Source: Pseudogymnoascus verrucosus
Lineage: Eukaryota
DNA: 64,000 nucleotides
Strand: one strand, 5' to 3'
NCBI GenBank assembly: GCA_001662655.1
Contig: KV460232.1
How positions within the stretch are numbered: the first letter of the stretch is position 1; the number at the start of each line of letters is the position of its first letter. A program made the translations under genes and the position numbers. The notes under the pieces are model-generated. The model did not search any database, had not been told where the DNA came from, and saw nothing but the letters and a program-made list of their open reading frames with translations. This document shows, one piece after another, positions 1 through 64,000 of this stretch.

Positions 1-2
1 CT

Positions 3-1841
3 GCTTCATCCCGCATGGCGGTTGCTGAGAGTTTGTTGAACCTGGCCGCGGCAGATATTCAGGGAGGCCTCGATCGTGTTCGCTTGTCTGCGAACTGGAT
101 GGCAGCCGTTAACCACGAGGGCGAAGGCTCTGCCTTGTATGAGGCTGTCCAAGCAATTGGTATGGATATGTGCCCCAAGCTCGGCATAAGCATTCCTGTT
201 GGAAAGGACTCTACATCCATGAAGGCTTCGTGGAAGGATAGCTCCAACGGAGAGTCCAAGTCTGTTACGGCACCCGTTACAGTCGTCATCTCAGCCTTTG
301 CTCCAGTGCAACGTGTCAGCCACACCTGGACTCCTGCTCTCCGAAGACTCGAGGATGTTGGCGAGACAGTACTCATGTTTGTGGATCTTGCCCAAGGCAA
401 GCAAGCTATGGGTGGTTCCGCATTCGCCCAGGCCTGTGGACAGCTTGGAAATGAGAGCCCCGACGTTCATGACGTCGATCTCATCGCTGACTATTTCGAT
501 GCGGTCACTCAACTTCATGAGTCTGGTATTGTCTTGGCATACCACGATCGCTCTGACGGTGGTCTCTTCACTACTATTGTTGAGATGATGTTTGCCGGTC
601 GTTGTGGAGCTGAGATCATGCTCGATGGCGTTGCTAAGAGTGACGAGACAGGTGATGTTTTGGATGCCCTTTTCAACGAAGAATTGGGGGCTGTCTTCCA
701 GGTTAAGAAGTCGGATGAGATCAACTTCATCAGATGCTTCGCAACTTGCGGTCCTCCCCCAGGATTGGTCAAGAAGATTGGTCGCATCCCAGCTGCCACT
801 AAGCAAGAGCTTTCCATTCGTTACAAGGCAGAGACCGTCACCCACCTGGACAGGTCAACTATGCAAGAGTGGTGGTCCTCGACCTCGTACCAAATGCAAC
901 GTCTTCGCGACAACCCCGCCAGCGCTGATTCGGAGTTCTCGCTCATCAAGGACAACAAGGATCCTGGACTCTCGTACAACCTTACTTTCGATCCGAAGGA
1001 GAGCATCCTGCCGATGACGACTCTTCTCAGCAGCCCATTTATCAAGGCTCCCCGCGTCGCCATCCTCCGTGAGCAAGGTGTTAACGGTTACGCCGAGATG
1101 GCATTTGCCTTCAAGGCTGCTGGCTTCGATGCGATCGATGTTCATATGACCGACATCATTGGCGGACGATCTCTTGCAGACTTCGTCGGTATCGCTGCAT
1201 GCGGTGGCTTCTCCTACGGAGACGTCCTTGGAGCAGGACAAGGCTGGGCCAAGTCCATCCTCATGCACGAGGAGAATGCCAGACCAGAATTCAAGAAGTT
1301 CTTCGAGAGGAAGGATACCTTTGCCCTCGGTGTCTGCAACGGTTGCCAAATGCTCAGCAGGCTTTCCGAGCTGATCCCTGGTGCCGAAAACTGGCCGATA
1401 TTCGTTGATAATGAATCTCAGCAGTTCGAGGGCCGTGTCTCGATGCTCCAAATCAAGGATAACAGCGAGAACCCATCAGTCTTCTTCCACGGCATGGACG
1501 GCAGCTCCTTGCCCATTGTTGTTTCCCACGGAGAGGGCCGCGCCCAATTCAAGAACAATACGGACTTAGAGGCATTGACTGCAGCTGGGTTGGTTCCAAT
1601 TAGGTACACAGACAACTACGGGAAGGTTACGGAGAAGTACCCACTCAACCCCAACGGCTCCGCACAGGGAATTGCTGGTGTGACAAGCAGGGATGGCCGA
1701 GTTTTGGCTATGATGCCTCACCCCGAGCGTTCTATCATGGCCAGCGTGGGAAGCTATATCCCCGATGGCATGACAGAGGAGTGGGGTGAGTACGGCCCTT
1801 GGGTCCGAATGTTCAAGAGCGCAAGACGCTGGGTTGGTTAG
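3..1841 (+). CDS. ADE6: Phosphoribosylformylglycinamidine synthase (FGAM synthase), 3' part; gene begins upstream of the window
   Basis: Frame open from the window edge. PurL motifs SANWMAA, IPVGKDS and YHDRSDGG; glutaminase motifs GGFSYGD, GVCNGCQ and MMPHPER. Confidence 0.97.
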   Translation, partial: ASSRMAVAESLLNLAAADIQGGLDRVRLSANWMAAVNHEGEGSALYEAVQAIGMDMCPKLGISIPVGKDSTSMKASWKDSSNGESKSVTAPVTVVISAFAPVQRVSHTWTPALRRLEDVGETVLMFVDLAQGKQAMGGSAFAQACGQLGNESPDVHDVDLIADYFDAVTQLHESGIVLAYHDRSDGGLFTTIVEMMFAGRCGAEIMLDGVAKSDETGDVLDALFNEELGAVFQVKKSDEINFIRCFATCGPPPGLVKKIGRIPAATKQELSIRYKAETVTHLDRSTMQEWWSSTSYQMQRLRDNPASADSEFSLIKDNKDPGLSYNLTFDPKESILPMTTLLSSPFIKAPRVAILREQGVNGYAEMAFAFKAAGFDAIDVHMTDIIGGRSLADFVGIAACGGFSYGDVLGAGQGWAKSILMHEENARPEFKKFFERKDTFALGVCNGCQMLSRLSELIPGAENWPIFVDNESQQFEGRVSMLQIKDNSENPSVFFHGMDGSSLPIVVSHGEGRAQFKNNTDLEALTAAGLVPIRYTDNYGKVTEKYPLNPNGSAQGIAGVTSRDGRVLAMMPHPERSIMASVGSYIPDGMTEEWGEYGPWVRMFKSARRWVG

Positions 1842-2468
1842 ATGAAGCTCGAAGACGGTATTCACCTGGAGATGGGAAGCGTCACAAAATAAATTGGTTT
1901 ACGGAGTTATAAGGTAGGCTTGAGATGGGGCGCATGCATTAATAAAAATGAACACAATGAGTTGTTCTCATTGTATATATCCCATGATCAGATTGTGCAG
2001 TTTTCACCTCTGCCTCAAACTGGGACAAATAAATAGTTGCTATTAAAATATTTGAATTTAATATAAATTTATAAATCTTTTGGATCTATAATTTATCGCT
2101 GATTGTTTCGAAGTATTTTTGGCTCTATCTCCGAATACCCAATATGCCAATTATAGCTCTTGGTGATTGAGAGACTTCATTTTAGTTACAGTTACTGTAG
2201 TCACTCCTGTCATGCATAATTGCTCTTCAGCCTTCAGTCTTTTGTTTTTTTGGGTAGCACGAGTATGTGAAGTGAATTTCTGATGGACAAGGCTGAAGTT
2301 CATCGAGGCGATAAGTGCGATAAGCCAGGGCCGCCTTATTCGCGTCTCCCGAGAATCGACAACGCGACTGCCTTCCCCCCGCACAGATAAACTTCAAGAT
2401 CATGACAACCTTGCCCTTCGATCCTATTGATAGTTTATGAACCAAGCCGTATGAATTGAATACGAAGC

Positions 2469-4374
2469 ATGGAGAAATTCTTGCGTGATTGGCGTCAGGA
2501 TGCATTGAATAAACATCAGTACGACTCGGCCATCTTCATTGGAGACAAACTGCTGGCCTTGACGAGTATGACCCCTCAGGCTATTGCTCCAAACAATTTA
2601 ACTGATGTATTTGACAGACAATGACAAAGATGCATTCTGGCTTGCTCAAGTCCACTTCTCCACTGGAAATTATACTCGCGCCCAGAGCTTCCTGGCGAAG
2701 CAAGACTTGGTGTCGAGGAACCCATCATGCCGATATCTAGCTGGCCACTGTCTCATAAAGCAAGGGAGATTTGAGGAAGCTTTAAATATACTGGGAGAGA
2801 ACAATCCTACACATTTAATAGGAACGGCGGGCAACAACAGGCGGAAGATGCAACATACCGGTGGACATACCAGGACCAACTCAGTACACAGCAAGACATC
2901 GAAGTCAAGCAAGCGAGACGAAGCAGCTCAAGAAGAGGATGCAAACATACGATTTGAGGCGGCAATGTGCTTTCTGAGGGGCCTTTGCTATGCCAAACAG
3001 AACGCCTTCGATAGGGCAAAGGAGTGCTACAAAGATGCTGTTGGAATTGATGTACAATGCTTCGAGGCATTTGAGCAGCTGATGAAGAACTGCCTCATGT
3101 CGCCAGATGAAGAATGGCAGTTTTTGGAGTCTCTTGACTTTGATGCCATATCTGCAGATGACCCATCATCACAAGAAGCAGCTGAGTTCACCAAAATGCT
3201 GTACACAACACGCCTCTCCAAATACAAAAATCCTGTCGCCTTCACCACAGCCACTGAAACGCTTTCCACACACTACAACTTAGCATCAAACCCCGACCTT
3301 CTTCTCTCCAAAGCCGACCTTCTATTCACCCAATGTCGTTTCAAAGAAGCCCTCCGCATTACGTCCTCTATAATCCAAGGTGACAAGTACAACTTCGCCA
3401 TTTATCCACTGCACCTCGCCTGCTTGTACGAGCTAAATGAGAAGAACGCCCTATTCCTTGTCTCCCACGATCTGGCCGACAACCATCCTGATGAACCATG
3501 CACTTGGCTTGCTGTGGGAATCTATTACCTCGCCACGTCTAAAATTGCAGAAGCACGGCGGTACTTCTCAAAAGCATCGATGATGGACCCGCATTTTGGC
3601 CCTGCATGGATTGGATTCGCGCATACCTTCGCAGCAGAAGGCGAGCACGACCAAGCTATTTCAGCCTACAGCACTGCCGCAAGACTGTTCATGGGCACGC
3701 ACTTGCCACAGCTGTTCTTAGGCATGCAGAACTTGCTTCTTAATAATATGACGCTGGCGGATGAGTTTTTGAAGACGGCGTATGGACTATGCAAGACTGA
3801 CCCGTTACTACTGAACGAAATGGGGGTTGTATTTTATCATCAAGACCACCTCGATAACGCGGTGACGATGTTCAAGACAGCTTTAACGATTGCCGTGGAA
3901 ATTGACAGCGAACCTTCTGCCTGGATCTCAACACAAGCAAACCTGGGCCATGCATACCGCCGACTGGGTCGCTGGGATGAAGCCTTGGAGTCCTTCGAAG
4001 AGGTACTCCGAATGGGCGGCAAAGATCCGCAAGTTTTCTGTGCAAAGGGCTTGGTGTTGATGGAACAAGGAAAAGCGTTTGAGGCAGTAGGAGTACTTCA
4101 TGAAGCCCTTGGGATTAGCCCGCAAGATTCAATTGCAACGGAGTTATTGAATCGTGCATTGGAAGAGACAGCCGAAGGAGGTATGGGCGATATACTTGGG
4201 GAAGTTGATGACGAAGCCTGGGAAAGGGAGCTAGAAGAGAGGAAACGAGAGGCTAAAGTCAGGGAGATGGGAAAGGGGAAGGAGAGGTATAGAAGCGCCA
4301 TGAGGGGGAAAGGGAGGGGAAGCAGTAGGGGGGTTGAAGTGGACAGTTTGATGGAGTTGAGTAGTGATGATTAA
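2469..4374 (+). CDS. CDC16: Anaphase-promoting complex TPR subunit APC6/Cut9/Cdc16; join(2469..2565,2618..4374)
   Basis: Exon 1 reads MEKFLRDWRQDALNKHQYDSAIFIGDKLLALT. GT-AG intron 2566-2617 joins it in frame to the TPR-rich ORF (W..VG.YY, AWIGFAHTFA.EGEHDQA). Confidence 0.93.
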
Positions 4375-4696
4375 CGATGGATGAACCGGCCGAGCCGTGG
4401 ATGGGCTAAGTGACGAGCAACGCTTGAAGGGAATTGGCATATTATTGATAAAACATATTCCACCAGTGCATGACGCTCCACAAAACACTGCCGCTTCTGG
4501 GCGGCTCTCACAAATCGCTGTTCGTCCCAGTTGTTGGAATATTTGCAAATGAGTTCTAAATATCTTTACATAAACCATCGACATCCATATTCTACAGCGC
4601 CATTCCACCAGGCGAATCGTACAACTCCAATGAACTGCCCCAAAGGCCATGTCTGTGCCACCCACTGTTCTAACGTTCACACACCCGACAAGTCCT

Positions 4697-5621
4697 CTAT
4701 TTCTTCCCTTGCTTACCCCCCCCTCTTAAGCCCCTCTTCCCGGCATTAGCCACCTTTCGAACTGTAGCCTTCTTCCATGCCGTCCATCTATCCCTGGGTT
4801 TGAACGCTCTGACTTGGATCTTAGCACGCTCAGCCGCACGACCGATCTCCCAATTGGCCTCACGGTACATGTATCCCGGTCTCAGCGTCAACACCCTTCC
4901 TTCCTCTCCCTTCCTCTCACGGACCTTCTTTGCTGGCGCTGGCGCTGACACCTGGGTCTGCACGGCGCCTTCCTCGCCCTGTAGCTCGGCCGACTCCTCC
5001 ACAACCTCTGGAGTCTCGGCGACGGTCGAAAATTCCATCTGGCTTGCAGCAAGGCCTAACCTCCGTCTGCGCATCGAGTTTCTCGGTAGGGGAAGGACTT
5101 GGTTTCGCTCGAAGACTACGCCAATGTATTGCCTCTTTGGGTGCCTCTCGGGATCTTTGTAGTACTTCACGTAGCCGGATTCAGTCGCGTAGATGGTGTG
5201 GTCGCGGCCCATGGCACAGTTGTCACCGGGGAACCAGTGCGTGCCTCGTTGACGGAAGATAATGTTGCCTGGGATAACGTATTGTTCTGTTCCATGTCAG
5301 TCTGCGGTCGTCTCCAAATGGTGTGCCCTGGGTGATCCTGTCATGCGACATTGGACACCTGGCACGCAAGAGAGCAAACAAACCTCCAGACTTCTTGCAA
5401 CCCAGCCTCTTTCCCGGACCATCCTTCGCCTTGTTCACTGCTCCTTGCGCTTTATGCGTAGCATATCGGACGAAGTTCAAGTTTCCGCCCTGAGTTTCCT
5501 TTTGGCACAACCTGAGCGCAGCAAATGCCTCATGAAGTCCTGTATGCGAATTCGAAGCTCCCGATCGAGCAATTGAAGTTAACGACGCCCTCAGCGGCGG
5601 CTGTAGCCGTTGTATCAGCAT
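4697..5621 (-). CDS. MRP7: Mitochondrial ribosomal protein bL27m; complement(join(4697..5286,5384..5621))
   Basis: Presequence-like N-terminus, then [49 protein letters not shown] (L27 signature) after removing intron 5287-5383. Confidence 0.92.
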
Positions 5622-5808
5622 CTTGCCGTGTGGTGGTGGTATCTACCTATTTCGCTGCGCTTGGGGATGGATGTCAATGAATAATTTGAGGCTGTCCCCG
5701 GTTGATTAGTCAGCACATGTACCATCCGGGGACAACTTGTCCTAAAGGCGAGGTGATATATTTGGCTACTGAGTTTACCAAGAATACATTCAGTAACTCA
5801 ACTTCAAA

Positions 5809-6287
5809 ATGTTTGGAAGAGTAACTCTTACAAGCGTTCTGCTTGTCGGTGCCCTGGCGGCGACCGTCAATGCACAGTTTGGAAATATGTTTGAGCAGTT
5901 TATGGGTGGCCAACAGCAACGACAGCATCATCAAGCTCCACAGAATGTTGCAAGCGACTCAGCTTGGTATCAACAGACATACGGCAATGGTATTCCTTTC
6001 TCAGATCCTGTGTATTGAGGGACACAATGCTAATATTCCACAGCCCATTGCAGCAATTACCTCTGTCCAGGGACACTATGTAAGCTTTACAATACCTAGG
6101 CTCACACCGACGACTAATAATGTCTATAGCATGTGTGTCCGTTCCCCACCACTGCCCATGTCAATTCCCGGCGGTAGAGGATAAATTTGAGTTGGGCGAT
6201 GGATCAGCAATTTGCGTGTCGAAGGGCGGCTTCAAGGCGAATGAGGCTGCTCGGAAAGTCGAGTTGGCAAGGAAGGGGCTGTTATAA
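5809..6287 (+). CDS. LCL2: Long chronological lifespan protein 2-like, small secretory/ER protein; join(5809..5989,6044..6079,6130..6287)
   Basis: Signal peptide plus [12 protein letters not shown]. The spliced product gives [16 protein letters not shown] and ends [10 protein letters not shown]. Both introns are GT-AG with CTAAT branch sites. Confidence 0.85.
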
Positions 6288-6491
6288 AAGACAATACGAT
6301 ACGATATATGGCGTTTGGGATACCACATTGCGAAATATGGATGCGGGAATTATGAATCTACATATGATTGCTCATGCACGACAAGGACTTCAAAGTGGTC
6401 ATCTGGATCATTGATACTTTGCCAGGCTAGTTCATCTTTTTTAACACGTCCAGAGTTACAGAGACGAATAAGACAAAGTCTGAAAGGCGGA

Positions 6492-8423
6492 CTATTTCTT
6501 TGCTTCCTTGCCCGTGGGAATGTTGAACAACACAGCCGGCTCACCATCCTTATAGGCCTTGTCGACTCTGTAATATCCCTTGCGCTCAAACTGGATGATA
6601 TCATCAACCTTCAGATCCTGAACATTTTGGTCGCAAAGAGCCGCGGATCTAAACTCGGTGACTGGGGTAAGGAACTTCTCCATCTCATCGTCTTCCTCGA
6701 GTTTGTCTTTTGTGATCAGGTAGTCAAAGTCAACCAGCTCCACTGGGATCAAAGTCTGCCCCTCGAAAGACGCCCATGTAACCTTCTTCTCTGTCTTCTT
6801 AACGTCGCCCTCAAGGTGTAGTTCAAGCTCAACCGAAGTGATTGGGTCCGAGCCAACAATCTTGCGGACAATCGCGTTACCCCAGGCCATGAGCGTAATT
6901 TCCTCGCCCTCCTTCATGAGCTTGACATCAGCCTGCTCAAGAATAAGTTCACTGCTGAAGGTGACCTTCTTCGTGCCAACCTCAGGGTTCTTATTGTGCT
7001 TTGGCTTCTCCTCAGTGTATGGTTTGTCCGGTCCACCAATGATGGTCGCCCGAACTGTGTTTTCCTTATCAATGGCAGTAAATCTTGGCGCGACGGCATC
7101 AATGACCTTCTTGTTGGTGGCCCAAAAATTGGTCCAGTCCATGTTGACGATATTTCTGCTCGGCCCTTGCTTCAAGATAAAATCACGCAGGGCTGGGATG
7201 GTCATGCCTCTGCGTCTTACACCACGGATAGTGGGCATACGCGGGTCATCCCAACCCCAGACTTTGCCGGTATCAATAAGCTTGGTGAGCTTTCGCTTTG
7301 AGAGGAAGGTTCGGATGAAGTTCATTCTTGCGAAATCCCAGATGTGAACTTGGCGCAGACCCAGGATATCAATAAACCACTGGTACTGATCATTACGATC
7401 AGCGTACTCAGTGGTTCTCAGGGCATGCGTAACACCCTCCAAGGCATCGACGATGGGAACAGCCAAATCATATGTAGGGTACATCTTCCACGTCGTTCCG
7501 GTTCTGTGGTGGGGAAGAAGGTTGCAGCGGTAGATAACCGGATCGCGCATGGCCTTGTTTGGGTTGTCAACAGACATCTTGGCTCTGATGCAGTTCTTCT
7601 GGCCTTCCTCTGAAGCAACCTTCATTTCCTCGAAAATGCGAAGGTTCTCCTCGACCGTCCTTTCACGGCGTTCACTGGCAATGCCCTTCCATCTCTCATC
7701 GCGCATTTTCTCCTGCTCGGTGTCATCTGCGTATGCGTGCCCCTCGGTAATTAATCGGATGGTATGTTCGTACAAGACCTGGAGATAATCGCTGGTGTAA
7801 CTGGTCCTGTCTGGCTTAATACCCATAAGAGCAAGATCCTCGATGATCGAATCCTCGAACTCTTGCTTCTCTTTCGAAGGGTTGGTATCATCGAAGCGCA
7901 GAAGTAAGGTTCCCTTGTACAGGTCGTGGGCAAAGTAATCGTTCAGAAGAGCAGCCTTTGCGTGTCCAATATGGAGATATCCACTGCTAGCTGTTAGGGA
8001 GTATTACCATGCATATTGAAATGGGTCTTACGATGGCTCAGGAGGGAATCTAGTGACAACACCCTGGTCGGCATCTTGAAGTGCAATGTTATAGCTTGCA
8101 CCGGCCTTACTGAGAGCAGCTTTCTTTGCTTTCACGGCATCGTCTGCAACTTTAATCTCTGATTGGATTTCTGGGTGAGACTCCTCAACAAATACAAACC
8201 AGCGAGTGAGATTTGCGAGAGATCCCTTCTTCAAGAATGCGTTTGTGACTTTGTTGCTTCGTAGGGTGACCCATAGCTTGACATCAGCGTCACTGATACG
8301 GTATCCATCGAAGTAAGTTCTGAGCGTGAAATATTTGTCTAGTTTGAGCAAATGTGGCTCAACCGCTTTGTAATCCGGCGCTGAGAGCGCAGACACAAGA
8401 GTTGCAACCTCGTCGCTGTTCAT
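6492..8423 (-). CDS. GUS1: Cytosolic glutamyl-tRNA synthetase; complement(join(6492..7983,8032..8423))
   Basis: GST-C-like N-domain. VTRFPPEPS|GYLHIGHAK (HIGH motif) across intron 7984-8031. LSKRKL (KMSKS-type) and anticodon domain QFERKGYY. Confidence 0.95.
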
Positions 8424-8621
8424 CTTTATTCTGGTCCGACACAGTTCGTGATTCACGTTTGTGGCGGGGTTGTATTTACCTGCCCGCAATAATCTGTGGG
8501 AGTGGGCCATTTTGAAGCTAATACCTTCGGAACGGAGTTTTATATCTCCGACGTAATAGCGATATTTGTTGACCATCACGGACTTGAAGGGGCCAGGAAC
8601 AAAATATACAACTACAACAAG

Positions 8622-9594
8622 ATGGCGTCTACAAGGCCACTCTTGGCCCAATTAAATAGGCTCTGTATATCATCGGGTCCCAGGCCCATGGTATACCGCC
8701 CTGCAGCCCTCATACACAACTCTATCCAGCAACGCTTTGCTGCCAAAAAGGCAGGCCCGAACAAGTACGCCGAGAAAAGGAAAGCCCAAAAGCTGGCGGA
8801 GAAAAAGAAGAGAAAGCCAAGGACTTCCTACATTCAGTACAACCTTAATGATGCCGACCAATTTGCGCTTTGCGATGCCATGCGGTATGTGTGGTTCCCA
8901 CGACTTTAACGTTCTGGACTAACGCCATTTTAGCTATATTAGAGCCGCAGAGGTCGGCAGGCCTGCAACGCAAGTCAAATACGAAGTGGCGCTGAAAGTC
9001 AAGTCAGTCAAGAACGGGCCTGTTATGCGCAATCGACTACGCCTCCCTTATCCCGTAAAGACAGACCTACGAATCTGTGTCATCTGTCCGCCAGATTCGA
9101 AATACGCGGAAGCTGCCCGAGCAGCAGGAGCATCACTTGTTGGCGAGGAGGAGATCTTCGACGCGATAAAAGATGGGAGGATCGAATTTGATCGCTGCAT
9201 AGCGCAGTCTGAATCGTTACCAAAGATGAATAAGGCTGCGTTGGGAAGAATCCTCGGACCAAGGGGTCTGATGCCCAGCTCAAAAACCGGCACTGTGGTG
9301 AAGGACCCAGCTGTTGCTGTCAGGGAAATGGTTGGAGGCGCAGAGTACAGGGAACGTTTGGGGGTAGTACGCATGGCAATTGGGCAGTTGGGGTTCACAC
9401 CGGAGATGGTGCAAGATAACATCAAGGTTTTCGTGGAGTCGGTAAAGAAGGATATGGCACAACTGAGCGAGAAAGTCAACAAGGAGATTGCGGAGGTCGT
9501 GTTGAGCTCGACAAATGGACCGGGCATGACTCTGAGCGGCGATTTCAGAAGCCCGACGTCAACAATCAGTCCAAAGGATCTGACAGTATTATAG
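8622..9594 (+). CDS. MRPL1: Mitochondrial ribosomal protein uL1m; join(8622..8884,8934..9594)
   Basis: Arg-rich presequence; LCDAMR|YIRAAEVG across the intron; L1 motif LGRILGPRGLMPS.KTGTV. Confidence 0.92.
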
Positions 9595-9692
9595 AGCAAT
9601 AGCTTGTATTTTTAGTTGTACAGTACAATATTCACATTGTCTTTCCCGGGTATAGAATTAAAACGCCTGAGCTATGTGTCCCCAAACTGCTG

Positions 9693-10553
9693 CTACCCTC
9701 GAAACTCTGAACCATTCAGCACCTTCACGGCCTCGGCAGCTTCATCCATCTCTCTGTAAATGCCCATCACCTTGACCAGGCGCGCTCGAGAAGAATCGTC
9801 AGACCCATTGGCCTCTTTTAGGGCCGTATTAAGATCTAGAAGTAGGACGCCCCTGACTCTCCCTATCCGCTGCTGCTGTGTAGCAACGAATGCATTTTCG
9901 TGGCCGGCCGCTCGAGCCATACGAACGACGTGGCAGTAATCCTTTACAAGACGCTGCAACTTTCTGATGTTGGCACCTCCTGTGGCCATATCAGGGGTGA
10001 GCCCACCCTCATCCTCATCGTCTTCGCTATCACTCCAAACCTCGTCCCGGGTCTGTCTATCCACAGAACCCATCATGAGATTCTCCTCCAATTCTTCTAA
10101 CGTGGCATCGAGCTCCAGCATAGTTCGTGCCGCACTGATCTCCTTGTTGATCTGTGACTTCTCGCTGAGCAGGCCATCAACATCCTGGCCCTTGGCCTTT
10201 ATCTTGCCCCTCACTTCTTCAAATCCTCGTTTGAGACCTAGGAGGCCCACACGAACATCCTCAACCTTCTCCTCTCCACCACGAAGGTCCGAGCCAAGAC
10301 TTAGAAATTGCTCGTAGTTAACATTGACGAGATCGAGGAGCTCTTTAGACAATGCTTGGGACCGTTCTCTCAGATCTGTACGTAAGTCCTCCAGGGTTTG
10401 ATGGCGGTCTGCAAGGGTGGAGAGGTAGTCGGATGCGTCAAAGTTGGGAACCAAGAAATCACTCCTCGGGAGAGCTTCTGGGTATGGTAGATTGTCCTCG
10501 TCGTCTGCCGATGAGGCGCTTGCAGAGTCACCCCCAAAGTAAAAGCCATTCAT
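9693..10553 (-). CDS. COG2: Conserved oligomeric Golgi complex subunit 2 (COG2 N-terminal domain protein)
   Basis: Intronless 286-aa ORF with F...YLS.L..RHQTLEDLR..L..RS..L..ELLDLVN.NY..FLSLG..L, typical of the COG2/Vps51-type N-terminal domain. Confidence 0.82.
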   Translation of the reverse strand: MNGFYFGGDSASASSADDEDNLPYPEALPRSDFLVPNFDASDYLSTLADRHQTLEDLRTDLRERSQALSKELLDLVNVNYEQFLSLGSDLRGGEEKVEDVRVGLLGLKRGFEEVRGKIKAKGQDVDGLLSEKSQINKEISAARTMLELDATLEELEENLMMGSVDRQTRDEVWSDSEDDEDEGGLTPDMATGGANIRKLQRLVKDYCHVVRMARAAGHENAFVATQQQRIGRVRGVLLLDLNTALKEANGSDDSSRARLVKVMGIYREMDEAAEAVKVLNGSEFRG

Positions 10554-10771
10554 GGTTTCCGGTTTCTCTCCCAGATTCCCTCCTTCCCTGACTTGGAGTA
10601 TCTCGAACTAGTATAATGGTTTTGATACGTGTGTTTTGATGATGAGGATCACGTGTCGTCATCCCTCAGGATTCCGATGAAGGCATTGGCATAGACGCTA
10701 AAACGGTGACAAGGGCCCACAAGCGCTCGTTTCTATTGGCCCTAACTTAGCGAAGCGGGGGTGTGAAGTTT

Positions 10772-10805
10772 TTATCAGATCATCTCATCTAATCTGATCC
10801 GATAA
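10772..10805. promoter_or_regulatory. SreA/GATA iron-repression elements upstream of hapX
   Basis: TTATCAGAT at 10772-10780 is the reverse complement of ATCTGATAA, a perfect ATCWGATAA. Near-match ATCCGATAA at 10797-10805. Both lie about 150-180 nt upstream of the hapX ATG. Confidence 0.7.
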
Positions 10806-10951
10806 AGGCCGCCTCTCCCACTCATCCGCGGCACATTCGTACACAGTCATTGCCCTTATATCAACCCCTCCGCACTCCTGCAGTGCTTCTATAGCTGCAG
10901 GTAACTACTTTTGATGATAAGCAACACGGAGAACTAGATTGTAACAAGAAA

Positions 10952-12586
10952 ATGGCCTCACCGTACTCCACAATGAGCACTCCGTCATCAACAAGCTCGA
11001 CAGCAAACCTGGCGCCTGCTCCGCCAACTCTTGCTATCAAACCTGTCTCTCTGGCGCCCAATGCAATGGGAAGTCCTATGAACAGCTGTGACAGTCCTGT
11101 GTCGTTGGGACCGAGAAGAGAATGGGTCATCCCCCCACGACCAAAGCCGGGAAGGAAGCCCGCAACAGATACCCCACCAACGAAGCGGAAGGCGCAGAAC
11201 CGAGCTGCGCAGCGAGCTTTTAGAGAGAGGAGGGCGGCAAGAGTTGGTGAACTCGAGGAACAACTGAAGGAGACCGAGGAAGAAAGGCTCAAGCGAGAAG
11301 CACAAACGAAAGCTGAGCTGGACGAGGCCAGAAGTCATGTTTCAAAGCTAGAAGCAGACATGCAAAGGGTGCTCAATGAAGTTATTGAGTGGAAGCAGAA
11401 ATATCACAGAGCAGAAGATCTATTAGAAGCGGAACGAGCAGAGAAGGCAGCTCTTAATACCGAGTTAATTTATTTACGGAAGGGAGCACGAGCAATTGGA
11501 ACAGATGCTGTTGTTCTACCCCCGAGACGAAACAGGTCTCATCTCAAACCAGAGTCAGCTCAACTTCACAACCCAGCTCCAGCAGCGAATTCAGATCCTC
11601 TTGGATGTGGTAACTGCACAGCTACCAGTGGATGTGCCTGTGTTGAGAAGGTCATGGCAATGGCTACGTCAACATGTGGACGATGTTCTATTGATAGTCA
11701 TTGCGAATGTTTGGAGGAAACATTGAAAGGCCCCGATAGTGCCATGGAGGTTGAAGTGAAGCGGTCGCGCGACTCGTCACCTTTCACAAACAGCAAACGG
11801 ACACGAATGTCTATTGAAGATAATACTCCACAAGAGATTGATTTCACCGCCATGTTCTCTAGCAAACCTATCTACACCCCAGAACCACCACCTCGAGACT
11901 ATGGAACAGCCAACACAGCATCCCGCCCACCACCGGGAGAGTCATGTGGCTTCTGTGACGATAGCACGTACTGTGCATGTGCTGAGGCTGCCGAAGTTGC
12001 AGCCCGCGAGCTAGAGCACGAGAACCGCCTTCCACCCCTAATGAGCGAAGTTACTCCACCACCTTCAGACAGCGATGTCAACGCTATGGAGTCTTACAAG
12101 CTACCCTCGCTGTATCCAAACCGCCATATCCAATCTTTGGAACCACCGCCAAAATCTTCAAGCAATCCTTCTAATTCATGTGCCAACGGTCCCGGCACTT
12201 GCCAACAGTGCCAAGATGACCCAAAATCCGGGCTCTTCTGCCGCTCTCTGGCCGCCATCCGTGCCGCCGACCCATCGTTCTCTGGATGCTGTGGCCAAGG
12301 TGGTCCTGGTGGATGTTGTAAAGACACACCATCCCAACCACCACCACGGCCAGAACCTCGCAAGGCTAGACCAGTGCTTCCGGGCCCATCTCTCTCTTGT
12401 GCAGAGACCTATAAGACGCTCGCTAGCCACCGCAACTTTGAGGCGGCAAGCGATGAGATTAGTAAATGGCTGCCAAAATTAGCAACTGCCCCGCCACGGT
12501 ATCCCGGACGCGAGGCGACAGATATTGATGCAGCAAGTGTGATGAGCGTTATCAAGTATTTCGACGTAAGGTTTGGACGAGAATAG
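10952..12586 (+). CDS. hapX: Iron-responsive bZIP transcription factor HapX
   Basis: Hap4-like motif REWVIPPRPKPGRKP directly before the bZIP KRKAQNRAAQRAFRERR. Cys-rich regions include CGFCDDSTYCAC, GPGTCQQCQDDPKSGLFC and GCCG.GGPGGCC. Confidence 0.95.
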   Translation: MASPYSTMSTPSSTSSTANLAPAPPTLAIKPVSLAPNAMGSPMNSCDSPVSLGPRREWVIPPRPKPGRKPATDTPPTKRKAQNRAAQRAFRERRAARVGELEEQLKETEEERLKREAQTKAELDEARSHVSKLEADMQRVLNEVIEWKQKYHRAEDLLEAERAEKAALNTELIYLRKGARAIGTDAVVLPPRRNRSHLKPESAQLHNPAPAANSDPLGCGNCTATSGCACVEKVMAMATSTCGRCSIDSHCECLEETLKGPDSAMEVEVKRSRDSSPFTNSKRTRMSIEDNTPQEIDFTAMFSSKPIYTPEPPPRDYGTANTASRPPPGESCGFCDDSTYCACAEAAEVAARELEHENRLPPLMSEVTPPPSDSDVNAMESYKLPSLYPNRHIQSLEPPPKSSSNPSNSCANGPGTCQQCQDDPKSGLFCRSLAAIRAADPSFSGCCGQGGPGGCCKDTPSQPPPRPEPRKARPVLPGPSLSCAETYKTLASHRNFEAASDEISKWLPKLATAPPRYPGREATDIDAASVMSVIKYFDVRFGRE

Positions 12587-14687
12587 AGAGATGTTACACG
12601 ACTGATGCCGCAAGGCGCATACCCCGGATGTGAGAATTAAGTGATAAGGGTTTCAGGGTCTGGGAAATAGGATTGGTTGGTTCTGTACTATAATTACCCT
12701 AACGGATTTGGAGCCTCATGTTTCAATTGTTTCATTGAATTACTGGTGTCGCCTAAAAAGTCTGAGAAGGGATCATGGATTGGAGCACTGTATATAGCAA
12801 CTTTTGCCAAGTAAATGCGTTAGGAGTCACATATAAATGAACGTAACGATACAAATTATATTACTTTCAATTGTTAGTATTTGTCTTGAGCTATACACAG
12901 TCCCTCTTCAGACTTTTGAGCGGCACAACTACGGATAGCGAAGTGGAGGTTCTCATGTCACATGCTCTAGAATAAATGATGATTTCTTCTCTCTGACTTT
13001 GAGTGTGCACAACTACATTCGTGATACCCAATAAAGTAAACCTGTTGACCAGTCTAGCGGGGGGGTCGGCGTAAGAAAGTGCGAGGAGAGGATGGAAACG
13101 ACGGGTGAGGTGGTGTTGCGTCTGCATTAGTCTCATATGCAGGCGAGTATGCGTTGGCATTTCTCTTCGGCTATTTTATCCGCCTCCCTGACTCTCTGAC
13201 TGTGTGCAACATCCTGCCAGGTCACTCAGTGGCGATGGATGAAAATGAAACGCAAGAAAACGGCATAATGATTAATGTGAGTATTCTCTGGCCAAAATAG
13301 ACGATGGTATGGTCTGTGGAGAGGGATTTGACACTCGGACGTTGAATTGCGCGCATGCTTATGCGGCCATTTTGGCGGCCAGCGCATCTATGACGAGGGC
13401 AGCGAGCGAGTAAGTGCTGGTTCAGGGAGGAAAGGATGAGATGATATTTGTGGCACGTATCTCGTGATGTGGTGGTTACTTCGTGTTTGCCGTCAGAAGT
13501 ACAGAGGGGGCCACTGCGACCGGATTGGTCTCGATGTCGCAGAACGGCTTTGAATCAGCTTCTGGTGCTGTTTGCACAAAGCTGAAGATGCTGCAGGACG
13601 CCTGTAGTAAGATGCTGTATGAACAACAACGGTGCATACTATGGGATGTGACTGGTACTCCTGCTTTTTGCCTCCGTATATCACAGGGCACAGGTAGAGA
13701 GGTAGCGCTTGAATGCCGTCCAGTTGTCCAGTCGCTTCAAAGGCACAGGCTCATAGGAAACGACATATGAGCTGGGTATGAGCTGGCAAAGTGAATATTG
13801 CCACTCCAGTACATGGCCCGTACTGGCATCGTTGTTCCTGTCTGGCTGTTGTTTCCACCATGTTGCCTCGTATCTTATCTAACTCTCACCAACTTTGTCC
13901 CTCCGCATATCTGCATGTTCCATGTTCCAGCAAAGCAATTTGTATTCCATCCCCCCTGATGGTAATGGTAGGCAGGTGGTAGGTAGGTACCCTCGTCAGA
14001 TTTCTCATCTGTGGCAGGCTGAAAAGAGATCCAAAGGCTGGTAAAGGCTGGTAAAAGTCAACTCCGTATTCTCCATATTCAATACTGTATTGGCCGCCGC
14101 TGTCGCCAAAGAAATCCTGGTTATCGTGGCCTGTGCATCACATCGATGTCTGGCCCATGGCGTATGTTGATTGGCCGTTTATATTCCCTGGGGGAGGGAT
14201 GATTTGCTGGCAACGTGGGCCAGCATGAGCCAGCACGCCCAGTTCCTCACCACTGTGGGTGATCTGCAGAGTCCGGCTGGCAGTTGTGCTGGCTCTGCAC
14301 CATCTTAGCTCCGCTGTTGCGTTGCGCTGTCGCCGTATATATTACTATCGCGAACCTTGAGATATCTTTCTTCTTCTCGTATTTTGCTGAGCCTTGTTCG
14401 AAATTGCTGCGCGACCGGACCCTGGGTGTATTAATATAACATGACTTGGGACGGCGACGGGGAGCTCTTATCAATTGGTTTATCGGTGCGGAATTCGCCC
14501 CGCTGTTGACCCCCAACGTGTGCCAGCGACAACAACGAGAAGGCTGAGCAGCCTCACAGTCAACTCGACCACTGGTTGGACTCATTTCACGCTCGAGAAA
14601 TATATTTACCCGCATTTACCTACCATTTCTGGTGTCTCGCAGCTGAGAAAGCTCGAGACTTAGACCAGAAAACACGCAGATGGAGTG

Positions 14688-17600
14688 ATGATCCAAATGC
14701 AGCGGTCCACCTCCCTTCCTGGGCCAGCTCACGCTTCTCCCTGTATGTACTGGAAGACCGGAATGATCAACGAGAGCAGAGCAGCGAGCTAATGAATCTT
14801 TTACTAGCTCTACCGACAAGCGAACCTTTGTTTAATTCTAAGAATGCATTCAATCAAACATCACGGCCCCCATCCTCGAACCCGCGGCACGCGCCCGAAA
14901 GGCAGAGCCCATATGCATCATTTTTAAAGCCTGCCGATCAGGGGATACGTGATACTAATGCACAGGAAGATGCCACCAAGACTCCTAGTGCAGAACCTTC
15001 GAAATCGACATCTCCGACACTCCATAAGCCGTTGCTCGAAGACGTGTCCCAATATACGACTATTGATATGCGCGATGCAGCTATAGAGGCCAACTCTACC
15101 ACACTTGAAGAGCTTGCTCACCTAGTCAGGCTTTCCACATACCAGGAGCGAAAACGCCGACAAACCCGGGTCCGGCTACAACGATCACTGGTGTCCACTG
15201 CCCTCTCCGCCCGTCTGGCACGTTGCGGAGAACTCGCCCACCGGACTCTGGTCGACAGTTTTCGCTCGGATGATAAAAAGACCTTTGCCACACTTAACAA
15301 TGCAATCCATGACGTTAGCAATTCTTGCGATGCCACCAGGAGATTTGCTGCGTTGGAACCGGACCCGGATATTGGACAACCTGGCCATGGTCGTCCAGAC
15401 GAGCCGGGAACCTACTGGACTTTCATGCATGAGATTCCCACTCAGACCCGTGATACGTTACTCAACTTTTTGACTCAAATTCGGACGAATCCTGAATACT
15501 TGGCTACCCGCATATGCGCTCTAACACCGTCTGAGTTGACGGCATTGACTGTATTCCACCAAGGATTGGAGCCCGTCGATTCCGTTCTGCCATTCCATAC
15601 ACGTCCTCGAGGACAGGCTGCAAGCCTGAACCGGCCTTCTGCACATGCCCCTTCTCCAGTTGAGCGTCTACTCTCTTTCCAGCGTCATGACCCCTTGTCT
15701 GCTCTTATTCATACTTGCTTTGCAAATTCAGCGGGCCCTGATTCCTCGGAGCACCTGAGACGAACCGAGATATGGGCCACGGTGTGTGCTAGACTGATTA
15801 GCACTGAAAATAAAATCGCCATCGACCCGTTCATATGCAGCGTGTTAAACATCTGGACTGCCATGAGGGAGTGGTCCGGCCGCAGCAATCTAGAGTGGTA
15901 CCTCATGAAAATCCTAGAAGACGGGGCCTTTATAGTGGAGAAATCCGAGGGACAATCTGGTATCCGGGCCCATGGAGAACCAAGGAATGTCAAGGACTCC
16001 ATTGCTGCCGAGGAATTTTTTGATTCTGCCATCAAGGGACTCTTTGAGATTGTGGATGACCCAGGTGCCGAGGGGATCCCGGAGAGCGTTCTTGAACTAG
16101 GTAACGCAATCCTTCGGAAACTAGATCCGAGGAAACATGGAGCCACCAAGAGGTTTCTCGTGTCCAAATGGTTGTTTCTTGATTTCCTCCTTAACGCTAT
16201 TGTTCACCCCGAGGTATTTTCCATAGAGCCATCTATGGGTATGTTTGAGCTAATGGTTCTGCAGTCACATGGGATGATGACGGAATATCATATTTCGGAA
16301 TATGCAAGACAGCGAATTCTAAAGGAAGTTGCTTTGAGGGCTGGAAGACTAGTTGTTGACCTTACATGGTAAGTAACCTACATTTGTATAAAATGGCGAG
16401 GAAATTAACATCTGCCTAGGAAACAATCGCCAGCCACTCCACCTGACATCAAAGTCCACATCGAAAACATCATGGGCCGTTTCCGAACATCAAAGGTTTA
16501 CAGGTCAAACCCCAAGTTGCTTCCTGCCAGGTCAATCACTTCACTCAGAGAAACTGCCGAGGTTCGCCCTTATCTGGTCGTAAGCCCGTCTGATCTGGTA
16601 ACTATGGTAAATGCCTTATTCCCAGAGCGGCGTCCCACGTCTGGATCCGCGGCTAGCGAGTCTCATTTTGGCGGGTTCCCTTCTTCTGCATCGTCCATCT
16701 CTGGATTCTCCGTGATATCAAGGCCACCTTCCATGGCTCCCACTTCCCGGGGATTTGATACAGCATCCATAGTAAGTGAGAGTGAGTCGTCCATCTTCAG
16801 TGACGTAACGTCTCGAGAACCTCTCCTTGATGACAACTCAGTTGCCACTCACCGATTTTCGTCCACCTCCATCTCATCTATGAGCCAGGGTCCGAAATTC
16901 GACGATGAAGGGTACCGCCTTCGACAGGCAATCAGAGAGATGTCGCATACATTAGGACAGGACGTCATATCCGGATCGTGTCACCCTTGCGCTGAACAAT
17001 GGACCGTTCTATTTATGGAATTAGATGGAACACATTTATCCACCCAGATGCTCCATGACGAAGATGAGATGGAAGATGAAGAAGAGACTTCGAGCAGTGA
17101 TAGCGATGCGGACACCCAACGATCCAGACCGGACCTTGACAAAGACTATCATCAACTGCGTGATTCGATTTTGAAACTCGTCGGCGAATATGAAATACCC
17201 CGATCAATTGACGATACAAACGATTCAAGAACATTCAGTAACAGAGCAAACATCTTAGAAGGCCGGAAAGCGAATCGCCTTTATAGAAAGAAAAATTCCC
17301 GCGGACTGGAGGCACAATCTAGAAATCCGTACAGGGCACATACACTCGCATCACCTACAATCCCAGATGATATCAGGGAAGACCAGCAGGATGACAAGAC
17401 TCGCCATAACGAGGCCAATGACGCAAATTCATCTGTTTTACTAGACATGCTAGAAGCAGCAGAGAAACAATGCCAGGCACAATCTGACTTTGTAAATGCT
17501 CACCTCTACTGGAAGACGTCGCAGCAGCTGCATTCGCTTTCATCCTCTTCTCTAAGACAAAACGGCTTCGTTTCGCTTCTGAACATCTTTTCACGTGGAC

Positions 17601-20011
17601 CGAGGGACTCAATCCGACGTTCTGCAGCTGCCATCGAGGAATACGATGCCTGGCTTGTTTGGCTCAAGCAGTTACAGGAGCGGCACGACACAATGATAGA
17701 GGCGATGATGAGGAGCTACAGAGCGCTACGAGACAAGATGTGGTACGTCACAGATGTAAGAAATTCGGCCGCTTATGATGGTACTCGTAATGTGGCGCTT
17801 GCTCTCAGGGCGATGGCAAGGCCCAAGAATAATAAGCGTCCAATCTCTGCGACCTCGCGCGCGCGTAATATCAACAGGCCATCAACCACAAACAACTTCC
17901 TTGTCAGGACTGAGACTCAAGTCCTCGATATCCTAGCAGCATCCGACGAACATGGTGGCCCCAATAAGCTATCCGACGAACAGTCTGACAAAACATCAAA
18001 GTGGCTATCGCAGTTTGGTATCGAAAACTTTTGCAAGGGGGAAGAACGGATTCATCGATTCTGTCTTGAGATTGATAGCTGCATCAGCAAACTGGTTGGA
18101 GATAGCTTGATGGATGGGCCAGTTCTGTGGTCCAGTGAGCTTTTCTATCGCGATAAGCGGTACCTAGACACTGGCAGGCAAAAGGGGGACTTGGTACTAA
18201 ATGGATTTGGAGGACTCGGCATATCCGGTGATGGCACTGATCCGGACTCTTCCCAGCGAGGTTCTTCAAGGGGCATTGATATCAACGCCACTGCTCGTGC
18301 AAGCCCCCGGGATCTTCGATCGATGTCTATGAGAAACGGTTCTCAACAGAGCTTCGATTCAAGTAAATGGGGTTCATCTAGAATGAGCGTTTCTGGCGAC
18401 ATTATGGATTCTCAGGATTATTTTGGTCATGCGAGCCCAGTTCTTGCTATCGACACGGCCACAACATTTTGGTCACCGTTTAACCAGCAGGTACGATCAC
18501 CGACGCCAAGTGTTAGAAGCTTCCGTCCTGGAACATCATCGACAACAAATGACACAGTGATGGATGCTGGCGCAGAAACTATAAATGCCCCAACGAAGCA
18601 GACTTTCTTGATGGAGTTGAAACAGACTCTTACTGCTTTGCTGATTAGCGATCTCGGAAGCTTGGTCTTCTCCCGTGGAAGCGAAACAGATTCATGGTTC
18701 TCTGGCGACCTTGGACAAGAGTGCATGGACAGGAAAGCACGAAAGGACCGAAAGGCTAAACGGAAGAGCAAGCGTGGCCTTGAGAAGAAGAGGAGCTTCC
18801 GCGATTTAAGAGCGGCTCACAGCAAAGAGACCCAAACAAGTGAATCTTCGGAAGTCCCAGAGAAGATCGCTACTCGCGATTCGTCTCGACTAAGCCATGG
18901 AAGCTCCACGCCTTCTCACCATTCTCGAACGAACAGCTCTGCAACTTTGGATGCATCCACCGGGGTCTCCATGAGGCAACAGACCAGAGAGAATACTCCG
19001 ACGGACTTCCCGTACAAGGCTGCTTTCCGCAAGCTCCTCACTATGTTTTCAGTACACCCCAATCCATATTCGAAGCTAAACGCATTATATGAGTTGGAAC
19101 ATCTAGTTATTGCTTCTTTGACGACAATTCCCCGTCGAAAGGCAATGAAGCATGGTTCATACATGGCTTCACCGAGATCGTCAACCTTTCCAACAGACTA
19201 TAGCCGTGAGCCAAGCTTCGTGACTCCTCGGGCGAGCAATGTCGGCGAGGCGATTGATAATTGCAAAGAACGCCGTTCGCACGCCATTTACGAAGCTGAA
19301 CCAGCTCCGCCAGCACGCAAAGCCGAGTCTCGTTCCATGACTTCACCGGCCCCTGCAACTACAGATATGATTGTTGATGTACTTCAAGATCTTTTCCGCG
19401 AGGCCGGAATGCGTCCCAAGACTTTATTCCGCGACCTTCAGTATATTGCAGCATTCATCCCTGCGTCAGTTCTTGACAAGACCGACCGCGGGAAGGCTTT
19501 CTGGGATGCCGGTCTGGCCGCCCTCGGGTTGAAGCAAGATGTATGCCGCACTATGATCGATATTGCAGACGAGATTGTCCAACACTACACATCCACACGC
19601 CAACCTGTCCCGCCGCCAATGGCCCCGGGTCAATCACAAAATTCTTCGCGTGGATCTGTGGATTCGAACTCAGAACCTGAGATCATGCAATATGGAATGC
19701 AAGATGCAGCTCGCATGTGGACTATAACAGCAAAAGAAGGAGACCCAGCGGCAGAACGCGAACTTGCTATCTTCTATCTCACACACCCAGAACTAGTCGA
19801 GAGAACGACGCTGCCACTGTCAAGACCGAGAGAGACGTTCAAGGCCCAGGTAATGGAAATGCATGCTGGTGGTGGAGAGGGTGATAGAGAGCGAAGTGAT
19901 CCAGCCACCATGTGTGCGGCGTATCACTGGATGGAGTTGAGTTCACAAGGCGGAGATGAGCTGGCCAAGAAGTACCTGAGGCAGAGGGAGGAGCTGAATG
20001 CATTGCCATGA
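14688..20011 (+). CDS. Large conserved fungal protein (~1,720 aa), putative RasGAP-like + VPS9-like + Sel1-like domains; join(14688..14742,14808..16213,16265..16368,16420..20011)
   Basis: Two long ORFs are joined by canonical introns (14743-14807, 16214-16264, 16369-16419) that keep the frame. The domain call is from recalled motif similarity (see findings). Confidence 0.8.
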
Positions 20012-20690
20012 AAACTGGGACTGGCGTTGACAGTGCGGGCTATGTAATTTTTTGTGTCATTTGGGCGATGCTATATCTATACCATTTGCTTTTATGTTTG
20101 CAAGCATTTAGCGCACGTTATTTGGGAGGTTATTTGTCTTTTTGTTTGTTTAGTTCGTTATCGTATATAGAATGTTTCTACCTATGAGAAACAACCTGTG
20201 CAGGTAAAACAGAACTGCTACTGAGGGTTAAAAGGAGATTTGAATTTATTATGCCCATTAAAATACCCAAACTTAATGTAATTCTAAGATTCTGCGCTAT
20301 CTTGATGGTGCATGTTTGGAGACTTACGGCAGCCAAATATAGTTTGAGCAACTCTAGCACAAGCAAATAAAACACAGAATTTATTATAGGAATAAGTCTC
20401 TAATTGCTTCTGTTTGATAAATATTATATTTCGAAAACCGGGGTTTGTTGGTGGCATGGAATCCAGTGAACCCCTGTCTAGTTGTACACGCGAGTTGTTC
20501 CAAGTGTTCAAGTGTCTCTCTCCGAAACTACGGGGAGCGGAAGCAACCAAGATATCAATATTCCAACAACACAGCCATAATTAGTTTGCGATTAAAACAT
20601 CAAAGCAATGCAACTCTACTACACTTGATTCGCAGCCGTTTTCTCTTTTTTGACGTTCAATGAACTAATCACTGTCCCTACAGCCGCCCA

Positions 20691-23599
20691 ATGGATGACC
20701 TGAATGGCCTGGAGTGGTCGGCCAGCTCCAACTCCAGTGGAGGGGCCAGCAAGGTACCCCCAAGAGGGACTGGCAGCTACTTCGGGTCTATCTCAACACA
20801 GCAGCCAACGCCACCTTTGGGAGGCTCTCGCACATCCACGCCCATTTCAGCGCAAAGATCAGGGGCTGCAAATCCAAATCCCACCAGCAAACCCGCAACC
20901 GACAGCTTTGCTAACCTCGTCTCCTTTGGCCCCGCGAAAACGGCGACGTTGACGCTCCAGCAACAACAGGAGAAGCTTCTTGCGGAGAAGGCGAAGAAGG
21001 AAGAAGAGAAGAGGAAGCAATATGATAAGGAGTTTGGAAATACAAGCTTTTGGGATGGCCAGTCTGGAAAGGCTGGGTTTGGGAGGAGTCCAACTGGGTC
21101 GATCGCCCCCTCTACGACATCCCGAAGCCCCGCACCTCCTACACCTTCAGCTCGTGTGAATACGAACCCGTTCTCGGCGGCGAACCGCCAAAATATCGGC
21201 AAGACAAATGGCGAGGAGGAGGAAGATCTGTTTGCGGCTTTCAATGCTGATACAGAAGTTGACAAGTCGAGCTACTATCCGCCACCTTCAGCCTCCCCAG
21301 AGACTAGCGCCCCTACTCAGGACAACCAGCTGGATTTAAGCAACCCAGCAGCTTGGAAGCAATCGGCGGGGACTGATATGCTAGAGGCATTTCAAGATGA
21401 CGACGATCCATTTGGATTAGGCCAGATGCCCCAGCGGGGTAAATCGCCAGCGGTCACCGTGAGCAAGGCCGATGACGACGATGACTTCCTTGGCGACCTC
21501 GGAAAACCTGTTGAAGAAGTCAGACGCCGTGAAAGGGTACCGACTCCTCAGCAGGCCCCACCCTCACCGATTGAGTCTGAGCGGCCGGTATCTGACGACC
21601 CATGGGACAAAGCCGTGAACGAACTTGTTGATATGGGCTTCACCGCCGAGAACTCCAGGCGAGCTCTGACCGAGAGTGGATCTGGACTTAACATCCAAGC
21701 AGCAGTAGGGTGGTTGTTAAATGACGCGCATCGAGTAGCAAAAGAGAAGGCGCAAGGGCGATCAGGTTCTCGTCCAAGCGAGCCAAGTCGGGAGTCTAGC
21801 TCAAATGGAGCCCGAGCTGCTGCAGAGACGTCCGGAAAGGAAGCGATTCCATCTTGGATGCGGCAGGAGAGAGGCCAATCGCAGTCAAGACGTGAGGACA
21901 GCCGATCACCAGCTAGTGATAGCGATGTGGCTGCAAAAGCTGCCGCGGTAGGGAGCAACTTGTTTAAAACTGCCAACTCTCTATGGAAAACGTCTCAGAA
22001 AAGGGTACAAAAAGCCGTTGCTGAATACCAGCAAGATGTAGACCCAAGCCAGCCGAAGTGGATGCGTGATACCGGCGCAGCAGAGGGACAAAGGCCACCA
22101 GAGAAGGCGCCCCTACCAATTGATCCGCGTGAGCGAGGACGGAGAGGGGAGCCGTCGAGTTCGTCCGTGACCGACGAGGCTTTGATGCTTGAGATAGGGT
22201 CTCACCCACCGCCAAAACGCAACGTTCGAGCCGAGCCTAGTGATCGAGCACCATCTTCAGCTTCTTCCTCTCGAGGTCCCTCGCCTGCAGTTTCTAATGC
22301 CACAGGCGGGCGGTCTACACCTCTGCCCAGGCGGCAGCAGGTTGCACCAACTTCTGCCATGGATGCCAAATCTCGACTTACCAAACAGGCATTGGAAGAA
22401 CAGTCAGCGCAAGCATACGTGAGTCCATCACGACGAAAGAAGGCGACACCCAGCCCAAAACCGGCAGAGGAGCCAGATTTGCTTTTTGGAGATTCGAATG
22501 GTAAACAAACGAGCCTTCCTTCTCGACCTGAACCACCAAAGACAAATGTCCCGGCCACCAGAACCCCACAAGCCAGGCAATCTAAACCGTCTGCGCCAAT
22601 CCCCGTACGACCGAAAGCCCCTGAAAGAACAATCCCGCCAGTGTCTCCATCAGCCCTGGCGATGTCTCATCAACATCGTCTGGCTGGTACTGCGCATTTT
22701 AAACGGGGTGACTACGCCGCAGCCAATGATTCATACTCCCAGTCTCTATCACCCTTACCACAAGGTCACCCTATTACCATCATACTACTCTGCAACCGCT
22801 CACTTACCGCCATCAAGACGGGTGATCCCAAAACCGCTGTGTCCGATGCCGACACAGCGCTCTCTCTCATTGGCCCAAGCCGTGGTAGCAATGAGGTGAT
22901 AGACCTGCAGGACCAGTCCACCACAGACAGTAAGAAAAGTATGACAGAATTCTACGGCAAGGCATTGATGCGTAAGGCGGAAGCTCTTGAACACATGGAG
23001 CGCTGGGCCGATGCTGGTGCTGTATGGAGACAAGCTGTGGAGGGTGGCGCTGGCGGTGCGATCGCTATCCAAGGAAGACTACGCTGTGAGAAAGCGTTGG
23101 CACCTAAACCTAAGGCTCCAACGCCGCGTCCCCGAGCGACACCGCCTTCCCGCCCTACCGCCGTTGTTAAAGACTCTGAGGCAGTAACGCGAATGCGCGC
23201 TGCCAATGCTGCTGCGGATAAGGCAGATGACGAAAAGTTCGAGCTGAGTGATAGCGTCGACGCGCGGATAGCAGCTTGGCGAGATGGACGGAGAGATAAC
23301 CTAAGAGCGCTTTTGGGAGGATTGGATAATGTCCTCTGGGAAGGGAGCGGGTGGAAGAAGGTTGGCATGCACGACTTGATTATGAATGGGAAGGTCAAGA
23401 TCAACTATATGAAGGCGATCGCCAAGGTCCACCCCGACAAGGTAAGCTATTCATATCCTGGCTGGCTAATATTTTAAGCTAATACTTTTCTTCGCAGTTA
23501 TCACAGGGCGCAAGTACGGAGGTGAAAATGATTAGCTCTGCTGTGTTTTCGACCCTGAATGAAGCGTGGGATAAATTCAAGGCGGAGAACGGAATGTAA
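20691..23599 (+). CDS. SWA2: Auxilin-like clathrin-uncoating factor (UBA, TPR, J-domain); join(20691..23441,23498..23599)
   Basis: DPF/DLF/DLL motifs, UBA (ELVDMGF), TPR (FKRGDY..A...Y), C-terminal J-like domain NLRALL..L...LW...HPDK|...F.TLNEAW. Confidence 0.9.
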
Positions 23600-24034
23600 T
23601 TACGCTGGGACGACATTTTGTAAATAAACAATTTGACGGAACAGTTTGAATACTATAACGTACAGCAGATAAGATTCAATAGCATTGTTCCCATCTTCAC
23701 ATGTCAAGTTCTTTCTTATACTGTACCTCAAAGTGATTCGGGTGGGGGCCGTAGGGGGGTCCCGCCGGCAAACGGTGCACGGACCCTTAGAGAAGGTGCA
23801 GTCTGTTTAAGGTTTAGTTCACCAACTTGGGAGCTACTCGGCATGACGTATACGACGATTGCCGGTGACGAAGAAATGAGCGAGACAAACATAACAAGGA
23901 GCCGGAGGGATAATTCCTGTTATATTTCATAATTATTTCGATTGCCGGTTCTTATACCTACGCGCATTGCCCATGATAACTTCCACCGCCCTCGTATCTC
24001 TCTCTGTTGTTTCTGGTTTCAGCATTTAATCGCA

Positions 24035-26046
24035 ATGGCTTGGCAGGATCAAGCAACTGCTGTGAGCTCAATCGGCTTGCGATTGGCGGCTTACGTCTTT
24101 CTCAGATGGGTATGAAATCCAGTATGCGCCTTTGAGAACCTTAGCTGACAAGAAAGCCAGATTCCTACTCCCGTATGCCCACCTATCATCTACACGCTGT
24201 TCGCCCTTTATATCCCGTCGTTTATCGCGTCCTATCTGGGCCGGTCCCAGTACGATGTTATCGCGGATGAGGTCGATGTGAAGGTCCACAACACCCAAGC
24301 AAACGGACAACCACAATCATATGCGGATGCTGTGGCGGGATCTAGCCCGGATAATGACGACGGGGGTCACTCTACAACCGCCCAAGAAGATTTTGATGTC
24401 GAAGAGACTATTATTCTCGAGAAAAAAGGCCCCAAGGTATTGAAGACTCTCTTGACAGGTCTCCCAAGCCCGACTAGCCGCTTTATATCAATTGCGACTT
24501 TTCTCATCAATCTGGGACTAGTTTTGGCAGCCACGGATCTCATATACCGTGCCAAGGTGCAATATCCTAGCAACGATCTTTCATTTGCTCGCCTTGGATA
24601 TGTGTCGGATTCAGAGGCGAAGCTACTCGTTCGGGAGCCAGACCGAGCCAACCTGCCGATATACGTCTCTGTACGCAACCTGGATCCACACAGTGGCGTG
24701 GCAGATTCTGGATGGCGAAGCTACGGTCCAATCACTAACCTCAGCAACGACACGGATTACACTTCGGCGATTTCTATTCCACTCCCGAGAACAATAGGAA
24801 GAGCCGGAAGGAACAAGTACGAGTATGTGACGTCGAACAACCACAAAGGATTTATTACGAGTGCGCCGAGGATTGGCTATACCAGTGAACCCGATGGAAA
24901 GTTTACTTTCTTGACTTCTAGTTGCATTATTCCAAGGTTTCCGTACAACCCATTCAAACACCCGTTGAGCATTCCAGGATTTAAACATCTTGCGAAGGTT
25001 CTACCATCTTTGGACGCGCAGTTTATGCTCTTCCTCGGAGACTTCATTTACATCGATGTCCCAAAGCGCTTTGGTTATCATGTCGAGGACTATCGCCGCG
25101 ACTATCGACAAGTCTATGCCTCCCCAGACTGGCCAGCAGTTTCACAGAACCTGAGCTGGATCCACGTCATCGACGACCATGAAATCGCCAATGATTTCGA
25201 TTTAAACACGGAGGACCACGAGACAAGTCTTTACCAAACAGCAATTGAGCCTTGGAACAACTACCAGGGTGCAGTCAACCCCCCTGTTGCCCGCAAGTCT
25301 AGCATCTACAACAGGGACCGAACAGACGCCACATACTTTGAGTTCACCCAGGGCCCAGCGACCTTCTTTATGATGGATACTCGCAGGTACAGGGACCTCA
25401 ATGCCGGTCTACCCGCCAACGAGACTGGGAAATCCATGCTAGGAAACGAGCAATTGCATGATCTACTCGCCTTCCTTGCCCGACCAGTGCCTCGGGGCGT
25501 GAGATGGAAGTTCGTGGTCAGCAGTGTTCCCTTCACCAAGAACTGGAAGGTCAACAACCTGGATACTTGGGCAGGATTCTTGGATGAACGTCAAAAAATC
25601 CTTGAGGCTATGTGGGATGTTGGCTTGAAAGGCGGCGTTGGCGTTGTGGTGTTGTCTGGTGATCGCCATGAGTTCGCCTCAACGGCGTTCCCACCCCCTC
25701 TAGGCGGAAAGTGGCCACTTAGTTCCACGGTGCATGAGTTTTCGACGAGTCCTTTGAGCCAGTTTTACTTGCCTATTCCGAGTTATCGGCAGACGGACGA
25801 TGATGATGTGCTCGTGAAGTAAGTTTCTGAGCTCTACCTTTTGACGCATTTCTAACAATTCGCAGGTATATTGCAGAAGGAAATTCGAAGTTCGGGTCTG
25901 TGACTATTGAAAGCCCAGAAGCTAGTGATCAGAGCCTTCTGAAGTTCAGGCTTTTCATTGATGGGGAGGAAGCATGGAATTCTATTCTCCTATCTCCTCC
26001 GATGCTGAAAGGGAAAGGAAGGAGTAAAGATGCGTTGTGGGGATAG
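24035..26046 (+). CDS. PhoD-family alkaline phosphatase/phosphodiesterase with N-terminal hydrophobic segments; join(24035..24109,24161..25818,25866..26046)
   Basis: PhoD metal motifs TSSC, LGDFIYID, DDHEIAND, DTRRYR, D.WAGF and LSGDRH; two canonical introns. Confidence 0.88.
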
Positions 26047-26407
26047 AATACGATATGGTTAAGTATATATAGTAGAAAATAATAGTCTTTGTTGCGCTGT
26101 ACAGCCATATATTGTCGGGCTAAGTGATACAATGCCTGTATATGTAAGATGATGGCATATTAAACGGCGCCGTTGAAAGTGAGACTCATGCACCTTCATC
26201 ACGAAAGGCGGTGTGCCTGGCGGCAGAATCGACAAGGCTACCAAATATCCACAAGGTTCCATGGGCTACAGCGGACCCCTCCAACAATACAACTCTGAAC
26301 ATCTGATGGGCAAATATTCTCTCAGCTTGCACTTCCACCGAACTATCTTTCGATATTGACAATACAATATTTCCTTTGGGATAGCTTCGCTAACCAAGAC
26401 CACGGCC

Positions 26408-27653
26408 ATGTCGACTCAAGCTGATCTGGGTGCCAAGGCCCTTGCAGCCAAAGACTACGCCTCCGCCATCACCCATTACACCAACGCTCTTAAAACCGCG
26501 AACTCACCCCTATGGTTCACGAACCGCTCGACTGCATACCACCGTGCCGGGCAATACGACCTCGCCCTCCAAGATGCCGAAGCTGGAGTTTTGGCTGCTC
26601 GCCAAAGAGCTCGACGTGAGCTGATCACCGCCGCCCAGATGAGGAGAGCTATCGCACTATACAGTCTGGGGCGACTTGGAGATTCGCGGCTCGTGCTGAC
26701 GTGGGTGAGGAAGCTGAATGAGAAGGAGAAGAGCCTGGGAGTTTGGCAGTTGAAGGTTGCCAATGAATATGAGAAGCTGCCTGAAGACTCAGAAGGGAGG
26801 AAGGTTACAGTTACGGAGGTGCCTGATGAAGCTAAGTTGCCCGAAGTGGGCAAGACAGTGGTAGCGGAGGAGAAAGGCAAGGCCGTGACTCAGGTTCCTC
26901 AGACATCAACCACTCCAGCACAGACCCCAAAGGAGAAGATCAGGCATGAGTGGTACCAATCAAGCAATAAAGTTACGATCACGATCTTTGCAAAGGGTAT
27001 TCCAAAGGAGAAGGCCGAAGTTACTATTGCCGAAGATTCTGTAAGTTCTACAATCATTTGAAATACCCTCCATCGAATTACTCACTAATCCCACGCAGGT
27101 CGAAGTCAACTTCCCGATCGGCGCAAATAGTAGCTATAATTACTCCCTTGACAATCTTTATGAACGAATCAGCCCCTCAGAGAGCACATTTTCCATAACT
27201 CCCAATAAACTCGAAATCACACTCCACAAAACCAGCGGCACGAAGTGGCCAGCTCTAGAGAGTGCAACGCGAGTCCCCGCTCTTGCCACCACAGACGACA
27301 TCAAGGACTCCACTCCTCAAACCCCCGCCAGTACGGCCGAAAAGGCCCCCTCATACCCCACCTCATCAAAGCACGGCCCTAAGAACTGGGATGCCCTCGC
27401 TATTAGTGCACTGGCCGCCGAGTCCACTGGTGATAATAAGCTCGGTGGAGACGATGATGATGAGGCGGACCCATTGCATGGGTTCTTCAAGAAGCTGTAT
27501 AAGGATGCGGACCCGGATACGAAGAGGGCGATGATGAAGAGCTATACTGAGAGCAACGGAACGGCACTGAGCACGAATTGGGCAGATGTGAAGAAAAAGC
27601 CGGTGGAGACGAATCCGCCAGAAGGGGTGGAGGCTAAAAGCTGGGGAAAATAG
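26408..27653 (+). CDS. SGT1: SGT1 co-chaperone (TPR-CS-SGS); join(26408..27040,27099..27653)
   Basis: N-terminal TPRs, CS domain IRHEWYQS, SGS domain FFKKLYKDADPDTKRAMMKSYTESNGTALSTNW in exon 2. Confidence 0.94.
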
Positions 27654-28387
27654 TGGACACGCTCATGAGCAGTGGCATGTGGGTATGGTGGACTGATCCT
27701 ATTATATCGTGGAAAAGGTGGGCGAAACGTGGATCTGACCGTCTGATCATCAAAGAACTACAGAGGGAAACGAAATAGAGTATCCCGGGCGTTCTATACG
27801 TTCAATAGCACGCAATTAGTAAAACGGGAAGGAATAATACTACTTGAACAAGCCTCATTGCAGTGCCATTTCACAGTTGTTATAACAAAGAGTTATGATA
27901 GCTTCAATCATAACGCCTTCTATTACAGTACATATGCAAATATGCTACATCCCCAACTTTACTATGCGTAACAAAGGCCCTGAGCACTCCCCAAAGTAGC
28001 AGGCTCGAAAAAGGGCAACCTCCCAAAATATCAAACGCAGCTACAGACATGCTCGAAGCAGCTTTCTGGCGCAACAAAATTCCAAATTTCATCAATCATA
28101 CACCGCGCCCCTTCCGTCGTCTAGGACAACGACCTCTCCAAATTAAAACTGGGAAATCAAACAGTCGACAAATCTATTGCCATAAGAAAAGTACAATGAG
28201 CTCCACGATTGGCGTGAAGCGATGATTCAGAGGGCAAATTCTGAATGCTAGTTGATATTTTGATGCGTTGCCTGGGGTATAAATTCAATGCTATGCGAGT
28301 TTTTTGTATGCAAGGCGAGCAAATGTTGTAAGGTCGACAATAACGCAGACATTGGTTAGTACAAGGGCTCGAGCTGGGTTGCTAGAA

Positions 28388-30387
28388 TCATAGTGCCCCC
28401 CAGCGGTTACGAAGCCCATCTGCCCAACGTCCATAAAGGACGTCGGCGAGTTGTTTTGTGTGTTCCATCCCGGGTGTGACTTGCCCGGGTAGGTTGTGCA
28501 TCTTTTCATTCCACTCCCTATCGGCGACTTGCATCGACTCACGTCGCTGGCGGTGGCTTCGAAGATGCGGGTTGTTTTGAGCCATGACTAGCTTGGGGCC
28601 TGGTGAGACTTGCGCCTGAGATGACTTTCGGGGGGTGCACACAGGAGTCTGATCTTTCGATGGTGATGCTGATGCTAAGAATCGCAGTTTTGGATCCGCC
28701 TGAACTTTCTCGAGCATTAGTTTCAGCAGCTGAACCTCTCCATCTGGGTCAATTGCATCAAAGGCACTCCAGGCGTCTGCAAGACGTGAGAGGGCTTCGC
28801 GCTTTTTCTGACTGCTTGTCTGTGCGTGTACCTCCTGGAATGAAGGATCGACGGCCTTATTATATGCTCTGCGACCCAACTGCGCCTCCTTGCTGATAGT
28901 TTCCACAGTTGGCGGCCGATTTTCGTCTCGGATCTCAATTGACGAATCGACTACTCCCGCAGTTGAGTTATCCGAAACACGGCGGAAGAGACGGACTGTG
29001 GAGCCACTGTTGCCAAAGTTCATATCCGGCTGCAGTGGCTTCTTAGGGGATGTGTTCTTTGAAGACTTGGTCGGGGTTAACGGCAGCTGCATGATCGACG
29101 GCTGCTTCTGAACTGTGCGTCGTCTCACAGTGCCTGGTGAAGGAGATGACATTGTGAGTGGGGCATCTTTGAGGTCTAGACGTCGCAGAGCTTCCTCTGC
29201 CCCCGTTTGGCCATTTTGAATGTTGCCTGGTATAACGGACAGCTTCCTCCTCTTCGAAGTAGATTTGTGAATTGTCTTTGCCTTCACAGTATCAAACACC
29301 CAAGCATCCGAATCGTCCTTTGGTGTCATTGAGGTCAATACCTCCTCATAAAATCTCGGGTGAGATGGGCGGTTCCGGCCTCCATCCCATTCTTGCTTTC
29401 TTTCCACCAATTCTTGCAAAGCTTCGACTCTCCCCGCAGATCGGATGAATTTGTGCTTCAACAGTTCCTTTGCTGATGGACGTTTGCTGCACTCCTTGAC
29501 CAAGCACTGCGCCACAAAATCTTTGAATTCGCGACTGTGGTTGTTCCCTTCGAGCCTAGGTGCTGGCGCTTTTGGTATAAGAAACAGCACCTTCATCGGA
29601 TGTGTGCTGGCATTGGGAGGTTCGCCATTAACCAACTCCATTGCAGTGATTCCGAGAGACCAAATATCTGCTTTGAAGTCATAACCAGCCTGCTGGATGA
29701 CTTCAGGGGCCATCCAGAATGGCGTCCCTACAAATGTGTTTCTTTGCGATTTGATATTGGTGAGCTGCGCTGCAACTCCGAAATCTGCCAATTTAACCTT
29801 TCCAGTCGAGGATAACAATATGTTTGCAGCCTTTATATCTCTGTGGATCTTCCCTTCTTGGTGAAGATAATCGAGGCCGAGAAGCAGTTCGCGGCAAATG
29901 ATTGCAATGTGAGCTTCGTGGACCGGACCTGGTTTTAGCTGCAACAAGTCAGCATTCAGTATCCAGATAATCATGTCAGCTTGGAACGAACCAAGTCTAA
30001 GCAAGATCCACCACCCAAGTACTCCATAACAATCCATAATTTATGTCCGCGGAGAAAGCTCTCTTTATATTGTGTAACAAAGGGGCTGGCACAGGTGCTG
30101 AGCACCGAGATCTCTTGCTGGATTTCCTGTATATCATCCTCACTTGATTCGAGATCAATCTATGCGGAAGCAGTCAGTTTCGACAACTTTTCTTCATAGT
30201 AGTGAACGTCGTCCTTACATGTTTGATGGCGACAATCTCCCCTGTTGCCCTCTCGATGGCCTTATATACTACTCCAAAGCTCCCACCTGTACTTGTCAGT
30301 TACTCCTATTGTCTGGTGGATTGATGGTTGCTCACTGCCCAATTCCTCCAGGACCTGGTACTGGCTGCCAGCCGCATCATCAGACAT
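28388..30387 (-). CDS. STE20/GCK-family Ser/Thr kinase, probably Sid1-like (septation initiation network); complement(join(28388..29938,29992..30159,30219..30286,30336..30387))
   Basis: Spliced N-terminus YQVLEELGSGSFGVVYKA..VAIKHIDLESSEDDIQEIQQEI; HRDIKAANILL, DFG, GTPFWMAPE. The Sid1 versus Mst-type assignment is from memory only. Confidence 0.9.
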
Positions 30388-31193
30388 CGTTGCGAGGGTG
30401 TTCAGGGGAAGCGTAAGATTTCAATTCGAAGTAGCAATTGCGTGACTTTCCAGTAGCCAGCAAATAGAAACGAAAAGTACAACTGCGCAGTATTCTCTCT
30501 GTTTGCAACTGGAATTGCTGGAGAGGAAGCTGCGTTTGAGATGGATAGGCGGAAGTGGAGCTATGATCATGTAAACACTGATTGCCCCAGCCAACGGACT
30601 AAGCCCGGACCATCAAATGCGGCGAAGTCGACGAAGATGTTAACCAACGAATCTTTGATGGTTTTGATGTCAGAAGCTCGTGTCTTAAAGATTATTATGT
30701 CTTAAATGGTAGAACTGTTTTGAATCCCTATGGTAACCTTTTTACTTCGACCCTGAAAATCGCCAGTCAAAGACAGTGTCCTGGGGTTGCTGGGTGCTAT
30801 TATCCGATAACGTTCTGGTTGCCATGTCAACCGTGATATGTTCCAGTTGGACGAAATCAGTGACGGTATCCAAACACACAGCAACCGAAAGCTTCAATAC
30901 TGCAAGTACTATTGCGCTTAAATGCTTGGACTCAAATATCACAACCAGCCAAATAATAACAGACAGCTCTATTTGCACGGACATCTCTCACGACTTTTTG
31001 GTCGGTGGTGCTAGATTCTTTCTATTCCTCTCCCGAACAATCTATATGGACAACTAAGAAAACGCCTTTCGTCGACAAATGGTCGTTGGCACGGGAGATA
31101 TTGGGTGCGGTACATACTGCAAGTGTTAGAAACTCCTTGTGGTTTGCGCGCCTACAACTATACAAAGCGAGAGAAAAAATCTGCCATACCAGA

Positions 31194-34100
31194 ATGGCTC
31201 TCGAACCGCCTGGGCTTCCATCGCGCTTTCCATGTTGGTGTCGAGCTGTGTACTCCTGGGGCGGAGAGGTGAGTCCTGCAGCTCCTATTTATGTCACAAC
31301 AAGCGGATACTGATTTTATAATGTGCAGTCAAAACGAGACCTAGGATTTATAGAAGGAGACCTTATAGAATGCCTGAACGCAGGGGACGGATCATGGTGG
31401 ATGGGGAGGCTGCGACGAGACAAGCGCGTGATGGGGCTTTTCCCATCAAACTTCGTACAAGTTCTGGACGACAGCTTTCAGCCAGCAAGTAGAGCTACAA
31501 GCCCTATGCCAGATCGATCTCCAAGCCCAAACCCATACAACCCACAAGCGCCGAAGGCAGCCAAGGCGAAACCATTTAGAAAGCCGTTTCAAGCATATGC
31601 AGCTCCCGATTTAGCAGCTCAAAAGAGAGCCGAACTGCAAAGGCAAGAGACCATAGCGAAGCCAAAGCCCCCGCCTCCAAAGCCCTCGCCTTCAAAATCA
31701 ATCCATGACAGGATCGGTTATGTGCCCCCACCAAAACAAATCGGGGGTTATGGCGCACGAGCATCACCTCAAAATCCGCAACCTACGCAGGAATCTCGTT
31801 ATCGGGCCCCATCACCCTACGCGCAACCTACACATGAGCCTTATTCTCGGGCCCCATCGCCATATGCGCAACCTGCGCACGAGTCTCATCCCCGGGCCCC
31901 ATCTCCTTATGCGCAACCTGCCCACCAGTCCTACTCTCGGGCACCATCACCATGTCCACCTATGAATCACCAAGAACCCCCGCGCCAAACATCCCCCTAT
32001 GCGCCATCTACCTATGAAACCCACTCTCGAGGCCCTTCACCTCGCCCGCAATCTGCATATCAAGCATACTCGCGGCAACCTTCACCTTGCCCACCAGCTG
32101 ATCCGTACGACAATTATAGAGCGCCTTCACCTTTCCCAGATAATTCATATCAGCCAAATCAGCCGGAAATGCCATCCAATTCGAACCGCCCAAGAAGAGA
32201 CTCTTCTCCGCCTCCGCCGCCTCCGCCTCACAGACACACATATGTTCCCCACACAACTGACAGCCAGACGTATCAGAATCAATCGAATGCCTATCATACT
32301 CCGCGTGCGACAAGCCCCTGCCCTCCTTCTCCTGGAGCGACTGGTCTTACGCCTTCACCCCTCAGGAATGCAATGGATGATGTGATGTCATCTTTAGAAG
32401 GTATGGGACTTTCGAGAGAAAATGAGACACCGGAGCCACCTTTAGATCCATGGTCGCCGGAAGCCTTTGATGAAACATATTCAAGGGCCTCCAGGCGAAA
32501 CGGGCCCCACAGATCAGCAGCATCTATGGATGATTATAGCGCAAATCAACAATTCGATGGGCAATTCCAAGATCCTCAACAACAAGACAATGAAGCCCCG
32601 CAGCTTAGCAATTACGTGCAACGGATGGAGAGTAGGCTTAGGCAACGCCACCCCCGGAACTCAGACGAGAGTAGTATAAATTCAAGTATGGGACCTCCAA
32701 CAGTTCCGCCGAAGTTCTCGTCAGTGAGCCGGCCGCAATCTTCTATGGCTGATCTTGCTCAATTTCAGGACAGGCCAAAATCTTCTATGGCGGGAGCGTT
32801 TGGTGAGCAACCAACATTACGGCACAAGGCGTCATCTTTCGGAACTCAGGAAGCCAGAAAATTGCGACATCGGAAATCTGCATACGAGGTTGGGAAACAA
32901 ATGCTGGGAAGGACCTTCACAACAAAGTCTACATCGACAAACTCATCCTCTGGGGTTCAAAGCACAACAACAAACGAAAGCGCAAGCACTCAACTAACTG
33001 ACCGGAGTATTATGAGCGGCCACTCTGCTGGTGCATTTAGCGCCACTAGTGCTGGGAGTCTTGCTAGAAAGAAAGATTCTTTTCACGTCAGAACTAGAAG
33101 TGCACTCGGAATGCGAGGCAATGATTTTGCTGCCATTCAAAACGGTTTCGAGCAAGAGAGCCGGCCTCACACTCCCATTAGTGGAGTTACTTACCACAGC
33201 AGTCATGCATCGGGGCCCCCAAGGGCACAATCACAGATGGGGTATAATGCCGACTCTTCCAGCGCACTTGGAGGACTTATGGCCCCAAAGCCCAAGAAAA
33301 GCGGCTTTTTTAAGAAAATAATCGAGTCTGCAAAAACAGGCGCAGCAAGTAGCCGAAAAACGATTGTTACAGGAGAAGCTTCGCGTCCACTGTCATCACG
33401 GAGTATGCTACCAAATGGTATTACTGCCATTGCTGGAGGACTTGGCAGCGGCCAAGGAAACAATGGCCTGGATGGGGACGGTTCAGGTGCCGACTGGGTT
33501 CAGGTCCGCCGGGATGTAAATCGATCCAATTCTCTCAGTCGCATTGAGCGCCTAGAGCGAAAGGAAAGATGTCAGATGATGGACTATCCTGCTATAAGCC
33601 CCGTTGACGAACTTTACGATACAACCCAGGGCGATGAAGCTGCGGATGGAACGGCAGTGATGGAGCCAACTAACTATCAAACCGTCAATTTAAGTTTAGT
33701 GGACAAGAACTCAAGGTTTATCAGTAACTTACCGCAAACAATGAACCCAAGCAGTTTGGCCACGGGCTATATCTGTAGGCCATACAGAAGCGATGTGCAG
33801 CGGCTTAGAGCTATCTTTACCTGGGTTGCTGAAAAGATTTCATGGGAAGAAGATTTCGATGGGGAGGACCCTGTTAACCCGAGGAGAGTAATTCAGTCGA
33901 AACGAGGCAGCCCAGAGGAAGTATCGGTTTTGGTCATGGAGATGTGCTCTGCTGTTGGCATTCACTGCGAGGTTGTCCGTGGTTATCTGAAGTCGCCTTT
34001 AGAGGCGTCGGAGGTTGGACTTGTTCCCAGATCCAATCACTGGTGGAACACAGTGCTCGTCGATAACGAATGGCGAATTATGGACTGTTCTCTTGCAAGC

Positions 34101-35129
34101 TCGACGAATCCACTCCGAAGCCTTTACTCCAGCACAGGACCAACATTGGCGGAATCCTGGTACTTCCTTGCCCGGCCAATGGAGATCTGCTGGACTCATG
34201 TGCCAGAGCATCATCAGCATCAACATCTCTCTCCACCTGTGGCCCACGATGTCTTACTCGCACTTCCCTGTGCCTGCCCTCCATTCTTCAAGAACAACAT
34301 GCAGTTGCAAGATTTCAATACGTCTCTACTCAGGCTAGAAAATCTCGAGCTTGCTCAGGTCAGGTTCACTGTTCCTGCAGACGTAGAGTGCGTTGCAGAA
34401 GTCGAAACGCGCGCCTTCAAGCGCGATATCGATGGTGACGTTTTCGAATCTGGCGAGATTGTTAAGAAGCGTGCATTGGCACAAGCGGAATGGGTTCGGG
34501 GCAGCAAGCAGTATACTATCAAGGCACTTCTCCCAGGCGACGAGGGGTCTGGAAACCTCAAGATCTATGCCGGCAAGAGAGGCCTTATGCACAGCATAAA
34601 GGATATCCCTCATCCGATTGCACTTTCTCTACCAATCAATCATACTGGAAGCAATCCAGCTTACGAATTCTTGGTCCGCCACCCCACGCCACATGCTCAA
34701 CGCCACGATTTATATGTTGCGCAACCGCAATGCCAACTGCTTGCTATAAACAATACCTTTGTATTTGCAATCCGCCAACACCCGTCGTCTATCGTGGCTA
34801 GCCAAGGTGCCATGTCGCCAGTTCCATACTCTCGGCCCGAGAGCGCGATGAGCGTGACCGCCTCATCAGCTTCTGGCTCGAACCCTAGCACATACGCCTC
34901 AAAGAAGCCAGCCAAACTGGCTATCCAGTCGCCAAGCGGAAAGATATTGAGACTCATGAGAAAAGAAGACCGTGGTGGCGGCATTGGAACTGGAGGTTCG
35001 ACTGAAATAGGGGATGGTGGGGTCTGGGAGACCATTATTAAGTGTGGGGAGAAAGGCGTTTGGAGAGGATTGGTACTTGCAGATAGAAGTGCGCGTTGGT
35101 GTGTTTTTGCGGAGTGGACTTGTGCTTGA
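31194..35129 (+). CDS. CYK3: Cytokinesis protein Cyk3 (SH3 + transglutaminase-like domain); join(31194..31268,31329..35129)
   Basis: SH3 AVYSWGGE|SKRDLGFIEGD...WWMG...GLFPSNFV. TGc-like RAIFTWV...VVRGYLK...HWWN.V..D.EW..MD, with the catalytic Cys position replaced (KRGSP). Confidence 0.92.
31794..31958 (+). repeat. Coding tandem repeat, 45-nt unit x ~3.7 (RAPSPYAQPxHE) inside CYK3
   Basis: Units start at 31794, 31839, 31884 and 31929; each contains cggGCmCCATCnCC, and the first three continue nTAyGCGCAACCT. Confidence 0.85.
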
Positions 35130-35532
35130 TGAAACTTTTAGGCTTCATGATGGGTTTGGGGACATCTTTAAAACGGCTGGGTCGGGGGAAGGGGGTTGGG
35201 ATTTGGCGTTTGATTGAGTATTGCATTTTGGAATGGTTAGAGTGTGTTGTATAATAGACGTCTGTTTAGCACAATTAGTGCCCATCGAATATGAAGAGAA
35301 CGACAAGAATTCTACATTCGAGAACCTATGGTTGTCATTTTCTAGAGCTCCCGTGCGAATATCTGCAATCACTGTCATTCCCAGCGCCAACTGTAATGTA
35401 GTTCTGATGCTTGAACACGTTTTTCTCATTTATCCTCAATAAACTCCATACACGCCAACGCTACGTAGACCCAACCACAATGCCAGATATTGTTACCCAT
35501 CCTCACTCCCACGTCTTATTGTAAAACTGATC

Positions 35533-36139
35533 TCACAAACCCAGCATCCTCCGGCACCCATCTCTAACCCTCTGCTCGTACTCTGCCCTATGCTCCCTCC
35601 ACTGCTTTGCAGCCTCCACATTCGCAGGGCTTTCGTCGTTCGGCTCCGCTAGCATGCTCATCACTGAAATCAAGATCTTCTCGACACTCTGGATTGGCGA
35701 CCAACGCTCAGATGCATGCTCGTAGTGGTTTGGGTCGTCTCCCGGGGGGTGAAGAATCGAGATGCAGACCAGTCCGCTTGGATATACTGGGTATCGTTAG
35801 TCTTCATCCTCACTCCACTATTAAGCCCTCGGTCGAAGCACCACTTCACATGCTTGCCGTTTGTGTGTTAAACAGACTGGACTGAAACTAACCATTAGGA
35901 TGCCAGACTTCGCCGATGAATTTCATAGACGGTGGCGCGAGCGGATAATCTTTCGGGAACTTGAGCTCGGCAGGGAATACACCGCCCTCGAATGGCGTCC
36001 CCTCGGGACCTTGGATCAGCGCTTCCCAGTGTAGGAGATCGTCTTCGGAGACGGGGCCTGCGGTGATGCCTTCTGGTGGGTTGTTGGTCAGGGCGCGGTA
36101 TTCTTGGAGGAGGCGGCGGTGGGCAGTTGAGGTCGCCAT
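35533..36139 (-). CDS. UBC7: Ubiquitin-conjugating enzyme E2 Ubc7; complement(join(35533..35786,35893..36139))
   Basis: [42 protein letters not shown]: catalytic Cys plus the Ubc7 acidic-loop insert. Confidence 0.95.
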
Positions 36140-36469
36140 GATGGCTGGGTCTTTGCGGTACAGGTCCGATTATGGCAGACTTTCTGAGATGAGGCTGCTT
36201 AGGTTCGCCGTAACTTTATAGAACGTGAAGAGTGAGTCGTATTATCAGAGATAGGTTTGTAATGTTGAAGAATGGACAGCTTGACCTCGGAAGCCGGCGG
36301 TGCGCCAATTCCGGGATGGGGTAGTCAGATAGGAGTCCAATCGCGCGATAAGAGCACCCAGATTTTGGAGCTGTCAATTACCCCTCCAGGCCCACCCCAC
36401 CTCAGACAGTTCTTCTCCGTCACACTGTCTGACTAACTTGTCACCACAAAACTTCGATAACACTCGAAT

Positions 36470-37440
36470 ATGTCTTCGCCTCTTCGCATTGGGTTCGTGC
36501 CTGAGCACTTCTCGACCCCGCTCCACTTTGCGCAGAAACACTTCGGTCTTGATGCGACGCTGATTCCTTTCCCGTCAGGAACGGGACATATGATAACTGC
36601 CCTCAGGGCTGGGGAAATAGACGTTGGTATTGGACTTACGGAGGGCTGGGTCGCAGGGCTTGGGAAGGGAGATATGGAGGGGGATGGAGGTTATAGGATT
36701 GTAGGAACCTATGTTGACTCTCCCTTGTGTCAGTTACCTTCCTTCCGCTCTTACCGGTTCCCTGACTTGGGTTGAGGGGTGCCCAAGAGTCCCAAACCAT
36801 AAGCTGACTGAAGATTCCAGGCTGGGCCGTCTCCACTGGCGCACAGCGTAACGACATCCAAAGCATCGCCGACCTAAAAGATTCCAAGATTGGCGTCTCC
36901 CGGATCGGTTCCGGAAGCTATGTCATGGGAACCGTGCTCGCCGACCAACAAGGCTGGCTCACCCCCGGCACTCCCCCCTTCACATTCACGCCTCTCCAAA
37001 CCTTCGCCAAGCTCCGCGAGGGCGTCAATGATAAGACTGTCGACTTCTTCATGTGGGAGCACTTTACGAGCAAGCGGTATTACGATAATGGCGAGATTAA
37101 GAGGGTGGGGGAGATTTACACTCCGTGGTCGAGTTGGTTGATCGTTGCATCGACGAGTATTGGGGAGACGGACTCGAGGCTAAAGGAGTTGTTCGAGAGT
37201 CTTGATAAGGGGGTTAAGCACTTTTTGGAGAATGAGGAGGAGGCGGTGAAGTATATATACACTTCATTGGATTACTCGGAGGAGGATGCGAGGGAGTGGT
37301 TGAAGACGGTAAAATTCACAAATGGCATTAGAGGTGCAAATGAGGCTTTGGTAGGTAAGGTGAGAGATACTCTTTTGAAGGCTGAGGTGGTTGAGGAAAG
37401 TGGCTTGGGAGCTGAACAGATGGTTGCTATCAAGAGATGA
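36470..37440 (+). CDS. SsuA/THI5-like periplasmic-binding-fold protein, function unknown; join(36470..36728,36821..37440)
   Basis: LRIGFVPEHFSTPL, PSGTGHM, GIGLTEG, IGVSRIGSGS and FMWEHFT motifs; intron 36729-36820 restores the frame (PL|CWAVSTG). Confidence 0.8.
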
Positions 37441-37685
37441 GTGGTGCAGTCTAGCAATGTTATCCCAAGTTCATAGGGCATGCGAGAGAGAAAAAAATGC
37501 AGTAGTACTCATGAACAAAGCTTCTAAATTGTTTATAATCTCGACGGAATAATTCACACCGGTATGTATACGGCGGCTACTTCCCAACAGCACAACCAAC
37601 CTTCATTCGGCGCTATGCTACAATGCAAGCATGCCCGCATCGCTCCACGCCCAATAACTCAGCAGTCAACCAAGAGAGTCTACAT

Positions 37686-39858
37686 CTACTCGTCCACCAC
37701 GGAAGCGAACTTCTCGTTCATATCCGAGATGAGTTTCTCGTACTTCGGCACAGTTAGTAAAAGCTCTTCAATGGGTGGGAAGGTGATGTTGTGATGACTT
37801 ACTTTTGCCACGATGACCTCCTCTCCATCGCTAGGGACCTCGAACTTCATGCTGCGCAGCTGAGACTGGAGATCGCTTGTTGCCTCACGGACCTTGTTCC
37901 AGCTCTGTCCCTGGGAAATCACCTTCTGTGCCTCGTCGTGGAAGCCCATCATAGCCTTCATCATCCACTCGGTCTTCCAGATAGGGCAGAACTGATCGTA
38001 GTCGGAGTATCCGTTTTGTTGGAGGAAATCTTCCTTCAGCAGCTGTGCAACATCAAGGGTGATTTTGTTGGTGTCAGACAAAGCAGATTTTCCAACAAGC
38101 TGAACCACCTGGTCCAATTCCTCGGAATCAGACAGTAGCGTCTTGATGCGGTCACGGAGGCGTGGGAAATCCGGGTAGTCCTTCTCGTAGTACTTGTCGA
38201 GAACAGTCGTGTATCTACTGTAACTGGCCGACGTGTTGATCGACGGGAAATGCTTCCTTTGAGCGAGCTTCTTGTCGAGACCCCAGAACACCTGGACAAT
38301 ACCAAGGGTGCTACTTGTGACTGGGTCGGTGAAATCTCCACCAGGTGGGCTGACGGCGCCAACGATGCTGACACTTCCCTCGCGGGCTGGGTTACCCAAT
38401 GCCTGCACCTTACCAGCACGCTCGTAGAAACTGGCCAGCTTGGCTCCCAGGTACGCAGGGAAACCTTGATCCGCGGGCATTTCACCCAGGCGACCAGAGA
38501 GCTCACGAAGGGCTTCGGCCCAACGGGATGTAGAATCAGCCATCATGGCAACGTCCTTGCCCTGGTCACGGAAGTACTCCGCGACGGTGATACCCGTATA
38601 AATCGAGGCCTCACGAGCAGCCACGGGCATGTTCGAGGTGTTGGCGATAAGAGTTGTACGCTTCATGATAGGCTCCTTGCGCCCGTTGATATCGATAGAG
38701 AGCTCCGGGAAATCCATCAAAACCTCAGCCATCTCATTACCACGCTCTCCGCATCCAACGTAGATAATGATGTCACTGTTCGAGAACTTGGAGACTGACT
38801 GCGAGATGACAGTCTTGCCGCAACCGAAGGCACCTGGGATAGCAACCGTTCCACCCTGAACACTGGGGAAGAGAGCATCGAGCACACGTTGCCCGACAAT
38901 GAATGGCTTATCGGCCGCCAGCTTCTCGGTTGTCGGACGAGGCACTCTGACGGGCCATGTGTGCATCATCATGTGCTCAGACTTCTTCCCGTTGAACTCT
39001 ATTTCCAAAATCTTGGCGTCCACCGTGTATTTCCCTGCCTCCGCAATGCGTGTAATGGTACCCCTCGCCCTCGGTGGCAAGAGAATCTTGTGGTCGTCCA
39101 GAAGTGAATTCTCATATACGGTTCCAAAAATGTCTCCTCCTGTGATGTGGTCTCCGACCTTCATGAGAGGCTTGAACTCCCAGAGCTTCTTCCTGTCCAG
39201 AGCCGGCGCTGAGATACCACGTGGGATATAAATGCTGTTCGACTGTTCGGCAATGGCCTTCAATGGGCGCTGGATACCGTCGTAAATCGTTTCCATCAAG
39301 CCAGGACCCAGCTCGACTGACAGTGGCTTTCCTGTTCGGATAGCTGGATCTCCAACAGTAACACCAGCTATATTTTATGGTCAGCCTCTCAACTACACCT
39401 CAATCATCATGGCCACGTACCGGTTTCTTCGTAGACTTGAATGGTCGCCCGGTCAGCTTCGATTCGAATGACCTCTCCTACCAGGTTGTCGTGGCCAACT
39501 TTAACCTATATGCAGACGCATCGTCAGTACCCTGCATCCCAATGTAATGTGCAACACTTACAAGTTCGTACATGGCGACTCCAATCATGTTCTCGGCAAC
39601 CACGACGGGGCTATGGACAGTTAATACCAGCAACAGTAACCCATTCTGCTAACGTACCCTGATACCGAGTAGATAGAGCCTTGAGATAGTCAGACACAAT
39701 GCGCTTTCAGTAATTGAACGGTATGACTTACCATACTGCTCTTCTGCCTCTACATCCTTAGCTCCCTCGGGCTTCTTCTCTGACTTCTTCTGTGTTCTTG
39801 GATCAGTATTTGTCCTGGATTATCTGCACCACCCTAACAAAATGCTTACAGGACCCAT
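37686..39858 (-). CDS. VMA1: V-type ATPase catalytic subunit A, no intein; complement(join(37686..37742,37803..39367,39421..39505,39562..39610,39658..39679,39732..39789,39850..39858))
   Basis: P-loop [33 protein letters not shown]. Six GT-AG introns traced in frame; the N-terminus reads [16 protein letters not shown]. Confidence 0.95.
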
Positions 39859-41409
39859 AGTGATGTCGGTGTGTGGAAGCGTAACAGGTTCGGGGAGAGG
39901 AGCTACCTCTTCTGGGATCGAGCTGGTGGATTGTGGCAGAGAGCGATGTCGTTGATGAGTTGGCGACGTTGGAAGAGGGATGGTGGAGGCTATCAGGTCG
40001 TGGAGTTCCTTGTGGAGTCTGGGGTTCACAACAGGGAAGCTATCAGCAGCAAGGTCGGGTCGGGGTGTAGTGGCAGCAGATGACTTGATAAGATCGTAGA
40101 AGGAAGGTCTTCCTCTCAACCGTGGCCTAGGAGTAAAGCCAACGTTGTGCATACGAAGTTATACAAGTTAAAGAGTTGGAGAAGCTTTCAATCGGCGTAT
40201 ACGCAAGGTACATGTTGAGGTCCAATAGCTATGGGGGTTGCCGATAGATAGCGTTATCGCTACAAGTAGTTCTTGAGGCTCCCGTAGAGCAACGAAACGT
40301 TATTAATACTCGAGTACGGTACGGATTCCGTAGCTGGTAAGAAACGCAGTCAGGCATCCATCCATCCATCTCATATGGAAATAATTCATTATTTTGAAAT
40401 TTAGTATAGGAAAAACTACTCACAAATGCCTATAGTATGTAATATTGCTTCTTTATTAAGCCGGGAATATATTACAAGCGTTCTGAGAGATATCATACAG
40501 CACATCTTCCCTTATTTCCTATGTTGCTGCATGTATGTCACCATAACTCTCTGCCTCTACTTACTACTGTACTGTAGTACTGCATGTCCAGTACCCCTCC
40601 GGCCAGCTGCACCTGAGAATTAATACTCTACCAGCATTTACGCCGATAGAAATTATTATTTCCACTGTATTTTTGGGTACCTATTCTAGACAATTATAAG
40701 TCCGGGTGATAAATAGCATTTATTTTACTTGCAGTTACTCTAAATAATCCCATTATGTGTAGTCCCTCTTCGGACTTTTGGTCGGCACGAGCGTAGTGTC
40801 TCCCAAGGTATCCCGTGGTCTCTCACCAAGCGCCGTGCAGTCGTGACCGTCGGTGGCTATCTTATCAAGCAACCCACCTGGCACATTCCTCGGACCGCTA
40901 CTCACAGCGGCCTCTTGCTCTTGGACTTGGACAAGAGATCATATACAAACACACACCCAAGAGTAGGAGCTCACGACTTGAACCGCGCGCTCATACGCTC
41001 ATACTCTCGGATTACCTGCGGCACTCCCGCCATAGTCGTCCTGGCAGACGACAACTCCCCAACGCCATTATTACCTCCCCCATCCACTTCCGACGACCCA
41101 ACCACTTCGACACCCTCTCAGCCAACTTCCAGCACAGAGTCCTCAGCCCAACCTTCAGATACAGCACGAAACCCGATCGTCGACAACAGAACATCCTCGA
41201 CTCCAAACTTGCTCTCGAGCGAGAACCCAGACCCTGTTCGTACGAACTCACCCCAACTGCCTCGTGGAACGCAAAGCAGCCGCCGTAGACGGCGAGAACC
41301 ATCCCCAGCCAACAACAGAGAAGCCCAGGACCACCGAAGCTTTGAGAGCTTAGGTCCGCCGGGTGAGACCACCAACGAGCCTCTTCCCAAACGCAGGCGC
41401 AGGGATCCT

Positions 41410-43479
41410 ATGATGCGACTTGAGGGAGATAGTAACAATACAAATGGCGGACCTAGATCCTTCACGAATGGCTCTACGGCGGAATCACCGGTGTCGAAAT
41501 CACTGAATGGGTTGACAAAGACCGTGCCGGCCATAAACGGGTCTACGACAAGTAATGGCCTTGCCGAGAAAGCTGTCACTCAAGAGTCCGCTTACTTCGG
41601 GCATGATCGCGAGGAAGTGTCGAGACTGTTGATACAGGCTCTTTCAGATCTGGGTTATAATGCCTCTGCTGAGAAACTGGTTCAAGAGAGCGGATACGAC
41701 CTCGAGAGCCCGACAGTGGCTGCCTTTCGGAATGCCGTTCTTCGAGGTGAATGGGCGGACGCGGAAGAGTTACTATTTGGTCATGCGACTCCGTCAGTGA
41801 CTGGCGGCACTGGTATAAGCAACGGGCTCGTACTTGCTGAAGGAGCAGACAGAGATGAGATGCGGTTCTGGCTCCGTCAACAGAAGTTTCTCGAGCTATT
41901 GGAAGCTCGGGATACCGGCAGGGCGTTGATGGTGTTGAGAACCGAGCTGACGCCGGTCTATCACAATGTCCACAAGCTCCACTTCCTCTCAAGTTTACTC
42001 ATGTGTCCCTCGGATGAGCTGATGTCAAAAGCTGAGTGGGATGGCGCTCATGGTCAATCCCGGCATATTCTTCTATCCGAGTTATCAAGTAAGTCAACCT
42101 GAAATGCAGTCCCTGTCCTACCCAAAAGCATTCATAGGGCTTGTTCGTGGCTAGGAGCAAAATGATAGAAATCCTGTGTGGATACAGATAGTCTACACTT
42201 CCAGTCGGCTACTTCAGCACAGCCTCTACGAATGATTTTTGTGTGTTTGGAACTAAACAGTAGCCTCGCTAACAGATCTGCAGAATGCCTTTCCCCATCC
42301 CTGATGGTGCCTGAACACCGACTTGCAGTCCTACTAGATCAAGTCAAGCAGTCCAGGATCGCCAACTGCCTGTATCATAACACAGAAATTTCGTCGTCGT
42401 TGTATTCAGACCATCGTTGTGATCGAGATAACTTCCCACTGGAGGTTGCGGCAGAGCTACACCAGCACAGCAGTGAAGTATGGTTCGTGGCTTTCTCACA
42501 TGATGGTACAAGGCTGGTTAGTTGTGGCGCCGAAGGAAAGGCTTTAATATGGGATATGCAATCGTTGCAAGTGGTGCATACCCTTCCCGATCATACGCAG
42601 GGCGTCTGCTTCGCATCATGGAGCCCGGATGATAAAATGATCATCACATGCTCAAAGGATAGGTATGCAAGGCTATGGGACACAGAGGTAAGTAATTCTA
42701 ATCTCTCCCCGTCGTTGAAGGTATCTAACTGAAGGCAAAAGACTGGCCAACTTCTACGGACAATCAGCCGCTTCGAGGAGCCCGTGAGCTCTTGTGCCTG
42801 GGCACCGGATGGAAAGTCGTTTATTACCGGCTGCCTCTACAAAGAACGAAATTTGTGTCAATGGAATCTGAACGGCGATCTCCTGTACGACTGGAACCGT
42901 CCTCACAGGATCGAAGCACTGGCACTGTCGCAAGATGGCAGTCTGTTGGTTGCTACGGACACCGAATGCCATCTCCATGTCTATAACTTTGTCTCCCGTG
43001 AGCTGGAGTACGAGATGGATCTGAAGGTCAAATTAACGTCGGTCAGTGTCAGCAGGGATTCGAAGCATGTCCTCATCAGTAAGGTTGACGGCGAAGCTCT
43101 CCTCTTCAGTGTTGAGGACAGGAAATCAATCAGGACATTCGCAGGACAGAAAGCGGGAAAATTCGTAATCCGGAGCGATTTTGGGGGTGCCGACGAGAGC
43201 TTTGTCATAAGTGGTAGCGAGGATGGCTACGTCTTCATCTGGCACAAGGAGAACGGTTCCATTGTGGAGAAGCTGGAGGCTCACCGGCCAGGGTGCTGCA
43301 ACAGCGTCTCATGGAACCCCAAGAACCCGCGGATGTTCGCAACCGCCGGCGACGATCAGAGTGTCCGAATGTAAGTTTTCCTTCTGCCAGTGACCAAGAC
43401 CCGCACTAATGTTCTCGGTACCAGATGGTGCAACCAATCCAACTCAGGCCCTCTACTCCAGAGGGGCCACCTCGGCTAA
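41410..43479 (+). CDS. GID7: LisH/CTLH + WD40 protein Gid7/WDR26 (GID/CTLH E3 complex); join(41410..42088,42284..42687,42742..43370,43425..43479); true start may be upstream (non-AUG)
   Basis: GHDREEVSRLLIQAL.DLGY (LisH), MRFWLRQQKFLELLE (CTLH), PEHRLAVLL, WD repeats, FVISGSED. Confidence 0.88.
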
Positions 43480-44095
43480 TAACACGGCGTCGCTCGGCGT
43501 CAGTGATTCGGTGTAAATGATGGACGGGTCAGTCACTGGGAGGGGGGGGCTTGGGCGTCAGTTGATATACTTGGCGATAGGGGTTCTGGGTTCTATGGGC
43601 TTGTATCAAGGGCATCTTGCACGGTGTTGGGAAGAGAAGATTGTGGTGCCTGTCGCTGGGTTTTTTTTAGCGCAGGTGAGTATTCATACCGGTAGCTAGA
43701 GCTAATAGAATCTCTTACTCTGGCCAATGTTTTCAGTGACTTGCGAATTGAAAGTCTGCCGCCAGATCAGAGTTGTTTAATTAATTTATTGTTTTGTGAA
43801 CTCGTGGAACGACATGGTTTGTGGGTTTTTCCAAGCCTCCAGGTGGCTATTATTCATGGTCCATTCTTCGGACTTCTGGGCAGGAGGGTGACCTTTGGCT
43901 GTATCTTGTTGGGTGAATTGGGAGGTGGTTCGCATACTTGGTGATACGGATTATGGTTTCTATAAATCTGCATGGGGGCCATCATGTAGGGTATTCAAAG
44001 AGAATATCAAGACGTTTGCATGGTATTAAAGATTCGAAAGTGATAATAATTCAAATTCTCAAATAGCTAAAGGGATTGTCGCCATTTGGCCTTGA

Positions 44096-45097
44096 TCAGT
44101 CCCAGTTGATCTCATCTGACCAAGGAATCGCCTCTTGTGCCCCTTGTCGTTGCACTGTCAGCTCCGAGGCTTTCGATGACTTCCGCACAGCTTCCTTCAG
44201 ATCCCAGCTCCCCTCCTTCTCAAGGGCCTTCACATACAAGGATCCATAGGCACCGACAAATGTGTCTCCAGCACAAGTGGTATCAACGACCTTGACTTTG
44301 TTTGCACGCAGCAAGCTTCCTTTCCCAATTGCACTCGAAGAATATGAGCCCTTTCCTCCCAGCGTGACGACAACGTTCTTCACACCCTTGTTCAGGAAGT
44401 CATCAGTGACGACGTCCCAGTCAAAGTTTTCGGCGTTAACACTGTCAACGCTTCGCCCGGAGATAATTGCGGCTTCCGTCTCATTCACAACCAAGTGCTC
44501 AAGTCCCACAAAGACTGTGTCAGGCAAAGGCACGGCTGGAGCAGGGTTCAGGAGAACGGCGACATTTGCGGCCTTGCAGAGCTCAATGATGGTGAGAACG
44601 GTGTCCAGCGGGATCTCCAGCTGCAAGATTACCAGATCCGGCTTGGGAGTTCCGAGGTCCTTAATATTGGTAAACTGTTCTGGTCTGAGGGTGTAGTTTG
44701 CTCCAGGATTAAATAATATCCTATTCTCTCCAGTCGCCTCCTCAACAAGAATGACGGCAACGCCCGTACTCTGCCCCTCCACTACTTTGATTCGAGTGAC
44801 ATCCAGGCCATCAGCTTTCATGCCTGCTGTGATCGAAGGGCCGAATGGGTCGGACCCAACGGCTCCAATAAACCTGACGTCGACATCGGATTGCAATGCC
44901 TCCGCGCTTGAAGAGTTCTTTGGATTGGACCGAGACGTTCGAGCGGCTGCAACACCCTGGTTTGCACCCTTTCCCCCAGCTCCAGTACCAAACGATTTGG
45001 ACGTAAGGGTTTCGCCGCCTTGAGGGACACGGTCAGTGACTGTCACCAGGTCAGCATTTATAGAGCCGATAACCGTTATTACGCGTTGGGGTGCCAT
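44096..45097 (-). CDS. RBK1: Ribokinase (PfkB family)
   Basis: GSINADL, GGKGANQGVAAAR, LQLEIP, NETEA, DTTCAGDTF. Confidence 0.92.
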   Translation of the reverse strand: MAPQRVITVIGSINADLVTVTDRVPQGGETLTSKSFGTGAGGKGANQGVAAARTSRSNPKNSSSAEALQSDVDVRFIGAVGSDPFGPSITAGMKADGLDVTRIKVVEGQSTGVAVILVEEATGENRILFNPGANYTLRPEQFTNIKDLGTPKPDLVILQLEIPLDTVLTIIELCKAANVAVLLNPAPAVPLPDTVFVGLEHLVVNETEAAIISGRSVDSVNAENFDWDVVTDDFLNKGVKNVVVTLGGKGSYSSSAIGKGSLLRANKVKVVDTTCAGDTFVGAYGSLYVKALEKEGSWDLKEAVRKSSKASELTVQRQGAQEAIPWSDEINWD

Positions 45098-45431
45098 TGT
45101 AAATTATATGATAATGATTGTCCAAGATAGTAAGAGGGGTTATGGCGGGGTGTTCCGATGAATCACGTGCTCAAGTTGCTAGGCCGACACGTGCCGTTAC
45201 CTTGCGGTGAGCTTCAGCCTCCTTGGCATATTATATTTGTACCTAACATCGCAGGCATAGTTCTCAGCCACAGCTGCGTAACGGGTCCACGCATTACCAT
45301 CCAGCGCCCACGCGCACTTTCTTCTATTTCACGATCTACCCAGTCTTCTCCTTCACCTACTATCACAATAATATTGTGACTGCTTTCTGGACACACCTTG
45401 CTCAGACAATATAACTATATCCACCGGCGCC

Positions 45432-47818
45432 ATGACGTCCAACCAGGGTGGCATCTCTGATCCGGGCCTCATTACGTTGGTGCCTCCTTGAGATAAACTT
45501 ACCCCTGCGGGCAGCATCGTTAACTGGTTTCACTAGGCTTGTCAACAAACTTCAAGATGTCTTCACAACAGTTGGTGTGCAGAATCCGATCGATCTGCCC
45601 CAGATCGTTGTAGTGGGCAGTCAGTCCAGCGGAAAGAGCTCCGTGTTAGAGAACATAGTCGGCCGCGACTTGTGAGATAACCCCTCTTTCACCAAGAAAC
45701 GATAACTGACAACAATATGCAGCTTACCTCGTGGCACTGGAATTGTTACTCGACGACCCCTCGTTCTCCAGCTGATAAACCGACAACCGCCTGAGACGAC
45801 GACAAATGGAGTAAAAGGGGAGGATGAGGTGTCGAACACAACCGATAAGGAGGCAAATGTGGACGAGTGGGGAGAGTTCTTGCACATTCCAGGACAGAAG
45901 TTCCACGACTTCAACAAGATCAGAGAGGAGATCGTCAAAGAGACAGAGGCAAAGACTGGGCGCAATGCCGGCATTTCACCCGCGCCCATCAACCTCCGCA
46001 TATACTCCCCAAACGTCCTCACCCTCACGCTTGTCGATCTGCCCGGTCTCACAAAGGTCCCAGTCGGTGATCAACCCAGGGACATCGAGCGTCAGATTAG
46101 GGAGATGGTTATCAAGCAAATCAGCAAGCCAAATGCGATCATCCTGGCTGTCACTGGTGCGAATACAGATTTGGCCAACTCCGACGGTCTCAAACTTGCA
46201 CGCGAAGTCGACCCCGAGGGACAACGGACGATTGGTGTCTTAACCAAGGTCGATCTGATGGACGACGGAACCGATGTTGTTGATATTTTGGCTGGGCGCA
46301 TTATCCCACTCCGACTGGGTTATGTTCCAGTTGTGAACAGAGGACAGCGCGATATCGATAACAAGAAGGCGATCACAGCTGCATTAGAAAACGAGAAGAA
46401 CTTCTTCGATAACCACAAAGCATACCGCAACAAGAGCTCTTACTGCGGAACCCCTTACTTGGCACGGAAGCTGAACCTCATCCTGATGATGCACATCAAG
46501 CAGACCCTCCCGGATATCAAGGCCCGCATTTCCGCCTCTTTACAGAAGTATTCTACTGAGCTTCAAGGGCTTGGGGATTCTATGCTTGGCAACAGCGCCA
46601 ATATTGTGTTGAACATCATTACGGAATTCACAAATGAGTGGCGTACGGTCCTGGACGGAAACAACACTGAGCTGTCCTCAGTAGAGCTTTCTGGTGGAGC
46701 GAGAATTAGCTTTGTTTTCCACGAGCTCTACGCAAATGGTGTCAAGGCGGTTGATCCCTTTGATCAGGTGAAGGATGTTGACATCAGAACCATTCTGTAC
46801 AACTCTTCCGGATCCTCGCCCGCTCTATTCGTCGGTACGACTGCCTTTGAGCTTATTGTCAAGCAGCAGATTAAGCGCCTGGAAGAGCCAAGTTTGAAGT
46901 GTGTTTCCCTGGTTTACGACGAGCTTGTTCGTATCCTATCTCAATTATTGGGGAAGCAGCTCTTCCGTCGTTATCCTCAACTGAAGGAGAAGTTCCACGC
47001 TGTTGTTATCGCATTTTTCAAGAAAGCTATGGATCCGGCCAATAAATTAGTCAGGGATTTGGTTTCCATGGAGGCTTGTTACGTTAATACCGGTCACCCA
47101 GACTTCTTGAATGGACACAGGGTAAGATGTTCTGATTCCTGACTGCCATGACGACATACTAATATTACATTACAGGCTATGGCAATCGTAAATGAAAGGC
47201 ATCACCAAGCAAAACCGGTTCAAGTCGACCCAAAGACCGGCAAGCCACTTACTGCAGCTCAAGCTGCTGCCGCCCCTCAAAGAGCCGCAAGCCCGTCGCT
47301 GGATGGCTCCACCGATGCTAACGGAGGCTTCTTTGGTAGCTTCTTTGCGTCGAAGAGCAACAAGAAGAAGGCGGCTGCGATGGAAGCTCCCCCACCATCC
47401 CTGAAAGCGTCTGGGACGTTGTCAGAGCGCGAGACCGTTGAAGTTGAAGTTATCAGTAGGTTTCCAACATAGTCCATGGCCATGGCGAGACAATCACTGA
47501 CGAGATACAGAATTGCTTATTAACTCATACTACAACATTGTGAAGCGCACAGTTATCGATATGGTTCCAAAGGCTATTATGCTGAACTTAGTCCAGTGAG
47601 TTTCCCTCGGTATATTCTGTGGAACCCTCGTGTTAACAAGCAAATCTAGATACACAAAGGATGAAATGCAGCGTGAGCTCCTTGAGAACATGTATCGCAC
47701 CGACACCTTGGATGAGCTTCTTAAGGAAAGCGATTACACCGTTCGTCGGAGAAAGGAGTGTCAACAGATGGTTGAATCCCTTTCTCGTGCGAATGAGATC
47801 GTTTCCCAGGTCGGATAA
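45432..47818 (+). CDS. VPS1: Dynamin-like GTPase Vps1; join(45432..45475,45537..45671,45723..47121,47176..47455,47511..47595,47650..47818)
   Basis: [29 protein letters not shown], and GED ([20 protein letters not shown]); five canonical introns. Confidence 0.95.
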
Positions 47819-49086
47819 ATCTCGTCACAGACACTACAATTTTCTTCGAGCTATAACGCGATGACGACAGATCGACAACCAGATATTAGGCAACCGTCGA
47901 ATAACGCAATCAACCGAGGCTGTTCAAATGCCACAGCGTCTGCCGTGCTACTGGTTGCCAACCATTAGATTTCATTACTTGTCAAGTCGATCTGAAATGA
48001 TAGCTCGCTGCGTTTCCCCGATACCCGCAATTCCGCAACGCGTAATGAGATAAGATGGCAGATGGCAGGAGTGGAATATGGGGCTGGAGGTCCATGCTTC
48101 ATTACTGGTGGTAATACGGGGCAGGTATGATGCGGGGCGTTGAATAGCCACTGCGAGGTTGCTCAGTTGCATTTTGTTGTTTCTTTTGCGAGTTTAAAGT
48201 ACATGCAGCGGGAAGTAGATAGACGAGTCAGTGTAGAATAGGCCTACCTAATTCATGATCCAGTTATCCTCTTGCGATCTGATGCGAGGCTGCGTTCCTG
48301 AGAACTGTTAGGTGATAATTCGAAGCACAGGTTATGACGACTCGCCCAGCATGCAACGCTACATTTACGCCTCACAGATCCCCAACGGTTTCCTACCTTA
48401 AACAGTCGCACAAAGTTCCTGTTTCTCCCGTGTTTGAACCGCTCAACCCCCCTACACCGGCTCAGAATCGCATCAGATAACAACAGATTCACCAACCTTT
48501 CATCTTTCGGATTTAAGAGCTTGGTTCACGTTGGTTTATACCGCCACGAATTTGACACGAGTGTCTTTGATTGGGGTAATTTCCTCCGAACACAGTTACC
48601 TCCGCAAACTCGCGGGCAGGCACATAATTTCGTCGTCAAGGCGCAGTATGACGTGTATATGGCAAAGCCAGAGAAAGCGCCGAAACAGCATGCCAAATCA
48701 TGAGCCTCGCGGTATCGAACGAAATCGGAGGCGGGCTGGTTTTGGGCAGGGCTGGCGTGAGGCTTGGTGATTTGTTGTCAACGTGTTCCGTGGGGGAAAT
48801 GGAGATCATGGGTTTGGGGGATGATTCGATTATGTTTGCGCGTACAAGGCGGCATGAATGTGTGCTATTTGCTGGATGCTCCAATATTGTTCCTCACGGA
48901 GAATGTGGTATATAAAGAGGAAGCTTGAACGGATATTTCGAGATAAGTTAACAAAAGACTGATAGAAGCTGCTCAGAATCACTCTCACACAACAAAAAAA
49001 CTTCATTTGGCTTTTTTTCTCACCGAGCAGAATCGCCTTCCAAGTTCCCCAAAATCATTACATCAAGAGACAAGGAGCGACATCAT

Positions 49087-49377
49087 ATGGCAAGCGCTAA
49101 TGAGGAGCCTCTATTTTCAAGAAACCTCACCTCGATCGGACGAGAGTGTCCAATGGCTGCACGGAAGTTAGGGACTATGTTCTCAGACCTCAATGTATCC
49201 TCAGAAGTCGATAGATCAAGAAGTGATTCACCATCTCCTCCCCCGGGACCGCCACCAAGCCCGGCACTGAGACCAAGAGCTGGACTTACAGGTAGCAAGC
49301 CAGATTCAAATAAAAGTATTCAGGCAATACCATATGCTAACAAACAGTCAAGTGCAGATTTGATGGGTGGAACTTGA
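49087..49377 (+). CDS. Possible small orphan protein (Ser/Pro-rich)
   Basis: ATG-initiated 96-codon ORF with a possible in-frame intron near its end (gtagca...gctaac...tgcag). No recognisable motif. Confidence 0.25.
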   Translation: MASANEEPLFSRNLTSIGRECPMAARKLGTMFSDLNVSSEVDRSRSDSPSPPPGPPPSPALRPRAGLTGSKPDSNKSIQAIPYANKQSSADLMGGT

Positions 49378-49580
49378 GTTTCTTGCCAGGGTGCATGCCT
49401 GCTCAATAGTTTGATCGGCAGCAAGAATGAGCATTAAAGGCATCGGGGGCATAGTGTTGTTACCACAATCGGTGGGGATAATGGAATTGGCTTAGACGGG
49501 AGATGCGCAAGCTGTGTACCATTCAGTCATGACTCGGGAGCTTTTAGTACATGGTTGATAGTTGCTGCAAAATTAACTGT

Positions 49581-50860
49581 CTAAATCTTTGCCTTGCCCT
49601 TTAATACCAGTCCTCCATTTTGGACTTCATATTGATTTGATCTGGACCACCCTAGCCACTCCTGTAGTACTTTCTCCCCTCCCTGGCTTGGCCTTAAATT
49701 GAATCCTGTCCATCCGTCTCCACGCACCCCTTCTCCTTGCCCTGTTGCCGGATCTCTCGTCGAGGGATTATCGCGCTTGATGGCCAAACCTGGCGTTCCT
49801 GTCAAAGTGACTGAAGGGCGCACATCTCCTTCTCTGCTCGGGTCGGTTTCCAGTTCATCGAGATCAAGAACAGGCGTTACACAGGCATCTGTGCCATCGA
49901 AAATGCCCTCCCACTCCGTCCTCGTCTTTTCTTTGAAGAGCCGTGTAAACAGTTCTCTCATTTCAGGCCATGTGGATCTATCATACCGAGTTTCCTCAAT
50001 ACCACTACTTTCAAGACCTAGCCCCTTGACAAGCTCATGGAAAAACTGGGGCTCCAAAGCCCCGACAGCCATGTATTTCCCATCCTTGGTCTCATAGGTA
50101 TCATAGAAAGGGGAGCCACTGTCAAGCATATTGTCTCCCCGCGGCCCATTCATCAACGGTGTCTTGCGGGCAAGCCTTGGGAAAGTGGCGAGGTATGCAC
50201 TTCCATCAACCATATTTGCTTCAACGACTTGTCCTTTGCCGGTCTTTTCGCGAGCCAACAACGCCAGTAACAGGCCTTGGAACAGCGTGGCACCTCCTCC
50301 AGCAAAATCACCCAAGATGTTGACGGGTCCAAACGGCTTTTCTCCTTTTCTGCCAAGGAGACTCAGCGCTCCGGAGACTGCAATGTAGTTGATATCATGG
50401 CCGGCCATGTCTTTATACTTTCCATCCCTGCGGAAACCGGTCATGCGACCTAGGATGATGCGTGGATTGACGGCCTTCAAATCACTGGGTCCCAGCCCCA
50501 GTTTCTCAAGAACACCAGGTCTGAATGGATCAATAACGATATCGGAATTTTTTACCAATGCCTTGACAAATTCAACTCCTGATGGATCTTTTAAGTCTAC
50601 TGCAATGGATGCTTTGTGACGGGTTAGCGCATCGGTGGTTGGCGGTGGCAGCTTGTCTGAGTGTGTAGAGCCAGGGACAGCTCGATCGATGCGGATAACT
50701 GAAGCGCCATTATCGGCTAATAAAAGCCCAGCGAAGGGGCCTTTTGATAGGTAAGTATCCTTGTTTATTCAATTATTAGAGGTGAATTCCGATGCTTACC
50801 TGGCGCAAGCCCAGCAAATTCTAGAACCCTAATACCAGCTAAAGGTGGTGATGCCGACAT
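49581..50860 (-). CDS. CoA-transferase family III / alpha-methylacyl-CoA racemase-like; complement(join(49581..50740,50800..50860))
   Basis: PPLAGIRVLEFAGLAP|GPFAG, DPFRPGVLEKLGLG, AGHDINY, GDFAGG, ANMVDG; C-terminal -AKI (PTS1-like). Confidence 0.9.
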
Positions 50861-51375
50861 GTTTCCGAATATTCAAATGTTAAAATATGCAGGTTCGGTG
50901 GTAGTATTATATGTCATCTACTAATGTTACACTTGTATTTTAATAAATAATTATGAGAATTACCCCGGATATAATAAAGTTCAAATAGCCTCGCCCACCT
51001 CCCCTTCCCCGCTTAATTGGGGTGCCGAGGCAGTGATTCGGGCCGTCGCCAGCCACAGCACAAGGCTAACGTTATCCTTTTGACTTGTGCGTTGAAGGCG
51101 GAACAACATGCGGTCGCTCTAGCCACAAAAGCTAGAAGTTATAAAAGGCAGCAACATAATACGAAGCGATCATAGCATATAAAATAAAATATACACATGT
51201 CATTAGATTTTAATGCGGGTTTACATCACTAGTGTTGGTCCAAAGTTGTCTGGCGACAGAGATCCCGTTGCCAGGTTTCTTAATTTTAGATATTCTTATT
51301 CTTGTTTATCATCTCAGGGCAAATTATGCCATAATTTAGTAAGAGGCCATGTGGCAACCTCACTAGCATGATGTT

Positions 51376-54300
51376 TCAATTCGTGAGGAGTCGTTTCTTA
51401 ACTTTTTCAAATCCTTGCACTGTCCTGTCCCAAGTCGAAGCTCTTTCTCTGGGCAGGACAGATTTGATAGTCATCTCAAACAAGGCCGATACAGGCCTAT
51501 GGTCTGATACCCGCACTTCATGGCGGCGGTAGTCGAACTGCTTGATGCGGTTCACGACATGACCATCGCGGTATAGAATCCTGTCGCACCAAGCCGGAGA
51601 CCTCTTCTTTTCGCTCGTATCGTACGTATCAGTCCCAACGTCATACTTGTATGTCGGGTTAAAGGCAATGGGCATCTCCTGGAAGGCTCGTAGTCTGAAG
51701 CCCGGATTTTTCCGCTTCGAGACGAGCAATTGATCTCTTTCGAGTAACTTAGCCAAGTTCCCGGCCTTGACCGCGTTGACGACAGCGTCCCGGCCCATGG
51801 TATCAATTCTATAGTTGAGATCCCCATTGATGATGCAGACCTCGTGGTCGAGAATCATGGATCCATCGCCACCACCAATATAGCTATCCAGGCGTGCACT
51901 CGAATCTCGCTCGACAGGAAGGACATTACTTTCTAGAATTGCAGATATATCGTGGTTGCGTAGTTTTGTATGTGCCTGGCCTGCAGCTAAATGGCAATTG
52001 ACAAAACACATCGAAGTGTCATCTACGACGAATCGAACTATCAGGGCACCCTATCGCGGATATCAGTCTCGTATAATTTCGGGGGGGAATTGTATGCCAC
52101 AAACCTTATTTCCGTGCAAGCCTCCCATTCCGCGCTTGACTTCGGAGGCGCTGAGATTCTTAATCCGGTCTCGTAGGTGAGATTTTACGAAGATACACGT
52201 GAACAACCCAACGAGCGTCGATGACTGTAGCAAATGATACAACTCATTCTTGGGCATGAAGTCATCCAGGCATCGGATCAGATAGTCTCTCCAATCTCTG
52301 TACTGATGCGACATACGCTCTTGGTCAGAGTGGGCATCTTTCTTTTTGGACTTAAAAAAGCTCACTTGAGACACATTAGTATAATAATGGGCTGTTTATT
52401 AACGATGATGGAACTTACTAGCAGTTGCTTTCTTGTCTTCTAGGTCAACCAACTCCTGAAAGCCGAAGATAAGAATGTCTGGCGACCCGCTCGAATTCAG
52501 TAAATTCCGAACGAAGCTAGCATCTTGGTCCGAATTACGTAGGCTGCTGGGAGTCGAGGCGCCGGCATTCCATGTCATGACGAGAGTGCGAATGTTTTGA
52601 AAGGTACAAAACTCCGCATCTCGTGCCCGCATTTCATTCTCTATTTGATAGTTAGTATCAATCAATTCGAATTTGTTCATGGAATGCCTACCAAGCCAGT
52701 CTTCCCGTAGCAACCCATCCCATTGCTTCAGCAAATTATCTGCACCGAGAGAAATAACTTGCAAGCGATCAAGTCTGCGTGATGAGTTCCTATCAGCAAG
52801 AATTCCAATGACGGGATTTTCATGTGCTCTCCAGTCCTTTTTCATAACCCAAGGGACTTGAGTGGTGTCGTAAACACAAATCAATCCCGTGTTGAAACCG
52901 GCCCACAAATGTTGGCCGACCCCAACTAAAGAGTTTATTTTGTACAAGCTAACGTTTATTATGTCAAGACATGTAAACCTGTCGCGAGAGTATATGGTGA
53001 CTTTCCCGTCTGTGTGTCCGAAATATACCCGATCAGGCTGACTGTTAATCGTTGCTCCAGAAACAATCTCGCCAGCGCTAGACTGGCATAGAGGTCGCTG
53101 AAGAAGCTGGAACGGTGCCCCTTCACTGGCAGTTGGATCGAAAACTCGAAGGTCTTTCCCTGTCGCATACCACAGTTCATTGCCAGCAACAAGGGAGAAT
53201 GTGTGGCCTTTAGGAACCCGGAAAGTTTGGGCTAAAGCGTCGAAACTTTGCGTGGCTGCCCTATTTGGGACCCAGATATGTAGCGTCCCAACGTCATCGA
53301 GAGTCCACATTTCGTCTTTGTGTCGATATATCTTAATAACCTCATGACGGCTATGTGCTGCACTTTTCGTCGCTACGACGCTCTGTGAAGCAATGTCAAC
53401 TTCGACCAAGTCGCCGACATTATTGCCTAGCCACAGACGTTGTCCTTCCTCTTCAGGGGCGGAGAATGCCTTGAAAGAAATCGACATTATCTTCACTGTT
53501 TCGCCGTGGTTGAGGTTCAACAGTTGATCGCCAGTTACCAAGTTCCAGGCTCTTGTGAAGGTACCTGATGAACAAGCGTACTCGCCAATAACATCAAATA
53601 TTCGTGCATCAAACTTTATCGGTATTTCTCTGACGGATTGGCTAATTATTGGTGGTCGGCGATTCGATCTAGAAGGGTCCGGATACTCGACACTGCTTGG
53701 AGATGTCTCTGCCGTCGGAGGTTGGGCTTGTGAAGATCTTGGAATCGACGCTTCTGGGGCTTCATATGTTGTTCGGGGAGCGTGTTGAGAATCAGTCAAT
53801 TTTCTCATGCCAGTCTGATCGACTGACATTGATCTTGGATATGATCTCGGCGGAGTGGGCGGGTGAGAACGAGACGCAGATATATTTCTCTCGGGCGTCC
53901 TTGATAGTGAAACACTGCGATCAACAATATGGGGATTTTGAGCGTAGGGTTGCAGGTCTTGCTGGTTGTTCGCGCGGGTATCGGGCATCACATTAGACAT
54001 GGATCGATTTATGAACGGTTTGCTTGGAGGAGGCCTTGGTCTTGCAGGAAGACTGGGTTTCTGCTCATCCGAACTCTCTACCGCTACTGACCTAGAAATG
54101 GGTTCAAACTCCCTTCTCTTCGCTGCCGCAAGGTTAATAGGCGCTGGAGAGTACAGTTCAGTGTCATGAACAAGTGGACGAGACGGTGCTGCTGGCGCGA
54201 CCATGAACGGGCGATTAGGGCTGACCCCCCGACTGGTTGGCATGCTGGCTGGAAACTCACGATACGCTGTAGGTTGTGTATCTACAGGTGTCATAGCCTC

Positions 54301-55031
54301 CCTATCAGTGGTCTGGCCATATACAGAGCTGCGCTTGGCTGGTATTTTGGGCTTCTCTAGGCGGTTGGGTATAGGCGCAGCGCGTGGAAGCGGTTTTGCT
54401 GGGGGTTCTCTTCGTAATTCACCAGACCTCCTAGGAGGTGGAGGCTCGGGGGGCTGTGAAGCTGGCGAGGGCGATAATAATGGTGGTTTTCGAGATTCCA
54501 CAAGCGGGGTCTGGGGCCTGCTTGGAATCCTAAAATGCCTCGGTGATGCGATACCTGGTGCCGAAGTCGCTATTGGTGTCTCCGGGGCCAAAGAACCCCG
54601 CGAACCCGGTATTGTCAAGCTGAGATTGCTCGATTTAGGTGGCGACTTCGGTGGCTCTATTGTGACAGCTGGCGAGTATTGGGAACCAAATCTCGGGCCA
54701 GTAGACACGGGTCTTTGGCGCCCAACTTCAGCTGCTGTTGGCTGAAGCCGTCCAGAGCCATTTTGCCAGTTATTGGGGGCGAGCTCTTGTGTGTGTAGCC
54801 CTGTAGGGGATGCAGGGCTGCTGCGGAGAGTTTGATGGGTTATTGGATTGGGCGACTGAGATCTCGACCGTATGCTGTTGCCAATCGGTGCGGGGGTGGT
54901 CAGTTGTTCGAAATGCGACAGCAACGAAGACACTGGTTTCTGTAATTTGGTTAGGATAGTGAGAATATAAATTATCAGAGAAGGCTTACAATGGATGAAG
55001 CATCCGTATTATCGGGGCCATTGCCGCTCAT
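51376..55031 (-). CDS. Inositol polyphosphate 5-phosphatase with Pro-rich N-terminus and beta-propeller-like region; complement(join(51376..52050,52105..52364,52419..52640,52692..54939,54990..55031))
   Basis: TWNAG, FGFQELVDL, GNK|GA, CFVNCHLAAG, GDLNYRI, PTYKYD, PAWCDRIL, SDHRPV. Introns traced in frame; the 3' end may be incomplete. Confidence 0.88.
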
Positions 55032-55753
55032 ATTTGCGTTTTATGTTTATTTCCACTCTTCTAGGGACCCCACGTAATGAGCCATGTAACAAGTCGAGCA
55101 CTTTTGAGATCCTGTCGACATTATCGTGCTGGTCCACTATCCATAGACTACAGATGCCCCTCAAAGCGCATTATTGTCGAAGAACACACTCGGCGAAGAG
55201 AAAGCTGGGATGTCGTTGTTGAATCACTCGCAACTGGCAGTAAGACCAGTATTTGTGGAGACTCTTTCGGATAAGACGCGGCGGTTTTCGCTGAAGTTAC
55301 AGGCGCAGTATCGTCGTCGACTCTACCTTGATCGCGTCTCAAATAGCAAAACCAAATTATCGTAATAACTAGACAAATACCCAGTGGCTTTTCTAGACGT
55401 CGGCGGGCCGTTTACCGGCTTGTGGATTTCTTGAGGTTGCTATTTCTGGGCAAGTTCCGCCACAAGTCGTCAACCTTGGAGGTTTACTTGGTTGGCAGGG
55501 TTCACGTAGCGCATTAATACCTTAAATGTGCGGAAGCCATACAGGAACCGAACATGTTGTGCATTAAAGCGAGCACTACGTAATCAGAGGGACAGTGCTG
55601 CCCCGGTCCCGGTCCATTGACGTCCGATTTTGAGCTCATCAACATAAACTCTCCACGATCTCCCGGCCACAACATCAAGCCGACAGCATCTTTTGTATTA
55701 CGACTTTTGAGAAATAGACTCCTGGAAAGTGACTACGTCTCGTATTCTTCACA

Positions 55754-56273
55754 ATGAACACTGTCAGTACATTCGCATCGCGCTCAGCTCACAAACAGGT
55801 TACTGATTTTCGTACAGGTTAAATCATTCTGGTATGGTTCCTACCTCCAATGGAGAAGGCAATGGGAATGCTGACAGTATCTGCATAACAGGGTAGGATG
55901 GGGCTCCTTGTGTGTTGGTAGGTGTACATCCATTCCAGAGACTGCGGTGTACTGACTGTAAAAAACAGCCGGCGGGGCAGCATATTATTTCGCAAAGAAG
56001 TCTATCAACGCAGACCGACAGACCCGATTCCAAGAAGCTGAGGCAAAGCGACGCCGTTTAGCATCGCTTGAGCACCCCGGATATGGCCAAGGCGGTGGTT
56101 CATCACAAAGCGGCAAAGGAGGTGGTTCGAACATGTCCCCAAGTCAAGAGGCAAGCTCAGACCCGGCTCCAACGCGGCATGATCCAGGGAGTGAGTCCCA
56201 ACGGGTGATTGAGAAGAGCAAATATGAAGCAAGCCAGCCATACCAAACGAAGAAAGGCGACAGGTTCAGTTGA
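55754..56273 (+). CDS. Small single-TM conserved fungal protein (117 aa, possibly DUF4748-like); join(55754..55762,55818..55831,55892..55917,55969..56273)
   Basis: Three canonical introns with CTGAY branch sites give MNTVKSFWVGWGSLCVAGGAAYYFAKKSINADRQ...EKSKYEASQPYQTKKGDRFS*. Absent from the ORF track. Confidence 0.8.
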
Positions 56274-56769
56274 GGTGTCACGGAAAGTAGGCTCTCAGGC
56301 CTGGGCTGACCCCGATAGTCTGTTCACACTGCACTTTGGGACAGAAACAGAATAGAAGATTAGAGAGATTACAGCCATGGTTGGATGGCAAACTTCTCGT
56401 ATACTGTACTATATTACCCTCCTCTCCGCTACAGACAGATGTATTATATGAAGTGGCTGTGTAGATCAGATTAGCCTCCTGACGTGCACCACATACACTT
56501 GACATTTGAACACCAGGCCGCAAAGATTTGACAGGAAAAACTATTTAAACTCCATTCTATACCATACAGTACCATCAGTGGATTTGTGTGGCGCCGTGTG
56601 AACTTTTCGTCTGCTCGATCCCATGGCGGCGGCTGGCACATGAAATTTGACGCCAAGAGACAAGGCTGACAACCCGAGAATCGTCGGACCAACTGGACGT
56701 CATTGTTGATGCCAACAACGGACAATTCGCAACGCGTCAAGACCAAACTTGGGAAGTAAACCCAGAAAT

Positions 56770-58377
56770 ATGGCGTCTCATCAAATAGCCATCGCGAAGG
56801 CTACATTTGCAGCAAGTTTATTGAGGCCAGACCCCGTACCGGTACCTCGCGATGATATAGCACAATTCCACACGCTCCTTGGCGTCGTGTCGACACAGTG
56901 CTCACCAACGAATATCCAGGTTTGGCAAAATGCTCCCAGATATAACTCCATACGATGGCTAAAAGACGATCGGTGATAGAGGTGCAAACGATGGCTTCTT
57001 TCCAATGTCATTCAGTCTACAACGCGAATTACAGCTCTCGCGAAATTTCTAGCCGCGCTCTCAGCCTCATTTTCAGACGCAGAGAGAAGTACGTTGGTGT
57101 CAGCTAAGAGGGAAACTTCAGCGAAAAGAAAGCGTCTACACATACTATACCTGATTAGCGATCTGATTTACCATACGAAGATCCGCGATAGAGACACCTC
57201 CGTTGCCGACAACTTCCTGCCTCTTCTCGCCAACCTTTTCTCCAGTGCCACCTCTTTCAAAAATAGCCCAAAGCATTTACGGAAAGTTGAGAATCTGCTT
57301 GACATATGGGCGGAGAAACACTACTACTCCGCAAATGATATAAATAAGATCCAGCAGGCAGTCGAGGCCGCCCAGCGATCGAATTCGACAACGAACGAAC
57401 CGGCAGACTCGGATTCTAGGGCGATATCTAATATCGCAACCAAGTCTGCCAAAGATGTCCCGTTTACGATGCCTGCCATGCATGGCGACCAAAACCTACC
57501 GTGGTATGATTTGCCAGCGGGGAATCTCATGCAGCATATTATACCCAATTCAACGAGGCCAATCGATCCGACCCTTGTCAAGCCTATGCGGTTCGTACCA
57601 GGGCAGGTGGATGAAGAACTCGTTGCCTCCGTGAAGGCGTTTTTAGAAGAAGTTGAGACTATATATGACCCAGTCGCCTGTCACGACGAAAACGAACCTC
57701 CAACGTGGGACGTGGACGAGGTTGGCCGGCGAATTTACAGAGACGATCTGGGCGACGTGGTTGCAGGCGACGAAGGCTATTATGGATGGTCAACTGCGCT
57801 CTGTGAGAAGATGAAGAAGAGGATGAACAAAACCAAATCAGATGGGCCTTCTGGAACGGAAAGGTCCAGAGCACTGAGTCGCAACTCCAGCAGGAGTCGA
57901 AGCTCAAGCCGAGACAGTCATCACGCCAAGAAACGGCGATATGCTGGTTCTCATGGAGGCAGTAGGAATAGGAGCAGGAGCAGTAGTAGAAGCCGGAGTC
58001 CAAGCCAAAGCAGGTTCCGAAGCAGAAACATCCCTTTCGAGGGTGCAAAGCCAGAGATTCCCACGCCACACTCTGCCGCACCTCCGTATCATCAACAACA
58101 TCAGCAACACTTCCCGCCGCCGCCGCCGCAGTCAACACCTCATCATGCTGATCACGGCCAACAATACAAACCGTGGCAACAACCTCCCCCTCCGCCACAG
58201 TTCCCAGACGCATCTCAATGGCAGCAGCAACAACCGACGCATGGCTACAAAGCCACTCCGGGGGGCTGGGCCCCTCAGTACCCTCCTCCTGGCAGAGATT
58301 CTGGTCAGCAACCGGGGGCACATGGTGGAACTGGTCATGGCCATAATAACAGTCATCCTGGATATAGAGGGTACTGA
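56770..58377 (+). CDS. CID-domain, RS/Pro-rich RNA-processing protein, CHERP-like; join(56770..56919,56980..58377)
   Basis: QCSPTNIQ|RCKRWLL, RLHILYLISDLIYH (CID), PWYDLPAG.LM, RS-rich tract, P/Q-rich tail. Confidence 0.78.
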
Positions 58378-59365
58378 TTGTACCATAATATTCAGATTAT
58401 CTTGCACTGCTTCCCAGTAGTTGAGATACCAGCAATAAATACCAGAAATTACCATGTGCCGGAGAGAGTTTGGAGCTAGCTCTACATCCCTCGTATTTAC
58501 CGTGTGCAGTGCATAGAGACGATGAGATCGTCACTGGGTGGGCATGGATGAGCTATTTCAACTTTTGAGAATATCAGACGGGCCCAACCTCGGTACTATA
58601 GTTTATATATGGCGGTGATTATATTACGGAATACATAAGCCTAATGTGATGTACGACAACTAAGATCACAGCAAACGAAAGGTACACAATAAGTCGTCTT
58701 CAATTCCGATTCCGAAGGGAAGGTGCCAAAAGATAAGATGATTATGCCATACTAGAGTATTCAGCGTCTAGCGTTTAGTGATAATCGTCTAACGGGTGCC
58801 ATTAACGCCCAATTAAAACTCCCGTCCACGCCCGTTATCAGCGTCCGGCTCAAAGCTGTTCCCCGCACCTAATCATGCACGACACATAATTAGCCTCTCT
58901 ACTTCGTAAAATTATTAGCTACTGTAACTCCAAGGTTCCCCAAAGTTAGTGGTTCATGGTAGCGCACAGAGATAAGCATCTGGACCCCGTAGATCCTTCC
59001 ATACTTTCTTTTGCCTTTCGGGTTCCAACTGACAACTGATAGACGCCGCTTCTCGTCTCCCCTGGGATATGTCTGCACAATAGCATGAAACGGGGTCGAT
59101 GAGCATCGCAACTCGTTCATATAACCCCATCTCATTGTTGTGTCATACCTAACGATAACAAATCAGGTGGATACATAAACATTCACCTAACATAGCTCAT
59201 AACTGGCGTTTAGCCTTTTGAAATAAAGCCCGTTGGAGTCATCTTTCAACGCTCAAATACACAGAAGCCGAAAGCCAAGGAAATCCAAATCCCAGACAAA
59301 GCCGCCAGTTTGCGGAGTTAGGAGGCCAGCATCTGTGTAAGGCCAAATTGGCAATTAAGGTCAAC

Positions 59366-60679
59366 ATGACCGCCCATATATCGTTCATTGTAAGCACATA
59401 ATCTACCTCTCGGCTGATTGCTGTTCACAACCCTGGTGTTGTTGGACCCTGAAAGATTGTTATCAAACCTCCAACGCCAACAAGCGGTCCCTGCGTGCAG
59501 GATTTGAGACATAATGCTAACTGGCATATACAGGATGGCAACTTTAGCCTGATTCATATCCCGCTGTCTCTCTATTCAAGCTTTCTGCAGCCAATACTGT
59601 GTGTCTTGCTACCTCATGATATCGTGGTACCAAAATCGGCAGAGGCACGGGACCACATGCCAGACCCGTCCCCAATTCATGGCAAGCAAGGATTCATCAA
59701 CATTAGCATTACGCCAATAGAATGTTCGATCGTGTGTCGAACAGACTATGCTGAGAGGGTCTTCCAGCCAGCGATCGAGCTTTTGCCAAAGGAAGCGCGT
59801 GAGCAGGTCACCATCTCTCGAGATCCCTATCTAGTTTTCTCCATCAGCAGCGCTGGGATGGAGGCCAGCCAGCGAGTGATGGACCTTACAGCACCTCTGG
59901 CCATGGCGGGGATCTCGATCTTCTTTATCACGACCTATTATACGGACTTCATTTTGGTGCCTGCCAAAGACCACAAAACCGTGGTCCAAGCCCTGTTGGA
60001 ACAGAAATTTGAATTCTCAGAGAGTGATGCTGCATATGTAGCTCCGTCTGGGATTTCACATTCCAGAGACACCAGCTCCGAGGCTGCGAAACCATCTACT
60101 CCACCACCATCGAGTGTTGTTGAACTTCAGGAACGCACTTTCAGGCTCTTAAGCCAAAGAAATGTTGTCCCGTTTACCAAGGACGGCCTATATCTCGCCC
60201 AGTGTTCGGGGAAGGAGCTCGATTCCAACAGCAACTACTCATCACGGCCTATTTCCAACGACAGCAATGATGCACCAGCTCATTCAACCTGGCTGCAAAA
60301 AGTGGAACCTAACCTATATCTAAGTCTTGTGGCTGCTTTGGCAATACAGCCGCGTTTTCTCTCTGTAACGCTGACCAAAGATGATGCACCATCGCTGCTC
60401 ATCGACAAGGCTTTACTCTACTTGTTTGGAAACTTCATTGCTGGGGATACAGACTGTGACTTGGTTCCGATATTTTTGGATCTTAGTAACCTCCCGTTAG
60501 AGTCGACGGGTATTGTCTGCGGTGTCGCTGGCAGACTGGTAGACCAGACGAGGAGCTTCGACACTGACGGGGGAGAGCTGACATATTTATCGACAGCCCG
60601 TGCTGGGGTAGTAATACTCCCTTCCGAAAGATCAGAGGCAGCTCTTACAGCATTGGTACCTCCATTAGAGGCCACATAA
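59366..60679 (+). CDS. CASTOR/GATS-like tandem ACT-domain protein; join(59366..59389,59534..60679)
   Basis: MTAHISFI|DGNFSLIHIPL, FINISITPIECSIVC, APLAMAGISIFFITTYYTDFILVP, TGIVCGVAGRL, YLSTARAG. Confidence 0.8.
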
Positions 60680-61475
60680 AAGAGCTTTGCCTGCCGAGAG
60701 AAGCTAAAAAGGAGCTCTTTCACTCATGGCACGAATCTCCAAAACTTTGTTGGCGTTGGTCATCTACCTGGAGTATATCATGTTTGGATATGAAAATTGA
60801 GAATTGGATATTTACAGATTACTTTACACATCTTACTGAGTACTGTCACCAGGACGAATCATTACGGTATCTCCGACAAGTTTACATCTATATAGTGGCA
60901 AAAAGTGTTGCGTGTTGGTATGCCTGTTAATAATACCTCCCCAGGGATCGTTGACGTCATCTACTTCCGGTGATACCACAACAAGCCCAAACATTTCCCT
61001 GATGGTCTAGATTTCGTGTCGTATCCCAAGAAATATATCTACATGATTGGTAACTGACAGTCTGGTTACATAGTCACAATTTCGTGTCTCCATGCCATGC
61101 CAAGTTTCTCGCAGATCGAGACACGATCTTGTATATCTTCCAATCACTATAGCTAGTTCCCATATAATATCCAATCACATCTACAAAGTCTAGACATAGT
61201 CTTGAGTTACCTACATCATCCCAGGTCTCACCTGATACTGCTCATACACTATTAATGAGCAGCACGTTGACTTGATAAGTGTCCCCGAACCCCCACAATC
61301 CAGGTCTTGATCTAAGACCCTTAACCAATTTTTCCATATAGTACCTATATATCCTACTCTTGACCGTCTTATCCTTCTTCTTCTTCTTCTGGAATCCTAG
61401 TTTTTGATCTAGCTATATTTCCTCACAGTACTGGACTTATCAATTCTGCACGAGACGTTCTCAAAAGTCGACAAC

Positions 61476-62531
61476 ATGCTAGTCGATCCAGTTATGCCTC
61501 AGTATACAAAGCTGAGCAGCTTGCTCCCAACTGCAACTGCCCATCCATCTGTGGCCCCAATTGTGAGTATAGCTCTTAAGGAGCCATGATTTCTTCAAAC
61601 ACTTGTGCTTTAGAGGGGACTCAGACTAACCAGAATTTCGTGCAGCCCACAGTTATCCCAGACCTGCCTGTTTACCAGGAATTAGGCCATGCCGGACATG
61701 TCGCCCTTTGGGTAGGCTTCATTATTATGCTGCTATCCACTCTCGCCTTTATTAGCATGGCCTGGCGTGTCCCAGTGGTGAGACCCCTCCTTCCCATTGA
61801 ATAATTCCACAGCAGTATTGACAATTTATTAGGAAAAGCGTGTGTTCCATATTATAGCGACCTTCATTGCGGCATTCGCGACTATCTCGTACTTTGGCAT
61901 GGCTACTGGAGGAGGAAATTCTTTCGTGCATACGATAGCCTCGAAGTACCACAAACACACCGATCCAGTACACCATATTGATGTCTTCCGGCAACTATTT
62001 TGGGCCAGATATGTCGACTGGCTCCTCACGACTCCTTTGATACTTCTCAGCCTTGCACTCCTTGCTGGACTTAATGGCGCCGATATCCTTGTCACTCTCG
62101 TGGCAGATGCCGCCATGATCCTCACCGGCCTTTTCGCAGCTCTCGGCGAGACTAAGGGGCAGCGTTGGGGGTTCTACACCATTGCGTGGCTGGCGTACCT
62201 CATTGTGGTCTATCAACTTGTCGTTGGGGGCCGACGTAACGCATCCCGGAGAGGAACTGGAACCGCCAGGCTTTTCGGTGCCGTTGGAGGATTCATTCTT
62301 ATCTTGTGGACAATCTACCCAATTATCTGGGCTCTCGGGGCTGGAAAGGGCAAATTGTCAGTTGACTGCGAGATCATTTGGTACGTTGTACTGGATGTGC
62401 TGGCCAAGCCGGTATTTGCTATTTGGCTCTTGTCCACTCATGCTCGAACGGCTCCGACCATTGAGGGATTCTGGAGCCATGGCCTGAACAATGAGGGCGC
62501 TCTGCGTCTTGATGATGACGAGGCTGCTTAA
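61476..62531 (+). CDS. Type-1 (microbial) rhodopsin, Leptosphaeria-rhodopsin/NOP-1-like; join(61476..61562,61646..61777,61833..62531)
   Basis: Seven hydrophobic helices; helix C ARYVDWLLTTPL; LWTIYPIIW; retinal Lys in LDVLAKPVF; C-terminal GFW..GL..EGALR. Confidence 0.93.
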
Positions 62532-62824
62532 ATGGAATGCCTCGAGAAACAAAATATTAATAATTTGAAAATTATTGGCCGGCGGATAGGAGGTGGAGAT
62601 GAGGAAGCATGAACGTTTGGCGCAGTTGCTTGGTTCTCTTTAGCAAACCACTGCCTCAAAGGGATTTTTTTTAACGAAAACTAGCAGTTTTATATGAACA
62701 AATGCATATTTTTCTACTGGAACTTTTCATGATATACTGTGAATCGAATTTCATTCTCCAAACGCTAGTCTCCTGTCTGATGGTGCATATATTACCTTGG
62801 CGTTTCGGCCAGGGAAGCATACTC

Positions 62825-63610
62825 CTAGTGGACCAAGGCAGGAATATTCATTCCACGGAGGAGGAATAGAGCTGCTGAGAAATCCGGTTCGACTTCCAAC
62901 AAGTCGGGAAGGAATGGGTGATATAACATGTAGACCAGATGGTCCGGAACAATGATTGGCGAGTAGCTCTTTAAAATAAGTCTAGTCAGCCATTTGGACT
63001 CGCGAGCTGGCAGTCGCTGGTACAATCTGCCAAGTGACGCTGTCCGAGCACCGCACGTCCCATCAAGCGCCAATGGTCTCGCGGGTGGTGGTGAAAGGGG
63101 AGTCTGGCTAGCAAAGGATACCAACACTTGCTCGATATCTTCGATAGTAACTCCGCTTGCTCGTGACTGCACGGCAGTTTCCTGGGAGTCATAGTTAGCA
63201 ACAAGAATTGTAGTTGCAGTTCTTCGATTCTGGTAACTGACCTCTTTTACATCTTGATTCACCACCCGTTCTACACATGCACCTAAATCGCCCACTCCCG
63301 CTCCAGGCTCCCTCCAGCGCGACAGGTCAGTAACTCGTGAAGATGGCAGCGACAACGCCCGGCAAATTATTTTCTCCAAATTTTTGCTGTCCAACTCGTG
63401 CACTCTCTGGGTTCTCTCAGGGAACAGCGTCGATAGCAAAGCTAAGCCATTTGCATCGTGTCTGATCTTTTGCCCATGCTTCTTGAACCAATATAGAACA
63501 GCGTCCCGTGACTTCTGTGTAGCATCCTTTGGGAGATATGGTGGATATCGCGAATAAACCTGGTCTAACCGTTCAAGGAGATCGCAGATGTGCGCGAATC
63601 GAAAAGGCAT
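62825..63610 (-). pseudogene. ATP-dependent DNA ligase (ligase IV-like) N-terminal fragment, catalytic domains absent; probable intron 63182..63241
   Basis: MPFRFAHICDLLE, WFKKH, LLSTLFPER, GDLGACVERV and E.KWLTRLILK resemble the DNA-ligase N-terminal DNA-binding domain. Stop at 62825 leaves only ~290 nt before the convergent rhodopsin gene. Confidence 0.7.
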
Positions 63611-64000
63611 GAACGCAACTAGACATCTCAAACCTAAGGGCTCAAAATATGGGCCAAATAGAATGAGGTTACAGTATTCGCTCCAGTTGGTGGTGGGTTT
63701 AGTTCAACATTGCCGCAATAGTAATTTGGAACGGGAATGAATACTGGGGTTAAGAGATGACAAGTCAATGCGGTTGCAGTTTTCGCGAGGATAACGCGAG
63801 TGCACGTGACCATATGGCACTTTCTTCGAGTCAGTAGCGGCACCCTACTAATTTAACCTACGACATGGATCGGTGTTTACTCGTACGTACAGGGCTGCAT
63901 TTGGTAAGGAGGCCAGCCAAACATCAGACCGCCACTCAACAGTCTTTCCAATGACATATCCTCCGAAACGAAACACATTCGCTCTTTACAAAATATTACA

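What the first reader, a model, noticed from the sequence alone, without database searches (positions are those of the whole stretch)
14688..20011. Large 'hypothetical' protein looks like a fungal GAPVD1/RME-6 (RasGAP fold + VPS9 GEF) with a Sel1-like tail
Seen, N-terminal part: LLNFLTQIRTNPEYLA (~15460-15510) and, after splicing intron 16214-16264, WLFLDFLLNAIVHPE|SHGMM.EYHISEYARQRIL.EVA. Seen, C-terminal part: FPYKAAFRKLLTMFSVHPNPYSKLNAL (~19005-19090), then an ~85-aa insert, then TTDMIVDVLQDLF...PKTLFRDLQYIAAF...GKAFWDAGLAA (~19355-19525), then AKEGDPAAERELAIFY...AYHWMELSSQGGDELA. Recalled knowledge: the animal GAPVD1 RasGAP-like domain has FL..LR.NP..LA and FICPAIVNPEQYGI, and VPS9 domains have P.DK...ADD..PVL...P..L.S..QYI..F, where the Asp is catalytic (here TD). 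The last segment fits Sel1-like repeats. Inference: a divergent Rab5/Vps21-type GEF coupled to a Ras-binding (probably catalytically dead) GAP fold. As far as I recall this architecture is known from animals and not described in fungi, so it could be an unrecognised endocytic or signalling module.
Basis: partly seen in the sequence, partly recalled or inferred. Interest (0 to 1): 0.78.

Follow-up and report, generated by a model that had tools for sequence, protein, structure and literature searches.

The report
Hidden GAPVD1-like protein in filamentous fungi
Moulds carry a large unnamed protein with a Ras-switch-binding fold at one end and a probable endosome-switch domain at the other, resembling an animal endocytosis regulator that was thought lost from fungi.

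The parts
14688..14742 (+). Exon 1 (ATG; N-terminus MIQMQRS... shared with Leotiomycete orthologues)
   Evidence: splice joint in X15 and X18
14743..14807 (+). Intron 1, 65 nt, GT-AG
14808..16213 (+). Exon 2
15095..15352 (+). Conserved N-terminal long helical hairpin (aa 115-200) ahead of the RasGAP fold
   Evidence: AF2 helices 3-56 and 60-84 of the orthologue model; conservation
15416..16624 (+). RasGAP-fold domain (aa 222-590, spans introns 2 and 3); pseudo-GAP: FLR Arg position is D477 (16181-16183), finger loop aa 350-357 (15800-15823) shortened
   Evidence: fold; residues; Pfam RasGAP below cut-off, E 0.14
16214..16264 (+). Intron 2, 51 nt, in frame; exon-2 ORFs of Morchella, Venturia and Alternaria orthologues end at the same place
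16369..16419 (+).
16420..20011 (+). Exon 4 to the stop codon
17426..18169 (+). Conserved middle helical region (aa 858-1105): coiled coil ending in LRxKMWY, then the GGPNKLSDEQ...IENFCKGEERIHRFCLE block; fold not assigned; candidate for the helical bundle that precedes VPS9
   Evidence: comparison with the Vps9 helical bundle not significant
18584..18769 (+). Conserved helices aa 1244-1305 (LKQTLT.LL.SDLG...GSETD.WF)
19007..19597 (+). VPS9-like domain in two halves (19007-19123 and 19346-19597) split by a variable insert of about 70 aa (19124-19345); D1504 = Rabex-5 D313 position; K1547 and W1550 at the Y354 and T357 positions
19688..19999 (+). C-terminal Sel1/TPR-like helical hairpins (aa 1612-1645 and 1681-1715), highly conserved

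Best explanation
A highly diverged GAPVD1/RME-6 orthologue kept by filamentous ascomycetes. SHOWN: one spliced gene; N-terminal helical hairpin plus RasGAP fold without the FLR arginine; conserved C-terminal helical domain and tail. LIKELY (about 0.8): the C-terminal domain is a VPS9 homologue with a ~70-aa insert before the Asp finger. INFERRED: it acts at endocytic vesicles or early endosomes as a scaffold. The dead RasGAP fold and the hairpin bind a partner or localise the protein without turning Ras off. The VPS9-like surface contacts a Rab5-family GTPase with weakened or shifted exchange activity (true GEF activity on Vps21/Ypt52 about 0.35), while the three ordinary VPS9 proteins do the bulk exchange. 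The Sel1-like tail is an added binding module.
Against: No GAPVD1 sequence or structure was compared. The unedited VPS9 comparison is weak (E 0.006-0.012, score 22-24, below the best block shuffle of 31); the enrichment depends on where the insert is cut (2 to 29 of 40 over five other cuts; 3 of 40 uncut; 0 of 40 for either half; 2 of 40 for the natural short-insert profile). One background ORF (4.5 bits) outscored the Vps9 hit (3.0 bits), and the Vrl1-like protein was not hit. Pfam VPS9 appeared in 1 of 78 orthologue scans (E 0.092). Three of four essential Rabex-5 residues are replaced, and the Asp is lost in most Eurotiomycete-like members. No named member outside Pezizomycotina was seen, so the bridge to Fonticula is missing.
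Confidence: 0.62

Rival explanations
1. Same homology, but a fully active Rab5 (Vps21/Ypt52) GEF working like animal RME-6 on newly uncoated vesicles.
For: The Asp finger aligns in register and is kept in 118-122 of 164 orthologues, including this one; in human RME6 the matching D1429 is needed for Rab5 recruitment (PMC13388671).
Against: D313, P317, Y354 and T357 are essential and conserved in VPS9 GEFs (PMC3096779); here P317 is D/E/N/S, Y354 is K in 114 of 164, T357 is W in 139 of 164, and the Asp is lost repeatedly while the rest of the domain stays conserved. A ~70-aa insert sits next to the finger. This rival overlaps the best explanation in ancestry and differs in activity.
Confidence: 0.3
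2. An independent Pezizomycotina invention: a dead copy of a Gap1/IQGAP-type RasGAP domain fused to a VPS9-derived domain, convergent with GAPVD1.
Confidence: 0.13
3. The C-terminal part is not VPS9 at all but an alpha-solenoid-like (HEAT/MIF4G/TPR) region; the protein is a pseudo-RasGAP scaffold for Ras, Rho or septation signalling.
Against: That model was poor (mean pLDDT 49.8). Four separate VPS9 motifs (P..K helix, Asp, Q-Y/F-I, G-x-x-F) fall in the right order, and those between the Asp and the last helix at nearly the canonical spacing.
Confidence: 0.2

Closest known systems
GAPVD1 / RME-6 / Gapex-5 / RAP6 (animals, Dictyostelium, Fonticula)
   Same: N-terminal extension plus RasGAP-like domain, long low-complexity linker, VPS9-like domain near the C-terminus, Asp-finger position, similar size.
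   Different: Undetectable by Pfam VPS9 and RasGAP cut-offs; ~70-aa insert before the Asp finger; P317/Y354/T357 positions replaced; about 135 extra C-terminal residues with Sel1-like hairpins. Direct sequence comparison was not possible.
Fungal Vps9, Muk1 and Vrl1
   Same: In-register profile match over the VPS9 core.
   Different: All three kinds appear separately in this genome (the Muk1 and Vrl1 labels rest on domain content and recall). This protein has no CUE, ankyrin or Pfam DUF5601 hit and adds a RasGAP fold.
IQGAP GRD and fungal Gap1/Sar1 RasGAPs
   Different: No CH, IQ or RasGAP_C hit; even the second arginine of FLR/YYR is gone; finger loop shortened; own Gap1-like and IQGAP-like genes exist separately.
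Sel1-like repeat proteins (SEL1L, bacterial SLR proteins)
   Same: Helical-hairpin geometry and an A..W...A..G...A...L pattern in the tail (consensus recalled).

Membership tests
RasGAP fold | All-helical GAP domain superposing on p120GAP/NF1 | tested here: met
   [not shown]
Active RasGAP | FLRxxxPAxxxP motif | tested here: not met
   Arg position is D477 here; T 60, S 20, V 17, gap 13, R 9 of 140 rows; register from alignment to own RasGAPs
Active RasGAP | Arginine finger in a full finger loop | tested here: inconclusive
   Only four residues lie between the two flanking helices in the model; a basic residue there is K 105, R 12 of 140; the profile alignment placed the finger ambiguously
VPS9 domain | Pfam PF02204 above cut-off | tested here: not met
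   No hit in the window protein or at this locus; 1 of 78 orthologue scans at E 0.092
VPS9 domain | Profile-profile homology to canonical VPS9 | tested here: inconclusive
   Insert removed: probability 84.8%, E 6.5e-6, above all 30 shuffles; unedited: E 0.006-0.012, within shuffles; natural short-insert master E 0.0015, same register
VPS9 domain | Six-helix VPS9 fold | tested here: inconclusive
   Model of 1196 aa, pLDDT 49.8; no VPS9 chain among the rows shown
VPS9 GEF | Asp finger (Rabex-5 D313) | tested here: met
   D1504 here; 118 of 164 (MAFFT) or 122 of 164 (hmmalign) orthologues; lost in several clades
VPS9 GEF | P317, Y354, T357 of the Rab-binding groove | tested here: not met
   D1508 (P in 11 of 164), K1547, W1550; residues named in PMC3096779
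VPS9 GEF | Nucleotide exchange on a Rab5-family GTPase | not testable with these tools
   Needs an assay
Rabex5/Vps9/GAPVD1 clade | Helical bundle (DUF5601) before the VPS9 domain | tested here: inconclusive
   Conserved helices are present at aa 1030-1105 and 1244-1305, but the match to a shallow Vps9 profile was not above shuffles
GAPVD1/RME-6 | RasGAP (N) plus VPS9 (C) in one chain | tested here: inconclusive
   One transcript and RasGAP fold met; VPS9 likely, not proven
GAPVD1/RME-6 | Reciprocal sequence similarity or clade membership with GAPVD1 | not testable with these tools
   No GAPVD1 sequence came up or 73
Sel1-like repeats | SLR hairpins; Pfam PF08238 | tested here: inconclusive
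   [not shown]

The most novel reading that the evidence does not exclude
GAPVD1 survived in filamentous ascomycetes as a doubly rewired protein: a pseudo-RasGAP joined to a VPS9 domain whose Rab-binding groove was rebuilt (K and W for Y and T, with a near-invariant lysine on the last helix) and capped by Sel1-like hairpins. It would then be a pseudo-GEF that buffers Rab5, or a GEF for a different GTPase, for example the third, intronless Rab5-like GTPase of this genome (L013), defining a hypha-specific endocytic step.
Probability: 0.25. Interest if true: 0.82.

Novelty: new variant of a known kind. Interest (0 to 1): 0.62.

Why it matters
The one family-wide survey found (PMC6032885) concludes that GAPVD1 was lost in Fungi after Fonticula, and filamentous fungi are credited with three VPS9 proteins (PMC7418515). 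A fourth, conserved, single-copy VPS9-like protein with a RasGAP fold across Pezizomycotina would revise that history. It would also give a ready knock-out target in Neurospora or Aspergillus nidulans for how Rab5 is first loaded on endocytic vesicles at hyphal tips, and a natural experiment on a GEF that loses its catalytic Asp in some lineages. Even if the VPS9 call fails, a previously unannotated fifth RasGAP-fold protein in these fungi stands.

Tried and rejected
Pfam on window pieces and orthologues: no hit above cut-off for RasGAP, VPS9, DUF5601 or Sel1. PDB sequence searches with P0002 and profiles A1, A3, A6: nothing meaningful (one chance hit at E 0.28). ESM Atlas: N-terminal part gave two unnamed Ascomycota clusters and RasGAP clusters (score 0.91); the VPS9-like part gave no usable named hit. 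The AF2 model of exon 4 was too poor; no VPS9 chain appeared, which shows nothing either way. Complex prediction of aa 1242-1587 with Vps21 (P0483): no verdict, score 0.00, alignments not used; it is not evidence. Helical-bundle homology: not significant. Viral contigs held no VPS9 relative; the viral fold library gave no match at E 0.001 or better. No GAPVD1-like ORF among 80 metagenome VPS9 loci. A functional link to the neighbouring auxilin/Swa2-like gene was considered and rejected as probably chance: merged gene models join orthologues to different neighbours in other fungi (DHH/DHHA2 in P0202 and P0208, PF08657 in P0207, UBA/TPR only in Pseudogymnoascus P0206). The UniRef labels 'UBA domain-containing' (P0205, P0289) were not confirmed by Pfam; 'chromatin assembly factor 1 subunit' labels were not tested and look like neighbour carry-over. 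Runs with a small share of words (X18-X20) were used only after laying (X18, X19). Six locus tags of orthologues appear in no paper of the library.

Full report
Gene. The window is G000:C27:248001-312000 of a 30-Mb genome; an exon of its Vps21 is 98% identical to a Pseudogymnoascus australis protein. The gene runs 14688-20011 on the + strand in four exons with GT-AG introns at 14743-14807, 16214-16264 and 16369-16419, and encodes 1718 aa. Full-length orthologues confirm the start and junctions. Of four runs laid, X18 has one 6080-base contig that skips all three introns and covers 14400-20265, X15 skips intron 1, X19 skips intron 2, and X17 shows no joint (X18 and X15 are RNA by guess only). 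Two searches of the genome found no second copy.

Distribution. Exon 4 found 1014 proteins among 8000 candidates (120 listed); the N-terminal region of a distant orthologue found 450 (120 listed); a profile search of 1.84 billion representatives found 427 at E 0.001 or better (150 listed, 277 unseen). Named members include Botrytis, Colletotrichum, Alternaria, Venturia, Tuber, Morchella, Talaromyces, Xylographa, Bacidia, Geoglossum and Ceratocystis, all Pezizomycotina (class assignments recalled). Nearly all are 'hypothetical'; one UniRef record is named 'Gtpase activating protein'. No named member outside Pezizomycotina was seen, but the weaker hits were not shown.

C-terminal domain. Pfam VPS9 finds three other loci in the genome and not this one: one with DUF5601 and CUE, one with ankyrins and one with VPS9 alone. 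The model of exon 4 was poor (pLDDT 49.8) and the fold searches were inconclusive. I therefore compared profiles. The family set is 164 sequences, chosen from 468 stored proteins by a pattern around RDLQ (416 passed) and thinned at 70% identity, so the invariance of RDLQ is by selection. The distance between the two motif blocks varies from 72 to over 160 residues and the stretch is poorly conserved (0.30 against 0.57 and 0.65 for its flanks), which justifies treating it as an insert. With it removed, hhalign against 39 canonical fungal VPS9 domains gives probability 84.8%, E 6.5e-6, score 37; 30 block shuffles reach 20.7. P..K lies on P..K, TD on the Asp finger, LQYI on VQYI. Unedited, only the second half aligns (E 0.006-0.012) and one shuffle scores higher. 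With the naturally short member P0343 as master, the same register spans a 21-residue gap (E 0.0015, probability 16%). In hmmsearch over 4933 ORFs of 80 loci, 32 of the top 40 hits fall on VPS9 domains (1.6% of residues), but five other cut points give 8, 29, 24, 6 and 2 of 40, the uncut profile 3, each half 0 and the reversed profile 0; these loci are two related subfamilies, not independent. VPS9 homology is likely (about 0.8), not proven.

Activity. Four Rabex-5 residues, D313, P317, Y354 and T357, are essential and conserved (PMC3096779, one passage seen); their places were carried over through the genome's canonical VPS9 proteins. Here D1504 is kept in 118-122 of 164, P317 becomes D/E/N/S (P in 11), Y354 becomes K (114), T357 becomes W (139). 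On a tree of 156 sequences the Asp persists in most branches and is lost in the clade holding Talaromyces, in part of the Xylographa clade, in Ceratocystidaceae and in scattered others (FastTree, midpoint root, 8 gappy rows left out). So the domain is under strong constraint while its catalytic signature is relaxed. This points to binding or scaffolding, or to a changed substrate, more than to a standard Rab5 GEF.

Comparison with print. [quoted passage not shown] PMC7418515 (passages) counts three VPS9 proteins in yeast and Pyricularia. PMC13388671 (passages) shows human RME6 acting with Rabex5 on uncoated endocytic carriers and needing D1429. PMC7671991 (passages) gives the human RasGAP-like domain as residues 79-454. 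PMC10023807 (passages; supplement not read) does not mention RasGAP. Ten searches (listings seen) showed no paper describing a GAPVD1-like protein in Dikarya; the library lacks most subscription journals.

Verdict. It works like a GAPVD1/RME-6-type endosomal scaffold with a dead RasGAP fold and a remodelled VPS9 domain (0.62). Membership of GAPVD1 rests on architecture and parsimony; the direct sequence test could not be run. It fails the tests for an active RasGAP and three of four residue tests for a standard VPS9 GEF. It is a new variant of a known kind, with interest 0.62.

Noticed in passing
window 20694-23600 (+): Next gene downstream is auxilin/Swa2-like: UBA and TPR hits and a C-terminal HPD J-domain motif. 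It is merged with this gene in one Pseudogymnoascus model (P0206). Adjacency does not look conserved in other fungi.
   Followed up: partly
L013 1450-2391 (G000:C55:62299-62709): Intronless Rab-like GTPase with an IGASFLT switch motif and a long insert, besides the Vps21-like (L011) and Ypt52-like (L023) genes; possibly a third Rab5-family member (label recalled) and a candidate partner.
   Followed up: no
[not shown]
   Followed up: no
window 19232-19282: A conserved helix (LEExIxNCxERR) lies inside the VPS9 insert in most lineages and is missing in short-insert members.
   Followed up: partly
window 17070-17110: Acidic run (DEDEMEDEEE...SSSDSD) after a conserved CHPCAE.W motif in the linker; possible kinase sites or metal-binding motif, untested.
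   Followed up: no
window 61833-62531 (+): Microbial-opsin-like gene (Bac_rhodopsin, E 5e-39).
   Followed up: no
window 10895-12586 (+): HapX-like bZIP factor (Hap4_Hap_bind plus bZIP).
   Followed up: no
window 2602-63703: Other genes are ordinary housekeeping by Pfam: APC TPR subunit, Glu/Gln-tRNA ligase, COG2, PhoD, Sgt1, a kinase, Cyk3, V-ATPase A, WDR26-like, PfkB, dynamin, CoA-transferase III, inositol 5-phosphatase-like, CID protein, DNA ligase N-terminal domain.
   Followed up: no
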